A stretch of DNA of 64,000 bases. Origin: Candidatus Latescibacterota bacterium (lineage in GTDB: Bacteria > Latescibacterota > UBA2968). Positions within the stretch are counted from its first letter, which is position 1. Each line of letters starts with the position of its first letter. The notes beneath the pieces are model-generated. The model had not been told where the DNA came from and ran no database searches. It was given only the letters and a program-made list of their open reading frames with translations. The stretch is from the NCBI GenBank assembly GCA_965205975.1, contig OZ242195.1:3200001-3264000 (forward strand), read 5' to 3'. Of the stretch, positions 1 to 64,000 are shown piece by piece. The position numbers and the translations under genes are program-made.

Positions 1-243
1 TTGATCTGCCAAATGGAAAGAACTACCATCGTGGTCAACAAGCGTCAAATCGCCGCCAAAAAGATAGGGATCGGCAGAAAGGGTGAGATCGGGATCGGAC
101 TGCGGCGCGCGCTCAAGCGGTTTACAGGCCATAAATAGCAACAGCAAAATGCAAAGTAGAAAGTGCAAAAAGCCTCTCCAGCCCCCCCTTATCCCTCGCC
201 ATTTATCTGCGCCCATCTGCGCCCATCTGCGGATCGTATTCAT
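1..243 (-). CDS. SCO1/SenC family lipoprotein, N-terminal part (runs off window start)
   Basis: Not in ORF track. Manual translation from ATG 243, overlapping the PCuAC stop as ATGA: ...FLLCILLLLFMAC...LFGGDLTLVDHDGSSFHLADQ. Lipobox plus GG-x-F/L-TL-x-D-x-x-G typical of the SCO N-terminus; adjacent to PCuAC. Confidence 0.7.
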   Translation of the reverse strand, partial: MNTIRRWAQMGADKWRGIRGGWRGFLHFLLCILLLLFMACKPLERAPQSDPDLTLSADPYLFGGDLTLVDHDGSSFHLADQ

Positions 244-782
244 CTGCGCCCTTCACTCCGAAAAGAAACAACAGGTGCCCGAAGCGTCTGCACCTGACCA
301 TTTGCAAAAGTGAGCGTAAGCGCGAGCGAATCGCCCGGAGCCAAATCGCGTCTGAGACCAATGAGCATAAGATGGTTGCCACCGGGTTGCAAAGTCGCTG
401 AACCATCTTCTGGAATCGGCAAACGGTCAATTTTTTTCATCCGCATAATATTGCCATCCGTCGTCATAACGTGGATCTCGGCAACCTCAGCCGCAGGCGT
501 AGAAGCAGAAACGAGTGCAGTCGCCATTCCCTCATTGTGAATAGCCAGATAAGCCGCAGTCATCGTCTGTGGTGGAATATTCTGCCGCACCCATGCGTTT
601 TTAATGGACACAGAAGAAATATCCCGATCACTGCATCCCATCCCAAAAAGCAACCACAGATGAACACAGATGAACACAGATAGGTACACTACAGGAGTGA
701 ACCAGAGTTGTTGTATTTGCGCGTGCGCTGAAGAAGCACCAACTCGCACGAACCCTCCTGCCCATTCTTTTATCCTGAACAT
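240..782 (-). CDS. PCuAC family periplasmic copper chaperone (lipoprotein; start uncertain)
   Basis: NAWVR...TAAYL...EIHVM...MRM...L-x-PGGNHLML Cu(I)-binding H/M motif. Confidence 0.9.
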   Translation of the reverse strand: MFRIKEWAGGFVRVGASSAHAQIQQLWFTPVVYLSVFICVHLWLLFGMGCSDRDISSVSIKNAWVRQNIPPQTMTAAYLAIHNEGMATALVSASTPAAEVAEIHVMTTDGNIMRMKKIDRLPIPEDGSATLQPGGNHLMLIGLRRDLAPGDSLALTLTFANGQVQTLRAPVVSFRSEGRR

Positions 783-785
783 CCT

Positions 786-1187
786 TTAATCCCGAACATC
801 CTGATCCTGCAACGAAACAATATAAATGGAAATAATCCTGCGCTCTTCTTCCGGAATTTGGGGATAGCCGGGCATACCCATGCCCCGTTCATTGAGCGCG
901 CCTTTGAGGATCGTACGCGAAACAGCCTCAATCGAACGCCCGTATTTATAAACCTTGGGATCGTGAAAATCGCGGGGCCTTGGATTCAGAGTACGCGCGA
1001 TCTGACCATTGCCATGACCGTTGCGACCATGGCAAACCGCGCACCCGTATTTTGTATAAAGAACCTTACCTCTCTCAATATCTGCCGCGGCAAACTGCGG
1101 TCGCTGAGGAGGTTCGGCTTTCTGTTCTGGTGAATTCTGGCAAGCCATCAAAATGACGCAGACAGTTGCGAGAAAGAGGCGAAACAT
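786..1187 (-). CDS. Monoheme c-type cytochrome lipoprotein
   Basis: CAVCH heme motif, distal MP (MGMPGY), lipobox ILMAC; start re-placed at ATG 1187 after GGAG. Confidence 0.85.
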   Translation of the reverse strand: MFRLFLATVCVILMACQNSPEQKAEPPQRPQFAAADIERGKVLYTKYGCAVCHGRNGHGNGQIARTLNPRPRDFHDPKVYKYGRSIEAVSRTILKGALNERGMGMPGYPQIPEEERRIISIYIVSLQDQDVRD

Positions 1188-1245
1188 AACATCTCCCGAT
1201 ATAGTTGATTTAAATATACCCAAAACGCGGAACACAAAAAAGCAA

Positions 1246-2283
1246 TCAGTCGCCTCTGCGATTCGCCTGCGATTGTGGCGTAAGATCAAACCACGTCTCG
1301 TGGCCCTGAAAAAAGCGATCGAGTTCATCGACCATGAGTTTGAAAAAGTGCGGATAATCATCGCCCGTATGGCCTGAAAAATGCGGACTTAAAAACACAT
1401 TGGGAAGGTGAATAATCTCACTATCGGGGGGAATAGGTTCCGGATCAAAAACCTCGAGACCCGCGGTAATATCCCCTCGCTTGAGACGTTCGATCAGAGC
1501 ATTGGAATCGACAATCGCGCCGCGCGAAACATTGACAAAGGCCGACCCGGGCTGGATGAGATCGAGTTCGCGTTTCCCAATCATACCTCTGGTGCGCGGT
1601 GTAAGCGGGGCAACGCAGACAATAACATCGCATTCCGCAAAAATCTTATCCATTGAAGTCTGCGTAAAACCCACAATCTCGGCAATATCGCGGGACAAAT
1701 ACGGATCGTAAACCCAAATATCCGTATTAAAAGGACGCAAAAAAGAAATGAGACGGCGGCCCATATGCCCACACCCAATAAGACCGACGCGCTTGCCGAA
1801 TAGCATACCGCGCATATCGCGGTTCTTGGCACCGATTGTATCGCCAACAATAATGCGGCGAAACGCAGCCCCCGCATTGCGCAACGCGATCAGGATAAGC
1901 GCGAGCGCCCATTCGGCAACTGGATAAGACGACCCCTGAGTCGTATCAACCGTGCGGATACCGCGTTCCCAGGCCGCATCGAGATCAATGCGCGCGGCAA
2001 AGCGGTCGCCTTCCAATTCGCCAACCAACTTCAAATGCGGCGCATTATCCATCACCTCAGCATCAATCGTGGGGCACCCGGAGCACACGACAACAGCATC
2101 CGCATCCCCCATACAATCAATTAAACCCGCAATAGTTCCGGGATCGCGAGGGGCTTCATAAATATTGCCACCCTCGCACTCAAACCAATCCCATGTGGCG
2201 AAGGTCTCAAGGCGGGCGAGTTCCTCCGGCGGAAAATAGCTATCTCGGACGCGCTTATTAGACGCGAGAAGGACTTTTGGCAT
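1246..2283 (-). CDS. D-isomer-specific 2-hydroxyacid dehydrogenase family protein
   Basis: GLIGCGHMG Rossmann motif, NVSRG, EVFDPEP, SPHFSG. Confidence 0.88.
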   Translation of the reverse strand: MPKVLLASNKRVRDSYFPPEELARLETFATWDWFECEGGNIYEAPRDPGTIAGLIDCMGDADAVVVCSGCPTIDAEVMDNAPHLKLVGELEGDRFAARIDLDAAWERGIRTVDTTQGSSYPVAEWALALILIALRNAGAAFRRIIVGDTIGAKNRDMRGMLFGKRVGLIGCGHMGRRLISFLRPFNTDIWVYDPYLSRDIAEIVGFTQTSMDKIFAECDVIVCVAPLTPRTRGMIGKRELDLIQPGSAFVNVSRGAIVDSNALIERLKRGDITAGLEVFDPEPIPPDSEIIHLPNVFLSPHFSGHTGDDYPHFFKLMVDELDRFFQGHETWFDLTPQSQANRRGD

Positions 2284-2285
2284 GT

Positions 2286-3746
2286 TTAACCTCTTTTCGA
2301 ATTGGGCAAAGGAACCCTATCATTCGTCTGCATCTGCCATTGACGAATACGCTCAGTCAGGTCTCGAATACGATCTCTGCATTTGGGATCATCGAAATAA
2401 TTGACAATTTCATACGGATCGGCATTCAGATCGTAGAGTTCACACTGATCGTGCGCGCTGAGATTGAGTTTCCAGCGGTCGGCAGAGATGATAGACCGCC
2501 AGGGCGTACTCATAGCGGGATTGACCTCGGCCTCGCCGGGACGCGGGTGTCCATCGTTGCGGTTCCACTGAATAAAAACATCATTCTCCAACAATGTCTC
2601 ATCGCCGTCCAGCACAGGCACGCGGCTCTCGCCTTGCAGATGATCGGGAATAGATTCACCCATCAAATCCAGAAGCGTAGGCACGAGATCAATATGTGAA
2701 ATATTCCCCCCGATCACACGCTGCTGATTGGATAACCAGGGCACATGCATGAGAAGCGGAACCTTGACGGACTCCTCGTACAAAACAGTCTTGCCCAAAA
2801 TACCGTGATCGCCCACCATCTCGCCGTGATCACTGGTAAACACAATAATCGTATTATCCGCCTGACCGCTCTCCTCAAGCGCAGCGAGAATTTTGCCAAC
2901 AGAGTGATCGATCAACGTAACATTGCCATAATAGCGCGCGCGAACAGCACGCCAGCCCTCATCTGTGCGAAGATCGTAACCGTATTCTTCGGACTCCATA
3001 TAATAAGCGGACAAAACGCGATTGAGAAGAGACGCATTGGCCGGTGGCTTCTGGCGAAATGTGGGACCAACGGGAAGTCCTGAAGGATCGTAATAATCGT
3101 TTAATGGACCGGTATGCGGTGGATGCGGCTCCAGATAGGAAACGGCGAGCACAAAAGGATCATCGCCACAGTCGCGTATAAATTGGGCAGCGCGGTCGCC
3201 CTGGAAAGACGCCTTGGTAAAAGGTTCATCCATACTCGCTTCAACATGGCGGGAAAAAACGCGCTGACCTTCGGATTCGGAATTGGGTTCGAAGCCATTT
3301 TCCACCAAAAAATGATGATAGTCACTGCGGTATGCATGGCGTTCAGAACTCGAAAAAAAGCGACGGTACGAATCCTCGGTACCAACCCATTCGGAAAAAC
3401 CGTGCTGCGGAAAAATTTCATCGCCGAGATGCCACTTGCCATTATAACAACAGCGATAATCCGAAGACACCATCTCCGCAATGGTTTGCACATCTCGAGG
3501 CAACGGAACATTGCACGCTGGCACCCGCGCGGTATGCGGGTAAAGACCGCACAACATCGTGGCACGCGAGGGACTGCACACGGGCTGGCTCACATAGGCA
3601 TTCTCAAAAACAAAACTCCTATCCGCAAGCGCATTGAGATGCGGCGTATCAATATGATCATTGCCATAACACCGCATCGTATCCGCGCGCTGTTGATCCG
3701 TAAAAATAAATAACAAATTCGGTTTTCTAAGAAATGCGCTCATCAT
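2286..3746 (-). CDS. Cys-type sulfatase
   Basis: KPNLLFIFTDQQR, CSPSR, GKWHL, SDHG motifs. Confidence 0.93.
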   Translation of the reverse strand: MMSAFLRKPNLLFIFTDQQRADTMRCYGNDHIDTPHLNALADRSFVFENAYVSQPVCSPSRATMLCGLYPHTARVPACNVPLPRDVQTIAEMVSSDYRCCYNGKWHLGDEIFPQHGFSEWVGTEDSYRRFFSSSERHAYRSDYHHFLVENGFEPNSESEGQRVFSRHVEASMDEPFTKASFQGDRAAQFIRDCGDDPFVLAVSYLEPHPPHTGPLNDYYDPSGLPVGPTFRQKPPANASLLNRVLSAYYMESEEYGYDLRTDEGWRAVRARYYGNVTLIDHSVGKILAALEESGQADNTIIVFTSDHGEMVGDHGILGKTVLYEESVKVPLLMHVPWLSNQQRVIGGNISHIDLVPTLLDLMGESIPDHLQGESRVPVLDGDETLLENDVFIQWNRNDGHPRPGEAEVNPAMSTPWRSIISADRWKLNLSAHDQCELYDLNADPYEIVNYFDDPKCRDRIRDLTERIRQWQMQTNDRVPLPNSKRG

Positions 3747-3805
3747 CAAAACCTCCAGCAATCAGCAGTCAGCCCGCCCTACTACCTATTCCTAATTTTT
3801 AATTT

Positions 3806-5023
3806 TTAATTCGTCAACCGCCACTGCGACCTGGGAATCACAACAGCGATCACAGCGAGAACGACACACCCCGCAATGGCAAACACCGCGCAGTGCAAAA
3901 GCGTATGAGACAGCCCAATATCCGAACCTTCTGAAATACCAGCGAGAAGGGTCAAACAAAGAGAAAATGACAAACGTCCAATCAGACTCTGAATTGAAAG
4001 ATACGTCGCGCGATGGTGTTGTTGCAAACGCGGTACAACTGCAGCATTGAGAGGCGCAATCATAAGCGCGCGCGGAACAGAGCGCAAAGCCAACAGAAGC
4101 GCAACAACGGGATGAAAAAAGAACCCCATCAATGCAATGAGAACAACCTGCACCCCTGCGCTGAGCATAAGCGCCGACCGGGTACCAAGATGATCGCGCA
4201 GGCGAATACTCTGTCTTGCAAACCATGCAGCAATGCCCATCGTCAGCGCCGTGTGCAAACCCGTAAGCAACGGCGTGGGAGCCTGTCCGCCGAGCAACTG
4301 GATATAGGGCTGATAAAATTCATAAGGGATATGGTTGACAACCGTCATAAAAACGGAAAACAGCATCAACCACCCGAGCACGGGTTGGCTGAGATACGCA
4401 AGACAGGCGCGAATCTGCAAAAAAAATCCCGAAGCCTGTCGCGCAGTGCTGGCCTCTCGGTCGGGTTCGGCAAATAACAAAACCAGCGCAAAAGCCACGC
4501 ACGCCGCCAACAAAGACAGGCCATAAGCGACGCGCAAAGCAAAGATAGACACCGCCCCCCCAAGGAGCGCAGCACCTGCCGAAGCAATAAAAACATTCCG
4601 CGTAATGCGCGCTTCGCGCTGGGGATAGGCATCTTCTCGCCCCAAACATTTGAGCAAATCGTAGTGAAACGACGTATCCGTGCCAGACCGAAAGGCCATG
4701 CTTGCAGCCAGCCCAATTTGCGCCAGCACAAAAATACCAAAAGACCCACCCAAAAAAAACAGAGCGTACGCAAAGATCGCTGAAACAGCAGAAATCAGAA
4801 GGGTCAGACGACGCCCCAGAGTATCGGACAAATACCCGGAGGGCACTTCCAGAACAACAACCGCAACATAGTAAATGGCTTCAAGACGCAGCACCTGCTC
4901 AATGGGCATGTGCTCGTTAAAATACAAAAAAAACACAGGCAACCAGAAATACGCCTGCGCGAGGGGAGCATAAATCGGATACAATCGAACGCTGCGGGTG
5001 AGTTCAGAATGTAACATCGTCAA
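3806..5023 (-). CDS. MFS transporter
   Basis: About 12 hydrophobic segments; EVPSGYLSDTLGRR motif A. Confidence 0.88.
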   Translation of the reverse strand: MTMLHSELTRSVRLYPIYAPLAQAYFWLPVFFLYFNEHMPIEQVLRLEAIYYVAVVVLEVPSGYLSDTLGRRLTLLISAVSAIFAYALFFLGGSFGIFVLAQIGLAASMAFRSGTDTSFHYDLLKCLGREDAYPQREARITRNVFIASAGAALLGGAVSIFALRVAYGLSLLAACVAFALVLLFAEPDREASTARQASGFFLQIRACLAYLSQPVLGWLMLFSVFMTVVNHIPYEFYQPYIQLLGGQAPTPLLTGLHTALTMGIAAWFARQSIRLRDHLGTRSALMLSAGVQVVLIALMGFFFHPVVALLLALRSVPRALMIAPLNAAVVPRLQQHHRATYLSIQSLIGRLSFSLCLTLLAGISEGSDIGLSHTLLHCAVFAIAGCVVLAVIAVVIPRSQWRLTN

Positions 5024-5035
5024 TTGCGGATGGTT

Positions 5036-5380
5036 TTACTCATGCCTGAAACTGACCATAGCGCGGTTCACCGTTCTGAACGTTTGAAAAGCCGAAGCCA
5101 GAGACGTGACCATGAGAATACTCTCAATTCTTCTGGTAATACCCACCAGACGCAAATCACCACCTGCTGCTTTGACAGTCGCCAGAGATGCCGTGAGAAC
5201 TCCGAGCATCGCACTGCCAAACCATCTGACGGCAGAAAAATCGACAATCACGCGATTGGTGCCACTTGCAACGAGTTGCTTGATGTGGTCGTGAAACGGC
5301 ATAACATCAGGACCGTCCATCAGTTCACCTGTAAGGGTAATAATCGCGATATCGTCCTTGATTTCTTCTTTCAGATTCAT
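5036..5380 (-). CDS. STAS-domain anti-sigma factor antagonist
   Basis: VIVDFSAVRWFGSAMLGVL...GGDLRL STAS pattern; start at ATG 5380. Confidence 0.85.
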   Translation of the reverse strand: MNLKEEIKDDIAIITLTGELMDGPDVMPFHDHIKQLVASGTNRVIVDFSAVRWFGSAMLGVLTASLATVKAAGGDLRLVGITRRIESILMVTSLASAFQTFRTVNRAMVSFRHE

Positions 5381-5621
5381 AGCTACTTCCTTTGTTAAAT
5401 GAGATTGGATATTCCTCGACAGCGATAACATAAGCCCCTTATACCGATTTTACAACTATTTCTTAATCTACAAAAGGGACTGGCCTGGAATTTGCAGGAG
5501 TGAAATACAACCTGGAAATTGCAGGTATAATGAACGATATGTTCAAGTTAAACCGCGTGAAATGAACGCAACATGCTTGACTTTTCAGCTATTTTTCTTC
5601 ATTGTGTGAATAGGAAATTGC

Positions 5622-5954
5622 ATGGCTATCGGCAGACGATGGGCGGTTAAAGATCAATACGGCAACATCATCTATCTTACCGATGAAAGATGGGGGCACA
5701 TTATTGATCCCTGGAACCATCCTGAAATGCGGGATTTTGAAGCACATCTTCGGGATACAATTCGATTGGGACAACGCAAACAAGAACCTTTGAATTTTCA
5801 TAAATACCGATACAGCAAACCCTTTGACGACCTGGTCGGAGACAATACGCATATCGTCGCCATTGTCCTTTTCAAATTTCGGGAAGTAAACGGCCATGAG
5901 ATTGCGAACAATTATATTCTCACAGCATACCAAAAAGAGATTCTGACAATATGA
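5622..5954 (+). CDS. Putative RelE/barnase-like nuclease toxin (PBECR2/DUF4258-like)
   Basis: IYLTDERWGHI...HPEM...ILTAY pattern; overlaps next gene (ATGA). Confidence 0.5.
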   Translation: MAIGRRWAVKDQYGNIIYLTDERWGHIIDPWNHPEMRDFEAHLRDTIRLGQRKQEPLNFHKYRYSKPFDDLVGDNTHIVAIVLFKFREVNGHEIANNYILTAYQKEILTI

Positions 5955-6313
5955 ATGAACCCAATTTCAACTACGACAGAGAAAGTGATACACTCTATAT
6001 TTCATTTGAACCCAATGTTAAAGCAACAGGCATTGCGCTGAATGATCATATCCTACTTCGGATTGATAAGGCCAAACGCAAAGCTGTTGGACTGACATTT
6101 TTCGACTATTCGATTTTGACGCAACAAACGAACATAGGGCCTCGGAGTTTCCCCTTGACGGGCCTGAACGATCTATCCGATGCCCTGAGAGATATGGTTG
6201 TAGATATTCTTCAACGCTCACCCATCAAAGAAATCCTTCCGCTATCGGCCTATACGCCATCTGCCATTGAAATGATTCCCATTACATCACTGATGTTACA
6301 CAGGAAGCATTGA
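5951..6313 (+). CDS. DUF2283-like protein, putative antitoxin partner
   Basis: N-terminal YDRESDTLYISF...ILLRID...VGLT. Confidence 0.6.
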   Translation: MNEPNFNYDRESDTLYISFEPNVKATGIALNDHILLRIDKAKRKAVGLTFFDYSILTQQTNIGPRSFPLTGLNDLSDALRDMVVDILQRSPIKEILPLSAYTPSAIEMIPITSLMLHRKH

Positions 6314-6373
6314 CCTACTACCGCAGTAATACACCATTCACTCGCCTTCATACCCCACTGACAAAGACTATCG

Positions 6374-6413
6374 AAAAAACGGGACACCTGAATCAGGTCC
6401 CGTTTTTGCTTTT
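6374..6413. terminator. Probable bidirectional intrinsic terminator
   Basis: AAAAAACGGGAC-ACCTGAATCAG-GTCCCGTTTTT between convergent genes. Confidence 0.65.
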
Positions 6414-7525
6414 TAAGTCATCGGATCTCGTTTGAGCAAAGGCAGTGGATTGGGCGTGACGAGCACACCGCCATTTTCATAGGACTCAATCGCCGCCCAC
6501 GTGTATTCGAGAGCCGCGAGCGAATCGTGACCCGAAGCGCGGAGTTCTTCTCTGGGCACACCATTGGTGACATCCTCGAGAAAGGCGTGGATGCGATTGG
6601 GAAATGTGGTGCCAAAATCGGCAATCCCCGTATCATCAACAATGGGATCGGGCGCAGCACCGTGCGACATATTCTCCGGCATAGGTGCTGTGCCGGGCGC
6701 GGGCCAGAAAGTGATTTTTTCAACGCAATTTTCAATACAAAAAGTCCCGCGCGTACCCGCCACTTCAACGCTCCACCAGCCGCCCAGACCAAAAGTGACA
6801 TCGCCGCGCTGGCTCAGCAAATAACCCATCGCACCGCTTTCAAAACGCACGTGAATACTATTGAGGGAAATCATGAGATCGCCCGCTTGCTTGCGAAAAC
6901 TGGGGCGGTCAAAAAATGCCTGCACATGGGTGATATTCCCGCAAAAATCGCGCATCACGCTAAAAGGATGCGTGAGAAAAGCCTTGACGTGAAAATAGGG
7001 ATGTCCCCACGATTTAGGCCCTTTGCCTGGTCTATAAGTCTCTTCACCACCTGCAAAACCCATCTTGTGAATACAATAAATTTGTTCGCCCACTTTGCCT
7101 TCTGCGATATATTCCCGCGCCTTGTCCGCCGGTTGAGAAAAATAATGGTTGAGATTGCAGCCGAGGTACAGATTTTGTTCTGCGGCATAAGCGACCATAT
7201 CGCGAGCTTCATCAATATCGTTGGACAGGGGTTTTTCACACAAAACGTGTTTGCCAGCGGCGAGAGCCTCCATCGTGGGTTCATAGTGCCAACTGCCATT
7301 CTCATTTCCCCCGGTCGTGACATCGACAATATCCAGATCCTCGTTCCCCAACATATCTTTGAGACTATAATAAGCTTTAACACCGTGTCTTTCCGCAGCC
7401 TTATCCGCGGACTCTTTGACAACATCGCACACCGCAACGAGATCTGCAAGATCGTCTTCTGCATGACAGCCCGCATGCCGGTTGCCAATACCCCCCATAC
7501 CAACAACACCAACTTTAAGTGCCAT
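6413..7525 (-). CDS. Gfo/Idh/MocA family oxidoreductase
   Basis: VGVVGMGGIG, HVLCEKP motifs. Confidence 0.9.
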   Translation of the reverse strand: MALKVGVVGMGGIGNRHAGCHAEDDLADLVAVCDVVKESADKAAERHGVKAYYSLKDMLGNEDLDIVDVTTGGNENGSWHYEPTMEALAAGKHVLCEKPLSNDIDEARDMVAYAAEQNLYLGCNLNHYFSQPADKAREYIAEGKVGEQIYCIHKMGFAGGEETYRPGKGPKSWGHPYFHVKAFLTHPFSVMRDFCGNITHVQAFFDRPSFRKQAGDLMISLNSIHVRFESGAMGYLLSQRGDVTFGLGGWWSVEVAGTRGTFCIENCVEKITFWPAPGTAPMPENMSHGAAPDPIVDDTGIADFGTTFPNRIHAFLEDVTNGVPREELRASGHDSLAALEYTWAAIESYENGGVLVTPNPLPLLKRDPMT

Positions 7526-7684
7526 AAGAATATCTCCTGAAAAAAGTGATTAGTGAATCGCGTAATCTAAAGTATCCCGCGCTCAAACCGCTTGAGCACC
7601 TCGCCCAGTCCGGACAACGGCACCATAAATAACCGAAGATGTGACAATATGCAACTTAAACTTTCAAATTTACCCCATTATCCA

Positions 7685-9424
7685 TTACGCCGCACTCGCC
7701 TTACTCCGAATCTCCGTCATAAGAAAAGGCGTTGCCGCCCGTCCGCCCCCGGGCAGTCCAAGAGGCAATTTCACATCCAGCAAAAAGGGGCGCTCCTCGC
7801 CCTCTACCACATCCAATCCCCGCTCAATAGCATCCTCCAAATCCGATTCCTCATTGACCTGCACCCCCTCCACGCCAAACCCCTCTGCAATTTTCACCGG
7901 ATCAATCCCATCCAGAACCACGCCCGGATATTCTCCCGTCTCCTTCATCACACCGCCCGCCCGCTCAAAATTGGTCGCCACAATCCCATAAGACCGATTA
8001 TTTGGAATCACAAAAAGCACCGGAATCTGGTGGTGGGCAGCCGTCCAAAGCCCGGAATCGGCATAATACATCGACCCATCGCCCACCAGCCCAACCACGG
8101 GCTTGTGCGGCACCGCCAGCTTCAACCCAATCGTACCACCAATCCCATACCCCTCCGATCCTCCGGCCGCCCGGATATAGGCATTGCGCCCCGCGCCATA
8201 AGCATCTCCCCGACTATCTATTGGCAGGGCGTATTGCTCGACCATCATCAAACCACCACCCAACTTCTCCAGCCCCCGATCGATTGCATCCACCAGCACA
8301 TAGGGTCTCACTTGCCCGGCCTCCTGCGCCACGCGCTTTGCCGCTGCTTTTCGCTTTGCGTGAAGAGAAGCAGCGTGCATCTCGGCGCGGGCGAGACGCT
8401 CGGCAAAAGACACCTGAGACGAAGCGCGCTCAAGACATTCAAGCGTCCTGAACTCATCTGCTAAAATCGCGAGATCCAATCCCGGAAGATTCGTAAAATT
8501 CTCGACATCTGGCCCAATCCCAATCAGGCGTTGCGCACCCGACAACGCATTAAAATCCTGGGGTTTCCCGCGACCATTGTGACGCACGCCAATGCACACA
8601 ATCAGATCGGGTGACACCTCGGCAACAGCCTCTGCAATCCGCCCGCAGTGCAGGCTGTGGCTTCGCGGAGTCCTGCGCATCTCCGTCCACGTACCCGCAA
8701 TCGGGCAGCCATACTGCTCTGCCAGCGCCATAACCCGCGCCTCTGCTCCGCTCTTCCAAATACCGTCTCCAACATAAAACAGCGGCCGCTGGGCATCGGA
8801 CAGCGCGCGAATAACGGCTTCGACATCCTCATCTGCCGGATAACCCGCCCGTACGGACTGAATCTCCCCCTCAATAATCTCTGTACTCACCCTATCATTT
8901 CCGAGCAACCGATCGTAAACAGCGAGGTGAACCGGACCGACCGGCGGTGTTTTGGCAACCCGCAACGCGCGCTCAATCGCCTGCGGCAAGCCATCGGATT
9001 CAATCACCGTCCAACTCGCCTTGGTAAAAGGCTCCGCAATCGAAGTTGGCCCCACATTATGCGTCAAATCCAGACCCACCCGGTCTCCATAACTCCCCGT
9101 ATCTCCCGCAAACGTAAGCACCACCACGGGCAGGCTGCCACTCCAAACATTGATCAACTGCCCCAAACACTGCGCCAACCCGGCACCCAGATGCACGACC
9201 ATCACGGCCGGATCGAGATTTCCCTGTGTATATCCCCCCGCCATCGCGGCCACACTCCCCTCGTGAAGCCCCAAAATACCGTGAACATTGGGATTTATGT
9301 GGAGCGCGTCAAAAAAGAGCGCCTCCCGAGAGCCAGAGTTGTTAAACACATACTGCACGCCCAGCGCGGCGAGTTGTTCTACGATAATTTCGGATGGGGT
9401 CGCTGTAATAGATCTCTTTTTCAT
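7685..9424 (-). CDS. ThDP-dependent enzyme, benzoylformate decarboxylase-like
   Basis: LHEGSVAAMAGGY; GDGS...NN ThDP motif. Confidence 0.85.
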   Translation of the reverse strand: MKKRSITATPSEIIVEQLAALGVQYVFNNSGSREALFFDALHINPNVHGILGLHEGSVAAMAGGYTQGNLDPAVMVVHLGAGLAQCLGQLINVWSGSLPVVVLTFAGDTGSYGDRVGLDLTHNVGPTSIAEPFTKASWTVIESDGLPQAIERALRVAKTPPVGPVHLAVYDRLLGNDRVSTEIIEGEIQSVRAGYPADEDVEAVIRALSDAQRPLFYVGDGIWKSGAEARVMALAEQYGCPIAGTWTEMRRTPRSHSLHCGRIAEAVAEVSPDLIVCIGVRHNGRGKPQDFNALSGAQRLIGIGPDVENFTNLPGLDLAILADEFRTLECLERASSQVSFAERLARAEMHAASLHAKRKAAAKRVAQEAGQVRPYVLVDAIDRGLEKLGGGLMMVEQYALPIDSRGDAYGAGRNAYIRAAGGSEGYGIGGTIGLKLAVPHKPVVGLVGDGSMYYADSGLWTAAHHQIPVLFVIPNNRSYGIVATNFERAGGVMKETGEYPGVVLDGIDPVKIAEGFGVEGVQVNEESDLEDAIERGLDVVEGEERPFLLDVKLPLGLPGGGRAATPFLMTEIRSKASAA

Positions 9425-9572
9425 AACCCCTCACCTCCTTGGCAATTTGTCCTGAAAAAACCCATTGTGAAGTATGATAACCCCGCGCCCAGAACAGCAC
9501 AAGCAATACCAGAACAGGTGAGATTTCCTTTGTCGCGCTCGGGATGTATTTTATATTGACGGCAAAACCAGC

Positions 9573-9620
9573 GAATAGACGAATAGACGAATAGACGAAT
9601 AGACGAATAGACGAATAGAC
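9573..9620 (+). repeat. (GAATAGAC)6 tandem array followed by GAACCCCGC
   Basis: Six perfect 8-mers counted directly. Confidence 0.95.
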
Positions 9621-9699
9621 GAACCCCGCTCCACCACCCAAAGTTGTTACAATCCCCGTCGTAGATTCGTAGATTCGCGCTTTTCTACAGGAGACCACA

Positions 9700-10782
9700 A
9701 TGAAAATCACAGATATAAAAATGACAGTTGTAAAACAACGCCTGGAGAAACCATTCTGGAACTCGATTGTCACCACGCGTTCCAAGTCCCGCGCCAGATT
9801 GGAGATCTATACAAATGAGGGCCTCACAGGCCTGACCATGTGTTCGGGATCTGTGCGGACAAAGTTGAACACCTTAAAAGAAAAATTGATCGGCGAAGAC
9901 CCCATGCGGATCGCGTATTTGTGGGAAAAACTATTCATGGGCGGCACGCGCAAACCCATTGCCAAAGGCGAATACATCAACGCAATCAGCGCAGCCGACA
10001 ACGCGCTCTGGGACTTAAAGGGCAAAGCACTCAATCAACCCGTATGGAAGCTACTCGGCGGCGTACAAAACAAACTGTGGGCCTATGCCGCGGGGGGATA
10101 TTACGAAGAAGGCAAGGGAATACCAGAACTCTGCGAAGAAATGACAACATATCTAAGCCAGGGATTTCAAGCGGTAAAAATGAAAGTGGGATGGCCGGGC
10201 ATCACATTGAAAGAAGACGCAGAGCGGGTCCGCGCCGTACGCAAAGCCATAGGCGACGACATCGCCCTGATGATCGACGCGAACAATGCCTGGGACGCGC
10301 ATACCGCAATTCGATTCGGACGCATGATCGAACCCTATGATCCCTACTGGTATGAAGAACCTGTGCGCCCGGATGATCTCGAAGGCTCAGCACTGGTTGC
10401 CGAGGCACTGGATTACCCAGTCGCCAGTGGAGAAAACGAAGCCACGCGCTGGGGATTTCGCGACCTGATCGAACGCGGCGGTGTACGCATCGTCCAGGCC
10501 GATCCAAACAACTGCGGCGGAATCAGCGAATGGATGAAAATTGCGGCCATGGCCAGCGCGCATCACCTGCAAATGGCCCCGCATGGGCAGGGAGCCCTGG
10601 GCTGCGTCTTAGTCGCCGCAGTAGATAATGGACTGGTAGTGGAAAATTACCTGCGAAACTTCAGCACAGATATGGTAGGCGATTTAGAATTTAAAGACGG
10701 GCATGTCATTATGAACGACGCACCCGGCCTGGGCATTGAATGGAATGAAGACCTGATCGAAAAGCATGGCGAAAAGTATTAA
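9700..10782 (+). CDS. Mandelate racemase/muconate lactonizing enzyme family protein
   Basis: KMKVG, DAN, EEP, GE metal ligands, APH. Confidence 0.9.
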   Translation: MKITDIKMTVVKQRLEKPFWNSIVTTRSKSRARLEIYTNEGLTGLTMCSGSVRTKLNTLKEKLIGEDPMRIAYLWEKLFMGGTRKPIAKGEYINAISAADNALWDLKGKALNQPVWKLLGGVQNKLWAYAAGGYYEEGKGIPELCEEMTTYLSQGFQAVKMKVGWPGITLKEDAERVRAVRKAIGDDIALMIDANNAWDAHTAIRFGRMIEPYDPYWYEEPVRPDDLEGSALVAEALDYPVASGENEATRWGFRDLIERGGVRIVQADPNNCGGISEWMKIAAMASAHHLQMAPHGQGALGCVLVAAVDNGLVVENYLRNFSTDMVGDLEFKDGHVIMNDAPGLGIEWNEDLIEKHGEKY

Positions 10783-10798
10783 ATGCCCTGCTCCTCCA

Positions 10799-11899
10799 TC
10801 AATAATCCGACACCGCCCCATCCCGGAGCCTCGCATTCGGCCACTCGAATGGACGCGCTGGATTCTTACCCACCTCGATTGCACGCGCTTCATTGACCTC
10901 GACCCCCAGCCCGGGTCCCTCGGGCAACGACACATAACCTTCGTCATCCATTTCCCAGGTCTTAATCGCCACATCTTCGGGAAGCACACCCGCATACCCC
11001 TCGTGGATCAAAAACATCGGCACCGACGCCGCCACATGCAGGCTCGCCGTCAAACCCAGGTGGGACATCGTGCAATGCGGTGCAATGGGAACAAAATGCG
11101 CTTCGGCGAGTGCAGCCACCTTCTTCATCTGGGTAATCCCCCCACCGTGACCGCAATCCGGCTGAAGCACATCGATCACCTGCGCCTCCAAAATCTCCCG
11201 CACCTCCCAGATCGTGCGATCCCGCTCACCCGTCGCAAGGGGCACCGGCACCATCTCGCGAACCTTCTTCATATTCTCTATATTCCCCGGCACCCAAGCC
11301 TCTTCCAAAAACAGCAAATCATCGGACTTCAAATAGCCCGCAAACTGCCTGACCAAAGGTGGCGGCAAACAGCTATGTGCATCGAACATCACGGCACCAT
11401 CGTGCCCTACCTTCTCCCTCGCATCTTTAATCTTCTGAACAATTGCCTCAATCTCGGCAGGCGTACCCGCAAAATACTGGGCACCGCCCGGTCCCGTCTT
11501 TATCGCCTTTGGACTTGGATACATCCATATCTTATCCCGACACGGACCGCCCAACAGGCGATACACCGGAACCCCGTGCAGCTTGCCACAGATGTCCCAC
11601 AGTGCCATATCAATCGCGGAAATCGTGTGAACCATCAAACCGCCGTTGCGGATATTGCGATGTGCGCGGAACATCCGCTGCCAGAGATGCTCCGTACGCG
11701 TGGGATTCTCTCCAATAATCAACTCGGAAAGCGACTCTGCAAGCGCGCAAGTCACCTTTGTATCCATATTATTGATCTCACCCCAGCCCGTAATCCCGGC
11801 ATTCGTCTCGACCTTGACATATCCCTTCACGCCAATTGGTATCGCAGTCAACCCCGTAACGCGAATACTCGAAGCTCTGTCTTCGTGATCATTGCTCAT
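10799..11899 (-). CDS. Enolase-superfamily dehydratase (galactonate dehydratase-like)
   Basis: SAIDMALWDI, DAH, EE, ATGER, QPD, APH; start at ATG 11899 after AGGAGG. Confidence 0.85.
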   Translation of the reverse strand: MSNDHEDRASSIRVTGLTAIPIGVKGYVKVETNAGITGWGEINNMDTKVTCALAESLSELIIGENPTRTEHLWQRMFRAHRNIRNGGLMVHTISAIDMALWDICGKLHGVPVYRLLGGPCRDKIWMYPSPKAIKTGPGGAQYFAGTPAEIEAIVQKIKDAREKVGHDGAVMFDAHSCLPPPLVRQFAGYLKSDDLLFLEEAWVPGNIENMKKVREMVPVPLATGERDRTIWEVREILEAQVIDVLQPDCGHGGGITQMKKVAALAEAHFVPIAPHCTMSHLGLTASLHVAASVPMFLIHEGYAGVLPEDVAIKTWEMDDEGYVSLPEGPGLGVEVNEARAIEVGKNPARPFEWPNARLRDGAVSDY

Positions 11900-12056
11900 A
11901 AAGTCCTCCTGTGGATAGAATTTAACGCACATACATACTGCTCGAACAGCTTGACCAGACATAATTTAGCGTTTGATAAAAAATATGGTATCTTTATTTT
12001 ACCATGCCAATGATACGCGAGCAGAAAACACCAAACTTTATCCGAGAAACAATAAA

Positions 12057-13889
12057 ATGACCTGTGCAACACTGTCAGTAAAAACGCGCCAACGACCACC
12101 CGACTGGGCCATGCGCCAGCGCCAACTAATAGCGGTAATGGACCGCGCTGCCCAACCTTTTGTCGAACACAGCACCCGCCCGGACGGCACTCTCATCCAG
12201 CGCACGGTGTGGACGAGCATGGACGGCACGGACAACGGCTATGAGGCCTTCCTCTCCTTCCCCCTCTTCTACCTGCTGGGCGGCGGCGAGCACATCCATC
12301 GGATCGCCCGCAAAGAGTGGGACGCCATCACCTATCAGTACGCCAACTACGGCACAGTGGATCGGGAATTCGTCACAGGCTTCGACTGGTTCCACCACTC
12401 CGAGAGCTATACCTACATCTACTATCTGGCCCTGGCCGACCCCGAGAACCACATCGACCGCACCCGCGCCTTGCGCTACGCCGCCATGTACACTGGCGAG
12501 GATCCACTGGCATCCAACTGGGATGCCCAGCACTGCATGATCCGCTCGCCCCTCAACGGCAGCAAAGGACCGCGCTTTGTAACCACCCAGACCGATTGGG
12601 ACTACCACCGCCCCATTCTCTCCGGGTACCTCGCTCCGTATGAAGACATAGAGGGCGCTGACAGTTCTGACCCACTCTTCAAAGTCGATTGGACCGACGA
12701 CCGGGTCTTCGCCCGGGTACTCGACCAGATCAATCAGCGCATGACCCGCGGCGACGTACCCCTCAACCTGTGTGCCACCAGCCTGATCACCAACGCGTAC
12801 CTCTACACAGGCGAAGACAAGTACCGTCAGTGGGTACTGGATTATTTGCGAGCCTGGGCGGCTCGCTGCGCCGCCAATGATGGCATCATGCCCGACAATA
12901 TCGGTCCCAACGGCATCATCGGCGAGTTGATGGGCGGCAAGTGGTGGGGTGGGTACTACGGCTGGCGCTGGCCGCACGGAGCGCGCAATATCGTCGAGCC
13001 AGCCCTGGTGGCCGGCAGTTGCGCCCTGCTCATGACCGGCGACATGTCGCATCTGGACCTGGCCCGCTCACAACTCGATATGCTCTGGGAAAACCGACGC
13101 GAGGAGAACGGCCAGATCCAGGTGCCAGCACGGCACGGCGACCGCGGCTGGTTCGACTTCCGCCCGCCCGATCCCCATTTGTACATCCACCTGTATTACC
13201 TGAGCCAGAGCGCCGAGGACCTAGCCCGTCTCGATGAAGTCTTCCCGGGACGCGAGGGCTTTGCAGGCTTGCCACCCGACTGGGGCGCGGCCAAGGCTGG
13301 TATCTGCCCCCCAAAAGCCTGGTTCGCCTTTACCGAAGGCAAAAATCCCGACTACCTCAACCAGGTATTCGACTCGACCTACTCCAGCATCTGCCGCAGC
13401 CTGGAGCGTTTGGAAAGCGATGACAGCGACCCGGAAACGCGCGAATGCTACCACTTCCAGAAACTCAATCCAGTGCTGCCCGAAGCCCTCATTCAAATGG
13501 CCATGGGCACGCCAGCAGCCATGTACAACGGCGGCATGCTACAGGCCCACTTGCGCTATTTTGACCCACAACACCACCGCCCGGGACTGCCCGAACACGT
13601 CGCGGCTCTGGTTGATCGGGTCAGCGCCGATCAGGTCAGTGTATCGCTGGTAAATACCGATCCGGTGGAGAGCCGAGCCGTACTGCTCCAGGCCGGTTCC
13701 TTTGGCGAGCACTGCTTTACCCGTGCCCGCCTCGAAACCCGTGAAGACGATGACCAATCCGTCGAGGTGAACGGCAAATATCTTCGCGTACATCTGGGTC
13801 CAGGTGCTCAGGCACGCCTGCACCTAAGACTGAAGCGCTTTGCCTTCCAGCCCTCCTATGCCCTCCCACCTTTCGCAGACCTTTTCTGA
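12057..13889 (+). CDS. Hypothetical ~610-aa protein, possibly an (alpha/alpha)-toroid enzyme
   Basis: Long ORF rich in W/Y/D/H (DWFHHSE, WWGGYYGWRWPHG); no family recognised with certainty. Confidence 0.6.
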   Translation: MTCATLSVKTRQRPPDWAMRQRQLIAVMDRAAQPFVEHSTRPDGTLIQRTVWTSMDGTDNGYEAFLSFPLFYLLGGGEHIHRIARKEWDAITYQYANYGTVDREFVTGFDWFHHSESYTYIYYLALADPENHIDRTRALRYAAMYTGEDPLASNWDAQHCMIRSPLNGSKGPRFVTTQTDWDYHRPILSGYLAPYEDIEGADSSDPLFKVDWTDDRVFARVLDQINQRMTRGDVPLNLCATSLITNAYLYTGEDKYRQWVLDYLRAWAARCAANDGIMPDNIGPNGIIGELMGGKWWGGYYGWRWPHGARNIVEPALVAGSCALLMTGDMSHLDLARSQLDMLWENRREENGQIQVPARHGDRGWFDFRPPDPHLYIHLYYLSQSAEDLARLDEVFPGREGFAGLPPDWGAAKAGICPPKAWFAFTEGKNPDYLNQVFDSTYSSICRSLERLESDDSDPETRECYHFQKLNPVLPEALIQMAMGTPAAMYNGGMLQAHLRYFDPQHHRPGLPEHVAALVDRVSADQVSVSLVNTDPVESRAVLLQAGSFGEHCFTRARLETREDDDQSVEVNGKYLRVHLGPGAQARLHLRLKRFAFQPSYALPPFADLF

Positions 13890-13972
13890 GGAAAACAGCG
13901 AGACTGCGTCAGCACGCCGCGGAGCACCAGATAGCCCTGTAAATCGAACAAATATCTCTCTTCGTCAGTCAT
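13856..13972 (-). pseudogene. Truncated N-terminus of a PhyH-family dioxygenase
   Basis: RBS GAGGGG then MTDEERYLFDLQGYLVLRGVL, a typical PhyH start; similarity ends after ~22 codons near the end of the convergent gene. Confidence 0.65.
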
Positions 13973-13982
13973 ACAATTCCCC

Positions 13983-14816
13983 TCATTTATACTTCGCCCA
14001 ATTTTCTTCAATACGCGAAATATCCGTTCTACCACAAAAAACAAACAACCGATACTCACTCGCGGTCGTCTCTCCCTGTGTTAGCGTCCAGGGACCAGCA
14101 ATACAGCGGCTGGGCACAATGCCGAGTTGCCCGTCAACGCGCCAGGGATTGGGGTATTCGGGGTTGGTGGGATGATCCATCATCGCAATGCCTGCCCAGT
14201 CGGCGCGACCTTCGATAGGGATGGAAACAGAAACCCATTGTGCGCGTTGTCCTTCAGCGTCGCGATTGATCTGGCCCTCACTGTTGATGGCCTCGCCTCC
14301 AAGGTCTCTTTTAAAGGGCATACGAAGAAAGAGACCGCCATAGGCGTATTCGCCAAAAGTGAGATCAACTGAAGCGGTGAGAGACCATGTAATATCAATA
14401 TCGTACGTATCGCCCTGATCGGTGAAAGTCCATGCCTGTACTTCGGTGAGCATGGGCGCACCATTGGGATCTCGCCATTCGCTGGTAACAGTCCAGGTAG
14501 CAGTGTTATTATGCACACCTGCATTGCTAATCGGTTCGGGGTGAAAAGTCCCATCCTGATCTTTGCGCCGCTCCTGTAGTCCCTCTGTCCAGAACCCCAC
14601 CCCGTTGACCTCGTTGAGACCTACATAAAGACCGTGCTGCCAGGGATGGTGCGAGGGGGTGTCCTCGGTGAGAATACCATTGCCATCGGGCGCCACAATA
14701 GGATGAATATAGGCGCGAGTATCAGCTTTGGCGCGCTGAACGAGAATGGGATCTTTTTGTCCGCTGCGGAATATTTCAACGCGATCTGGTATTGCTCTTT
14801 GTTTGAGCTCAGTCAT
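13983..14816 (-). CDS. PmoA-like/DUF6807 family protein (not a methane monooxygenase)
   Basis: YIHP...HHPWQHGL...YGGLFLR...MMDHPTNP...W pattern. Confidence 0.7.
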   Translation of the reverse strand: MTELKQRAIPDRVEIFRSGQKDPILVQRAKADTRAYIHPIVAPDGNGILTEDTPSHHPWQHGLYVGLNEVNGVGFWTEGLQERRKDQDGTFHPEPISNAGVHNNTATWTVTSEWRDPNGAPMLTEVQAWTFTDQGDTYDIDITWSLTASVDLTFGEYAYGGLFLRMPFKRDLGGEAINSEGQINRDAEGQRAQWVSVSIPIEGRADWAGIAMMDHPTNPEYPNPWRVDGQLGIVPSRCIAGPWTLTQGETTASEYRLFVFCGRTDISRIEENWAKYK

Positions 14817-14859
14817 TATTCTCCTCGGATTCAATTCAGATTTTGGAAAACGCGAACTT

Positions 14860-15462
14860 CTATGGCCTTTCGGGCAAATCAACACCCGCAAACCCCGCCA
14901 TTTGCGCAACCATGCGATAGGTCAGCCCCCACAGCACGGGGCGATTGGCACCGAGCAACTCAATAGCCGGCATATTGCGCCAACCTTCGAGATTGAGCGT
15001 TTGCCACCGCGCGGAATCGACGAAATGTGCAAAAGGCGTCCAGAAAACATCGCGCACCTCGTCGTTGGGCGCAACCTCAACGCCTTCAGAAATCGCATAA
15101 ACAAAACAGGCCACCTGGATGGGCAGCGTCGCGCCCGCGACATCGTCCAGACGACCGAGATACTGCACGTTGCTCAGATCGAGACCGAGTTCCTCGCGGG
15201 TCTCGCGCTCAGCCGTGTATTTGAGATCGGGATCATCGGGTTCGGCCGTGCCACCGGGAAAGGCAATATGTCCCGACCATGGATCTTTGGGGTGTGCAGC
15301 ACGCTCGATAAAAAGAAGATAGAGATCATCCCGTCTCGGATGAAAAACCGCAGCAACAGCCGCCTGCGTCTTATTAGTCTCCGAACAAATACTGGGCTGA
15401 TACGCCGACAGAGATGTCACAATCCTTTGAAAGATATTCATAAGTTCCGCACCCGCCGTCAC
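14860..15462 (-). CDS. Nudix hydrolase, CoA pyrophosphatase type
   Basis: WSGHIAFPGG...TAERETREELG Nudix box, LWGLT. Confidence 0.88.
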   Translation of the reverse strand: MTAGAELMNIFQRIVTSLSAYQPSICSETNKTQAAVAAVFHPRRDDLYLLFIERAAHPKDPWSGHIAFPGGTAEPDDPDLKYTAERETREELGLDLSNVQYLGRLDDVAGATLPIQVACFVYAISEGVEVAPNDEVRDVFWTPFAHFVDSARWQTLNLEGWRNMPAIELLGANRPVLWGLTYRMVAQMAGFAGVDLPERP

Positions 15463-15974
15463 GTCAACTCACTCATCCGAAACAACGCGCGAAGTTCAAT
15501 ACCCTCTTTGGCGAGATTCTCTGTGCCACCGGACTCGCGGTCAATCACACATATCGCCTGTGAAACGCGCGCCCCCAGATTGCGAAGGTCCCGGGTGGAA
15601 AGAACAACTTGCCCGCCAGAAGTGACCACATCTTCAACAACCAGCAGATTCTTGCCAGATATATCAACACCCTCGGCGAGTTTACAAGTACCATAAGTCT
15701 TGGCCTCTTTTCGCACAAAACACGTGGGCAGCCCGGACAACTGAGAAAGCATAGTCGCAATCGGCACACCACCGAGTTCGAGACCCGCGAGAACATCTGT
15801 ATTGTCGGGAATCAAAGGCTGGAGATGCGCGGCGAGTTCGCATAGAAATTCGGGACGGGTTTCAAACTGATACTTATCGAAATACTCTGTCGCAATCGCA
15901 CCAGAGCGCAACGTAAACTGTCCGGTCAAATGAGAAGTCTGATAAATGCGATGCGCGAGTTCAGATCGGGTCAT
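15459..15974 (-). CDS. pyrE: Orotate phosphoribosyltransferase
   Basis: GQFTLRSG...YFDKY, RKEAKTYG, VVEDVVTSGG PRPP motif. Confidence 0.9.
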   Translation of the reverse strand: MTRSELAHRIYQTSHLTGQFTLRSGAIATEYFDKYQFETRPEFLCELAAHLQPLIPDNTDVLAGLELGGVPIATMLSQLSGLPTCFVRKEAKTYGTCKLAEGVDISGKNLLVVEDVVTSGGQVVLSTRDLRNLGARVSQAICVIDRESGGTENLAKEGIELRALFRMSELT

Positions 15975-16009
15975 CGTGGTCCCTCCAGTGTTCATTAAAA
16001 ATTAAAACA

Positions 16010-17506
16010 TTACGGCTCGATCAGCTTATAGAACTCTATCGCCCCATTGACAATGCGGTTGATAACCGCACTCTTGGTCGTATGTCGATTTTCGTCATAA
16101 TGCGAAATAACCGTTGCCCCACTGTAATCCCTCGTCGCTACAATCTCATCGCGAATCGCCATCGGTGTCAACTCCTTCGCCCGAAGCATCGCCAGAGCCA
16201 CCAATCTCAGGGCATCGTATCCCAGCGCACCACCCCCGTCTGGCGCAACGCCAAACATCGCCGTGTACGCATCAATAAAACGATGGGCGTCTTCGCTCAA
16301 ATCGCCCGGTGCAACTTTGGATGAGAAAAACGTACTGAAAAAACTCCCTTCAAGAATCTCACCACTCGTGGCAACCAAATCAGCGTTATCCCAACTATCG
16401 CCGCCGAGAAGAATCCCCGTAATGCCGAGTGCTTTTGCCTGTTGAACCACCAGTGGAATTTCGGATGAGAAACCCGGCAGAAAAAACACATCCGGTGCCG
16501 ATTCCGCAACCGGGGTCAATTGCGCGGTAAAATCGGTATCCCCCTGCATGTAAAACTGCGCGTGTACAACCTCGCCTCCATAAGCAGTAAAATTGTCAAC
16601 AAAAGTTTGCGCCAATCCCTCCGAATACAGAGACCCTTTGCGCGCGAGAACAGCCGCGGTCTTTGCCCCCAAATCCTCAATGGCAAACTGAGCCATCACC
16701 TTACCCTGAAAATCGTCGGTAAAAGCCGCCATAAACACAAAATCACCCGCAGCAGTAACCGTTGGATTGGTCGCCGTAGTAGTCACCATCGGTATCCCAT
16801 GGCTTTGTGCGACCGCTCCGGCAGCCACTGCAAAAATCGAGCGATTGGGACCCGCAATTGCCGACACCCCCTCTCTGGTAATCAATTCCTCGGCTATCTC
16901 TGCGGCGTGTTCGGGATCGCTTATATCTCCCCGCGACACAATTTCGATGGGCATACCACGCACACCACCCATCTCGTTCAATTGCATCGCCGCCAATTCA
17001 GCACCTCTCAGCGTATTGCTACGCGTTGGTGCAGTGTACATAAAACCGATCTTGACCGTAAGCAACGCCGAATGCGCGACACGCACCCGCCCACCAATGG
17101 GCAAATCGAGCATCACTTCATACCCGCCATTAATCGGAATACTCGACCATGAACCGATCTCTCGCCCATCTATCGACGCACGCGCTTGATAATAACCCGT
17201 CACATCGCCCGATGTAATCTCAACACGCGCCCGACCATTCTCATCTGTCACCCCCGACCACTGATAATCTGCCGCCTGCCCTGCAATAGAACGCGAAAAT
17301 TCCACCTTCGCCCAAATCACAGGTGCGCCATCTCGAAGCACAGTCGCCACCACCACAGCATGCGACGCACTCGTCTGCACAGCCAACTTACTCAGCGGAC
17401 GTCCAACCTGCTCCTCTCCCTCTACCATCTGCGACTGCATCACCTGCTCGCCGCCACAGCCCCACACCATCCCTATCGCCAACACACAAAAAAAACCTCG
17501 CAACAC
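16010..17506 (-). CDS. Lipoprotein: N-terminal Ig-like domain fused to LivJ/LivK-type periplasmic binding domain
   Basis: Lipobox VWGC; GAELAAMQLN...GG, DDFQG, DTDFTAQL, LGGDSWD, ALGYDA. Confidence 0.8.
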   Translation of the reverse strand: MLRGFFCVLAIGMVWGCGGEQVMQSQMVEGEEQVGRPLSKLAVQTSASHAVVVATVLRDGAPVIWAKVEFSRSIAGQAADYQWSGVTDENGRARVEITSGDVTGYYQARASIDGREIGSWSSIPINGGYEVMLDLPIGGRVRVAHSALLTVKIGFMYTAPTRSNTLRGAELAAMQLNEMGGVRGMPIEIVSRGDISDPEHAAEIAEELITREGVSAIAGPNRSIFAVAAGAVAQSHGIPMVTTTATNPTVTAAGDFVFMAAFTDDFQGKVMAQFAIEDLGAKTAAVLARKGSLYSEGLAQTFVDNFTAYGGEVVHAQFYMQGDTDFTAQLTPVAESAPDVFFLPGFSSEIPLVVQQAKALGITGILLGGDSWDNADLVATSGEILEGSFFSTFFSSKVAPGDLSEDAHRFIDAYTAMFGVAPDGGGALGYDALRLVALAMLRAKELTPMAIRDEIVATRDYSGATVISHYDENRHTTKSAVINRIVNGAIEFYKLIEP

Positions 17507-17523
17507 AAAAACCTCCTGACACC

Positions 17524-18360
17524 CTATGTCTCAAGCCGCGCCCACGCAGTCACATGCGGCGGCAAGAGAAGCGGGCGTTTCGATACCCTGATCTCTTCCC
17601 AAATCCGATCTGATAGTGTATCCACATCGACCTCTTCAGCAGTCGCAATTCCAAACTCCTCCATAAGCGGGACCAGACTGCGAAAGGCATTGGCAATAAA
17701 ATCGTACCCAGCCCACGATTCTGCGCCCCCCAATGGCGCTACAAAATGCAAAACAGGCGCAGATAAACCGGCATCCAAAAACGTGCGATGGAGATCCATG
17801 CCCATTTCAGTATGCGCCCCTGAATGTTGAAACACTGCAATTCCCCATTCAACCAGCTTGTTCATAAGCGGCGTATCTGAACGAGAAATCGATACATAAG
17901 GCGTAAAATCCACCTCCTGAAAGGCGACAATCCCCCCCGGGCGCAAGTGCCTTGTGAGTTGTTTCAACGCCTCTGCGGGATCAGACATATACATAAGAAC
18001 GAGACGCCCGACCACCGCATCGAAATCTCCCCCCACATCCAGGGTTCGGGCATCTCCCGCTATGAACTGGATATTTTCAAAGCCCAGTTTTCTCACCCTT
18101 GCCTGGGCCGTCTCGAGAATCGCCGCATTGACATCCACACCCACGACTTCCCCCTCTGCACCGACCAACTCGGCTGCCGCCATCGCAACATCTCCGGCAC
18201 CGCTCCCCACATCGAGAACCCGCATCCCGCTAACCAGACCCGCCTCCTGAAAAAAACGTCGCGTCACAGCCTCGTAGAGTTGTGACTGCTGAATCAAACG
18301 CTCCGTCTCCCCTTCACTGCGCCCCATCGTATATCTCGGATCGCTCTTCGAATCGCTCAT
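17524..18360 (-). CDS. Class I SAM-dependent methyltransferase
   Basis: VLDVGSGAGD, LRPGG. Confidence 0.9.
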   Translation of the reverse strand: MSDSKSDPRYTMGRSEGETERLIQQSQLYEAVTRRFFQEAGLVSGMRVLDVGSGAGDVAMAAAELVGAEGEVVGVDVNAAILETAQARVRKLGFENIQFIAGDARTLDVGGDFDAVVGRLVLMYMSDPAEALKQLTRHLRPGGIVAFQEVDFTPYVSISRSDTPLMNKLVEWGIAVFQHSGAHTEMGMDLHRTFLDAGLSAPVLHFVAPLGGAESWAGYDFIANAFRSLVPLMEEFGIATAEEVDVDTLSDRIWEEIRVSKRPLLLPPHVTAWARLET

Positions 18361-18451
18361 CTTACTTCACCCTCCTCAAAAAATTAAAAAAACACCATGA
18401 CAGCCACTCAATAATCAACTACATTTGCATTAAATATAAGGAGAAATATAC

Positions 18452-21364
18452 ATGTTACCCCGAATATTTTTTATCCTTTGTCTTATTCTCAGCATCCCCA
18501 TTTCGGCCTTTGCCCAACTCACGATTAGAGGCACAGTCACCGACGAGCGAGGCGAGGGCCTACTCGGTGCCAATATCATTGTCATCGGCACCACATCTGG
18601 CACCAGCACTGATGCCCAGGGCAATTTCGCGCTATATGTGCCAGAGCCAGAAGCGGAAACCACCATCGAAGCGCGTTTTGTAGGCTATAAATCCGCCAGA
18701 CAAACCATTCGCCAGAACAACGGACTTGCGGAAGTCTCTTTTCAACTCAGCGTAGATGCCTTGCAATTTGACGAAATCGTCGTCACCGGCCTTTCCGTTG
18801 CAACCAGCAAAAAACAACTGGGAAATGCCCTATCCACCCTGAACATTCGCCAATTGGAATCGACTGGCGCCACATCCCTCGACAAAGCCTTGACCGGTAA
18901 ATTAGCCGGTGCCCTCATTCAGCAAAATTCGGGTAACCCAGCTGGCGGCGTAACCATCCGTCTGCGCGGAACCGGTACCGTCCTGGGCGATGCCGACCCC
19001 CTCTATGTGGTAGATGGCGTCATTGTGAACAACGATTCCCCCGAACTCATCCGCCTGGGCGGTGGGGCGCAAAACCGCCTCATCGATCTCAACCCAAACG
19101 ACGTAGAACGCATTGAAATCGTAAAAGGCGCCGCTGCCGCAGCCCTCTACGGATCGCGTGCAAACAACGGCGTCGTACAAATATTTACAAAACGCGGCGC
19201 ACAGGGCAAGCCTCGCATAACCTATACCTCTCGTATTTCAACATCTAAAATACGCAAAACACTGCCTGTAAATCGGGCAACCGTTGACAATAGGGGAAAT
19301 AAAAATCCCGATGGCTCCGATGTGCAACGCTTTGACCATCAGGACTTCATCTTTAGACGCGCCGTGGGAATAGAGCACTATGCGTCGGTTTCGGGAGGGT
19401 CTGGCAATACCCGTTATTTTGCCTCTGGATCCTATCTCGCCGATCAAGGCGTGATTGAAAACACATTGTTTCGGCGGATTAGTGCCCGAACGCGCATTGA
19501 CCAGAATTTGTCGAACTGGTTGACCTTATCTGTAGGAGGAAATTTCGTATTTAGCAAAAGCAATGACATCCCCAACGGCGGGCTAAATTCAAACTACGGC
19601 GCAATGACAGGTTTTATTTTTGGTCCCAATACCTATAATCTCACACCCGACCCCGCGACCGGTGCTTATCCGGACGACGGCGTTCTCGCCAACCCCCTCG
19701 AAGTCATTGATCAATATGATTTCTCACAAGAAATCACGCGCTATATAGGAAACGCACGGATAGATGCAACCCCACTATCTGGATTGAGCATCGACTATAC
19801 TCTGGGCATCGATTCTTACGACCAGACAGCCATCGCATTTATCCCTACCGGCACCTCTGCGCCGGGCCTGGCAAATGGTCTTTCTCGAAGAGCCGTATTC
19901 GATTTTTTGCAACTCAACAACGACCTCAACATCAGATACCAGCGACATATATTTCCCAATGTACAATCAACCACGCGAATCGGCGGAACCCTGCAATACG
20001 AAAAAGGAGAAAACTTCAGCGCGGAAGCCAAAGATCTGAGTCCCGTTTCAGAAGTCGTATCGAGCGGTGCAAACGTCGTCGCGGGCGAATTTAGAAGCAA
20101 AAAGGCCATTTATGGCGGATTTATCCAGCAAACCTTTGGGATCGCCAACCGTCTTTTTGTCACGGCTGCTGCCCGCATCGACGCCTCCTCGGTCTATGAC
20201 GCGGATAATCGCTGGCAATTTTATCCAAAAGCGAGTGCCTCCTACCTCATTTCAGATACGGGCTTTTGGCAAAATAGCGCACTTCAAAACATCTTTCCAG
20301 ACTTCAAATTGCGGGCCTCCATAGGCACTTCAGGAGGTCAAACAGCCATTGGGCCGTATGACCGCCTGACCAATTACAATACATCCTCTTATAACGGCAA
20401 CCCCGGCCTGGTGCCCAGCACGCAACTCGGCGGAACGATCAAACCCGAAAGACAGCGGGAAATTGAAATAGGGACGGATTTTAGTCTCCTGTCCAATCGC
20501 CTGGGCATAGAACTGACCTATTACGATCAGCATATCGACGACTTGTTGCTATTCCGCACATTATCTCCCTCCACAGGTCACTCGCGTGCCCTGCAAAATG
20601 TCGGCACTATGGACAATACCGGGCTGGAATTCCTCGTGCGTGCCATTCCGCTTGCACGCCCCAATCTCCGCTGGGAATCGACCTTCACGTATTCGACCAA
20701 CAAAAACAAAGTCGATGGCATTGAGGGCGGGCGATTGATCATCCCAAATTCGTTTTCCCAGGTCTCGGCCATCAACGGCGAACCCCTCGGGGTTTTCTTC
20801 AGCACGGCTTTTGAACGCGATGCCCAGGGCAATATCGCAAACGACGAAAACAATCTCCCGATACAAGCGGCTGATCGCAAAATTATTGGAGACCCCAACC
20901 CGGACTTTACCACTTCATGGATCAATCAAATCGCCGTGGGGCAAAACTGGTCATTTCGCATGCAATGGGACGCCATCATAGGTGGCGATGTATTCAATTT
21001 TACCAGACGCCTGGCCGCATTGAGCGCATTCGGCGTTTTAACAGACTATGAACGCGAATTAAACGGCGAACTCCCCTCTGGCTATAATTCGCGGGTCTTC
21101 CGAATTTTTGAACAATGGATTGAAGATGGATCCTTTGTGAAATTGCGCGAACTATCCGCGTCTTATCGCTGGCAGCCCCAATTTTTGGGATTGAGCAGCA
21201 TTCAATTGAGCCTGATTGGACGCAATTTGCTTTCCATAGACGACTACAGCGGTTACGATCCGGAAACCAACATCGCTGGACAGCGCACCGCAGTGCGCGG
21301 ATTTGACTTCGTAGAAGTGCCCATCCCGCGCAGTATTGCATTCCGTATAAGTTTGAACCACTAA
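18452..21364 (+). CDS. SusC/RagA family TonB-dependent receptor
   Basis: Signal peptide, carboxypeptidase-regulatory-like N-domain, PLYVVDG, IEIVKGAAAAALYGSRANNGVVQIFTKRG. Confidence 0.93.
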   Translation: MLPRIFFILCLILSIPISAFAQLTIRGTVTDERGEGLLGANIIVIGTTSGTSTDAQGNFALYVPEPEAETTIEARFVGYKSARQTIRQNNGLAEVSFQLSVDALQFDEIVVTGLSVATSKKQLGNALSTLNIRQLESTGATSLDKALTGKLAGALIQQNSGNPAGGVTIRLRGTGTVLGDADPLYVVDGVIVNNDSPELIRLGGGAQNRLIDLNPNDVERIEIVKGAAAAALYGSRANNGVVQIFTKRGAQGKPRITYTSRISTSKIRKTLPVNRATVDNRGNKNPDGSDVQRFDHQDFIFRRAVGIEHYASVSGGSGNTRYFASGSYLADQGVIENTLFRRISARTRIDQNLSNWLTLSVGGNFVFSKSNDIPNGGLNSNYGAMTGFIFGPNTYNLTPDPATGAYPDDGVLANPLEVIDQYDFSQEITRYIGNARIDATPLSGLSIDYTLGIDSYDQTAIAFIPTGTSAPGLANGLSRRAVFDFLQLNNDLNIRYQRHIFPNVQSTTRIGGTLQYEKGENFSAEAKDLSPVSEVVSSGANVVAGEFRSKKAIYGGFIQQTFGIANRLFVTAAARIDASSVYDADNRWQFYPKASASYLISDTGFWQNSALQNIFPDFKLRASIGTSGGQTAIGPYDRLTNYNTSSYNGNPGLVPSTQLGGTIKPERQREIEIGTDFSLLSNRLGIELTYYDQHIDDLLLFRTLSPSTGHSRALQNVGTMDNTGLEFLVRAIPLARPNLRWESTFTYSTNKNKVDGIEGGRLIIPNSFSQVSAINGEPLGVFFSTAFERDAQGNIANDENNLPIQAADRKIIGDPNPDFTTSWINQIAVGQNWSFRMQWDAIIGGDVFNFTRRLAALSAFGVLTDYERELNGELPSGYNSRVFRIFEQWIEDGSFVKLRELSASYRWQPQFLGLSSIQLSLIGRNLLSIDDYSGYDPETNIAGQRTAVRGFDFVEVPIPRSIAFRISLNH

Positions 21365-21378
21365 GCGGAGAAAAGAAT

Positions 21379-22683
21379 ATGAAACCGAGTCGCCTGTATA
21401 TTCTCCCGGCATTGCTGCTCTTTTTTACACAAGGTTGTGATTTAAACATAACAAATCCAAACCAGGCAGTGGAAGAGCGCGTTTTAACCACCAGTGACGG
21501 CATTATCGCACTCGCCATTGGCATGCAACGAGATTACGCGAGTCAGAATGTCGATTCATACATTCGTCATCCAGCAATTACAAGCCGCGAACTTGCGGCA
21601 AATACCACCTTTGCCAACCTCATACAATTAGAGGATGGCCTCAATGCATTGTCTGGCGCGAACAGCGGTGTCAGCGCGATCTGGTTCGAATCATATCGCA
21701 TCATCGGAATAGCCAACGACTTGATCGAAAACGCGCCCAATGTGCAACTTTCGAAAGGTACGCGCAGCGGCATTATTGCACTATCTCAACTTTACAAAGC
21801 GATGTGCCTGGGATTCGTCGCACAGGCTTTTGAGCTTGCACCAACAGATGTACAGGCCGATGGACAAGCCCCTTTTGTGTCCCGGTCTGAAGTATTTGCC
21901 GAAGCGATTCAATTGCTGGACAACGCCCTTCAAACCATCGAGACCACACCGCCATCTGCGCAATTCAACGGAGATATCCTGGGGCAGGGATTCGACCTCT
22001 TAAATACGATTCACGCATATCGGGCGCGCTATAACCTATTCGCGGGAAATTATCCAGCCGCAATTGCAGCCGCCAATGCCGTCAATCCCTCGGCAACTTC
22101 TGTCTATACTTATGAATCCGAAAGCCAGAACCCCATCTACAACCAGGTCTTTGTTGCGGATGATTATGCGCCAAGAGACAATTTCGGAACGCGGGTCACA
22201 GACAGCAACGATGCGAGACTTGCATTTTATCTCATGCCAGACGACCGCCTGAGCAATCCCAACGCCTTGCCGATTGAAACACTATCCGGATTTTGGAACA
22301 CATCCACATCGCCTATCCCGGCATATTTGCCCGGTGAAATGGCCCTGATACGGGCAGAGGCAAGCGCAATGCTGGGAGATATCACAGGTGCAATCGCCGA
22401 AATAGACGCTATTCGAACAAAAACACCCGATCGTGATCCCCTTGGCATTGGGGCATCGCTACCACCCTACAGCGGTCCACAAACCGTCGAGGCCGTGACA
22501 GAAGAAATCTTTCGGCAGCGCAGAGCGGAATTATTCCTGAACGGTACTGGATGGGAAGACAGCAGGCGCCTCGGCCAGCCCGGTCCCTCATCCGACCCCT
22601 TTGAGCGAAATCGAAATTTCTATCCCTATGCTGACCAGGAGCGGTTAAACAACCCCAATACGCCTTCCGATCCCGCAAATTAG
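21379..22683 (+). CDS. SusD/RagB family lipoprotein
   Basis: Lipobox TQGC; EMALIRAEA, IFRQRRAELFLNG-x-x-W-x-D-x-RR; follows SusC. Confidence 0.9.
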   Translation: MKPSRLYILPALLLFFTQGCDLNITNPNQAVEERVLTTSDGIIALAIGMQRDYASQNVDSYIRHPAITSRELAANTTFANLIQLEDGLNALSGANSGVSAIWFESYRIIGIANDLIENAPNVQLSKGTRSGIIALSQLYKAMCLGFVAQAFELAPTDVQADGQAPFVSRSEVFAEAIQLLDNALQTIETTPPSAQFNGDILGQGFDLLNTIHAYRARYNLFAGNYPAAIAAANAVNPSATSVYTYESESQNPIYNQVFVADDYAPRDNFGTRVTDSNDARLAFYLMPDDRLSNPNALPIETLSGFWNTSTSPIPAYLPGEMALIRAEASAMLGDITGAIAEIDAIRTKTPDRDPLGIGASLPPYSGPQTVEAVTEEIFRQRRAELFLNGTGWEDSRRLGQPGPSSDPFERNRNFYPYADQERLNNPNTPSDPAN

Positions 22684-22703
22684 ACTTCTTCATAAAAAAA
22701 CAA

Positions 22704-22741
22704 AAACAGAGGGCTACGCAAAATAGCGTAGCCCTCTGTTT
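22704..22741. terminator. Bidirectional intrinsic terminator
   Basis: AAACAGAGGGCTACGC-AAAATA-GCGTAGCCCTCTGTTT perfect stem between convergent genes. Confidence 0.8.
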
Positions 22742-22770
22742 GGGAGAGAGTCTATATTCTTCGCAATATT

Positions 22771-25700
22771 TTAATCCGCCGCCTGCACCGGGTCATCCAT
22801 CCATGCCTCTGACCTCCGAAAACTCACCGCGGCAATCCGCTTCAATAACCCGCGCAAATCATCCAACAAAACGTAAAACAGCGGAATCACAAACAGCGTC
22901 AAAGCCGTTGACACAATCAGCCCGCCCATCATCGTAATCCCCAGCGGCGCGTAGGGCATCCCCATCATCGTACTGCTGCCAATCGCCATGGGCAACAACC
23001 CGAACACCGTCGTGCAGGTCGTCATCAAAATGGGGCGAAAGCGATTGTGACCCGCCGCCATAATTGCCGCCGCGCGATCCATACCCGCCTGGCGCAACCG
23101 ATTGATCATATCGACCAGCACAATCGCATTGTTGACCACCACCCCAATCAGCACAATTGCCCCCACATTCGACATAAAATCCATCGTCGTACCCGTCAAC
23201 CACAACCCCCAGTACACCCCCAAAAAAGAAAACGGAATCGAAAAAATCACAGCAAAAGGCAAAATAACCGACTCAAACAACACGCCCATCAACAAAAACA
23301 CAAAAACGACCGCCATAATCACAGCAAATGTCATCGCCTGGCTTTCCCTGCTGTATTGCGAATACCGCTCGCCCTTGTTCCACTCATACCCCCTCGGCAG
23401 CGTGAACCCCTCCATCACCCGATCAATCTCCTGATACAACCCTTCCACATCATCCTTGGTCGTATAAACGCGCACGCGCAACCGGTTGCGACCATTATGC
23501 CTGAAAATATGGCCTGGACCTTTGGTTATTTCAAAAGTTGCAAAACTCGACAACGGCAACTTTTCCCCCGTATCGGTCACAAACATAAAATTCTTCAACT
23601 GCGCCAGCGATTGCCGGTCGGATTCATCCAAAATCAGTTGCACATTCACCTCGTGATCATCCGTCTGAAACCGCGGCAACGTTGCACCGCGCAGTTGATA
23701 TGCCAGTGTGCGGCTGATCCGCTCTGCCGGAATACCGTGCTTTTTTGCCTGTGCGCGGTTCACGCGAATGCGAATCTCGTCTTTGCCAAACTCCAGGTCG
23801 CTTTGCAAACTCGTCACCGATGGAATCTGCTGCAACCGCCGCTCCACTTCCCCCAGCATATCTTCTAATTTTTCAAAATCAGGACCGTACAAATACACGC
23901 GCACATAGGGATCGCGCCCGCCCGAATTTCTGGATTCCACCGACACCCGAAACCCCACATAGCGCGGCACCTCCTTATTCAACTCGTCAATGATCTCTTG
24001 TCGCGTCATCCACCGCTCAATGGGAAAGCCAGTCAAATTGCATACCCAACGATACACAGCATACCACCACTCTTGATGGGGATCTTCCTCGAGATTCATT
24101 CGCAAATTGATATATCCGCGCCGAAAATACGTCATAACATTTTTGATCTTATACCTATCCCGCCGCTCATTCACATACACTTCCAGATCGGTCGCAATTT
24201 CATCCATCTCTTCCAGCGAAAAATTATTGGGACCATACATGCGAATGGTCACGCGATTAGAAGAAAAACGCATCTGATCGGTCTTCTTCACATTTTGATA
24301 TGGAAAATAAATGGTGGCAAACAAAACCAGCACCATGAGAAACGCATCTCGCCGATGGTGAATAACCCAGTTCAAACCGCGCCGATAAATGCGGCGGACA
24401 AAAGCGATGGACTTTGGATCTGACCGCACAACAGCATCGCCAAAGCGCTGGGCAGCCAGGGGAATAAACAACAGTGCCACAAACAGAGACGCCACCAGCG
24501 CAAACACCACGGGCATCCCAATTTTCGACAGCAAAAACTTCATATCAAAGCTGTCATTCATTAGCATCATCGGCAAAAACACCACCACAGTGGTCAGCGT
24601 CGCCATCGTAATCGCCAGCCCCACCTCGCTCGCCCCGTGGATAGATGCACCGCGCGGATCTTTACCCTCTGCCCGCAAGCGATAAATATTCTCCACAATC
24701 ACAATCGCATTATCCACCACCATACCCACCCCCACCATCAACCCCATCATCGTCAACAAATTGAGCGACCACCCCATAAAATAAAGCACGGTAATCGTCA
24801 TCATCACACACAGCGGAATGGACAGCGTAATCAGCGCCGTCATACGCAAAGCGCGCAGAAAAAACAACAACACCAGCGCCGCAAACAACCCGCCCCAAAG
24901 TCCCGTGACTTTCAAATTGTCCATCGAATCTTCTATCAACTTGCCCTCGCTGTAAAACAGGCGAAACACCGCAGGCGTATTGGCCTCAATCTCTTCCATT
25001 TTCATCACAATCCGCTTGCACAAATCGACAATATTCTCACCCGACTCCTTATATATATCCAGGCCCAGATTGCGCTGCCCATCCACGCGCCACACCCGCT
25101 CTCGCGGCGGCGCAGCATACACCACATCTGCCACATCCCTCAGGCGCACCTGCGTGCTGCTGTAACGGCTCTGAACAACAATATCCTCAATCTCCTTCAG
25201 ACTTTGATAATGCGCCAGGGATCGCACGTAAAATCGCTTACCTCCCTCCTGCACATGACCGCCAGACAGGGAAAAATTGTCCTGCTGCAACGACGCCACA
25301 AGCTCGTGGGTCTCAATACCGTGCGTTCGCAACCGCTCTTGATCCACCAGAATCAAAACCTCCTTATTCTCAAACCCCCACACACTGGTCTTCGCCACCC
25401 CATCAATCCGCTCAATTGGATCGAGAACATGGGTTTGAACCCATTGCTCCTTATCGACAATATCCTCCGGAATAGACAACCCCGTCCAGATCACCTCGGA
25501 ATCGGTTTCCTGATTCCACGAATACACCTTTATCTGATCGCGCACTTCTTCGGGCAAATCGAGCCTGGCGTGCTCGAGCCGATCTGCCACGCGAACATAC
25601 GCCTCGCGCATATCTGTGCCCCGGTGAAATTTCAACTCAACGCCTGCCCACGGATCGCCGGCAAAAGCGTAAATATCGCTGAGTTCTCTCACCGTACGCA

Positions 25701-25941
25701 TATGTCGTTCCATCGGCAGCGCAATGGTATTAAATCGCTCTTGAACCGACGCATTTTCTGTGGCCACATCCACCCAAAACCGATTCCAGTCATTGCCCGA
25801 CGCCCATGCCTGAATGGGAATGCGCCAATACGCCACCAGCCCAATCACCATCAACCCCACCAAACACATCGTCACCGTCACCGGCCGCGTCACCGAAATC
25901 CTGGGCAAAAGCGATGTTCTCTTCTCATTCTTCTCAGCCAT
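22771..25941 (-). CDS. RND efflux permease (AcrB/AcrD/AcrF family)
   Basis: 1056 aa; VDNAIVIVENI, NNAIVLVD, RFRPILMTT. Confidence 0.93.
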   Translation of the reverse strand: MAEKNEKRTSLLPRISVTRPVTVTMCLVGLMVIGLVAYWRIPIQAWASGNDWNRFWVDVATENASVQERFNTIALPMERHMRTVRELSDIYAFAGDPWAGVELKFHRGTDMREAYVRVADRLEHARLDLPEEVRDQIKVYSWNQETDSEVIWTGLSIPEDIVDKEQWVQTHVLDPIERIDGVAKTSVWGFENKEVLILVDQERLRTHGIETHELVASLQQDNFSLSGGHVQEGGKRFYVRSLAHYQSLKEIEDIVVQSRYSSTQVRLRDVADVVYAAPPRERVWRVDGQRNLGLDIYKESGENIVDLCKRIVMKMEEIEANTPAVFRLFYSEGKLIEDSMDNLKVTGLWGGLFAALVLLFFLRALRMTALITLSIPLCVMMTITVLYFMGWSLNLLTMMGLMVGVGMVVDNAIVIVENIYRLRAEGKDPRGASIHGASEVGLAITMATLTTVVVFLPMMLMNDSFDMKFLLSKIGMPVVFALVASLFVALLFIPLAAQRFGDAVVRSDPKSIAFVRRIYRRGLNWVIHHRRDAFLMVLVLFATIYFPYQNVKKTDQMRFSSNRVTIRMYGPNNFSLEEMDEIATDLEVYVNERRDRYKIKNVMTYFRRGYINLRMNLEEDPHQEWWYAVYRWVCNLTGFPIERWMTRQEIIDELNKEVPRYVGFRVSVESRNSGGRDPYVRVYLYGPDFEKLEDMLGEVERRLQQIPSVTSLQSDLEFGKDEIRIRVNRAQAKKHGIPAERISRTLAYQLRGATLPRFQTDDHEVNVQLILDESDRQSLAQLKNFMFVTDTGEKLPLSSFATFEITKGPGHIFRHNGRNRLRVRVYTTKDDVEGLYQEIDRVMEGFTLPRGYEWNKGERYSQYSRESQAMTFAVIMAVVFVFLLMGVLFESVILPFAVIFSIPFSFLGVYWGLWLTGTTMDFMSNVGAIVLIGVVVNNAIVLVDMINRLRQAGMDRAAAIMAAGHNRFRPILMTTCTTVFGLLPMAIGSSTMMGMPYAPLGITMMGGLIVSTALTLFVIPLFYVLLDDLRGLLKRIAAVSFRRSEAWMDDPVQAAD

Positions 25942-25985
25942 TTATATCCTCCGAATGGTATCCCATCTCTCACCTCTCACCTATA

Positions 25986-26014
25986 TAGACACACCCCAGA
26001 ACCATCCGGTTTTC
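25986..26014 (-). promoter_or_regulatory. Possible ECF-sigma-type promoter for the RND gene
   Basis: GAAAAC-N17-TGTCTA about 45 nt upstream of the ATG, just after a terminator. Confidence 0.3.
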
Positions 26015-26022
26015 TTTTGGGC

Positions 26023-26048
26023 AAAAAAAAATCCGCATATGCGGATTT
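26023..26048 (-). terminator. Intrinsic terminator
   Basis: AAATCCGC-ATAT-GCGGATTT followed by T run on the minus strand. Confidence 0.65.
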
Positions 26049-26122
26049 ATAAAAGTTACAGCGGGATTGGCGATATCAATGTCCAGAAATACGAGTCTCC
26101 TGCTTTCAAGAAATGTCTGGTG

Positions 26123-26440
26123 TTATTTGATCAGCAACCCAGCGACGGCACAGACCGCAATAACAGCAGCAATGACACAAGAAATTTGCCAATTGCGCGT
26201 GTTGCCAAACTCCTGCTTTGCCGATTGTATTTCTTGTTTTAGTTCATTCCGTAAGTCCCGAAACCCTGCATCCATTCTACTGTTGACGTCGTCGATCTTG
26301 TCAAACAAGCGATTTATAGCTTGTGTCAATTCGCTTTTGGTATTGTCAGAATCGGTTTGCATACGTTCAACGCGCTTGTCGAATTGGTCAAATTGCCCTT
26401 TGAGTTCTGCTTGTTCCTTTTCAACTGCTTCAATCGCCAT
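26123..26440 (-). CDS. Small coiled-coil protein with C-terminal transmembrane anchor
   Basis: Heptad-like F/V/M-D-x-R-F/V repeats, then hydrophobic tail; likely start ATG 26440. Confidence 0.6.
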   Translation of the reverse strand: MAIEAVEKEQAELKGQFDQFDKRVERMQTDSDNTKSELTQAINRLFDKIDDVNSRMDAGFRDLRNELKQEIQSAKQEFGNTRNWQISCVIAAVIAVCAVAGLLIK

Positions 26441-26583
26441 TTTGCCCTCTTCATCGAGTTTAAATTTAAGCACTTATAAGGCGTGACCTCTTCGACTATC
26501 TGATCGCCTCTTCGCAAAAATTACCCGATAAAGGTTACATTGTCCAGCGATATTTTGTTTATTGCACTCGCTTGCTATCCGCC

Positions 26584-26620
26584 ACTTCACCCTTCACCCT
26601 TCATCCTTCACCCTTCACAC
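26584..26620 (+). repeat. CTTCACC-type heptamer tandem repeat (similar array at 29314-29346)
   Basis: cacttcacccttcacccttcatccttcacccttcac. Confidence 0.8.
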
Positions 26621-26625
26621 TTCCT

Positions 26626-27426
26626 CTACGGCGTCCCTCTTCTCCCACCTCCATCCATATAAATCGAACTACCAAACACATAAGAACACGCCTCAGACGC
26701 CAAAAAAGTAACGACATTGGCGATCTCTTCAGGCTCGGCCATGCGTCCGGCGGGCAACTCCGCGCCCAGATCTTTGAGCACCGCCTCGACATCTCGCCCC
26801 TCGCGGTCTGCCCGCGCCCTTTGTTGCGAACGTGCCCGAGGCGTATTCGTCAGTCCCGGGCAAACCGCATTCACCAGAACACCATCGCCAGACACCGCAT
26901 CGGACAATGCGCGCGTCATATTCAAAATAATCGCATTTGCCGCCCCCGTCGGAATATTGCCCCGCGTAGGACTCGTACCCGCACCACCTGCAATATTGAC
27001 AATGCGCCCCCATCCATTTTCCCGCATCATCGGAATCACCAGTTGCGCCATCCGCAAATAACTATAGCTCTTCAACGCCAACGCCTCGCTAATCTGCGCC
27101 ACATCCAAATCCAAAATATCGGCATTGCGCGCAGCCCCCACATTATTGACCAGCACATCCACCCCTCCAAACGCGCCTATGGCCTCATTCACCACCACCT
27201 CGCAATTTTCTTCCCGCGTCAAATCGACCGCAATCGCATGCCCTTCCCCGCCCGCTGCATCGATCTCGGCAACCACCGCATCCAACGTCTCCCGTGTACG
27301 CGCCGCAATACACACACGCGCCCCTTCCCGCGCCAATGCCAGCGCGCAGCAACGCCCAATCCCCTGACTGCCACCCGTAACAACCGCCCGTTTTCCTCTC
27401 AATCCCAAATCCATCTCACACCCCAA
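26626..27426 (-). CDS. Short-chain dehydrogenase/reductase
   Basis: TGGSQGIG, LVNNVG, NAVCPG. Confidence 0.9.
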   Translation of the reverse strand: MGCEMDLGLRGKRAVVTGGSQGIGRCCALALAREGARVCIAARTRETLDAVVAEIDAAGGEGHAIAVDLTREENCEVVVNEAIGAFGGVDVLVNNVGAARNADILDLDVAQISEALALKSYSYLRMAQLVIPMMRENGWGRIVNIAGGAGTSPTRGNIPTGAANAIILNMTRALSDAVSGDGVLVNAVCPGLTNTPRARSQQRARADREGRDVEAVLKDLGAELPAGRMAEPEEIANVVTFLASEACSYVFGSSIYMDGGGRRGTP

Positions 27427-27432
27427 TTACTC

Positions 27433-27585
27433 ACTGACGTTACGCAGATCTGGCGTTTTGTCATGCTGAGCGGAGTGAAACGGAGCCGAAGCATCTGTTC
27501 CACCTGCGTCAGTAATAGATTTTTCGACTCCGCTGTGCTCCGCTCAAAATGACAGGCCCATTTGTGCATAATGCGTAACATTAGT
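27433..27585. mobile_element. MITE copy 1
   Basis: TIRs ACTGACGTTACGCA / TGCGTAACATTAGT; 5-bp direct repeat TACTC on both sides; internal GTCATGCTGAGCGGAG...CTCCGCTCAAAATGAC palindrome. Confidence 0.85.
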
Positions 27586-28364
27586 TACTCAATCTCCGAT
27601 CTAATCCCATCCCACTCCCGCCAAATATCCATAAACACATCCTTGCCATTCTTTTTTATATCTACATGCCTCGCCCTGAAAATCACGGCATATCGAATAT
27701 CTGGACACGCATTAATCGCCGCCGTATGAATAATCTGATGATGCGCCAAAATGAGGTCGCCAGGCTCACCGGTCAGTTGCACCGGCCCCTGGGGCACCGT
27801 CACATCGGGCATGTAATTCAACAAAATCTCATGCCCTTTTTCCCGAAACACATCCTCCATCACATGGTGTGACTTTGGCCAAACCGTAAAATTGCCGCAA
27901 TACGACGCGGGCACATCGTCCAGATACACCACAGCAAAAGCCGTAAAATCCCGGCTGTACCCACTCTCTTCAACTGTCCCCCTCAAAAAATCGCGCGCCT
28001 TTGCAATCCCATCCAGATGTCCACCCGTTCGCAATGGCGGACCCGCAGTCGCGAGTTGGGGATCTCTTTGCGGCGTCCCAACCCCCGCGGGAAAATTCAG
28101 CTTCACAGCACCGTGGCCCTGGCGCTGCAAATTCCCCTTGCCCATTGCCGATTCGAGCAATGGAAACACCGGCGTCTCGTTAAACATATCCGTAATCACC
28201 GGCATCGCGCGAACATCCGCAAAAGAACGCCTATCGCCCTTCCCAATCTCCGCATTAATCGCCTGTCGCGCCGCCGCCACCATCACCCCCGGCACAGCAC
28301 CCTCAATTTTCAAAAACCCTTCTCTGTAAAATTCCAACTTCTGCAATTTTGTCAATTCCATCAC
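27585..28364 (-). CDS. PhyH-family Fe(II)/2OG dioxygenase
   Basis: FYREGFL, HLD, VWPKSH, GDLILAH...H...N...R. Confidence 0.8.
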   Translation of the reverse strand: MMELTKLQKLEFYREGFLKIEGAVPGVMVAAARQAINAEIGKGDRRSFADVRAMPVITDMFNETPVFPLLESAMGKGNLQRQGHGAVKLNFPAGVGTPQRDPQLATAGPPLRTGGHLDGIAKARDFLRGTVEESGYSRDFTAFAVVYLDDVPASYCGNFTVWPKSHHVMEDVFREKGHEILLNYMPDVTVPQGPVQLTGEPGDLILAHHQIIHTAAINACPDIRYAVIFRARHVDIKKNGKDVFMDIWREWDGIRSEIE

Positions 28365-28418
28365 ACGCTCCTCACGGTGACCACAGACCCCAATCTATGG
28401 GAGTCCTCCATCAATCCT

Positions 28419-29279
28419 TCAATTCCACGACGTCACACCCAACAACTTCTCACCCAATTCCGTCAACTTCGCCGGCTTCTGCGTTTTGTGTTCCCAATCC
28501 CTCGGATCACCCGGCCAGCGGGGCGTGGGCCTGCAATCTCGCCATGCCTGAATGCGCTCTTCCCGCTCTGCCTCTCCTCGACCCTCTGCTGGCGACATCG
28601 TGATATACTGCGCCAGACGGGGCCTATTCGAACGGTTATGTCCATTGCCGTGTGCCAGCAACCGATGCCAGATCAAAAGATCGCCCGCCTTGCCCGGAAT
28701 TGACTTCACCTCCAGATCATCCAGATTGGGTCGCCTGGGATCGCGATCCTCTGGTTGCGTCTTGACCCACTCCTCAAAAATATTATTAAACCCAGGCACA
28801 CACTGAAACCCGCCCTGATCCTCTGAAGTATCCGTCAAATACAACACCCCCTGCACCCCAAAAGGCACTTTGGGCACAGACGTATCCGTATCCCAGTGAA
28901 TCATACCCTCATTTTGCCAATCGGGTTTATCCGCCCGCGAAGGCGGCTTCATATTCGCGCGATCCAGGGACACCCACAACTTCTCCGTACCCCAAATTTC
29001 GGAAAACGCCTGATGCAAGCGTGGATACTGTCTGTTATCCCACAATGCCTGATGCTGATAAATCTCCACCATCCCCGACGCCGCAATCATCGAACACGGA
29101 TTCCCGCGCGTATAGGGTTTGTACTTGTACCAATCCTCTTTATTATCGCGATCCATATCCAAAAATGTCCAGACCGCATCCACCATCGCATCCAAATTTT
29201 CCTGCGGCACCGCATTGTGTACCACCACATACCCATTCTCCCGCCAAAAATCCCAATCCTTCTCGCTCAAAACTGGCAT
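28419..29279 (-). CDS. PhyH-family Fe(II)/2OG dioxygenase
   Basis: ENGYVVV, HWD, GGFQCVPG, AGDLLIW...HG. Confidence 0.88.
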   Translation of the reverse strand: MPVLSEKDWDFWRENGYVVVHNAVPQENLDAMVDAVWTFLDMDRDNKEDWYKYKPYTRGNPCSMIAASGMVEIYQHQALWDNRQYPRLHQAFSEIWGTEKLWVSLDRANMKPPSRADKPDWQNEGMIHWDTDTSVPKVPFGVQGVLYLTDTSEDQGGFQCVPGFNNIFEEWVKTQPEDRDPRRPNLDDLEVKSIPGKAGDLLIWHRLLAHGNGHNRSNRPRLAQYITMSPAEGRGEAEREERIQAWRDCRPTPRWPGDPRDWEHKTQKPAKLTELGEKLLGVTSWN

Positions 29280-29325
29280 CTTTGTTCTCCTTTTCTTTGA
29301 AGTACTCCCCGCACCTTCACCCTTC

Positions 29326-30226
29326 TCACTTCACCCTTCTCACTTCAGTCCCCGCAGTCTTCTCCGCCACCTTAATCGACGCTGTCTGATCTTCATCGCC
29401 CAACCCCATCCCCATCGCTATGGTCTGAATTTGATACGCCGCCGCGCCCATCAAATTTGTCGCACCCAGTGAAGCGGCCATCTGCGCAGCCAAACCGAGA
29501 TCCTTGTGCGACAACTGCAACTTAAAATAGGGTTCAAAATTTCGCACCAGGGCGCGGCGCTTGAAACTCCCCTGCAAATGCGACGAATTTGCAGCCGTAT
29601 TCGACATCACATTCCACAGCACACCCACATCCAATCCCGCAGCCGCACCCATCGCAAACGCCTCACCCAACAGCGTAGCAACCGAACACGACACCAGATT
29701 ATTGACCAGCTTAGTCGTCACCCCCATGCCCAACTCGCCACAATAAAACTGCTCATCGCCCAGAGTATCCAGCACATCTTGCACAGACGCCACCACATCG
29801 GCGTCGCCGCCAATCATCAGCGTCAATCCCCCCCCGTGCCGCATCTGCCGGACCCTTGCCCACAGGCACATCCAGCATATACCCGCCCTTTTCCGCTGTA
29901 ACCCTGCCAACCTTGCGCGTCGTATCCGGATCAATCGAACTCATATCGATATAAACCTGACCCTCGGACAACCCGGAAACAATACCATCCGGTCCCAAAG
30001 CGACTTGCTCAACAGCCTGTGGCGTCGGCAGCGAAGAAATAACAACCTCCGACTGCTCGGCAACCGCCCGGGGCGTATTCACCCCCGTTGCCCCCTTCTC
30101 CTGCAAAACCTGCACCGCTTCATCGCGCAAATCGTGAACCGCGACATCATAGCCACTCGCAACCAGATGGCTCGCCATCCCACCGCCCATCATCCCCAGT
30201 CCCACATATCCCAATTTTCGTTTCAC
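29326..30226 (-). pseudogene. 3-hydroxyisobutyrate/6PGD-family NAD(P)-dependent oxidoreductase split by a +1 frameshift
   Basis: N-half (GYVGLGMMG...DVPVGKGP) and C-half (LTLMIGG...KLVNN...KDL) are in different frames and join at a G8 tract (C8 at 29828-29835). Confidence 0.8.
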
Positions 30227-30252
30227 TATCTCACCTCTTCAAATGCTAAATG

Positions 30253-30726
30253 TTAATTATCTCTCGGATCCGGATGAATTGGATCAACCCAATACACCTT
30301 CTCCGGCTCTTCAACAACCGGAATATCCAGATTCACCACCACAGGCTCCTGATCGCTACGCACCAGCACGCACTCCAGAGGCTCATCCACACTGGCATTG
30401 ATCTCCTGATGCGGCACATAGGGCGGCACATAGATAAAATCACCCGGACCCGCCTCCGCCACATACTCCAGCTGATCACCCCAGCGCATACGCGCCTTCC
30501 CGCTCACCACATAAATCACACTCTCCAGCGCCCCGTGATGATGCGCGCCAGTCTTTGCATTCGGATGAATCTCAACCGTACCTGCCCACAGCTTCTCGGC
30601 ACCCGCACTCGCCCGATTAATCGCCGCCGCCCGCGTCATCCCCGGCGTCTGCGGCGTATTAAAATCCAACTGATCACCCGTCACCACCCGCACCCCGTGA
30701 TTGCGCCAATCCTTATTTTCTAACAT
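30253..30726 (-). CDS. Cupin-domain protein
   Basis: GAHHHG-x-x-E...G, PGDFIYVPPYVPHQE. Confidence 0.88.
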   Translation of the reverse strand: MLENKDWRNHGVRVVTGDQLDFNTPQTPGMTRAAAINRASAGAEKLWAGTVEIHPNAKTGAHHHGALESVIYVVSGKARMRWGDQLEYVAEAGPGDFIYVPPYVPHQEINASVDEPLECVLVRSDQEPVVVNLDIPVVEEPEKVYWVDPIHPDPRDN

Positions 30727-30749
30727 AACACCTCCATCGCATTATCCAC

Positions 30750-31133
30750 TCACGTATATGCCTCTTCAGCTTCTTTTATTAATTGATCAATCTCCGGTTT
30801 ATACGAGGATATCACAGTATCGGGCAGGTGTTTGTGATGTGGAAAACTCGACAAGTCTGGAAAATGAGGCGTACTATCATAGCGAAAAATCAAGCGATTA
30901 TTCTCGTCTTGACAATGATAGCGATAGTCGAGCGAAACGAGAGAATTGTCTTCTACAACAACAGCTTCGTTAATCTCCAGCAAATGCCCTTGATCGAAAC
31001 GAAGCCTGATACGCAGATTAACCCTTTCCGGCGTGAGTATTTCTTCAACATAACGCTCAACATAAGCATCGCTGCACTGAAGAATAGCCTGCGTCACCTT
31101 CTCTAAGTAATCGGATAGAATCTCATGCAACAT
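30750..31133 (-). CDS. DUF6516/TumE-like toxin
   Basis: YRYH...LIFRYDSTPHFP...FPHHKH. Confidence 0.75.
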   Translation of the reverse strand: MLHEILSDYLEKVTQAILQCSDAYVERYVEEILTPERVNLRIRLRFDQGHLLEINEAVVVEDNSLVSLDYRYHCQDENNRLIFRYDSTPHFPDLSSFPHHKHLPDTVISSYKPEIDQLIKEAEEAYT

Positions 31134-31353
31134 CGGGCAGGAATTTCTCTAATTTTTGACGGAGTTCTAAATAGTGGCGATAATCGTTCGCCCACTCTAC
31201 AAATACAATATCATCTGACAGTTGTCCCCGGCTATACTGGTCAAAGAACTCCTCTGAGTCCATCTGCTGCCGACTCTCATACGTACTTAACCGCTTTGTC
31301 ACTGCAACCAGTGCATCAATGGGCGAAGTATATTGAATAATTTGTTTTCGCAT
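31123..31353 (-). CDS. TumA-like antitoxin
   Basis: L-x-x-YE...MDSEEFF...G-x-L-x-DD...EWA; overlaps toxin start. Confidence 0.7.
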   Translation of the reverse strand: MRKQIIQYTSPIDALVAVTKRLSTYESRQQMDSEEFFDQYSRGQLSDDIVFVEWANDYRHYLELRQKLEKFLPDVA

Positions 31354-31416
31354 GGGAATCTCTCCTTTGTCCAAATACCACAATATACCCAGATAGTGGA
31401 TGAGAATCAAAAGCCC

Positions 31417-32883
31417 TTATCCAATCGCCTCGCGCTCGCGCCAGCGATACATCCGCAAAGCCGGATCACTGGTCTCCACCATCCACTGCTGCAACCGCGC
31501 TTTTAATCGCGCCACATCATCGGCATAATCGGGATCATCAATCACATTATTCATCTCATGTGGATCGTTCTTCAGATCGTACAACTCGTCCTGCCCCGTC
31601 AAATTACACCCGTATTTCAAATCCCCCATACGCAGCATCTTCATCGACGTAGCCACATTGCCCAACCCCAAAAACTCCGTCACCACAGCATCCCGCCAAC
31701 CCGTCGCCTCACCGCGAACAAGCGGCAACAGCGACGCACCGTGAATCGCATCCCCATCGTAATCTCCACCAGCCAGATCCAAAATCGTGGGATACATATC
31801 CGCCAGCGAAGCAAACTCCGCAACGCGCGCTCCCGCATGCGAACCATCCGGCAGCCGGATAATCATCGGAACATGATGCGTCTCTTCAAAATGATGCCAT
31901 CCCTTATCCAGCAACCCCCCGTGACTGCCCAACGTCTCGCCGTGATCCGCCGTAAAAATCAGCACCGTATTGTCCAACTCCCCACTCGCCTTCAAATAAT
32001 CGTACAGCCGACCAATCTGACTGTCGATCATCGACACCCGCGCATAATAATAGCGCACCGCCATCGCCCAATCTTCCCACGTCAAATTTTCCTTATCCCA
32101 GTGAATCTTCAAATGATGCGGACCGGGAATCTCCCGCGAAGGCCACTCGTAATTTCCCCACGGCGGAATCTCCACATCCCGATACCAGTCCAGAAACTCA
32201 CCCGTCGCGTGATACGGCCCGTGCGGACCCCAAAAATTCAAACTGATAAAATACGGCAACTCGCGCTCTCGAAACGACCTGCTCATCTCAATCACATTAT
32301 CCACCAGATACGCCGGTACCGTCGCCTCCGTTGGCACAGTCAACTCACCAACCCCATTGCGGACCCTCGTAGTCGCCTCAGCCCAGGGCTTCACGCCTGG
32401 CTCATACCCCTTTGCCCGCGCCCATGCCCGATAATCCGAATAACTCGAACCAGCCCCGCCGTGCCCGGCAAAATCCTGCCCTTCATACCCGATACGCGAA
32501 GGCGAAGACGGCCTATTCGACCCCTGAAATGTCTGCGTCTTCTCAGAACCGAGATGCCACTTTCCCGTATATCCCGTCCCATACCCCACCGCTTGCAAAC
32601 GCCGCGACAACAGTTCGGGCCGATCCTCCAACTCGTGAACACTACACCCCACCTCGTGGATATTTGACGTAATCCCATGGGTATGCGGATACACGCCCGT
32701 TTGCAGCGTCCCCCGCGCCGGACTACACACCGGATAAACCGTATAAGCATTCTCAAACAAAATGCCCTCTGCCGCAAGGCGATCAATATTCGGCGTGCGA
32801 CAAGGCGTCTCGCCATAAGCCCCCACGCCCGACAGCCGGTGTTGGTCAGTCAGAATAAAAATAATATTGGGTCTATCAGTCAT
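31417..32883 (-). CDS. Cys-type sulfatase
   Basis: RPNIIFILTDQHR, CSPAR, GKWHL, ADHG. Confidence 0.93.
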   Translation of the reverse strand: MTDRPNIIFILTDQHRLSGVGAYGETPCRTPNIDRLAAEGILFENAYTVYPVCSPARGTLQTGVYPHTHGITSNIHEVGCSVHELEDRPELLSRRLQAVGYGTGYTGKWHLGSEKTQTFQGSNRPSSPSRIGYEGQDFAGHGGAGSSYSDYRAWARAKGYEPGVKPWAEATTRVRNGVGELTVPTEATVPAYLVDNVIEMSRSFRERELPYFISLNFWGPHGPYHATGEFLDWYRDVEIPPWGNYEWPSREIPGPHHLKIHWDKENLTWEDWAMAVRYYYARVSMIDSQIGRLYDYLKASGELDNTVLIFTADHGETLGSHGGLLDKGWHHFEETHHVPMIIRLPDGSHAGARVAEFASLADMYPTILDLAGGDYDGDAIHGASLLPLVRGEATGWRDAVVTEFLGLGNVATSMKMLRMGDLKYGCNLTGQDELYDLKNDPHEMNNVIDDPDYADDVARLKARLQQWMVETSDPALRMYRWREREAIG

Positions 32884-32930
32884 ACACTCGCTCCACTTGA
32901 CCTATAATCATTGAATGGTTATCGTTTAAT

Positions 32931-33203
32931 ATGAAAAATTGCTCAGAAATAGGAGGTCATAAGACCGTGAACATTTTTGAAACCAACTGGTATCGAAACA
33001 TCAAATCCAAAATCATTCCTGGTGACAACCTCAGAATCTATCGCCAAAATCACAACATGACCCAGGCGGAATTGGGTCAAAAATTGGGCACTATACCCCG
33101 TCAGCATATTTCCAATATGGAACGAGGCATCCGGACAATCAGTTTAAAAAACGCCCGCAAATTAGCCGACGTTTTCGGTGTATCTCCCGAGAAATTCATC
33201 TGA
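32931..33203 (+). CDS. XRE-family HTH protein
   Basis: LRIYRQNHNMTQAELG...ISNMERG. Confidence 0.85.
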   Translation: MKNCSEIGGHKTVNIFETNWYRNIKSKIIPGDNLRIYRQNHNMTQAELGQKLGTIPRQHISNMERGIRTISLKNARKLADVFGVSPEKFI

Positions 33204-33243
33204 TTAGCGGCCCAGTTTCAGTGCATTCAACCCAATAAATACT

Positions 33244-33576
33244 ATGACACATAAAGGATATGCTGCTCGTATTGAATACAGCGACGAAGACCATTGCTTT
33301 ATTGGTCACATAGCGGGCATCAACGATATCGTGGGTTTTCACGGCGATTCGGTTGCACAACTGCGTACTGCATTTGAAGAAGCTGTAGAGGATTATCTCG
33401 AAACCTGCGAAAAATTAAATCGCCCTCCACAAAAACCCTATTCTGGAAATCTGATGTTGCGCCTTCCCCCAGAAGTCCACGCAGCAATTGCCACAGCTGC
33501 TGAAGTCAGTGGCAAAAGCATCAACCAATGGACAACCGATACACTCGCCGATATCCTGCAGACACAATCATCTTAA
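33244..33576 (+). CDS. hicB: HicB-family antitoxin
   Basis: KGYAARIEYS...FHG...FEEAVEDYL...KPYSGNLMLR...SINQW. Confidence 0.88.
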   Translation: MTHKGYAARIEYSDEDHCFIGHIAGINDIVGFHGDSVAQLRTAFEEAVEDYLETCEKLNRPPQKPYSGNLMLRLPPEVHAAIATAAEVSGKSINQWTTDTLADILQTQSS

Positions 33577-34427
33577 GCCGCCACGGCTTTCTCACCCAAA
33601 TGCGCCTCAATCCACGCCTTCAACGGCACATCCTCGGGTTTGGGTGACGTATATCCAAAACCACCTGAAGGACTCGCCCCCAACAACTGCCTGCGAATGG
33701 GATCGCTGCGCTCCATAAAATGATCCACCGTCATATTGTCGCGGGGTCGCAACCAGCGGTAGCTATAGCCGTAAAACAGCGTACGCCTGGGCGAATTCCA
33801 ATAATTGGTACTGCTCGAATGCCAGATACGCCGATCAAAAATAACCGCACTACCTTTCGGCACACACACCTGCATACCGCCCTCGGGCATCTCCGAGCGA
33901 CTTTCGCCCGGAAACACATTGCCCAGATGCGAACCGGGAACCACAACAAAATTCCCTCGACCAGGCTCTGATGCATCCGTCAAAAAGAACGCCACCTTCA
34001 GCGAAATCCTCGGGCGCGGATTCGTCTCAATATCGAGATTGAGACGACCGCTATCCTGGTGAAACCCAAGCCCCGGTCCATCTTTCTCAAGCGACTTTCC
34101 AGGACCAACAGGAGGTGTCACAATCATGTGAGAATGATAAAGCTGAATATTCCAATTCAGCAACCCCCATACCTTTGGAAAAGTCTTATACCAATCGAGC
34201 AATTCCAAAAACAAATCATCCTGCCCGATAAAATCCAGCATATTCGACCGCTGATCTGGCCCCATGCCCTCTCGCTCTCGATACGCGCCATCCACGCGAT
34301 CTACAACCGGCACCAACTCATCCACCAGATCCTCTGGCAACACGCTCTCAAGAATAAAAAACCCATCGCGTTCAAACTTCAACCGCTCCTCTTCGGTCAC
34401 GCAATAATCCAGACATCTCGCGTCCAT
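33573..34427 (-). CDS. PhyH-family Fe(II)/2OG dioxygenase
   Basis: FERDGF, HQD, VVPGSH, IFDRRIWH. Confidence 0.9.
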   Translation of the reverse strand: MDARCLDYCVTEEERLKFERDGFFILESVLPEDLVDELVPVVDRVDGAYREREGMGPDQRSNMLDFIGQDDLFLELLDWYKTFPKVWGLLNWNIQLYHSHMIVTPPVGPGKSLEKDGPGLGFHQDSGRLNLDIETNPRPRISLKVAFFLTDASEPGRGNFVVVPGSHLGNVFPGESRSEMPEGGMQVCVPKGSAVIFDRRIWHSSSTNYWNSPRRTLFYGYSYRWLRPRDNMTVDHFMERSDPIRRQLLGASPSGGFGYTSPKPEDVPLKAWIEAHLGEKAVAA

Positions 34428-34510
34428 AACAATCCTCTTTTCAAAACTCCGTGTGAGTGGAAAACCCCTCTCCCGATTCCATCACCAGAATACTACACCT
34501 GCGCATCAAC

Positions 34511-35401
34511 TCATACAACCTCCTCTTCAAGCGCTGCCAAACGCGCCTTTTGCTCCACCAGCATGCGCTCTCGCTCGCGCCGAAACTCCGTGTAATACCG
34601 CTCTCGCTTGCCCGTAATGCGGTAATCCAATCGCTCGACACCCAGTGCCCGCAGCACCACCCTCTCCACCAGTGAAAAATCATCGGGATCCTCGCGATTG
34701 AAATTCATCTGCTCTTTAAATGCAACCGGCGGATTCGTAATAAAACGCGGACGCCCCGAAGGATTTGGCGCGGCAGAATGCAACATATACGGATGAATCA
34801 GATACACATCACCCGCATTACCCGTCGCCTCGACAAATTCCTCACATCCCTCAATCATCTTCCCAAACGAACCCGGTTCCAGCCCCTCGGGATGATCGTA
34901 CAAAAACCGCGCAACTTTGGGAACCGAATCCGGCGCGAGATACGTACCGCCGCTATTGGGCAACACATCATCCCACACAACCACCGTCAACAAACCCTGC
35001 TCTGGACTATCCAGAAAATGCCGGAAAAAATTCCCATCCTTGTGCCATCCCCCGTGCTTTGCCGACGGAACCCATGGATCATCGGCATCTTTGTGAAAAT
35101 TAATAATAAACCCATCCCCCCACGAAGGCTCACCCTCAATGCGCTCTGCCCCGCCCATCACATCGCATATCCCATCCCATGCTTTTGGCGCGAGATCGGC
35201 AACTGCCCGTCGGTTCATCGACGGCATGTGAATGCGGTCTTCGACCCAGGTCGTGGGATCATCCCTGTCATACCCCAAACGCAGATACGCCAGATCGAGC
35301 CAATCCTGAATCTCCGCCTTCTCAAAACACCCCTCTAACTTCACATATCCCTTCTCCACAAAATGCGCTGCCTGCGCGTCTGTCAATACCTTGAACGCCA
35401 C
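34511..35401 (-). CDS. PhyH-like dioxygenase
   Basis: FVEKGYV, WHKD, AGDVYLIHP-x-MLH. Confidence 0.8.
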   Translation of the reverse strand: MAFKVLTDAQAAHFVEKGYVKLEGCFEKAEIQDWLDLAYLRLGYDRDDPTTWVEDRIHMPSMNRRAVADLAPKAWDGICDVMGGAERIEGEPSWGDGFIINFHKDADDPWVPSAKHGGWHKDGNFFRHFLDSPEQGLLTVVVWDDVLPNSGGTYLAPDSVPKVARFLYDHPEGLEPGSFGKMIEGCEEFVEATGNAGDVYLIHPYMLHSAAPNPSGRPRFITNPPVAFKEQMNFNREDPDDFSLVERVVLRALGVERLDYRITGKRERYYTEFRRERERMLVEQKARLAALEEEVV

Positions 35402-35430
35402 AACAACCTCCTGTGCAAAATCCTAATTTT

Positions 35431-35481
35431 GGGCAGGTTGAACTGCTACGCAGTTGTACATCGCTCGAAACCCGCCCCTAC
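35431..35481 (-). repeat. GTAG-type REP palindrome interrupted by a GAACTG hairpin element
   Basis: GGGCAGGTT[GAACTG...CGCTC]GAAACCCGCCCCTAC. Confidence 0.65.
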
Positions 35482-36398
35482 TGAACCTTCAAATGCTTAA
35501 AAAAGAACGCCAGCATCGCCTGATTCACATTCCCCGGCGGTGGCGACCCCATCTTCGGCAAATACATCTCCACCTCAACACCCGCTTCATCGCACCGTTC
35601 TTTGATCGCAATTGCATGTTTGGGATGATGAACATAATGACCGCGATTTTGGGGCACCCCACCCCTTTGACTACAAAACAAAAACACAGGAGGGTCATCT
35701 TTTGTAATCAACCCGCGCATATCCACATCCGCCCGAATCTGTTTGCCCTTTTCGGTCTCCGCTTCATCAAATGTAGCCAGGCCGTAAAACGACACATTCC
35801 TGGAATAAAATTTCTCAGCAGGCAAACCGAGCACAGACTCCCATTGAAATATATCATAGGAAAACTGACCATTGCGAGACCCCGCCGCCACAATGCGCGA
35901 AGACTGGCGAAGCACGGGATCTTCACTATCGGGATCGGCCAGATCATCGTGAAAAGCCAGCCAAATCGAAGTCCCCGCACCGGCAGAGCCACCATAAGAA
36001 GCGATGCGTTTGGGATCGACGTGCCACGCTTCGGCATTGTATCTGATAAACTGCACCGCACGCGCCGCATCGCGCAAAATATCCTGTATGGGTGCGGCGG
36101 ATCTGAACCTGTAATTAATCGCCGCAAATGAAACGCCCTTTTCCAAACACGCTTCGACAATCACATTGCCGCGAACACTCCTTTTGTCGCCATTGACAAA
36201 CCCACCCCCGTGAATAAAAATCAAAACAGGTGCTGGTACATCCGACTCGGCCCTCCAAAAATCCAGCACATTGCGCTCATAAGGTCCATACGCCACATTC
36301 TCCAGCGTGGGCGGCGTCCCTTTTCTCTCAGCCTCCTGAGCATATACACCTGTTGCCCCGAGTAAAATAAAGCATAAAATCCATCTCCCAACGCGCAT
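35478..36398 (-). CDS. Secreted alpha/beta hydrolase (esterase)
   Basis: Signal peptide, HGGGF oxyanion hole, GGSAG nucleophile. Confidence 0.88.
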   Translation of the reverse strand: MRVGRWILCFILLGATGVYAQEAERKGTPPTLENVAYGPYERNVLDFWRAESDVPAPVLIFIHGGGFVNGDKRSVRGNVIVEACLEKGVSFAAINYRFRSAAPIQDILRDAARAVQFIRYNAEAWHVDPKRIASYGGSAGAGTSIWLAFHDDLADPDSEDPVLRQSSRIVAAGSRNGQFSYDIFQWESVLGLPAEKFYSRNVSFYGLATFDEAETEKGKQIRADVDMRGLITKDDPPVFLFCSQRGGVPQNRGHYVHHPKHAIAIKERCDEAGVEVEMYLPKMGSPPPGNVNQAMLAFFFKHLKVQ

Positions 36399-36525
36399 TG
36401 CTTCCTCCTGTTCTTAATATCCAGCGATCAACTTCACCCCTACCCCAGTGGATTACTGGCGTTGTGCCTTCGGCGTGGCGGCTTACAACATGCCGCAATG
36501 ACGGTCTTCCTTTCCGCTTCATCCT

Positions 36526-37266
36526 TCACACTTCCCAATATTCCCACATATCATCCGGCGTCTCAAATTGCAACAGATCCCAATTTTTTGTGCTCATGCG
36601 ACTCACCAGAGCCATCCGTATCTGATCGCTGCAATTCGACGTACCGCTGTGAACCATATACCCGTGCCAGATACACGCAGTCCCGGCTCGCCCGACCAGC
36701 TCAACAGGTTCATTCAGATCAAAAATGCGGGTCATATCCCGCTCGACAATACCGCCGGGATGATGCATATTGAGACCCAGCAGGGAATGCGACTTGAAAA
36801 ATTCTGCAACAGTCTTATGACTACCGGGCCACAGTGTAAAACCGCCGCCACGCGGAGCCACATCACTCAGATAAACCGTCACCCCAATCGTGAACCCCAC
36901 GGTTGCACGCTCGCTCTTATTATATCCATCCAGATGTGGCAACTTGATCGCCCACTCATCACTGCCACTCGGATACACCAGAATCGTCGAAGGATCTGCA
37001 TCATCGCTCAAATCGCCAGCCAGTTCCCTGCACATCGCAAACAAATCCGTTTCGTAAAGCGTTGCGCGAATCGCCGGATGATCCCCACAATCTGGACTTC
37101 GCGGCCCAGCATCCACCCATGTCTGCGGATCATCGCGATCAGCTTCAATATAATGCCAAAGCGTATCAACCGCCTCTTGAATTTGACCCTCACGCAACAT
37201 ATTGTGTCGAATGAGATAGCCATTTTCCACAAAAAAAGCTTTATCCTCAACCGTCAACAGTGACAT
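36526..37266 (-). CDS. PhyH-family dioxygenase
   Basis: FFVENGYL, HLD, WPGSH, WHG-x-MVH; start at ATG 37266. Confidence 0.82.
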   Translation of the reverse strand: MSLLTVEDKAFFVENGYLIRHNMLREGQIQEAVDTLWHYIEADRDDPQTWVDAGPRSPDCGDHPAIRATLYETDLFAMCRELAGDLSDDADPSTILVYPSGSDEWAIKLPHLDGYNKSERATVGFTIGVTVYLSDVAPRGGGFTLWPGSHKTVAEFFKSHSLLGLNMHHPGGIVERDMTRIFDLNEPVELVGRAGTACIWHGYMVHSGTSNCSDQIRMALVSRMSTKNWDLLQFETPDDMWEYWEV

Positions 37267-37290
37267 ACCAACCCCTTCCGGAGATTCACA

Positions 37291-38610
37291 ATGCCCAAAC
37301 AACCCAACATCCTCTTTTCCATGTGCGACGACCAGCGACACGACTGCATGGGATGTGCGGGACATCCCTTCATCGACACACCTGCTATGGACCGCCTCGC
37401 CCGTGAAGGCATCCGCTTTGCCAACGGCTTCACCGCCATACCCCTTTGCGCGCCCAGCCGAGCCAGCCATCTTTCCGGTGTTTATCCTCACACCCATCAG
37501 GCAGCACACAACCGCGCACCGATTCGCTCCGACCTCGCAACCTGGCCCGAGCAATTACAAAAAGCCGGATATCGCACGGGCTTCTTTGGAAAAATACACT
37601 ACGGAACCGAAGGCATTGACCTGCCCGGCGGCGACCCCAAACCCGGCTTTGAGCGCTGGGTCAGCTTTCGCGGGCAGGGAGACTACGAAGACCCCATCTT
37701 TATCATCGACGGTGAAGAAGTCAAACACCGGGGATACAACACCGACCTCCTCGCCGACTACGTCGAGCAATTTCTCGACCAGGACGACGACCGCCCCTGG
37801 GCAATCTGCCTGTGGTACAAAGCCCCTCATGGCCCCTTCACCCCACCGCCGCGTCACGCCCATGCCTATTCCGACGACGAACTGCCCAAACCCAATGCCC
37901 TGGGCGCATCTCGCGATGGCAAAGCCAGAACCCTTCGCGAACGTCCTCACAGCTTCGAAGACAACGAACGCTACGACACCTTTATGCGCAACTACGTACG
38001 CACCGTGCGCGGCGTCGATGATGCCCTGGGCCGGGTGCTCGACAAAATTGATGCCATTGGACAAACCAACAACACACTCGTCGTACACACCAGCGACCAC
38101 GGCTACTTCCACGGCGAATTTGGCCTCGGCGACAAACGCTGGATGTATGACCCATCCATCCGCGTGCCCTATCTCATGCGCTATCCCGACCTCATCGCCA
38201 ACCCCGGGCGCGTAGAACACACCGACGCAATCAGCCTCGACATCCCGGCAACCATCATGGACGTATCTGGACTGGGCGTACCCGATCACTACCACGGCCA
38301 CTCCCTGCGACCACGCCTGACCGACGAAGGAGAATTACCTCGAGAAGACCTCTTCTTCGAATACTTCGAAGACCCGCCCTATCCCTATTTCCCAACAATG
38401 GTCTGCTTGAGAACCCAAACCGAAAAACTCATCCACTACATCCGCGAAGGCGAAGGCGACGAATATTACGATCTCGTCAACGACCCCGATGAATACACCA
38501 ACGCCATCGCCGACCCCGCTTATGCCCATCGCGTGGCCGACATGCAAAAACGGCTTTCAGACGCCCGGGAACGCTTTGCATTCACCGTTCCAGACCTGTC
38601 GGGCTACTAA
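37291..38610 (+). CDS. Cys-type sulfatase
   Basis: QPNILFSMCDDQR, CAPSR, SDHG. Confidence 0.93.
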   Translation: MPKQPNILFSMCDDQRHDCMGCAGHPFIDTPAMDRLAREGIRFANGFTAIPLCAPSRASHLSGVYPHTHQAAHNRAPIRSDLATWPEQLQKAGYRTGFFGKIHYGTEGIDLPGGDPKPGFERWVSFRGQGDYEDPIFIIDGEEVKHRGYNTDLLADYVEQFLDQDDDRPWAICLWYKAPHGPFTPPPRHAHAYSDDELPKPNALGASRDGKARTLRERPHSFEDNERYDTFMRNYVRTVRGVDDALGRVLDKIDAIGQTNNTLVVHTSDHGYFHGEFGLGDKRWMYDPSIRVPYLMRYPDLIANPGRVEHTDAISLDIPATIMDVSGLGVPDHYHGHSLRPRLTDEGELPREDLFFEYFEDPPYPYFPTMVCLRTQTEKLIHYIREGEGDEYYDLVNDPDEYTNAIADPAYAHRVADMQKRLSDARERFAFTVPDLSGY

Positions 38611-38622
38611 GCGAATTAAGTT

Positions 38623-38657
38623 AAAAGCAACCACAGATGAACACAGATGAACACAGA
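38623..38657 (+). repeat. CACAGATGAA decamer repeat element, identical to 646-680
   Basis: AAAAGCAACCACAGATGAACACAGATGAACACAGA at both sites; degenerate copy near 56897-56929. Confidence 0.85.
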
Positions 38658-38735
38658 GTAAAAAACTAACATGTAGCGATCAGCTTTCAGCTTTTAGCTC
38701 CCCACTCAACACACCACAACCCAAAAGGAACACCC

Positions 38736-40256
38736 ATGATCGACCCCCCCAACCTCCTGCTCATCACAACAGACACCCAGCGCTGGGACACCCTCAACTG
38801 CATGGGCAGTCCCTTTGCACATTCCCCCCATGCAGATCGCCTCGCGGCCGAAGGCGTCCTGTTCACACAGGGACACACGCCCTCACCGGTATGCAACCCC
38901 TCGCGCAGCAGCCTCATCACCGGCCTGCACACCCCCATACACGGCGTATGGGAAAACGGCATGACCCGCCTCACCCACTTCCCAACCCTGCCCGACCTCC
39001 TCAAAGAACAGGGCTACACCAACATCATGGTCGGCAAACAACACTTTGGACAAACCCCCGACACCTTCGACATCATCATCGGCCAAGACGACTACAGAGA
39101 ATACATCCCAAATTATGGATTCACTCCCCAGGACTGCCACAAACAACCCACACCCGTACCCGAAGAACACTTCCTCGACACCTTTTTCGCCAAACAAACC
39201 ATCGAACAAATCGACCAGGTCGTCAAGCGCGATTCGGGTCCCTTTTTCGCCTTCTGCTCATTCCCCGCGCCGCATCCACCCGAATGTCCCCCGGGCGACT
39301 GGCTCACCTTTTACGACAACTGCGACAACCTGCCCGACCTCAATTACACCCACCGCGAAGAACAAAATCAGCCCACACACACCAAACGCCTGCTCGGCAT
39401 CAAACCCGAAAACGAATGCCATCCGGGCGAAGACCCAAACACCATCACATACTGGCGAGAAGCCATTGGCCGCATCTACGACCCGCAATACCGCGACACC
39501 ATCATGGAACTGCGAAAAATCTATTATGCATACGCCGCGTACTGCGACGCCTTGCTCGGCCGCATCCTGAACTACCTCGACCAGAATAACCTCCGGGAAA
39601 ACACCCTGATCATCTTCACGTCCGATCACGGACAACAATTCTTCGACCACGGCTTTAACGACAAACACAACTTCTACGATGAATCCTGGCGCGTCCCCTT
39701 TATCATGAGCCTGCCAGGCACCTTTCCGCAAGGAGAAACGCGAGACTTCGCCATCTGGAACGACATCACCACCACCCTCCTCGCGGCTGCCGGTACCGAA
39801 TGCCCCACCATGCAGGGCTTCGACCTCTTCACCCCACTCACCAGAGGCGAACAATCCCCTCGCCGCTGTGCCGTCGCCACCCTCTACAAATCCTGCGCCG
39901 TCGCCACCAAACGCTGGAAACTCGATTACTTTTTTGAAGAAGACGAAGGCCGTCTATTTGACCGCATCAACGACCCCCAGGAACAAAACGACCTCTACGA
40001 CCATCCAGACCATCTCGAAATCCGCAACGAACTGCGCCACGCCCTCTTATCCTGGCGCGGCGACATCGCCGACCTCAAAACAGTGCTGGAAGGCACAACA
40101 AAAAACAGGGGACCAAACGCCCGGGGATACACCATCGTAGCCCCTCGCATTGCCCCACACACCCATCAAATGCGCGGCACCGATGCCGAACAGCGCCTGA
40201 ATGAAAAATGTGAACGGATAGACGAGAAAAGCGCGAATAGACGAATAGACGAATAG
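38736..40256 (+). CDS. Cys-type sulfatase
   Basis: PPNLLLITTDTQR, CNPSR, GKQH, SDHG. Confidence 0.92.
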   Translation: MIDPPNLLLITTDTQRWDTLNCMGSPFAHSPHADRLAAEGVLFTQGHTPSPVCNPSRSSLITGLHTPIHGVWENGMTRLTHFPTLPDLLKEQGYTNIMVGKQHFGQTPDTFDIIIGQDDYREYIPNYGFTPQDCHKQPTPVPEEHFLDTFFAKQTIEQIDQVVKRDSGPFFAFCSFPAPHPPECPPGDWLTFYDNCDNLPDLNYTHREEQNQPTHTKRLLGIKPENECHPGEDPNTITYWREAIGRIYDPQYRDTIMELRKIYYAYAAYCDALLGRILNYLDQNNLRENTLIIFTSDHGQQFFDHGFNDKHNFYDESWRVPFIMSLPGTFPQGETRDFAIWNDITTTLLAAAGTECPTMQGFDLFTPLTRGEQSPRRCAVATLYKSCAVATKRWKLDYFFEEDEGRLFDRINDPQEQNDLYDHPDHLEIRNELRHALLSWRGDIADLKTVLEGTTKNRGPNARGYTIVAPRIAPHTHQMRGTDAEQRLNEKCERIDEKSANRRIDE

Positions 40257-40282
40257 ACGAATAGACGAATAGACGAATAGAC
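40235..40282 (+). repeat. (GAATAGAC)6 tandem array followed by GAACCCCGC; supplies the sulfatase stop codon
   Basis: Six perfect 8-mers. Confidence 0.95.
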
Positions 40283-40429
40283 GAACCCCGCCCAACCACC
40301 TAAAACCTCTGGATTGCGGCTAAAACCATGCCGCAATGACGACTTTCATGTATACATTACCTGCTTCATTTGATTCGTTGACTCGTTGATGAACTGCTGG
40401 CGCAGTTGTACCCCGTTCCGTTGAAACGC

Positions 40430-40466
40430 AAAAGACTCGGGCGCCTTTCCGCACCCGAGTCTTTTC
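40430..40466. terminator. Bidirectional intrinsic terminator
   Basis: AAAAGACTCGGG...CCCGAGTCTTTT between convergent genes. Confidence 0.75.
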
Positions 40467-40487
40467 ACTTGAAACCAGCGCATCTAT

Positions 40488-42290
40488 CTACCGGTATTGG
40501 AACTCCGGCGACCCGATCAACATACTGACTACCTGAACGTCTTTGCGCACAGCATCTGCGGGAACCATCTCTTTTACCTCTGACGCAATAGCACTGGTAT
40601 CCTGTGCTGGCAACAGCAACTTGCTATACCTCGCCAATGCCTCTTCAGTCGTTGGCGTATGCTCGCTCTGCCTGGGCAACTGCTTCAGTACAACCCCCCC
40701 AATCCTGCCCATCGCCAGACGCACGCCAAAATTCAATCGCGCAATCAGCGTACCCGAATTTGCCCACGACTCGGCATAATCCGGAAAACCCGTAGGCGGC
40801 TCATAACCATATAGCGGCTCGCCCATGCGGTAAAACCAGCTCATCAGCGGCTGTGGATTCTTCACATCGGCTTCCAATGCACGAAGAGAACTCACCACCA
40901 GTTCTAACGGCGACTTCATCTTGCTGCGCTTCTTCGCTTCTGCCCAAAACACGCGGGACTGCGCCAGCGTAGCTATCACAGCGGCGATATCCCCATCGGT
41001 TTTGGTAAAGGTCTCCGCCATCGCATCAATCACATCATATGACGGTGCATCGTTTACAAACCGACGCGCCAGCTTGGTCGAAATAAAACGCGCGGTTGAA
41101 GGGTGATTGGACAGCATATCCAGAACGCGCTCGCCCTCTTCTATGCCACCCCCTGCCGGGAATGTCTCACCCAACACCACCTTGGCCTTTTTATCGTGCC
41201 AGGCATTGCGGAACAGAAATTCGCCCTGGCGAACGAGATTCTTATTGCCATTGGCAATTGCCCTATCGGTATTCTTGCGCCCATTGCCATAAGGCATCGC
41301 AGTCCACCCCGTCAACACGCGCGCAACCTCGGTAACATCCCGCTGCGTGTATCCACCATCCACACCCAGCGTGTGCAACTCCATCAACTCGCGGGCATAA
41401 TTCTCATTCAAACCATACTTGCGTCTTGGAGGCGTCTTCGGCTTCGCAACAGCCTTCGGAGGGGCTTTTGCCATCTCACCACCATCCATACCACCATCCA
41501 TACCGCCATCCATACCGCCATCCATACCCATCTCGCCCATTGCCACTTCCTTCTTTGGCTCAGGCTTTGCCTGATTCTGCTGCTGTGGCGTCGCCATACG
41601 CGACTGTGCATTATCCAGATAATGCAACATCGCCGGATGCTTCGCCGTCGCACCCAAAATCGTGCGGAACTTGCCCAGCACATTGGGGCGAATCGCATCG
41701 CGCTCATAAGCGAGCACGCGACTGCGCGCCCCACCATCGCGCGTGGTCACATTGAAATGATTAAACCAGAAATCCGTCAGCACCTCAGCGAGTTGATTCT
41801 CGCTATACACCGCCCGCATCACTTTCTGGCTCCGAAGCTCCTGATTAAAAAGCGCGCCATAGGGACGCAACCCGTGCTCCTCGCGATACGCTTTCATCTT
41901 TTCCCGCATCTCTTTGAGAGGCGTCGTCGCCGGATCCATCACCCCTTCTCTTTTCATCTGATTGCGAAGTTGACCATCTGGCATATAGATTTCGGCTATT
42001 TGTAACTGCGTCATTTTCAACGCCGGAAACGCTTCCAATCGCTTGTCCAGCTCAGCATCTGGCAAATTGCCCTTCAACTGCTGAGCCAGCCACTTCTCGG
42101 GACCCATCTGCGCCACTCTTTCCACTTCACCGGGCCGTGCACCAAAGGCAAAACGCTCTAAGAGATACGCCGCTGCCTGCTCCTTGCTCAGCCCTTCTTT
42201 TTTATAGGGCAATTTCAACCCGGCATCCGCCGCAGATCCCGAAAGCAACGCACCACAGCACAAAATAATAAGTGAAAAACGAAATATCAT
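40488..42290 (-). CDS. DUF1800-domain protein (paralog B)
   Basis: DFWFNHFNV, AMLHYLDN, NENYARELMELHTLG, SPEFQYR. Confidence 0.9.
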   Translation of the reverse strand: MIFRFSLIILCCGALLSGSAADAGLKLPYKKEGLSKEQAAAYLLERFAFGARPGEVERVAQMGPEKWLAQQLKGNLPDAELDKRLEAFPALKMTQLQIAEIYMPDGQLRNQMKREGVMDPATTPLKEMREKMKAYREEHGLRPYGALFNQELRSQKVMRAVYSENQLAEVLTDFWFNHFNVTTRDGGARSRVLAYERDAIRPNVLGKFRTILGATAKHPAMLHYLDNAQSRMATPQQQNQAKPEPKKEVAMGEMGMDGGMDGGMDGGMDGGEMAKAPPKAVAKPKTPPRRKYGLNENYARELMELHTLGVDGGYTQRDVTEVARVLTGWTAMPYGNGRKNTDRAIANGNKNLVRQGEFLFRNAWHDKKAKVVLGETFPAGGGIEEGERVLDMLSNHPSTARFISTKLARRFVNDAPSYDVIDAMAETFTKTDGDIAAVIATLAQSRVFWAEAKKRSKMKSPLELVVSSLRALEADVKNPQPLMSWFYRMGEPLYGYEPPTGFPDYAESWANSGTLIARLNFGVRLAMGRIGGVVLKQLPRQSEHTPTTEEALARYSKLLLPAQDTSAIASEVKEMVPADAVRKDVQVVSMLIGSPEFQYR

Positions 42291-42423
42291 TGCAACCTCC
42301 TTAAAAAAATTAAAAAACTCGAGTGCCATACTTCGACACTCGAGTTTTTTCTTGCAGCGGTGTAAACTGCACACGCGCAACACAACGTGTCAGTACAGCA
42401 TCAAATGAGTGGTCGATAATGGC

Positions 42424-43692
42424 TTACGTCATCACCTTAAACCGCTCACCTTCCCAACCTGGGAACATCGCAATATCGTGGGAACGATCGATATTCAGAT
42501 GCTTACCAGCCACATCGGCAAACACAGAACGGAAATCCGTCGTCACGGGCAAATCGCGCCGATCTTCGAGCGCATCTTTCACCAGCTTCTCAGGCACATT
42601 CCCGTGGATCTTTCCACCAGCCACGTTATTCCCCAGCACAAACAGACACGACCCGCGGCCGTGATCCGTACCCAGAGAACCATTCTGATGCACCGTGCGA
42701 CCAAATTCGGTCATCGTCATCAGCACCACATCGTCCTGATACGTACCCAGATCCGTCCAGAATGCCGCGATGGACCTGGACATCTCATCTGCTCTGCGCT
42801 GGAAAGAACCCGTCGTTGTACCCTGCTGCACATGGGTATCCCAACCGCCGGTCTCGGTAAAGGCAACCTCAAGCCCCACATCCGACTTGATCAGCAACGC
42901 GATCTGTTGCAGCCTGCGACCCAATGATGTATTGGGATAGTTCGCGCCTTCAACGGGCTTGTAATCCCTCACACCGATTTTTTCCAACAACTCAATCGCA
43001 TCAAAACTCTCCCGGCTCACCCTCTGAACCAGGCGTTTGGCACTCCGCGCATACATCGCCTCAAACCCTTCCTCCACCTGTTCGGCCCCCTGCGGATCAT
43101 TCGGCATCTGAATGCCAAAGGAACGCAGATCATCCACTGCTATCGAAGGCTCCTTCCCGTAAAATGCGCGCGGCAACGCTCTGGTCAATGCCACAGACCG
43201 GAAGGGCGTACCCTCGTGACCGAGCAAACCCACTGCCCGATTGAGCCAACCCGTCCGCGTACCCTTCACACCAGGCGTCCCATTCTCCATATAATCCTGG
43301 GCGTCAAAGTGCGAACGCGTCTTATTCGGCGAACCTACGCCGTGTACAATAGCCAGACGGCCATCCTTGTACAGCGGTGCCAGTTCCGCAAAAGAGGGAT
43401 GCAATGCAAAGCGACCATCCAGATCCGTCAGCTTGTTGTTCGGATCGGTCAGGTGCATAAACAAATTGGGGCGTGCCTCGGCGAGTGCCGGATCGTTAAA
43501 TGGCGTCACCGCCATCAAACCATCCATAGCCCCGCGCTGGAAAATCGTCACCAGCACCTTGCGACGGCTATGTGCCAGCGGATTATTCGCAGCATCAGCC
43601 GCGCGACTCAAAAACAGCGGCGTACCCCCAAACGAGGTAGAAAACAATGCCAAACCGCTGCCTTTCATAAATGCTCTTCGCGTCCATTCCAT
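42424..43692 (-). CDS. DUF1501-domain protein with Tat signal
   Basis: TRRAFMK; FQRGAMDGL, RSHFDAQ, GGWDTH, EFGRT, GTDHG. Confidence 0.9.
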   Translation of the reverse strand: MEWTRRAFMKGSGLALFSTSFGGTPLFLSRAADAANNPLAHSRRKVLVTIFQRGAMDGLMAVTPFNDPALAEARPNLFMHLTDPNNKLTDLDGRFALHPSFAELAPLYKDGRLAIVHGVGSPNKTRSHFDAQDYMENGTPGVKGTRTGWLNRAVGLLGHEGTPFRSVALTRALPRAFYGKEPSIAVDDLRSFGIQMPNDPQGAEQVEEGFEAMYARSAKRLVQRVSRESFDAIELLEKIGVRDYKPVEGANYPNTSLGRRLQQIALLIKSDVGLEVAFTETGGWDTHVQQGTTTGSFQRRADEMSRSIAAFWTDLGTYQDDVVLMTMTEFGRTVHQNGSLGTDHGRGSCLFVLGNNVAGGKIHGNVPEKLVKDALEDRRDLPVTTDFRSVFADVAGKHLNIDRSHDIAMFPGWEGERFKVMT

Positions 43693-43713
43693 AACGCCAT
43701 CTCCTTTCCGAGT

Positions 43714-45507
43714 TTATCGGTATTGAAATTCCGGCGATCCCAGCAACATACTGATCACCTGAACGTCTTTGCGTTCGGCATCTGCGGGAACCGTCTGTTT
43801 AACCTCTGACGCAATAGCACTGGTATCCTGTGCTGGCAGTAGCAACTTGCTATACATCGCCAATGCCTCTTCCGTTGTCAGACCACTGCTATCACTGGGC
43901 AACTGCTTCAACGTCACCCCGTTAATACGGCCAGCGGCCAGATGGATACCAAAATTCATTCGCGCGATCAGCGTACCCGAATTTGCCCAAGACTCGGCAT
44001 AATCCGGAAAACCCGTAGGCGGCAAATAACCATACAGCGGCTCGCCCATGCGATCAAACCAGCGCATTATCGGCTGTGGATTCTTCACATCGGCTTCCAG
44101 CGCGCGAAGAGAACTCACCACCACTTCTAACGGCGACTTCATCTTGCTGCGCTTCTTCGCCTCTGCCCAAAACACGCGGGATTGCGCCAGCGTAGCCACC
44201 ACAGCGGCGATATCCCCATCGGTTTTGGTAAAGGTCTCCGCCATCGCATCAATCACATCATCTGAGGGTGCATCGTTCACAAACCGACGCGCCAACTTGG
44301 TCGAAATAAAACGCGCGGTTGAGGGATGACTGGTCAGCATATCCAGAACGCGCTCACCCTCTTCTATGCCACCACCTGCCGGGAACTTCTCGCCCAACAC
44401 CATCTTGGCCTTGTCGTCGTGCCAGGTTTTGCGGAACACAAATTCGCCCTGAAGAATGTTATTTTTATTTCCATTGACCATTTGTTTTTTGATATTTTCG
44501 CGCTGCCTTCCATAAGGCGCCGCAGCCCATCCCGTCAACACGCGCGCGACCTCGGTAACATCCTGCTGCGTGTATCCACCATCCACACCCAGGGTATGCA
44601 ACTCCATCAATTCGCGGGCATAATTCTCATTCAAACCGTACTTGCGCCTGCGTTGTTGTGGAGGCGTCTGCGCCTTTGCAGGAGCCTTCTCAGGAGCTTT
44701 CGCCATCTCGCCACCCATATCGCCATCCATCCCACCATCCATACCCATCTCACCCATTGACGCTTCCTTCTTTGGCTCGGGCTTTGCCTGCTCCCGCTCC
44801 GACGGCGGCGCCATACGCGACTGTGCATTATCCAGATAATACAACATCGCAGGATGCTTTGCCGTCGCGCCCAAAATCACGCGGAACTTGCCCAGCACAT
44901 TGGGACGAATCGCATCGCGCTCATAAGCGAGCGTGCGAGGGCGCGCCCCACCATCGCGCGTGGTCACATTGAAGTGATTGAACCAGAAATCCGTCATCAC
45001 CTCGACGAGCTGATTCTCGCTATACACCGCCCGCATCAGCTTCTGACCCTTCAGTTCCTGATTGGACAGCAGGCCATAAGGACGCAACCCGTGCTCTTTG
45101 CGATACGCGTTTATCTTTTCATTCATCTCTTTGCGAGGCGTCTTCGCGGGATCGATCAACCCCGCTTGCGCCACCATTCTGCGAATCCGCCCATTATTCA
45201 CATAAACTTTCGACATTTCTTCCTGGGTCATTTTCAGGGCGGGAAACGCTTCCAGACGTTTGTCCAACGCAGCATCGGGCAAATTGCCCTTCAACTGCTG
45301 CGCCAACCACTTCTCTGGACCCATCTTTGCGACCTTTTCCACTTCACCTGGACGCGCACCAAAGGCAAAACGCTCCAGAAGATACGCTGCAGCCTGCTCC
45401 TTACTCAGCCCCTCTGCCTTGTAGGGCAGTTGCAAATCGGCATTTGCCGGAGCCACCGCAAGCAGCGCACCGCAACACAAAACAGCGAGTGCAACGCGCA
45501 ATATCAT
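43714..45507 (-). CDS. DUF1800-domain protein (paralog A)
   Basis: Same motifs as 40488-42290. Confidence 0.9.
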   Translation of the reverse strand: MILRVALAVLCCGALLAVAPANADLQLPYKAEGLSKEQAAAYLLERFAFGARPGEVEKVAKMGPEKWLAQQLKGNLPDAALDKRLEAFPALKMTQEEMSKVYVNNGRIRRMVAQAGLIDPAKTPRKEMNEKINAYRKEHGLRPYGLLSNQELKGQKLMRAVYSENQLVEVMTDFWFNHFNVTTRDGGARPRTLAYERDAIRPNVLGKFRVILGATAKHPAMLYYLDNAQSRMAPPSEREQAKPEPKKEASMGEMGMDGGMDGDMGGEMAKAPEKAPAKAQTPPQQRRRKYGLNENYARELMELHTLGVDGGYTQQDVTEVARVLTGWAAAPYGRQRENIKKQMVNGNKNNILQGEFVFRKTWHDDKAKMVLGEKFPAGGGIEEGERVLDMLTSHPSTARFISTKLARRFVNDAPSDDVIDAMAETFTKTDGDIAAVVATLAQSRVFWAEAKKRSKMKSPLEVVVSSLRALEADVKNPQPIMRWFDRMGEPLYGYLPPTGFPDYAESWANSGTLIARMNFGIHLAAGRINGVTLKQLPSDSSGLTTEEALAMYSKLLLPAQDTSAIASEVKQTVPADAERKDVQVISMLLGSPEFQYR

Positions 45508-45559
45508 AGCAACCCTCCTTAAAAAATTCCCCAAAGGGAATGGCATCTGTGAATATTTA

Positions 45560-45735
45560 ACTGATGTTACACATATCTGGCGTTTTTGTCATGCTGAGCG
45601 GAGTCGAAGCATCTTTTCCACCTGTGTTGGTAAGAGATGAACTGCCCTGAGAAACGGCAGTTGTACCCCGCTCCTTCGACTCCGCTCCGCTCAGAATGAC
45701 AGACACATCATATTGTATCTGTACGTAACGTCAGT
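45560..45735. mobile_element. MITE copy 2, carrying a nested hairpin element
   Basis: TIRs ACTGATGTTACACA / TACGTAACGTCAGT; 5-bp direct repeat ATTTA on both sides. Confidence 0.85.
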
Positions 45736-45822
45736 ATTTAATATAAAATATATCACAATGCCTAATGGTGCAATGCAATTATACAATTTTATACAACACT
45801 ATACAACTTTATACAATTCTTC

Positions 45823-47145
45823 TCAGAACAAATCTGCCGGAACGGGCCTGACAACAATCGAGTCTTCCCCAAAGCCTTCCAACTGCTGGGGATTCAGTGG
45901 GGCTTGCCTGTACTGCAGGGTATAAGTCCCACCGCCCTGTATCAGATTCACCGTCAAAATATCGCCCTCTTTGCTGAAATCCACATCGGACGCCGTCACA
46001 TACGTCAGATTTACGCCGTCCGGTGCACCGCCTCGCAACGTGCCATTGAGCACAGGCACGCCATTTTGAATCACATATCCCGCACGCCTGTTGAAAAACC
46101 GGGATTCATCGGCATGTGTGGAAAACTCGAGCGGCCTGGCAAATGTGATTTCCACAAAACCCTGTTCGATGACCACGCCATTCTCAATCAGGGGATCCAC
46201 CACGTCAGCGGCTGGCACATGGCCAGATGGTGCGCGGTGGCGCGGGCTGCGCCGCTCCAGAACAGGGAACCACTGGATGTCCAGTGAAGCCGGAATGCTC
46301 GGGAACGGGTCTTCGGAATCCATCCACGTGCCATTGAGGTGAGAATCTCGCAATGTCCATATCCCGGAATAAGGCGGATCATTGGTATTCAGTTCTGCAA
46401 CCACCTCTGCCGGAGGAACATAAACCGCATAGCGTATGCCCTGACCGTCTTCCATCCACATAACCATCTGATGGGGGCGAGGATCTTGCCAGGGCCAGGG
46501 ACTATTAAAATAGATGGCCGAACGGTTGTTGCGATTTTGGAACGAGCGGTTGTCTGGCTTATCAGCGTTTGGGATGGTAATGCGAACGCGCCCATTACCC
46601 AGCACCGTCACCTGGCTATATTCCTCGGCTCCGGGTAGCAAGCGTATCAGGGTATTAGGCTGGTTCAATGCCTCACCCGGACGCACCGGAAACGGACTCG
46701 TATAATTGGCCAAATTATTCCCCAACTCACCGACCAGCGGCAACCTGGGACCGGCCTGCCAGAGATAAAACGCACCATAAGCCAGCCTGATACGCTCCAC
46801 ATTGTTTTGTACATATTCAATGCGAAGCTGATCGCGCGAGCCTTCTGCGGTGCGCCAATAGTGCCGCACAGTCTTTTCATACGTCACAGCCGCCATCGGC
46901 GGTGCTGCAAGCGGTGGATTGTACACAAATACCACCGTGCCATAATCCGATGCTGCGGCCGTAAAAATGATATGCCGGGGCGTGCCCTGAGGCGGGTCGG
47001 CAACATCTATGGCACTGCCCCCATTCGTCCCGGAAATCAGCCGATAGCTGCCGCGCCATTCTTCGGCAGGTTCAACCGGGATATCCCGGGTACATCCCGT
47101 CGCGCCCACCAGGCCAATCAGACAAAGCAATAAAAACTTACGCAT
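45823..47145 (-). CDS. Hypothetical beta-rich lipoprotein
   Basis: MRKFLLLCLIGLVGATGC lipobox; AGGAGG RBS. Confidence 0.7.
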   Translation of the reverse strand: MRKFLLLCLIGLVGATGCTRDIPVEPAEEWRGSYRLISGTNGGSAIDVADPPQGTPRHIIFTAAASDYGTVVFVYNPPLAAPPMAAVTYEKTVRHYWRTAEGSRDQLRIEYVQNNVERIRLAYGAFYLWQAGPRLPLVGELGNNLANYTSPFPVRPGEALNQPNTLIRLLPGAEEYSQVTVLGNGRVRITIPNADKPDNRSFQNRNNRSAIYFNSPWPWQDPRPHQMVMWMEDGQGIRYAVYVPPAEVVAELNTNDPPYSGIWTLRDSHLNGTWMDSEDPFPSIPASLDIQWFPVLERRSPRHRAPSGHVPAADVVDPLIENGVVIEQGFVEITFARPLEFSTHADESRFFNRRAGYVIQNGVPVLNGTLRGGAPDGVNLTYVTASDVDFSKEGDILTVNLIQGGGTYTLQYRQAPLNPQQLEGFGEDSIVVRPVPADLF

Positions 47146-47166
47146 CTTTTGATTCCTCCTGTCGGC

Positions 47167-47224
47167 GGGCGACCACAAGGGATCGCCCCTACAAGCATCG
47201 GGCGACCACGAGGGTCGCCCCTAC
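47167..47224 (-). repeat. Two tandem GTAG-type REP palindromes
   Basis: GGGCGACC-N-G(G/A)TCGCCCCTAC twice; related copy at 57040-57065. Confidence 0.8.
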
Positions 47225-48232
47225 CTAGAACGTTCCCGAAAGCGTCAAACGCAGCGGTCGCTCTTTAATAGCACCGCCGATATCGCTATACGAAACATCC
47301 ACACTTATCTTGCGCTCTTCGCTCACATTGAGATTCAAACCCGCCCCCACGCTCCAGGTCTCCACATCGTACCTGAACTTATAACCGGCGCGAAGTGCCA
47401 GCAGATTTTGTATCCACAACTCGCCGCCAATGTGATCGCGCTCTCCCCAATCGCGGAAAAACACATGCTCATAAGCACCCGTCAGATAAAGCGGATCGCC
47501 TTGCTTACCCAGCAATTCCATCGCAACAGCCAGATTGTAGAAAAACGGCAGGCGATAATCCTCGGTCAGCACTTCCTTATTGCCACCGAGATTGCTGATG
47601 GTCATGCCCACGCGCAGACTCTTGAAACCCGTGTAAAAAATCGTGCCGATATCAAATGTCGTGGAACTCACATTGATGATGTGAAGCTGAGACCGCACAT
47701 AGCGCAGGCGAAAACCCATCGAAAACTTATCGGTCAGTTGCTTGGCAAAAGATCCCGCAACCGAAAAATCACCCAGCTTGATATTTCGCCCCGTGCCATC
47801 GGGTTGCATGGGCGTGGTCTCTTCCACATCGGGATAGGTAAACGTGCGAAAAGAGACACCCACAACGCCTATGGGAATGCGATAGGCAAAACCCCCAGCG
47901 CCCATTTTGGTGCCCACCAGCCACTCGTTATAAGAGGCCAGATACGCCATATTGTCGATATGTACCAGCCCTGCTGCATTCTGGAATATCGAGTGAATAT
48001 CTCGCGACGTGCCCACATTGGCATCGGCCATGCCCGCCAGGCGCGCAGATGCCGAAATTTTCAAAAGCGCGAACCCACTGCGCGCGATGCGGTTACCCCT
48101 ATCGCCTTCCGAGCGAAAATGCCCTTCCGCAGCTATGGGTTCCAGATCATCAAAGCCTGCCACATCCTGGGCCATGGCACTTTGAGGGCTGAGAAAAAGC
48201 GCGATAGCCGCTATCCAGATCAGATATTTCAT
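47225..48232 (-). CDS. PorV/PorQ-like outer-membrane beta-barrel
   Basis: GFALLKISASARLAGMAD...SIFQNAAGL, TFDIGTIF, LALRAGY, terminal F. Confidence 0.75.
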   Translation of the reverse strand: MKYLIWIAAIALFLSPQSAMAQDVAGFDDLEPIAAEGHFRSEGDRGNRIARSGFALLKISASARLAGMADANVGTSRDIHSIFQNAAGLVHIDNMAYLASYNEWLVGTKMGAGGFAYRIPIGVVGVSFRTFTYPDVEETTPMQPDGTGRNIKLGDFSVAGSFAKQLTDKFSMGFRLRYVRSQLHIINVSSTTFDIGTIFYTGFKSLRVGMTISNLGGNKEVLTEDYRLPFFYNLAVAMELLGKQGDPLYLTGAYEHVFFRDWGERDHIGGELWIQNLLALRAGYKFRYDVETWSVGAGLNLNVSEERKISVDVSYSDIGGAIKERPLRLTLSGTF

Positions 48233-48259
48233 AATTTGCTCCTCAATAATGACCAATGA

Positions 48260-51004
48260 TCAATTGACAATCACAAACAGACCCTTCTGGATCTGACCCT
48301 CACTCGAGGGATGGTGCGACTCAATCGCCCAGATATACGTACCCGCATTCAGACGACCGCGCGTATTGGCATTCAAACCCACCGTGTGCGTATCCCACTC
48401 GATCTCACCGCGCGCCACCGGGTTGCCCCGCTGCGGGTCGAGTGTATCAAAAGTCTGACGCCACGCCAGATCGCCCGTCAGCGTGTAGATGTACAGCGTA
48501 CACCGGCTCGGCACATTGACCCAGCGGATGCGAGGCGCGCCATAGCTGTGCTCATCCCTGCCCTGTACCCAGGGATTGGGCACCACCTTGATCGGCAGCG
48601 ACATGGACTCGTTTTCGTGGTTGAGCAAGGAAGAGGTCAACCGCGGCACAATGCCATCGGCAGGCCACAAGTACTGATTGCGCTCATCCGAATGCCCGGT
48701 TTCCAGACCCTGCTCATCAAACGCACGTACAGAATAGTGGTGAATAAAACCGATAGCGGGTTCTGGATCGATAAACCTGTAGGTACCCCAGCGGAAAGGA
48801 CCATCGACCTCTGCTTCGGCGGGATCCTCCTGGCCTTCTGCCCAGGGCTGATTGTCAAAAGAAGCACCTGCGGGTACGCCGGGCGGCAACTGGCGTTCGC
48901 CTTCGGGTCCCACGGCTTTGGGGATCGTCGCCAGCAATTTCCACGGACCAGCCCGCATAAAATCAGAGCGATAAATCCGATAACCCAGCACATCGGGACG
49001 GCCCAAGTCTGGATCGATCGCCGTATCGGCAATGCCAGACCAGTTTATTTCGATATTGCCTTCGAGGTTTGTAGCCCCATTGACCTTCACATCGGGTGGC
49101 TGGTTGAGCCCGTCAAAGCCCAGGTCATATAGCTTTTGCGCCTCATTGCCGTGTGCATAAATCGCTTCCAGACCCAATTCCAATTCGGGAACCAGACTCT
49201 GCTGCTGCCAATTCCACTCGTAGGGACGCGCATACCCTCTGGTATCTGCGCGATATTTTGCAGAATTGGACGCCATACCCCCTACATAAGCGATCACAAC
49301 TTTGGCCTTATCGCCAGGACCCAGGATATAGGGACCATAAACCTGTGCATCGATCCACGCACCCAGTTCCTCATTGTCGTGGTACTGCAACATTCGGTCT
49401 GTATCATTATCTCCGAGTACGCCGGCGGCATCGCTGTAGATGTCGAACAACTGATTCTCGCCGTGCGTACCGCCATGCGGATCATCGCCCAGTGCCGAAG
49501 AATACATACGCCATCTGAACACAGCGTGAGGCTGTGGACCTTGCGGCTGCACATAACCGCCCTGTCTATCCAGTGCATTGAACGGATGATCGGCTGTTCC
49601 CGTCGCAATCGGCATCATCCCGATATACTGCGGCGAAAGCAAGGTGCCATCTATAATATTAGATGTTGACACGTATTGATGCTGTGCGCGAGACCGGGTA
49701 TAAGGCTCTCCGTAGTCATCCCACAATCGGGCAACCGCATCGCCATCATAAATATACGTCAGGTGCATCGGCGCGCCCTTGTAGTTGTAGGCATAGTCCG
49801 GATGTTCGTAATTGTCCGCCTGTGTATAGCGCCAGTAATCGTCTTGCGTGGAGGGCTGCACAAAATTCCAGGCATTCGAGTTCGAACCGCCAGCAGGCAC
49901 CCAGTCGGCACCTGTCTTGCTGGCAATAAACCCGTTCTTGACCACGATATAAACTTCGTCGAGTTGTTTGGGATACCCGGGATCAGTAATGCCATCGCCA
50001 TCTGTATCGCCATTATTCCAGAATTCCATCTCCGTGATCAAAAAGTCGTCATAATCCCCCCGGGTCCTGATCGAAGACTGCTTGCCATTGGGAGATGGCA
50101 CCGGGATCATCACGTCATTATCCGTACCCGGCGTGGAATACGCATGCACCATCCGCTTCACCGAAATGCCCGAAGCCTGCGACCAGCCCGTCACCAGCAG
50201 ATTCTCGCCGAACAACTCGGGCGACAAACGCGGATCATTGTGACTGACGCCATTTGACCGCATCTGATTCAACCCGGCGCGCACCCTGTTGTAGGACGAC
50301 TCCAGCATCTGCTTGAACCCCTCATTGTTCAGCGGATAAAACCCAAAACCCCAGTTGTAATAATCCATTGGCTCCACTTTGTCGGGACCAGGCGGAAAAC
50401 CGCGTTGTCCCAAACCGCCATAGGTGGCGACAGCATACTGGTATTCCACAGGCTCGCCATTCACAAAATTGTGCGTGATCTTCATATTTCTCATGCGGGG
50501 CCAGTAAAGCGCGGCATTCTGTCCGTAATTGTACAGATTAAATGGACGACCGCCAGCCCGCCACACAGACCGCCAGATCGATGCAATGCTTTCGACATTA
50601 TTGCGCGGATTGTGCTGGATCGGGAAAACATCTGCGGAAGGCTGGCGGGGACCTCCCTGAGATACATATTTGCGCCCATCGTCTGTGCGCGCCATCACCC
50701 ACACGCCGTTGCCCCGCGAATTGTCCTGCCGGTTAAACCGGTTCACAATACCCGACCGATAGGTCGAGGTCCACCGTCCGGGATAAGCCATGCCCACTTC
50801 GGGACCAAAGATGTTGCCACCATCCAGCGAATGCCCCAGGGTGCCATTATTGCGCATCGACAACCAGAGTTTCGCGCGATTGGTCGTGCGGCGGCGCGTG
50901 CGCTGCTGCGCCTCGGCATCGATTATTGTCCACAACTCCGATGCACCCCAAAGCACCACAAAGGCGAGCAACACCCGCGTAAATCTCTTAAATATCCGTT
51001 GCAT
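48260..51004 (-). CDS. Large secreted protein with Fn3-like region and T9SS-type-A/FlgD-Ig-like C-terminal domain
   Basis: Signal peptide; GYRIYRS; C-terminal IKVVPNP...IRWVNVP...LYIYTLTGDL...EWD...GTYIWAIE...GLFVIVN. Confidence 0.7.
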   Translation of the reverse strand: MQRIFKRFTRVLLAFVVLWGASELWTIIDAEAQQRTRRRTTNRAKLWLSMRNNGTLGHSLDGGNIFGPEVGMAYPGRWTSTYRSGIVNRFNRQDNSRGNGVWVMARTDDGRKYVSQGGPRQPSADVFPIQHNPRNNVESIASIWRSVWRAGGRPFNLYNYGQNAALYWPRMRNMKITHNFVNGEPVEYQYAVATYGGLGQRGFPPGPDKVEPMDYYNWGFGFYPLNNEGFKQMLESSYNRVRAGLNQMRSNGVSHNDPRLSPELFGENLLVTGWSQASGISVKRMVHAYSTPGTDNDVMIPVPSPNGKQSSIRTRGDYDDFLITEMEFWNNGDTDGDGITDPGYPKQLDEVYIVVKNGFIASKTGADWVPAGGSNSNAWNFVQPSTQDDYWRYTQADNYEHPDYAYNYKGAPMHLTYIYDGDAVARLWDDYGEPYTRSRAQHQYVSTSNIIDGTLLSPQYIGMMPIATGTADHPFNALDRQGGYVQPQGPQPHAVFRWRMYSSALGDDPHGGTHGENQLFDIYSDAAGVLGDNDTDRMLQYHDNEELGAWIDAQVYGPYILGPGDKAKVVIAYVGGMASNSAKYRADTRGYARPYEWNWQQQSLVPELELGLEAIYAHGNEAQKLYDLGFDGLNQPPDVKVNGATNLEGNIEINWSGIADTAIDPDLGRPDVLGYRIYRSDFMRAGPWKLLATIPKAVGPEGERQLPPGVPAGASFDNQPWAEGQEDPAEAEVDGPFRWGTYRFIDPEPAIGFIHHYSVRAFDEQGLETGHSDERNQYLWPADGIVPRLTSSLLNHENESMSLPIKVVPNPWVQGRDEHSYGAPRIRWVNVPSRCTLYIYTLTGDLAWRQTFDTLDPQRGNPVARGEIEWDTHTVGLNANTRGRLNAGTYIWAIESHHPSSEGQIQKGLFVIVN

Positions 51005-51023
51005 AAGCTAACTCCTTATTAGA

Positions 51024-51073
51024 TAGCGGTCAGCAATCGGCTTTTCCGCTGACTGCTGACCGCTGAAAGCTGA
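51024..51073. repeat. Heptamer-based inverted repeat hairpin
   Basis: AGCGGTCAGCAATCGGC...GCTGACTGCTGACCGCT. Confidence 0.65.
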
Positions 51074-51076
51074 GCT

Positions 51077-54000
51077 TTAGAATCTCATCCGCAAACCAAA
51101 GTGGAACTCGCGAGGTGAATCCTGATACCGCAGATAATCACCCACATCGCCGTATTCGATATATTCGGGGTTGTCCGGCAATGGCGTGTAAATCACACCC
51201 CATTCCACGTATTCAGACCCCACTTCCACCAGCTGGTTATCCACGCGATACCAGATATGCGGATCTTTCTGGTTGAAGAGATTAAAGGCTTCGAAGAAAG
51301 CCGTCACACTCGCGCGCCTGTTGAACTTAAAGGTCTTCTCAAAGTTGAGATCTGTGCGCGTGTGAATCGGACCATTGTAGAAGCCTTCGCCGCCTCTTTC
51401 CGGCGGAGAATAGAAAAACCTGCGCCCCGTGAACAGGCGATACACCATATTCAGACGCAAATTTTCAAACGGGTTGAAGCCCACAAACCGCGGACCAAAC
51501 TTGTCGGGCGACGTAAACATAAAGGTCACCGTGCCAAAGTTGGTTCGGTTCAAATTGGCGGGCCGAAACTCCTGAGACTGGTTGAGGCGCTGCAACCAGG
51601 TCGAGGCGCCTTTGCCATCCCAGTTGAGCAGGCTGTTTTCCGGATCCAGCGACCAGTTGTTGCGCCCAGCAGCATCTTCGACCAGTTCGAGATGATTGCG
51701 CGCCTGACTGCCAAAAGCCTGTGCCCGCGTAAAGCGCGTAATACCATCCATGGGCCGCGGGAACTCCTCGCCCGTATCGCTGCCATTGACAATACCCGGA
51801 CCAGCGACACCTTCGTCGGTAAGAAAATCGCCGTCGCCATTGGAATCGTGCGTCCACTCATACCAGTAATGCGACAAAAAGTTGCCATCGTTGTCGATAT
51901 AGCCGGCATAGTTCCCAAAGTTCGACGGATTCTTGGTCGCCAGCCTGTCTGGATTGATATAGTGCGACCCGCGAACACCCGAGTTGCCATTTTCAACCCA
52001 CTGCACATTGTAGGCAATCGTAAACGCCGTCATGTAGTTGAATTTCTTTTTAACCGACAACTCAAAGCCGCGCGTGTCGCGGTTATTCGTCTGCCCCGAT
52101 GACTGCACGGATCGGTTGTGCTGCAAACCCTGAGACTGCATCCCGTAAACGCCACCGCTGCGGCGGAAGACCTGCTGCTTGTAATACGCCGTTATACCCG
52201 CCGTGTAATCCGTGATGAAGTTCCAGTCTGCACCCACTTCAAAACTCGTGGTTATCAGCGGCCTGATATTGGGCCAGCCCCACTGCCCCGCATCCACGAC
52301 ATCCTGTGTGTTGTACAGCTCGGACTCGTCGATTCGACCATTCTTGTTCACATCCAGAAAATCCTCTTCGGTGCGGTAGCTGTGTGAGAAAATCCACCAG
52401 AACTGCTCAATTTGTTCAAACTTGCCAAAGGTGAAGTGCATCGCGCTGCTCTCCGTAATCGGATGCGACACACCCACGCGCGGCGACAAGACGTGAATTG
52501 ATCCCGGACGATAGGTCGGAATGCCCTCGACCTTTGTCGGATCGTGATATTTGTAAAATGGGATAAAATACGCTGACTGTGGCATCTCGGTATTCGGGCT
52601 CCAGCGCAAACCGCGCAAGCCCACATTCACCACAATCCCCTCAAACTCCATTTTATCCTGGAAATATATGGCGTATTGACGCGGCACCACGCCGACATTG
52701 GGATTGTTGAACTGGCTGTAGTACCGATTGATCAAACCCCTGAAGTCGTTCTTGTTGCGCGAGAAACCCCAGTTGTCGTAGAACAAAAAGTCAATACCCG
52801 TTTTGATGAAGTGTCCCTTGGTCACCTGGCTCGAATAATCGACCTTGAGCTGGTAGCGGTCACGCTCTGAATTTGTCCAGTTCACCACCGGGCGGCCAAT
52901 GTAAAACCAACCAGACTCATTGCCAATACCCGGCTCGACATAAGGCTGATCTGTATTGAAGGGCAGTTCCGTATTTACCTCAGATGTACGAGAATACGAG
53001 AACCGGATTTCGTAAAATGTGCGCGCCGACAGCGTATGCGTCAAAGACGCGTAATTCATAAAATCGCGCGTGCGCAACTTGCCCGCCCCCGAGTATTCCG
53101 CAGGCACAAAGAGGTTGCGACCAGAAGAGTTCATATTCTTGCGCGAACCCTGTTCAATGCGCCGAATAACGCCCGCATTGTACCGAGAACGCTGATTGAA
53201 TATAGACCCATAGTTAAATCTGATGTTGTTACTCGGGCGATACGTCAACTTTAAGTTCGTGCGATTGTTAGGCAGTGATACCGCCGTGGGCGCGGGCAAA
53301 GACGAGGGATTGCGATTTACCGAAGACGTCAGCGTGAAGCCCAGTTTCCTCATAATCGGGCCGCCCAGCATTGCTTCGCCACGACCACCCCACACGCCCG
53401 TGTAATCCTGACGCACGTGAACCTTGCGCTGAACATCGTCGGTGGCAAACTGAGGATCCGTTATCTCGCCCGTCTGATTGTCGTGCCCCAATATCCCATC
53501 GGAACCCGGATACCACGCTTGCAAGTTTTCCCACTCGGGATTGCCCCACTGCATCCTGCCGCGATGCACGGGCGACTCATACACATTGTTGCCCCAGTGC
53601 TTTTGTCCGGGAGGCGTAATGCGATATTCGCCCCTGCCCGTGTATCTCTGACCGCCCTCTTTGGTCACCACCGAAACCACAGAACCCGCATTGCCGTACT
53701 CCGCATTCATCCCGCCACTCAACACCGTCAGTTCTTGCACGGCACTCGTGTTCACACCCTGAAACCGCGTAAATCCGGCACGCGCATCGTTATTCACCAC
53801 GCGCACCCCATCGACCATATACGCCGTCTCCCAGAAGTTGCCACCGCGAACACTCTCCTCTTCATCCGGGGTCACGCCCGCCTGCAACTCCACAAAGTCC
53901 GACATCTCGCGAACGATCGGCAGTGACTCAATCTCTTCTGCCGTAATAACGGATTTACTCTCCGTCTTGTCGTGCTCCACTGCCGGACGCTCGGCAACGA

Positions 54001-54355
54001 CGATCATCTCGCCCAATTGGAGCGCTTCTTCCTGCATCTCAAAGTTCACCGTCGTGGTATGGTCAACATTGACGATCACACCTGTGCGAACAGACTTTGA
54101 ATACCCCATCATAACGACTTCAACATCATAGGTCCCCGGAGGTATATTGATGATAAAGTATTCACCCTCTTCATCGGTGATCCCGGCGCGTTTCACGCCA
54201 TCGATATCGATCACCACATTGGCACCCGGCAGCGGATCACCTGTAATCTCAGTGACCAGTCCACTGATTTTACCCGTTGTGGCCGCTTCTGCCAATCCGG
54301 TGCTGATCACCAGGGCGACCAGCAGACCCAGACAACACAATAATCGCTTGCTCAT
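51077..54355 (-). CDS. TonB-dependent receptor, non-SusC FCB type
   Basis: TTGKISG...PLPGANV, VRGG...YMVDG, GGMNAEYGNA, QDKMEF, SPRVGVSHPIT, terminal PREFHFGLRMRF. Confidence 0.9.
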   Translation of the reverse strand: MSKRLLCCLGLLVALVISTGLAEAATTGKISGLVTEITGDPLPGANVVIDIDGVKRAGITDEEGEYFIINIPPGTYDVEVVMMGYSKSVRTGVIVNVDHTTTVNFEMQEEALQLGEMIVVAERPAVEHDKTESKSVITAEEIESLPIVREMSDFVELQAGVTPDEEESVRGGNFWETAYMVDGVRVVNNDARAGFTRFQGVNTSAVQELTVLSGGMNAEYGNAGSVVSVVTKEGGQRYTGRGEYRITPPGQKHWGNNVYESPVHRGRMQWGNPEWENLQAWYPGSDGILGHDNQTGEITDPQFATDDVQRKVHVRQDYTGVWGGRGEAMLGGPIMRKLGFTLTSSVNRNPSSLPAPTAVSLPNNRTNLKLTYRPSNNIRFNYGSIFNQRSRYNAGVIRRIEQGSRKNMNSSGRNLFVPAEYSGAGKLRTRDFMNYASLTHTLSARTFYEIRFSYSRTSEVNTELPFNTDQPYVEPGIGNESGWFYIGRPVVNWTNSERDRYQLKVDYSSQVTKGHFIKTGIDFLFYDNWGFSRNKNDFRGLINRYYSQFNNPNVGVVPRQYAIYFQDKMEFEGIVVNVGLRGLRWSPNTEMPQSAYFIPFYKYHDPTKVEGIPTYRPGSIHVLSPRVGVSHPITESSAMHFTFGKFEQIEQFWWIFSHSYRTEEDFLDVNKNGRIDESELYNTQDVVDAGQWGWPNIRPLITTSFEVGADWNFITDYTAGITAYYKQQVFRRSGGVYGMQSQGLQHNRSVQSSGQTNNRDTRGFELSVKKKFNYMTAFTIAYNVQWVENGNSGVRGSHYINPDRLATKNPSNFGNYAGYIDNDGNFLSHYWYEWTHDSNGDGDFLTDEGVAGPGIVNGSDTGEEFPRPMDGITRFTRAQAFGSQARNHLELVEDAAGRNNWSLDPENSLLNWDGKGASTWLQRLNQSQEFRPANLNRTNFGTVTFMFTSPDKFGPRFVGFNPFENLRLNMVYRLFTGRRFFYSPPERGGEGFYNGPIHTRTDLNFEKTFKFNRRASVTAFFEAFNLFNQKDPHIWYRVDNQLVEVGSEYVEWGVIYTPLPDNPEYIEYGDVGDYLRYQDSPREFHFGLRMRF

Positions 54356-54392
54356 TTACGACCCTCCATAAAAAATGGTGAGTGAATCTCTT

Positions 54393-55211
54393 TTACTCAA
54401 AATAATATTTAAAACTCACACCAGCATCCACTGTCCCGATCGGAAACGCCTTGTTCATTCCCCAGGCGGTCAATGGATTGATCTCGCCAAAAATGAGATT
54501 GTAGCGCACGCGAAAATCAAGCCCATAAGAAGCACCCAGCGATCCCTCAAAACCCGCACTGATGGGAATTGTCCACGCTGTCCGCGTATCCTCTGTGGGC
54601 ACCAACCCGTGCAATAACACCTGACCATTGTCAATTATGCCGATGTTATCCCTCTGAGCTTCGGTCAGATTCTTGGTATCCAGGGAAGAGTTCGGATTGC
54701 CCGGATACACCAGCGATATCTGCACACCGCCGCGATCCACCTCTTCTGGAATATCGCGATTGATCGGGGCAATCAAGCCACGCACCTTGTGGCTATAATC
54801 GTAAAACCCAAGGCCCAAGCCCAGATAAGGCGACCACTTGCGGTCGGACATGGTCTCGGCATTTTCCCTGAAAAACCACAGCCAGTTCGAAGCCACGCTA
54901 TTCCAGATCATCTCTGAATCGGCTTCAGGACTCGGGACCTGACGATCTTTGTATTCGAACGTGCGCCCGGGAAGATTTGAATTGCGGAACTTAGAGTAGT
55001 GATACTCCACCTCTGTGGTCAAACGCGGAGAAATCACATAACTCACATTCAAGCCGTACTTCAAATCACCAGCATACCAGCCGCTCAAAGGACCCGTTGG
55101 CTGGTGATAGTTCACCAATCCGCCAATAGCCCACAGGTCTGCATCGCGGGCATCTGCGGAAGATACAGCAAATAGAAAAACCCCGGCGTACAAACTCAGA
55201 AATCTTTTCAA
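54393..55211 (-). CDS. Outer-membrane beta-barrel protein (OmpA/OmpW-like transmembrane domain)
   Basis: Signal peptide; SPYLGLGLGFY; alternating strands; terminal FKYYFE; TTG start with AGGAGG. Confidence 0.65.
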   Translation of the reverse strand: MKRFLSLYAGVFLFAVSSADARDADLWAIGGLVNYHQPTGPLSGWYAGDLKYGLNVSYVISPRLTTEVEYHYSKFRNSNLPGRTFEYKDRQVPSPEADSEMIWNSVASNWLWFFRENAETMSDRKWSPYLGLGLGFYDYSHKVRGLIAPINRDIPEEVDRGGVQISLVYPGNPNSSLDTKNLTEAQRDNIGIIDNGQVLLHGLVPTEDTRTAWTIPISAGFEGSLGASYGLDFRVRYNLIFGEINPLTAWGMNKAFPIGTVDAGVSFKYYFE

Positions 55212-55812
55212 AAGTGCCTCCTTGGGTTTGGGGTGAGCAAAAAAATGCCTCTTTTTTATTTCTATGGAACACGAGTGCTGACCTCGTGGTCTAATCCTGC
55301 GAAATAGAGCATAGACAAATCAGCGCATAAACAGTACAACTGGTTTCGGGTAAACAAAAAGAGGGGACAGTATAATGCCGAATAATCGGCAAGACAAGCG
55401 TTTTCTACAGCACGTACCAAGACAAATTATTCTTCCAAGAAAGCATTCAAGACCGGGTTGAAAATTGAGATTATCTTGCGTTGTTGCATGCAAAAAATAA
55501 GCTCAACAGATACAGTTTTGCATATATCTCATTAAAAAACAATGTTTTACGAAAAAAATATATTCAAAAAACTTATTGAATAAAACGTTCAAAATAAGAA
55601 CTTCTAAATTGCTATATTAAAGCGTAAGCAAATAGAAATAAAAGAGTTAAAATAACCTTGTCAACGAAAAGTTTGTTAAAATTTGTAACAGGGCAATTAT
55701 TTTGATTTTATAGGACTTACCGATCTTTAAAAAATGACAAGCAAAACCTTCTGGATCGCGCGGAACGGCACAGGGGCCGTCCCCTACAACACCTTGCCGC
55801 GATGACGGACAC

Positions 55813-55836
55813 GGGCGAGGCATGCCTCGCCCCTAC
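55813..55836 (-). repeat. GTAG-type REP palindrome GGGCGAGGCATGCCTCGCCCCTAC (identical at 59536-59559 and 63004-63027)
   Basis: Three exact copies, each just downstream of a minus-strand stop. Confidence 0.9.
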
Positions 55837-55850
55837 ATTGATGTGTAAGG

Positions 55851-56846
55851 TCAACGCATTTTTAACATCCGATTGATCTCTGCCCCATTCAACTTTCTTT
55901 CAAAACGCGGACCGTATTTGGCGACAACGCGCGAGGAAACATAAGTCGCGAGCCTCGCGGCCTGAGCCGCGTCATACCCCCGGGTCACGGCAAACAAATA
56001 CGCCCCGGCAAAAGAATCCCCCGCGCCATTGGTATCCACAGCATCTACCACAAAACCCGGCGCGTGAAATACATCACCACCATCGCAGACCCGGGCACCG
56101 TCTGCACCATACGTCAGAGCCAAACCACCTACGCGATGGCGCAACGCATCAAAAGCCTCTTCCGTTGTCTCGGCACCTGTAAATATCCTGCCCTCATCCT
56201 CATTGCAAAACAGCATATCCACGCCCGCATCGACCAATGCCGTCATTCTATCCTTAAAAGCAGCCACAATAGACGGATCGCTCAGGGTAAGCGCGACCTT
56301 TGTACCGTGCGCCTGCGCCACCTTTTGCGCCGCCTGTGCCGCTTCAAAGCCATCATCTGCCGCAATTAGATAACCCTCAATATAAATATACTGGCTGTCG
56401 GCAATCACACCATCCTCAACCTGCGCCACACCAAACGTACTCGTAATCCCCAAAAATGTATTCATCGTGCGATCTGCATCCTCCGTAATCATCACCAGAC
56501 ACTTGCCCGTAACCCCTTCCCCGCGATGTGGCGGATTGCACGCCACCCCCGCAGCACTGAGGTCGCGAAGATAAAACTCGCCATCCGTATCCTCAGCCAC
56601 CTTGCATCCGTAATATCCTTGTCCACCACAATTGGCCAACGCGATCATCGTATTGGCCGCCGAACCGCCCGATGAACGCGCCATCTCTTTCCCGCCCAAA
56701 GCATCGATCAACGCGCGCTGGCGATCTCCGTCAATCAACGTCATCACACCCTTGTCAATCCCCATCGCCTCAAAAAACGACGGATCAACCCGAAACTGAA
56801 TATCCACCAGCGCATTGCCCAGTCCATACACATCGTATTGACGCAT
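55851..56846 (-). CDS. PfkB-family carbohydrate kinase (adenosine kinase-like)
   Basis: GNALVD, GGSAANT, NEDE, DTNGAGDSFAG. Confidence 0.9.
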   Translation of the reverse strand: MRQYDVYGLGNALVDIQFRVDPSFFEAMGIDKGVMTLIDGDRQRALIDALGGKEMARSSGGSAANTMIALANCGGQGYYGCKVAEDTDGEFYLRDLSAAGVACNPPHRGEGVTGKCLVMITEDADRTMNTFLGITSTFGVAQVEDGVIADSQYIYIEGYLIAADDGFEAAQAAQKVAQAHGTKVALTLSDPSIVAAFKDRMTALVDAGVDMLFCNEDEGRIFTGAETTEEAFDALRHRVGGLALTYGADGARVCDGGDVFHAPGFVVDAVDTNGAGDSFAGAYLFAVTRGYDAAQAARLATYVSSRVVAKYGPRFERKLNGAEINRMLKMR

Positions 56847-57077
56847 AAAATCTCCTCAAAGAATCAACGAACCCCGCTCCGACACCCCCCAAAATGCAAC
56901 CACCGATGAACACGGATTAACACAGATGGAAAGGCGCGATCAGCGGAATGGTGTTATCAGCGCATGCCGCGCACATCAAATAAAAAACTCTATATGTCGT
57001 TATCCCACAATATTAAAATTATAGTGGTCAACAGGCAGCGGGCGACCACAGGGGGTCGCCCCTACAAACCACAATAT

Positions 57078-58388
57078 CTATGGATGCAACCTGTTGGGCG
57101 TGCGGGACAAAAAGGTCGTCTCGCGCACAGAGGACAAGTCGAGCATAACCATGAGCAGGCGCGACAGGCCAAAACCAAATCCCCCGTGCGGAGGACATCC
57201 GTACTTAAAAAAATCGAGATAAAACTGGATAACCTCTAAATCCAGCCCCTTCTCTCTCGCCTGCGTCCTCAGAACATCGGGACGGTGTTCGCGTTGCGCC
57301 CCTGTGGTAATTTCCACACCGCGATAGAGCAGGTCAAAACTCCTGGTCAACTCAGGATATTCTGGATGACGCATATGGTAAAATGGCCGCACAGACACCG
57401 GGTAGTCTATCACAAAGACATAATCGCATCCCCGGGTCTTGCGGATATATTCACCCAGCAGACGCTCGCCCTTTGGATCGAGATCGCCTTCCCGCTCTGG
57501 CGCGTGGCCCTGTTCGGACAACACCGCCAATGCCTCGGCCATCGCGATCCGCGGAAAAGGCAGCGCTGGCACCGCGAGTTCAACATCGTAATTTTCGGCA
57601 ATCGCGTCACCGTATGTCTTTCCCGCACAGCATAAATGACATGCTGGAGCCATTGCTTCTTCAAATGCCATCACATCCTCGTGACTATCAATCCATGCGA
57701 TCTCGACATCCACACTGGTAAACTCCGTCGTATGGCGCGAAGTAAATGAGGGATCGGCGCGAAAAACGGGCGCAATCTCAAACACGCGATCAAAACCAGA
57801 CGCCATCGCCATCTGTTTGTAAAACTGGGGCGATTGCGCCAGATAGGCCGTAGAATTGAAATACGGCAGCGCAAACAACTCAGCCCCCGATTCACTGGCA
57901 GTACCCATCAGTTTTGGGGAGTGGATTTCGATAAAATGATTCCGCATCCAGTACTCGCGCATCGCCATTTCAACAGCAGTCTGTATCTCAAAAATCAACC
58001 GATTGCTCGGAACGCGAAGATCGAGATGTCGCCAATCCAGCCGATGATCTATACCCGATACATTTTCGGAAAACGGATCCAGAGGCAACGGCGATTCAGC
58101 TACATTGACGACACTCAGGCCCTCAAGCTGAATCTCAACACCCCCCAGACGAACACTGGGATTTTCTACAACACGTCCACTTATGGATATCGCCGATTCT
58201 CGCGTAAGAGCCGAAACCCGCTCAGCCAACGCCCCTGTCTTTTCGTGAACAACCTGTACACTTCCCGTGCGATTTCTCAAAATGAGAAACTGGACATGCT
58301 TTTGGTCGCGCAGGGCATGCACCCATCCCTGAAGGGTAACGGTTTGGCCGATATATTTGGACAGTTCAGATATTGCAATGTATTTCAT
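57078..58388 (-). CDS. aspS: Archaeal-type non-discriminating aspartyl-tRNA(Asp/Asn) synthetase
   Basis: 436 aa, no GAD insertion; OB-fold GWVH..RD, LAQSPQFYKQ, FRA...RH..EF, GAQREH, PPHGGFGFGLSR, RLHP. Confidence 0.9.
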   Translation of the reverse strand: MKYIAISELSKYIGQTVTLQGWVHALRDQKHVQFLILRNRTGSVQVVHEKTGALAERVSALTRESAISISGRVVENPSVRLGGVEIQLEGLSVVNVAESPLPLDPFSENVSGIDHRLDWRHLDLRVPSNRLIFEIQTAVEMAMREYWMRNHFIEIHSPKLMGTASESGAELFALPYFNSTAYLAQSPQFYKQMAMASGFDRVFEIAPVFRADPSFTSRHTTEFTSVDVEIAWIDSHEDVMAFEEAMAPACHLCCAGKTYGDAIAENYDVELAVPALPFPRIAMAEALAVLSEQGHAPEREGDLDPKGERLLGEYIRKTRGCDYVFVIDYPVSVRPFYHMRHPEYPELTRSFDLLYRGVEITTGAQREHRPDVLRTQAREKGLDLEVIQFYLDFFKYGCPPHGGFGFGLSRLLMVMLDLSSVRETTFLSRTPNRLHP

Positions 58389-58411
58389 GACAGACTCCTT
58401 TTATTTCAGGT

Positions 58412-58485
58412 AATGTGGAACAGATGCTTCGACTCCGTTTCACTCCGCTCAGCATGACAAACACCCAGACCTGCGTAACGTCAGT
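58412..58485. mobile_element. MITE copy 3, internally deleted and inverted
   Basis: One intact TIR TGCGTAACGTCAGT plus half of the internal palindrome; flanked by CAGGT at 58407-58411 and 58486-58490. Confidence 0.7.
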
Positions 58486-58492
58486 CAGGTAC

Positions 58493-58528
58493 AAAAAAAG
58501 CCCGTTGTCGAAAAATACGACAACGGGC
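58493..58528 (-). terminator. Attenuator terminator upstream of aspS
   Basis: GCCCGTTGTCG-TATTTTT-CGACAACGGGC-T7, perfect 11-bp stem. Confidence 0.9.
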
Positions 58529-58557
58529 ACTATACTCTAATACTGGCACAAAACGAC

Positions 58558-58656
58558 CTATGCCGGTCCAGCCCGTCGCCGGATCGGATTATTATCGTCA
58601 TTATTATTGCCAGTAAACTGAGCGATTTGGAAATAGCGTATATGCATGGTATTCAT
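58558..58656 (-). CDS. Asn/Asp-rich leader peptide (32 aa) of aspS
   Basis: Manual translation MNTMHIRYFQIAQFTGNNNDDNNPIRRRAGPA*; below the ORF-track length cutoff. Confidence 0.8.
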   Translation of the reverse strand: MNTMHIRYFQIAQFTGNNNDDNNPIRRRAGPA

Positions 58657-58676
58657 CCAAAAAATTATTAGATATT

Positions 58677-58763
58677 GGGGTGGCTTGGTGGGGTTCGTCT
58701 ATGAACTGGCCTGAGAAGCGACCAGTTGTACCCCGCTCCGTCTATTCGTCTATTCGTCTATTC
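58677..58763 (-). repeat. GAATAGAC array element (inverted) interrupted by a GAACTG hairpin element
   Basis: GGGGTTCGTCTAT[GAACTG...CCCCGC]TCC(GTCTATTC)3. Confidence 0.8.
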
Positions 58764-58771
58764 GTGATTTT

Positions 58772-59506
58772 TTAAACTTTTCTCCCGCCAAAAACAGCGA
58801 GTTCAAACAGCTTGAAATAACAATCTACATCTGAAAAACCAATAGCTCTGAGCCATTCGCATTGATCTTCAACAGACGCGAGAATATTCGCCTGTTTATC
58901 ATCGCGATAATAATAAGCCCGCGCGATTTCATCGCGAGATGCATTTGGATCTCGCTGCGTCACAGAATCGTAAAGCGCGTCAATAAAGCGATCTGCAAAA
59001 CGCGACTCAACCCACTTCGACGGAGAGCGGACATGCTCGACATTGACAAACACGCCATTGGGAGACAGCAGATCAAAAATCTCGCCATAAACCTCGCGCT
59101 TGCGTTCATCGCTCTGATGATGAATTGAAAAACCCGATACAATCGCATCATAAGGCGCGTCATCTGCAACCAGACTGAGCCAATCGGACGTCGCATAATC
59201 CCCAATAACAAAACGATGCTGTGACGCCGTTCCCCCAAACCGCTTCCGCGCAGCCTCAATCATAGCCTCAGAAAAATCCACAAACACACCGCGTGCATCC
59301 GGGTGGTATTCAATAACCGCAGCACCGAGTATGCCATCCCCACACCCCAGATCCAGAACAGTATTGACCCTGTGATCATCCGCATTGATCACCCGACACA
59401 TAACGGCAATCTGCTCATCGGACAGCGGAATTGCCTGCCGAATATTTTTCAAATATTTCTGCGCCAGATCCCGCGCCTGCCAGGCAGTGTCTTTGCGTTT
59501 GCTCAT
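58772..59506 (-). CDS. Class I SAM-dependent methyltransferase
   Basis: VLDLGCGDG, YDAIVSGFSIHH. Confidence 0.9.
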   Translation of the reverse strand: MSKRKDTAWQARDLAQKYLKNIRQAIPLSDEQIAVMCRVINADDHRVNTVLDLGCGDGILGAAVIEYHPDARGVFVDFSEAMIEAARKRFGGTASQHRFVIGDYATSDWLSLVADDAPYDAIVSGFSIHHQSDERKREVYGEIFDLLSPNGVFVNVEHVRSPSKWVESRFADRFIDALYDSVTQRDPNASRDEIARAYYYRDDKQANILASVEDQCEWLRAIGFSDVDCYFKLFELAVFGGRKV

Positions 59507-59584
59507 ATCAAGTAGTTATGGTAAAACAAAATAACGGGCGAGGCATGCCTCGCCCCTACAGTTGTTCACACTTCCCCAGCCTGT

Positions 59585-61165
59585 TCAATACCCCACTGCC
59601 AGACCATCCTTGCGAGGATCGGAAGCCGCGCAATAACCGTCATCCAATTTATAAATAAGCTGCCCCCCGCCATATCCAATAGCCTGCGGAACTTGGATAT
59701 CGTGCCCGCGGGCGCGAAGATCGTCCAGCACGCCGGCATCCACGCCCGGTTCAATCCCCACACTCAAACCCCCAAAAACCTGCCATCGGGGCGCATCGCA
59801 CGCAGCCTGCGGATTTTGACCATAAGCAAAAATCCGGATCATCATCTGCGCGTGACCTTGCGGCTGCATATGCCCTCCCATAACGCCGAAAGCCATCACC
59901 GGTTGGCCCTCTCGGGTCGCAAACGCCGGAATAATCGTATGATACGGTCGCTTGCCCCCATCCACGCGATTGGGATGGCCCTCCGTCAGAACAAAACCCG
60001 CGCCCCGGTTCTGCATACTAATACCCGTATCCGGAATCACAATCCCAGATCCAAAACCCATATAATTGGACTGAATAAACGAAACCATCATCCCATCTTC
60101 ATCCGCAGCCGTGAGATAAACCGTATCGCCACGCGGCATGCCAAAAGTGGGCATCCCCGCCTTTTTCAGATCAATTAATCTCGCGCGCTGAGATAGATAA
60201 TCCGGATCGAGCAACTGCGCGAACTCAACATCCCGCGTATTCGGATCAGACACGTACCTGTGCGTATCCGCATACGCCAACTTCATCGCCTCAATCTGCA
60301 GATGTAAGCTATCCGCCGAATCAACCGCATACCCGGACAAATCCCAATTCTCCAATATGCCCAGTGCAATAAGCGCCGCAATACCCTGACCATTTGGCGG
60401 AATTTCGTGCAGCGTGTAATCCCCGAAATCCATCGTCATTGTATCCACCCAATCCGCCCGATGCTCCGCCAGATCTTCTTCTGTCATCGCACCGCCCGTA
60501 CTCCTTGCATGCGCCGCGATCTTCTCTGCCAGATCACCCGAATAAAAAGCCTCTCCTCTCGTCTCCGCAATCCGCCCAAGCGTACGCGCCTGTGCGCTAC
60601 ACACAAATTTTTCGCCAATTTTCGGCGCGCGACCCAAAGGTGCAAAAGTCGCCATCCAATCGGGCATATCGCCGTAATTATACACAGCCTGTGCCCAGCT
60701 ATGTCCCGTAATAGGCGAAACCACAAAACCATTGCGAGCATAGTGAATCGCGGGTTCAAACAACGCCTCAAACGGCAACACGCCAAACCGCTCTGAAAGT
60801 GCGGCCCACGCCGAAACACAGCCGGGCACAGTCACGGCATCCCAACCCTGCTGGGGCATTTGAGCATGCGCGGCAAACAACTCGGGCGACCACGCTTTTG
60901 GGGAACGTCCCGATGCGTTGAGACCATATATTTGTTCACCATCCCACAAAATGCAAAACGCATCGCTACCTATACCATTCATATTGGGTTCAACAACCGT
61001 AAGCACCATCGCTGTCGCCAGAGCCGCATCTGCGGCATTGCCACCTTTGAGCAACATCTGCAACCCAGCCTGCGCAGCCAGCGGTTGAGAAGTCGCAACC
61101 ACATTGCGCGCCATAACGGGCATGCGTTGTGAAGCATACGGAAAAGACCAGGACAATTCGGGCAT
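59585..61165 (-). CDS. ggt: Gamma-glutamyltransferase family protein
   Basis: GGNAADAA, GIGSDAF, DTVY catalytic Thr, GVMGG-x-MQPQGH. Confidence 0.9.
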   Translation of the reverse strand: MPELSWSFPYASQRMPVMARNVVATSQPLAAQAGLQMLLKGGNAADAALATAMVLTVVEPNMNGIGSDAFCILWDGEQIYGLNASGRSPKAWSPELFAAHAQMPQQGWDAVTVPGCVSAWAALSERFGVLPFEALFEPAIHYARNGFVVSPITGHSWAQAVYNYGDMPDWMATFAPLGRAPKIGEKFVCSAQARTLGRIAETRGEAFYSGDLAEKIAAHARSTGGAMTEEDLAEHRADWVDTMTMDFGDYTLHEIPPNGQGIAALIALGILENWDLSGYAVDSADSLHLQIEAMKLAYADTHRYVSDPNTRDVEFAQLLDPDYLSQRARLIDLKKAGMPTFGMPRGDTVYLTAADEDGMMVSFIQSNYMGFGSGIVIPDTGISMQNRGAGFVLTEGHPNRVDGGKRPYHTIIPAFATREGQPVMAFGVMGGHMQPQGHAQMMIRIFAYGQNPQAACDAPRWQVFGGLSVGIEPGVDAGVLDDLRARGHDIQVPQAIGYGGGQLIYKLDDGYCAASDPRKDGLAVGY

Positions 61166-61183
61166 GGATCTGCATCTCCTATA

Positions 61184-61645
61184 TCAGTTCAAAGTAATTT
61201 CTTTTTTAACATCATTCATCAAATCATCGCCATCAACAGATTCGCGCAGAGGCTCTGTAAAATTCAACCGATACCCATTGGGATCCATAACAATAACCTC
61301 GCGCGCATTCCACGGGCGATCGTGCGGACCGGAAATCTGGACATTGCCATCGCGCCGCACCCGTTTGGCAATCGCGTCAACCGACTCGCGCAACACCGTA
61401 AAATTGAGCGTAACACCCGCGCCCCGGGTGCTTGAAATCAAAACATTTGGCCCCTCCTCCATCAGAATCAAATCCGCATGAGGTGCCCACCGCAAATGCG
61501 ACATAATCGGATCGCCATTCGCACCCGGCATCTGTGAAATTAGAGAAAAACCGAGCGCATCGCAATACCATCGCGTAGATATGTTGAGATCGTGAACCAT
61601 CAAAGTTGTATAGGACGGCATCTGGTAGTCGAAATCGGATTCCAC
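61184..61645 (-). CDS. VOC/glyoxalase/bleomycin-resistance family protein
   Basis: L-x-V-x-D...WY...LGF; P-x-DRPWNARE...DPNGYRL. Confidence 0.85.
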   Translation of the reverse strand: MESDFDYQMPSYTTLMVHDLNISTRWYCDALGFSLISQMPGANGDPIMSHLRWAPHADLILMEEGPNVLISSTRGAGVTLNFTVLRESVDAIAKRVRRDGNVQISGPHDRPWNAREVIVMDPNGYRLNFTEPLRESVDGDDLMNDVKKEITLN

Positions 61646-61687
61646 CTCGCATGTCCTTTCTCCCCAAAGGGGTAGATAGCCACCAAC

Positions 61688-61720
61688 AAAAAAACCCGCC
61701 GAAGATGCTTCGGCGGGTTC
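61688..61720 (-). terminator. Intrinsic terminator (putative attenuator) upstream of the VOC gene
   Basis: GAACCCGCCGAAG-CAT-CTTCGGCGGGTT then T run. Confidence 0.85.
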
Positions 61721-61749
61721 GTTTTGTAAGACTATTATGTACTTTAAGT

Positions 61750-61932
61750 CTATCGTCTCATTTTGAACCCGCCAATAATATTTTTGTCATTACCCGTGAA
61801 AACCGCGAGATTAATGCCACCATCCGGGCACACATGGCCAGTGGTACGGACAAATGACATCTGCACGGATGCACTGATAGCGCAGTTATCCATCATTTGC
61901 TGGGTATTATTCTGGTGGGTTACAAAAATCAT
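61750..61932 (-). CDS. Small ORF (60 aa), putative leader peptide
   Basis: Lies between a promoter and a terminator; its last codons carry an antiterminator arm. Confidence 0.5.
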   Translation of the reverse strand: MIFVTHQNNTQQMMDNCAISASVQMSFVRTTGHVCPDGGINLAVFTGNDKNIIGGFKMRR

Positions 61933-61973
61933 GTTACTCTCACTATATCTGCGAACAGAACTGAACGGTGCAG

Positions 61974-62002
61974 AAGATATATCGGGGACACAGTAAAGTC
62001 AA
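61974..62002 (-). promoter_or_regulatory. Sigma70-like promoter
   Basis: TTGACT-N17-TATCTT, about 40 nt upstream of ATG 61932. Confidence 0.6.
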
Positions 62003-62016
62003 GTGGGTTTTTCGCA

Positions 62017-62799
62017 CTAAGGTAGCTTTCGATGAAACACGAGATCTGCAAACGCGCCTGTCACCTTACTACCCGTATTATCTGAATCGGACATAAGGTA
62101 CACGCGCACAACCTCTGCGGGTTCTTCATCGGGATAAAAGCGCTTGAAATCCCGGTAAAAATCGCGCGACTCCCCAACCCATTGATTCACATTTTGATCC
62201 CCGCTCTCGGCAACAATGCGATACCACTTAAACTTGAAAAATCCCAGAACAGACGTCACCTGTGTCAGCGAAGTCTCCTCGGGAATAGTACGCGTCCAGA
62301 GATAGGCAACCTCCCGCAACTTTCCTTTGGTATTGAGAACCGAAATACCGATCTTCGCTGCAAAATCATCGCCCGATTTCTGAATCTTGCCTTTGTGATC
62401 CGCCGTACCGCTATCATCAATCGTATTGCTGACCCGCCATCGCCACGAAACATAGGGATACTCAGTTGCAGATATGAGATCATATTGCCCCTGCGCCTGT
62501 TCGCGGACATCCTTCCCAAATCCCCTGGGCGGGCGGTCACAGCGCTTGATCCAACCCTGACTGCGATCAACCGACAACGCCGTGCCATTCTTCGTCGGCA
62601 CCTGCCAGAAAAGTGCCGCCGCATGATCGCTGTGAATCGCAAACACCCCATCGCGATGTTGCCCCGTAACATTTTCCCCGCAATCGTCCCAATCGCGCCG
62701 CAACCAATCGCCCCCCATATCCACGGCAACGCGATCCTGCGCTTGCGCAATACATGGAAAAACGAAAAAGCCTATCATCAAAAAAATATTACGAATCAT
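62017..62799 (-). CDS. DUF3047-domain secreted protein
   Basis: SWRWRV...GDDFAAKI...YLW...W..E.RD...D...MSDSDNTG. Confidence 0.75.
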   Translation of the reverse strand: MIRNIFLMIGFFVFPCIAQAQDRVAVDMGGDWLRRDWDDCGENVTGQHRDGVFAIHSDHAAALFWQVPTKNGTALSVDRSQGWIKRCDRPPRGFGKDVREQAQGQYDLISATEYPYVSWRWRVSNTIDDSGTADHKGKIQKSGDDFAAKIGISVLNTKGKLREVAYLWTRTIPEETSLTQVTSVLGFFKFKWYRIVAESGDQNVNQWVGESRDFYRDFKRFYPDEEPAEVVRVYLMSDSDNTGSKVTGAFADLVFHRKLP

Positions 62800-63047
62800 A
62801 TTTACCTTTTGTTGAAATGTTGAAAACTAATTAAAACCACTCTTCGCGTGTGGATCAAATTCACACCTGTTGTGAAAACACCACATGAAAGCGCGGTTTT
62901 AGCGGAAATTGTATTCAGTATAGGAAAAAATGCAATTTTTATGCCAATAAAAAAGCGCGACGGGAAAAAACCCACCGCGCTTATGCGATCAAATGGCAAA
63001 GCAGGGCGAGGCATGCCTCGCCCCTACAAACGTTGTGCCGTGATACG

Positions 63048-63674
63048 CTACATCTCTGATGACTCTTCACTTTGCTCGGACTTCTCCTCCGTCTCAGATT
63101 CCTTTTTCATCTGATCGCGATCTCCCCCACGGCGACCGCGAAACCAGCCGCGACCTCTGAACCGGGGACCATCGCCATCTCTGAAACCCGGACCACGGCC
63201 TCTGAACCCAGGTCCCCCACGGCCCCTGAAACCCGGACCACCGCGCCCGCGAAACCCCAGGCGTCCACCTCGCCGTCTCTCACCGAGCTTCTCCTTTTGT
63301 TCAGCCGTCAGCAAATTTTTAACATCCATACTGTGCTGAATCTCGCGCGCCATAATTTTGCCCTGCGCCGTCGTCACCGCATCGACCTTAGTCTGAATAT
63401 CTGAAGCCGATGGATTGTCCTGCTTCCGAATCTCACCCAAATCGATCCGCGCCTTTTGATGTGCCGCACGTAAATCAATCATCGCCTTTTGATGGGCAGA
63501 ACGCAGATCAGACATCTTTTCCTTCTGCTCATCCGTCAGTTCCAGCGCCGCCAGACCACCGCGCATACCGCGACGTTTGGCCTTTTGGGCGTCTGCATGT
63601 TTTACAAAAGCGACACTTCCAATAATTCCAATCACAAAAACACCGATAACTGCGTAGATAATTTTGCGTTTCAT
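63048..63674 (-). CDS. Spy/CpxP-family (LTXXQ) periplasmic protein with RG-rich tail
   Basis: Signal peptide; LELTDEQ and LLTAEQ; GPGFRGRG repeats. Confidence 0.82.
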   Translation of the reverse strand: MKRKIIYAVIGVFVIGIIGSVAFVKHADAQKAKRRGMRGGLAALELTDEQKEKMSDLRSAHQKAMIDLRAAHQKARIDLGEIRKQDNPSASDIQTKVDAVTTAQGKIMAREIQHSMDVKNLLTAEQKEKLGERRRGGRLGFRGRGGPGFRGRGGPGFRGRGPGFRDGDGPRFRGRGWFRGRRGGDRDQMKKESETEEKSEQSEESSEM

Positions 63675-63848
63675 GATACCAACTCCTCATAGTTAAACAG
63701 CAGTTTCTCTGTATGCTGTCTGTTTGTAGTAAAAAACCGAACAACCCTCGGCTGTGCTCAGGCCGGCATCTGTTCACAACGCGAAAGTCGCGAGTCAGAA
63801 GCTGTCTTAATCCCCCCAGAGAATACATCGAGATTTTTAAAACAGCTT

Positions 63849-64000
63849 CTATGGTGGGCCCCTACGAGAACCGGGTGGACGGTCTCCCGGGGGACCTCTG
63901 CGGCCGCCACCTCGGCCGCGGAATCCTTGACGTCTGTTTTTTTCCTCAAATTTTGCAAACTGTTCAGGCGTGAGAATCGTCTTCAACTTCTCGCGCAACT
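63849..64000 (-). CDS. C-terminal part of a second LTXXQ-motif protein (runs off window end)
   Basis: Manual translation LREKLKTILTPEQFAKFEEKNRRQGFRGRGGGRRGPPGDRPPGSRRGPP*. Confidence 0.65.
   Translation of the reverse strand, partial: LREKLKTILTPEQFAKFEEKNRRQGFRGRGGGRRGPPGDRPPGSRRGPP

Follow-up and report, generated by a model that had tools for sequence, protein, structure and literature searches.

Leader-peptide attenuators are textbook devices for tryptophan, histidine, phenylalanine, threonine, leucine and isoleucine/valine. The classical cases are trpL, hisL, pheL and thrL, together with pheM, which precedes pheST. A leader can also act through its nascent chain, as TnaC does when it senses tryptophan in the ribosome tunnel. 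The principle of leader-peptide attenuation is laid out in the available text of PMC1183508. A search of full-text literature and Rfam returned no description of an Asn or Asp leader attenuator, including an Asn-codon leader before aspS, and a motif in the aspS 5'-UTR of Shewanella is listed only as a 'tRNA synthetase leader' in the available part of PMC2659441.

A second body of work concerns arrest peptides. According to the accessible passages of PMC12992588 and PMC10987492, the SecM arrest motif ends in the core RAGP, which can also bring about arrest elsewhere and ranks among the most avoided tetrapeptides of bacterial proteomes; in YwcI it stalls the ribosome while Gly occupies the P site. 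Passages of PMC12992588 define the core of this class as R-A-G-P or RAPP/RGPP, with Arg and Pro indispensable. YwcI lies upstream of sacT, so the class is not confined to Sec/YidC surroundings (PMC10987492, in the text available). Among the literature matches listed, there is no case of an arrest peptide joined to an intrinsic terminator.

The locus described here lies on the minus strand of a 64,000-nucleotide stretch of a Candidatus Latescibacterota bacterium genome (the window). It is very probably a leader-peptide (ribosome-mediated) transcription attenuator controlling aspS2, the gene of a second, archaeal-type non-discriminating aspartyl-tRNA synthetase (AspRS2). A run of cognate codons, an intrinsic terminator and a mutually exclusive antiterminator (the last by predicted folding) are all present, arranged as follows:

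58656-58558, minus strand: leader ORF of 32 codons plus stop, encoding MNTMHIRYFQIAQFTGNNNDDNNPIRRRAGPA, with codon-frame conservation and linkage to AspRS2 in relatives
58608-58588, minus strand: putative regulatory run NNNDDNN (5 Asn and 2 Asp codons)
58587-58564, minus strand: codons for PIRRRAGP, the peptide end with its SecM-type RAGP core
58581-58571, minus strand: antiterminator strand CGGCGACGGGC, within the Arg-Arg-Arg-Ala codons
58560-58558, minus strand: leader ORF stop codon
58528-58518, minus strand: terminator 5' arm, common to terminator and antiterminator
58510-58500, minus strand: terminator 3' arm, preceded by a 7-nt loop
58499-58493, minus strand: U7 tract of the intrinsic terminator
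58615-58608, minus strand: 5' strand UACUGGCA of a long-range helix (anti-antiterminator) in the minimum free energy (MFE) fold of the untranslated leader
58548-58541, minus strand: 3' strand UGCCAGUA of that helix, in the same MFE fold
58388-57078, minus strand: aspS2, archaeal-type non-discriminating aspartyl-tRNA synthetase, 436 aa, the putative regulated gene

An earlier, sequence-only reading of this DNA had described a minus-strand ORF with seven consecutive Asn/Asp codons, a perfect terminator between it and aspS, and an exclusive antiterminator formed by its Arg codons. The coordinates of the ORF are right, and the terminator is where it was said to be: its stem is a perfect 11 bp followed by U7, starts 29 nt past the leader stop codon, and is predicted at -20.2 kcal/mol as a bare hairpin and -21.4 kcal/mol when evaluated inside the 164-nt leader. 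The antiterminator pairing also holds, joining 58581-58571 to the terminator 5' arm over 11 bp (2 G-U) at -18.7 kcal/mol, and it covaries among relatives. The 171-nt leader fold has a z score of -5.2 against shuffles. Across the genome (5.56 Mb) an N/D-rich segment occurs in 14 short ORFs, and a terminator follows just one of the 14, the aspS2 leader. This single terminator-linked N/D ORF, the fold score and the conservation of the unit together indicate more than chance. Two scans of the genome, for RAGP near a stop codon and for an N/D run plus terminator, found no second copy. A T-box or other known Rfam leader was considered and rejected: at E values up to 10, Rfam gives four sub-threshold matches (best 19.5 bits against a gathering score of 70), and these are look-alikes of the terminator hairpin. 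A promoter scan yielded one sigma-70-like match, inside the leader ORF, a count not above that in shuffles.

The leader start common to relatives is the second ATG, at 58647. A convincing Shine-Dalgarno sequence is absent from the window's own leader, a caveat that the earlier reading had already attached to this copy. Eight of ten leaders outside the window's genus carry an SD-like purine stretch (GGAG in six, AGGA and AGAG in the other two) ~8-11 nt upstream of the conserved ATG, which in these leaders sits 33-36 codons 5' of the Ile codon. The Asn codons of the window's leader are the common AAT, which makes up 61% of Asn codons in the long ORFs of the genome, so that no rare-codon effect is expected. 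In a codon table of 21 distinct leaders, conservation tracks the codon frame, 138 of the 147 cells for the seven run codons contain N, D or H, and the Asp codons occupy fixed positions within the run. The order and length of the run vary among lineages while its Asn/Asp richness is kept. His codons occur in the runs of five leaders of a sister family, four of these in two genera; in three leaders of family f2 (L100, L102 and L103) many Asn codons are replaced by His, as in DHHNNHHD. Codons for Asn, Asp, His and Tyr are all of the form NAY and are all decoded by queuosine-bearing tRNAs, and the replacement may be connected with wobble modification. The His codons of the sister-family runs are not accounted for by an Asn/Asp sensor.

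Leader ORF and terminator lie 5' of aspS2 at 24 of the 30 AspRS2 loci examined in the phylum Latescibacterota, spread over three families, and the N/D run is thus conserved in orthologous leaders, a comparison that the sequence-only reading had proposed. These 24 leaders consist of an N/D(/H)-rich run, PI(R/Q)(R/Q)RAGP, 1-4 further codons, a stop and a terminator. Two loci have degenerate N-rich leaders, and their aspS2 genes contain in-frame stops; the leader is absent from four, of which one gene lies directly behind another gene and three are distant (~40% identity). Among 80 AspRS2 loci in genome_contigs, an N/D-rich upstream ORF is found at three, all labelled Latescibacterota, and at none of the other 77 (Anaerolineae, Solirubrobacterales and others). 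Most matches of a loose DNA motif pattern run over 168 genomes were due to chance in GC-rich DNA, and among the 30 loci it returned, true leaders overlooked by the protein search were found only in G045 and G074. A tighter pattern applied to metagenome contigs gave nine matches, one of them true (L153, with leader, terminator and AspRS2).

Several loci depart from the common arrangement. Genome G074 has an orphan leader and terminator (L144) from which aspS2 is deleted, in the same neighbourhood as the window's, and in G045 an intact leader (L127) precedes an aspS2 split into several frames; these two loci point to recent loss of the gene. Tandem attenuators occur upstream of aspS2 at L107 (G037), L108 (G040), L110 (G069) and L111 (G067), where a first N-rich leader with its own terminator and a plain stop, lacking AGP, is followed by a second leader-terminator unit.

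Covariation was assessed over 24 aligned leaders, of which 23 are distinct. In these 23 sequences pairing reaches 97.6% in the terminator, 5 of whose 11 pairs are changed on both sides, and 95.3% in the antiterminator (leader columns 37-47 against the 5' arm), which has 2 compensatory pairs; sliding the antiterminator by 1-3 columns lowers its pairing to 30-58%. Exchanges of G-C to A-U and of A-U to G-C in the antiterminator go with Arg-to-Gln codon changes, at the first Arg in one family. The terminator thus differs by lineage and the Arg/Gln codons of the leader change with it, so that the antiterminator stays 95% paired. The independent lineages are few, the compensatory pairs number only two and kinship inflates the shuffle test, so the antiterminator covariation is supportive rather than conclusive. 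The check on terminator/antiterminator covariation suggested by the earlier reading nevertheless comes out in its favour, both helices covarying across the 23 sequences. That reading had also noted the match between UACUGGCA and UGCCAGUA, which is present in the window and turns out to be lineage-specific: 50.5% of cells are paired clade-wide. Across the clade this helix does no better than shuffles, and it was dropped as a conserved element.

Folding with ribosome footprints was modelled in 12 representative lineages, the nascent RNA being taken before the terminator 3' arm exists. With the ribosomal A site at run codons -9 to -4, the antiterminator (10-13 bp) is the predicted MFE structure in 12/12 lineages, and with the ribosome at the leader end (RAG/P) the terminator forms in all of them. 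Both conformations, whose folding had been put forward as a check, therefore give attenuator behaviour in every lineage modelled. In full-length RNA the terminator is still the most stable fold when a ribosome is stalled in the run, so read-through would have to be kinetic, as in other attenuators. The naked RNA behaves differently among lineages. In the window's, the antiterminator strand is buried in long-range structure (-43.9 vs -33.9 kcal/mol), so that absence of translation would also result in termination; such an anti-antiterminator is predicted in only 4 of the 12 lineages. The naked RNA folds into the antiterminator in 8/12, and there only a parked ribosome would permit termination.

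The predicted folds suggest how the switch could work. A shortage of Asn-tRNA(Asn) or Asp-tRNA(Asp) would stall the leader ribosome in NNNDDNN, leaving the strand 58581-58571 free to pair with the terminator 5' arm while the latter emerges, and with the antiterminator formed RNA polymerase would continue into aspS2 (the ON state). When charging is good, the ribosome would reach the end of the ORF and cover 58581-58571, and the terminator at 58528-58493 would stop transcription (the OFF state). In untranslated window RNA, the antiterminator strand would be locked in the long-range structure, again leading to termination. Conservation, covariation and the masked folds all support this core proposal of the sequence-only reading, a ribosome-mediated Asn/Asp attenuator. 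Sensing of Asp besides Asn is plausible, given the fixed positions of the Asp codons; that the attenuator also reports on GatCAB activity is something we only infer.

The gene downstream is well defined. It starts at 58388, ~100 nt beyond the terminator, with an AAAGGAG Shine-Dalgarno sequence before it. Its product scores 487.9 bits against NF003483 (the aspartate--tRNA(Asn) ligase equivalog, cut-off 353) and 389.7 bits against TIGR00458 (cut-off 368); exceeding both cut-offs marks it as a probable archaeal-type, non-discriminating AspRS, the identity that the first reading had given it. That reading had also expected asnS to be absent, and this was wrong, as the genome (one 5.56-Mb contig) encodes an AsnRS scoring 493 bits, above cut-off. 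As for the expected GatCAB, gatB is present (565 bits). The genome also contains a GlnRS (706 bits), an AspRS of the bacterial type (594 aa) and a tRNA-Sec gene; for this set, with AsnRS, bacterial-type AspRS and GlnRS alongside GatB, the coordinates given are C1:1487138-1488409, 1833475-1835118 and 1068288-1069862.

Since asnS, glnS and a bacterial-type aspS are all present, the aspS2 product is a second, accessory enzyme and not the only route to Asn-tRNA. No asnA was found in the genome, and no asnB above cut-off (best match 119 bits against 267). In Thermus and Deinococcus, a second AspRS and GatCAB make asparagine on tRNA, as described in the available text of PMC4206432. The genome's own tRNA-Asn(GUU) has U1-A72 and its tRNA-Asp has G1-C72, in keeping with the rule, given in passages of PMC1635274, by which bacterial GatCAB amidates Asp on tRNA-Asn and not on tRNA-Asp. 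With AsnRS, GlnRS and GatB present and neither AsnA nor AsnB above cut-off, AspRS2 most likely feeds tRNA-dependent asparagine synthesis, by analogy with Thermus and Deinococcus, and the element would in effect be an asparagine-biosynthesis attenuator. Of 168 genomes examined in the phylum, 33 have an AspRS2 match at E<=1e-80; for the genus the figure is 14 of 21. In these 21, AspRS2 and AsnB occur together in 1, AspRS2 alone in 13, AsnB alone in 3 and neither in 4, which is a trend and not a clean complement. Because AspRS2 is missing from seven congeners, four of which also lack AsnB, it is not the sole asparagine route in the group.

Two repeat families occur around the unit. One, of ~70 nt and with ~15 genome copies, separates the terminator from the aspS2 Shine-Dalgarno sequence at 58415-58485; of 14 leaders in the genus, just those of G000, G073 and G081 have it, and the spacer there goes from ~90 to ~170 nt. 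The second, which BLAST matches 25 to ~250 times in the genome, adjoins the leader on its upstream side at 58705-58768 and contains tandem GACGAATA units. Downstream of aspS2, after 231 nt, comes a PfkB-family sugar/nucleoside kinase gene (55851-56846, minus strand), for which all matches are below cut-off (best ribokinase, 87 bits). RNA data come from four metatranscriptome runs of one study, in the form of contigs from which ends, strand and level are not readable and which may include DNA. Contigs over the leader span 58543-58702 in X1 and X4, 58573-58693 in X2 and only 58634-58693 in X3, and almost none fall on the aspS2 body, with the same limits on ends, strand and level. High contig depth at 58392-58478 and 58653-58826 stems from the repeats, the second family accounting for the depth at its own position.

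The end of the leader peptide, PI(R/Q)RRAGP, is a feature that the sequence-only reading, correct about the N/D run, had overlooked. Across the 21 distinct leaders, five residues never change (Ile, the third Arg, Ala, Gly and the final Pro), and the first Pro is present in 20. At the five invariant residues the codons vary in third positions only, and all four codons are used for Ala and likewise for Gly. Conservation collapses just past the final Pro, which is followed by A, W, I, N or K. Third-position-only variation and conservation ending at Pro indicate selection on the peptide. The core R-A-G-P itself is present in 21/21 distinct leaders with synonymous variation. Among the genome's own ORFs of at least 250 aa, RAGP is the most depleted of the 24 R/A/G/P orderings (9 seen vs 36.9 expected), and RRAGP is seen 0 times against 2.6 expected.

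Could the peptide end be the real lock of the OFF state? As RAGP matches the SecM-type arrest core, a ribosome stalled on it may hold the switch off. A ribosome at RAG/P would cover the antiterminator strand exactly; under arrest it would be held there with Gly in the P site and Pro in the A site, and termination would become a robust default. That RAGP acts as an arrest core in this leader is quite possible, judging from the sequence, and somewhat short of probable. We hold with similar reserve the fuller model of a hybrid switch in one 30-codon leader, in which the hungry-codon run gives ON, RAGP arrest on the antiterminator strand gives default termination, and arrest replaces the anti-antiterminator hairpin in most lineages. 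The gene downstream encodes an AspRS, and the Sec/YidC linkage of the RAPP-like class is not found here.

The simpler account is a classical attenuator and nothing else: the run senses charging, RAGP causes no arrest, and the ribosome just reaches the nearby stop. A stop codon lies 1-4 codons past RAGP in 23 of 24 leaders, so a terminating ribosome would mask the antiterminator strand too. The upstream tandem copies would operate with just a plain stop, and AGP is absent from them as from the degenerate leaders; moreover, most RAPP-like motifs of ordinary proteins did not arrest when tested, as the available part of PMC10987492 reports, and RAGP by itself is often insufficient. What this account leaves over is the peptide. 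Ala, Gly and Pro are invariant with free third positions, and conservation ends exactly at Pro, so that AGP would have to be kept for slow Pro decoding, release kinetics or an unseen RNA contact. A hairpin formed locally by the PIRRRAGP codons was considered as the cause of AGP conservation and rejected, since it is without covariation and two of its pairs are broken in all 8-9 sequences outside the genus. The strong depletion of RAGP in the genome's ORFs also speaks against a motif without effect, as does the one leader without any stop codon (L108), which stays open past RAGP through the terminator to the aspS2 start, though the missing stop could be a sequencing error in that assembled genome. 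On balance a purely classical attenuator seems unlikely, if still a serious contender.

Two further explanations dispense with codon sensing or with regulation altogether. The leader might be an arrest-peptide regulator whose N/D-rich stretch is a sensing nascent chain, the codons themselves not being the sensor. The conservation of the peptide end at the amino-acid level would suit such a regulator, and the presence of His in the run of one family is not what a pure codon sensor would lead one to expect. The run, however, changes its order and length among lineages and keeps only its Asn/Asp richness, the geometry of hungry-codon stalling fits in 12/12 lineages, and the putatively regulated enzyme would make exactly both aminoacyl-tRNAs that read the run codons, all of which leaves this explanation very unlikely. 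Most improbable is a chance ORF, devoid of any regulatory role, beside the ordinary terminator of the upstream methyltransferase gene. The terminator does lie downstream of a same-strand gene, and the window's leader lacks a clear Shine-Dalgarno sequence; yet the terminator sits 244 nt beyond the stop codon of that gene, the leader and terminator covary, and the unit moves with AspRS2 across three families while the upstream gene differs. The attenuator remains the preferred reading, and the element would link a spare non-discriminating AspRS to the availability of Asn-tRNA.

Such a link argues, from regulation, that these bacteria and others like them use their second AspRS for asparagine biosynthesis. 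If the hybrid reading is true, this would be the first attenuator for asparagine, governing tRNA-dependent asparagine synthesis, and the first arrest peptide coupled to an intrinsic terminator. If RAGP truly arrests, SecM-type cores would serve outside protein export, an attenuator could be locked off by arrest in place of an RNA hairpin, and the arrangement would offer a compact design for synthetic control circuits. It would also be relevant to those searches for arrest peptides that have so far been limited to sec and yidC surroundings.

Compared with the classical attenuators, the element has the same plan: a short ORF with a codon run cognate to a pathway product, a ribosome whose position would decide the fold, and an intrinsic terminator with an exclusive antiterminator overlapping the 3' part of the ORF. 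The gene under control encodes an aminoacyl-tRNA synthetase, a point shared with pheM-pheST. Unlike the classical systems, its regulatory codons are for Asn and Asp, the gene it would control encodes an accessory AspRS of the archaeal, non-discriminating type, only 4 of 12 lineages have a predicted anti-antiterminator, and the end of its peptide is conserved as protein.

With Thermus thermophilus and Deinococcus radiodurans, as described in the available text of PMC4206432, the genome shares AsnRS, GlnRS, GatB and two AspRS, one of the latter archaeal-type and non-discriminating, with neither AsnA nor AsnB above cut-off here. It differs in having a probable attenuator on aspS2, of which there is no mention in that text, and some congeners are without AspRS2, so that the route is not universal in the group.

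The leader also resembles SecM, ApdA, ApdP, ApcA and YwcI, as presented in passages of PMC12992588 and PMC10987492, in being a small upstream ORF with a conserved C-terminal core. That core, R-A-G-P, is the very sequence with which the SecM arrest motif ends, its Arg and Pro are invariant, and, as in arrest peptides, conservation stops at the Pro that would occupy the A site. Unlike SecM-type peptides, the aspS2 leader is not linked to Sec/YidC genes and bears no sign of a secretion signal; its output would be an intrinsic terminator rather than the exposure of a ribosome-binding site, and a hungry-codon run is added.

What the first reader, a model, noticed from the sequence alone, without database searches (positions are those of the whole stretch)
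61688..62002. Second attenuator-like unit: promoter, 60-aa leader, antiterminator and terminator ahead of VOC and ggt
Seen: a TTGACT-17-TATCTT promoter, then a 60-aa ORF ending ...AVFTGNDKNIIGGFKMRR*, then 29 nt later a strong terminator, then the VOC gene and ggt. The ORF's GGF codons (GGCGGGUUC, 61765-61773) are a perfect 9-nt complement of the terminator's 5' arm (GAACCCGCC, 61712-61720). An AGACU/AGUCU helix lies between them. The geometry matches the aspS leader: a ribosome at the stop masks the antiterminator, and one stalled upstream frees it. There is no single-amino-acid run, so the signal is unknown. Inference: ligand- or antibiotic-induced stalling; K-M-R fits the R/K-x-R/K macrolide arrest pattern, and VOC proteins include drug-binding members.
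Basis: partly seen in the sequence, partly recalled or inferred. Interest (0 to 1): 0.78.

Follow-up and report, generated by a model that had tools for sequence, protein, structure and literature searches.

The report
Ribosome-controlled switch before detox operon
A short reading frame followed by a switchable stop hairpin sits, in all close relatives examined, in front of pump-like and drug-modifying-like genes, and likely lets an uncultured bacterium turn those genes on when its ribosomes slow down, a known kind of control not tied to the macrolide motif first proposed.

Summary
The anatomy is real. Promoter, 54-81-codon leader ORF, antiterminator strand and terminator 22-33 nt after the stop are kept in 25 of 25 Ca. 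Latescibacterota genomes with this VOC gene (three genera). The complement is the longest among 458 terminator-like hairpins of this genome. A third strand at codons 3-7 likely acts as anti-antiterminator. The peptide is not conserved (19-38% identity in divergent copies). K-M-R occurs in 17 of 25, arose by a frameshift, and a ribosome stalled there would cover the antiterminator, so the macrolide-motif idea fails. The leader is not VOC-specific: it heads a variable operon of MFS pumps, VOC, GNAT, ggt and methyltransferase. Same-geometry leaders precede aspS, leuA and glnS with cognate codon runs; one without a run precedes an AAC(3)/GNAT/VOC cluster. Best reading: a bmrB/whiB7-like ribosome-mediated attenuator sensing general translation slowing (attenuator about 0.88; that signal about 0.6). 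Asn/Asp sensing remains a rival; descent from the aspS leaders is suggestive, not significant. Inducer untested. The scan had not noted this on other DNA; it noted the neighbouring aspS leader. New member of a known kind.

The parts
61974..62002 (-). sigma70-type promoter, TTGACT-17-TATCTT (predicted start about 61967)
   Evidence: same two hexamers (17 or 18 nt apart) in 25 of 25 relatives, kept although the upstream gene is displaced or different in 11 of 21 same-genus genomes
61937..61941 (-). weak Shine-Dalgarno-like GAGAG of the leader ORF
   Evidence: sequence; purine-rich patch before the start in the relatives; use inferred
61750..61932 (-). leader ORF (uORF), 60 codons; open frame kept, peptide variable
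61905..61928 (-). predicted anti-antiterminator strand (core 61921-61912, codons 4-7), pairs with the antiterminator strand
   Evidence: moderate support, not significant per sequence
61765..61775 (-). antiterminator 5' strand (codons 53-56), complementary to the terminator's 5' arm
61727..61760 (-). inner helix of the antiterminator, spanning the stop codon (two possible registers)
   Evidence: not kept in all relatives
61688..61720 (-). intrinsic terminator, 13-bp hairpin plus U tract
   Evidence: nearly invariant in 25 relatives
61184..61645 (-). VOC-fold protein (PF00903), first gene after the terminator in this genus
59585..61165 (-). gamma-glutamyltransferase-family protein, closest solved relative 2NLZ 'cephalosporin acylase'
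58772..59506 (-). class I SAM methyltransferase, likely third gene of the operon
   Evidence: joined to ggt in one RNA-library contig of a relative
58493..58647 (-). neighbouring Asn/Asp-rich leader and terminator before the spare non-discriminating aspS (comparison, separate unit)

Best explanation
This is likely a ribosome-mediated transcription attenuator that would turn on a likely detoxification operon whenever translation of its 60-codon leader slows, whatever the cause. Shown in sequence: promoter, leader ORF, three complementary strands and a terminator, all conserved, with a variable peptide. Inferred mechanism: transcription starts near 61967; the strand at codons 53-56 can pair either with the strand at codons 4-7 or with the terminator's 5' arm. 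A ribosome that keeps pace runs over codons 50-59 and pauses at the stop just as the terminator arm emerges, so the hairpin forms and transcription ends near 61688 (OFF). A ribosome held anywhere from about codon 4 to codon 48 blocks the first strand and leaves the antiterminator free, so polymerase reads into VOC, ggt and the methyltransferase, and in relatives into MFS pumps and a GNAT (ON). The long leader without control codons gives many chances to stall, so the likely inducers are ribosome-targeting antibiotics and, secondarily, amino-acid shortage. With no ribosome at all, the first strand would trap the antiterminator kinetically (OFF), but this step is uncertain.
For: Conservation in 25 of 25 genomes of three genera plus G073, L113, L115. 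Antiterminator and terminator within 1.2 kcal/mol; longest complement of 458 hairpins. Frame open in all 25 while the other frames carry stops in 49 of 50 cases; chance of an open frame from composition 0.02-0.11 per leader. Silent sites frozen where strands pair: pS 0 at codons 2-10 and 0.06 at the 3' end against 0.24 in the middle (17 close genomes). Peptide weakly constrained: dN/dS 0.36-0.67 against 0.08-0.16 for VOC. No amino acid enriched more than 1.13-fold in all 10 representative leaders. Stop stays 22-33 nt before the terminator although frame and length change. First-strand pairing P at least 0.78 in 10 of 14 ribosome-free leaders, at most 0.03 in all 14 with a ribosome at codon 8; two compensatory cells, 6 of 500 shuffles. 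Genes behind the leader: MFS1, VOC, GNAT, ggt, MFS2, methyltransferase in changing subsets; best NCBIfam matches of the pumps are tetracycline efflux families, far below cut-off. Same-geometry leaders with cognate runs before aspS, a leuA-like gene and glnS, and one without a run before MOSC, PhzF, AAC(3), GNAT, VOC and three methyltransferases in G042. One RNA-library contig covers almost only the leader at depth 40 against 8.8 for VOC-ggt (run X4; weak).
Against: No inducer was tested. No gene behind this leader passes a resistance-family cut-off. The antiterminator:terminator pairs are conserved but show no compensatory change (313-500 of 500 shuffles as high). With the ribosome at the stop the antiterminator still forms in 9 of 14 models, so the OFF state needs steric or kinetic effects I could not model. 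The first strand is not better than shuffles in 8 of 9 single sequences (27-160 of 200), is absent in 3 of 14 folds, and loses to the terminator arm at equilibrium. Asn is twice as frequent as expected (43 against 20.2, related sequences). In runs X1 and X3 single contigs span the terminator. Most of the 25 genomes are close kin: about six independent lineages.
Confidence: 0.6

Rival explanations
1. Same attenuator, but tuned to Asn/Asp-tRNA shortage (or an AspRS/AsnRS inhibitor), like the neighbouring aspS leader; here N-D-K-N at codons 48-51 would be the control codons.
For: N48, D49, N51 lie 6, 5 and 3 codons before the antiterminator, where the Asn run ends in aspS leaders; both window leaders contain F-T-G-N; Asn 43 against 20.2 expected; a spare non-discriminating aspS follows the operon in 11 of 14 close-clade loci (L031-L044); a G-x-V-R/C-P motif followed by Asn-containing residues is seen in both leader types.
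Against: The N-D-K-N patch is missing in the 8 divergent leaders; Asn is at or below background in two of 10; aspS has its own leader and was not found in 7 of 20 same-genus genomes that keep this leader; the operon has no Asn/Asp synthesis gene; the genome has its own AsnRS and GlnRS.
Confidence: 0.16
2. Attenuator whose peptide arrests the ribosome with a specific small molecule (TnaC-like), for example a substrate of the ggt or VOC protein, through the mid-leader G-H-V-R/C-P motif.
For: The motif recurs with synonymous variation in g1-close, g5, g6, G073, L113 and G058; mild frame-specific constraint in the 17 close genomes (15 synonymous to 25 other variants, against 6:34 and 7:28 in the other frames).
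Against: Motif degraded in the 4 divergent g1 leaders; the frame effect vanishes with all 21 g1 genomes (18:68, 12:74, 14:67); its distance to start and stop varies.
Confidence: 0.11
3. A small protein gene with an ordinary, leaky terminator; the complement is incidental and the operon is read through at a fixed rate or from the upstream DUF3047 transcript.
For: dN/dS below 1; no covariation in the antiterminator helix; contigs spanning DUF3047, leader and VOC in RNA libraries X1 and X3.
Against: Peptide identity falls to 19-38% and the C-terminus changes frame while the paired nucleotides stay; no Pfam match; rank 1 of 458 for the complement; same geometry in leaders with cognate codon runs.
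Confidence: 0.08
4. One reading: macrolides stall the ribosome at K-M-R (+X+ motif) and this frees the antiterminator.
For: K-M-R fits the Arg/Lys-X-Arg/Lys consensus (PMC13410324, passage seen) and is present in all 17 close genomes.
Against: Absent in 8 of 25; created by a frame change at the 3' end; lies 3' of the antiterminator, so a stall there covers it. Macrolide induction through other sites is not excluded: the same passage names XDK and XP, and the leader has N-D-K (48-50, borderline position) and C-P (35-36).
Confidence: 0.03

Closest known systems
bmrB-bmrCD attenuator of Bacillus subtilis (PMC4191407; discussion part 1 and passages read)
   Same: Leader ORF of similar size (162 bp) with predicted anti-antiterminator, antiterminator and terminator, ahead of efflux genes; no single control amino acid; induced by several ribosome-targeting drugs.
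   Different: In bmrB the terminator lies inside the ORF and all three structures are in its 3' part; here the terminator lies 22-33 nt after the stop and the first strand is at the start. No sequence relation tested. Different cargo (ABC pump there).
whiB7/wblC uORF attenuator of Actinobacteria (PMC10274678 and PMC11550727, passages read; the primary paper doi 10.1111/mmi.14834 was not held)
   Same: Long uORF that varies in length and sequence between species, followed by an intrinsic terminator; efficient translation terminates, slowed translation antiterminates; responds to antibiotics and to starvation for many amino acids. The WblC regulon holds MFS pumps, GNATs, methyltransferases and spare aminoacyl-tRNA synthetases (PMC7157823, passages read), the gene classes found here.
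   Different: There the leader controls a transcription factor with positive feedback and is Ala-rich; here it controls the effector operon directly and no residue is universally enriched.
vmlR attenuator of B. subtilis (PMC9226507, passages read)
   Same: Anti-antiterminator overlapping the start of the uORF; a hairpin next to the downstream Shine-Dalgarno.
   Different: uORF is three codons and senses initiation-stage drugs; here 54-81 codons that also run over the antiterminator.
Classical amino-acid attenuators (trpL, hisL, thrL; recalled) and the Asn/Asp, Leu and Gln leaders seen here in Latescibacterota
   Same: 1:2, 2:3, 3:4 pairing logic; the local leaders share the antiterminator in the last codons and a stop about 20-30 nt before the terminator.
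   Different: No run of control codons; downstream genes do not make or charge an amino acid.

Membership tests
Antibiotic-responsive uORF transcription attenuators (bmrB, vmlR, whiB7/wblC type) | Translatable uORF and intrinsic terminator between promoter and first gene | tested here: met
   25 of 25; translation itself not shown
Antibiotic-responsive uORF transcription attenuators (bmrB, vmlR, whiB7/wblC type) | Antiterminator exclusive with the terminator and overlapping the uORF | tested here: met
   conserved, no covariation
Antibiotic-responsive uORF transcription attenuators (bmrB, vmlR, whiB7/wblC type) | Anti-antiterminator (bmrB and vmlR) | tested here: inconclusive
   10 of 14 folds, 2 compensatory cells, not significant per sequence
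Antibiotic-responsive uORF transcription attenuators (bmrB, vmlR, whiB7/wblC type) | Downstream genes are resistance or detoxification genes | tested here: inconclusive
   MFS, VOC, GNAT, ggt, methyltransferase classes but none above a resistance-family cut-off; AAC(3) only behind the related leader in G042
Antibiotic-responsive uORF transcription attenuators (bmrB, vmlR, whiB7/wblC type) | Read-through induced by ribosome-targeting drugs and dependent on uORF translation | not testable with these tools
   needs a reporter or 3'-end sequencing
Classical amino-acid attenuators (trpL/hisL/thrL type) | Run of cognate control codons | tested here: not met
   no residue above 1.13-fold in all 10 representatives; Asn 2-fold pooled
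Classical amino-acid attenuators (trpL/hisL/thrL type) | Downstream genes make, import or charge that amino acid | tested here: not met
   the following aspS has its own leader
Macrolide arrest leaders (+X+ motif) | Conserved Arg/Lys-X-Arg/Lys placed so that a stall frees the activating structure | tested here: not met
   17 of 25; position covers the antiterminator
Asn/Asp leaders of non-discriminating aspS in Latescibacterota | Sequence homology of the leader ORF | tested here: inconclusive
   peptide profile E 14-32, ranks 34-72 of 69,829; DNA profile E 2.5, rank 2 of 53 hits, nothing in the reverse search
Rfam cis-regulatory families (riboswitches, T-box, described leaders) | Covariance-model score above the gathering threshold | tested here: not met
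   best His_leader 23.5 bits against 49, terminator hairpin only
Stand-alone small protein family | Family match and protein-level conservation | tested here: not met
   no Pfam match at E 0.1; one invariant column in 25; the peptide was not searched in the large protein databases

The most novel reading that the evidence does not exclude
The leader descends from the Asn/Asp-sensing aspS leaders of the same class and lost its control codons step by step (Asn run in aspS leaders, partial in g5, gone in divergent g1 and in the second G042 copy), giving a visible evolutionary series from an amino-acid sensor to a general translation-stress or antibiotic sensor, with both forms sitting side by side in one genome.
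Probability: 0.25. Interest if true: 0.68.

Novelty: new member of a known kind. Interest (0 to 1): 0.42.

Why it matters
It extends bmrB/whiB7-like control to an uncultured phylum, and the leader marks a set of uncharacterised genes (a VOC subfamily, two MFS pumps, a GNAT, an acylase-like ggt, a methyltransferase) as candidates for defence against translation inhibitors; the RNA libraries that hold the region best are sponge metatranscriptomes. The natural series of leaders with one geometry and different codon content (Asn/Asp, Leu, Gln, none) is a ready test set for how attenuators change what they sense.

Tried and rejected
Rfam: nothing at threshold. Other frames of the leader as the real peptide (a W-W-containing frame and an I/L/V-rich frame seen by eye): rejected, those frames carry stops and the divergent leaders keep only frame 0. 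Gln, Cys, His or Thr as control residue: not universal (Cys 0-1 in g5/g6). Homology to aspS leaders: not significant. Covariation of antiterminator with terminator: none. The G001 row and the G049a row used a wrongly placed core and were dropped; G001 was redone. Pattern search: 15 matches beyond the 25 VOC loci; 13 were read, 7 are leaders and 6 are gene-end terminators or opposite-strand hits; 2 were not read. RNA contigs: X2 has a gap at 61672-61746 over the terminator, which may be an assembly effect and is not used; contigs cannot give ends or levels; only 4 of 18 RNA runs were laid. The ESM Atlas gave no answer for the peptide, so language-model look-alikes are untested. VOC homologue search found 20 proteins, only two with source names. 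Paper searches: 'Latescibacterota + attenuation + leader peptide' listed no paper with the phylum name among 10 shown; 'attenuator, leader peptide, asparagine, non-discriminating, aspartyl-tRNA synthetase' gave 0; subscription papers are not covered. PMC12218461 (abstract only) describes a different uORF mechanism and was not used. Earlier-findings look-ups by words and by relatives gave nothing.

Full report
Observation. The antiterminator helix is 11 bp with G-U pairs and folds at -23.8 kcal/mol, the terminator at -22.6. Of 458 terminator-like hairpins found by my script in the whole genome, this one has the longest perfect complement 15-80 nt upstream. Rfam has nothing at threshold.

Organism and conservation. 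Titles of close relatives name Ca. Latescibacterota. The region matched 20 of 20 same-genus genomes and 22 of 30 in the family, none of 30 outside it. The VOC protein was found in 25 of 132 genomes of the class, all in this family, in three genera (one copy, G030, is a fragment). In all 25 I found the promoter, a leader ORF of 54-81 codons starting at the same alignment column, the antiterminator strand and the terminator 22-33 nt after the stop (for G015 and G030 I chose the homologous start by hand, and G015 has a 190-nt insertion after the promoter). The promoter travels with the leader: the upstream DUF3047 gene is adjacent in 10 of 21 same-genus genomes and displaced or not seen in 11. 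Three more copies came from G073 in another family and two metagenome contigs, L113 and L115, of 7 loci returned. These genomes amount to about six independent lineages.

The ORF is kept open but its peptide is not kept. Identity to the window's peptide is 82-97% in 16 close genomes and 19-38% in the other 8; only the first residue is invariant. dN/dS is 0.36-0.67 against 0.08-0.16 for VOC. In the close clade a mild frame-specific constraint shows (15:25 synonymous to other variants, against 6:34 and 7:28), which vanishes over all 21 same-genus genomes. Silent sites are frozen at codons 2-10 (pS 0) and at the 3' end (0.06) but not in the middle (0.24), which points to RNA-level constraint at the two ends. 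The other two frames carry stops in 49 of 50 cases.

K-M-R is not the sensor. It fits the +X+ macrolide consensus (PMC13410324, one passage seen), but it occurs in 17 of 25 leaders, all in the close clade. Every divergent leader modelled reads the antiterminator in a different frame; against the divergent same-genus copies the close clade lacks 7 nt just before it, and G073 carries the M-R-R ending in an unused frame. The motif lies 3' of the antiterminator strand; a stall with the middle residue in the P site (position recalled) covers that strand and gives termination. Macrolide induction through other sites (N-D-K at 48-50, C-P at 35-36; XDK and XP are named in the same passage) is not excluded.

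A third strand. The whole-leader fold pairs codons 2-10 with the antiterminator strand. Before the terminator arm appears, this pairing has P at least 0.78 in 10 of 14 representative leaders and at most 0.03 in all 14 when a ribosome is placed at codon 8. It shows two compensatory cells (6 of 500 shuffles). Against it: per sequence it is no better than shuffles in 8 of 9, and at equilibrium the terminator arm displaces it. The antiterminator:terminator pairs are kept in 94.5% of cells without compensatory change. In the footprint model the antiterminator forms (P at least 0.8) in all 14 with the ribosome 16 codons before the end and never with it 3-6 codons before the end (by construction); with the ribosome at the stop it still forms in 9 of 14, so the OFF state must rely on a ribosome not fitting inside the 44-nt loop and on timing, which I could not model.

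What it controls. The genes behind the leader are changing subsets of one order: MFS1, VOC, GNAT, ggt, MFS2, methyltransferase (29 loci, some of them the same genome). The first gene is MFS1 in g5 and g6, VOC in this genus (L113 keeps a remnant of MFS1 in between), and MFS2 in G073. No promoter-like site lies between terminator and VOC. The pumps' best NCBIfam matches are tetracycline-efflux families at 60-67 bits against cut-offs of 750; ggt's closest solved relative is labelled cephalosporin acylase; the VOC profile weakly matches five solved VOC proteins, some of which I recall as enediyne-binding Tnm proteins. None of this shows resistance.

Local controls for the geometry. A pattern for antiterminator plus terminator matched 36 of 168 genomes of the phylum, the reversed pattern 1. 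Of 13 extra matches read, 7 are leaders: Asn-rich ones before non-discriminating aspS (G058, G042), a Leu-rich one before a leuA-like gene (9 of 30 codons), a Gln-rich one before glnS (6 of 19 codons, read by eye), one before asd, the G073 copy, and a second G042 leader with no run before MOSC, PhzF, AAC(3), GNAT, VOC and three methyltransferases. Independently, 8 of 10 further aspS upstream regions carry clear Asn/Asp-rich leaders of the same layout, one a less clear one, one none. So this layout is the class's ordinary ribosome-mediated attenuator, and versions without a codon run sit before detoxification-type genes.

The signal. No residue is enriched in all 10 representative leaders beyond 1.13-fold; Asn is twice the expectation when pooled but at background in two. 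The close clade has N-D-K-N where aspS leaders end their run, and both leader types share a G-x-V-R/C-P motif, but profile searches in both directions are not significant. I therefore commit to general translation slowing as in bmrB (PMC4191407, discussion part 1 and passages) and whiB7 (PMC10274678, PMC11550727, passages), whose regulon has the same gene classes (PMC7157823, passages); vmlR (PMC9226507, passages) and PMC13689557 (passages) give the three-structure logic. Supplements of these papers were not read.

Expression. Four of 18 RNA runs were laid, all as contigs. In X4 one contig covers 61681-61943 at depth 40, the next VOC-ggt at 8.8, upstream pieces 2.7-3.8; in X1 and X3 single contigs span the terminator. 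Contigs give no ends or levels and may include DNA, so this is a weak hint of termination with some read-through.

Verdict. A new member of a known kind, not found in print by the searches. Interest 0.42.

Noticed in passing
L090 (G042:C1:2095000-2111500), minus strand: Two leaders of this layout 6.6 kb apart: an Asn-rich one before non-discriminating aspS, BlaI and a BlaR-like protein, and one without a run before MOSC, methyltransferases, PhzF, AAC(3), GNAT and VOC.
   Followed up: partly
L105:1-900 (G032), minus strand: Two attenuator-like units in tandem directly before aspS, each with an Asn/Asp-containing leader and its own terminator; L107 (G022) and L091 (G025, before a leuA-like gene) also show two hairpins in tandem.
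   Followed up: no
L093:1540-1700 (G082) and L091:1550-1760 (G025): Gln-rich 19-codon leader before glnS and Leu-rich 30-codon leader before a leuA-like gene: classical attenuators in this phylum.
   Followed up: partly
L099-L102 (G048, G049, G043, G047), upstream of aspS: aspS leaders whose Asn/Asp run is interspersed with His codons and which end in P-I-x-R-R-A-G-P, conserved across families; the ending resembles the SecM R-A-G-P arrest motif (recalled).
   Followed up: no
window 57640-57690, minus strand (aspS): The aspS ORF listed as 436 aa reads oddly around residues 236-248 and NCBI-type matches of relatives align 1-436; not checked for a local frameshift or assembly error.
   Followed up: no
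window 61661-61673, minus strand: Small conserved hairpin just 5' of the VOC Shine-Dalgarno sequence, with varying loop and stem letters in relatives; could add a translation-level or stability layer.
   Followed up: no
window 59530-59576 and 63010-63030: A short palindromic repeat found many times in RNA-library contigs (depth over 600); related repeats are inserted at several places around the leader in relatives, including between promoter and leader in G015.
   Followed up: no
L006, L007, L009, L015, L024, L019, L021 upstream of the promoter: The gap between DUF3047 and the promoter is a frequent insertion site for small genes that look like toxin-antitoxin pairs (read by eye, not scanned).
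   Followed up: no
window 63048-63674, minus strand: Spy/CpxP-like protein (PF13801, PF07813) with a repeated Gly/Arg-rich tail whose repeat number differs between relatives.
   Followed up: no
L053:6040-6450 (G030) and L115:3060-3500: MFS1 is internally deleted behind an intact leader in these two loci, and VOC is also reduced to a fragment in G030.
   Followed up: partly
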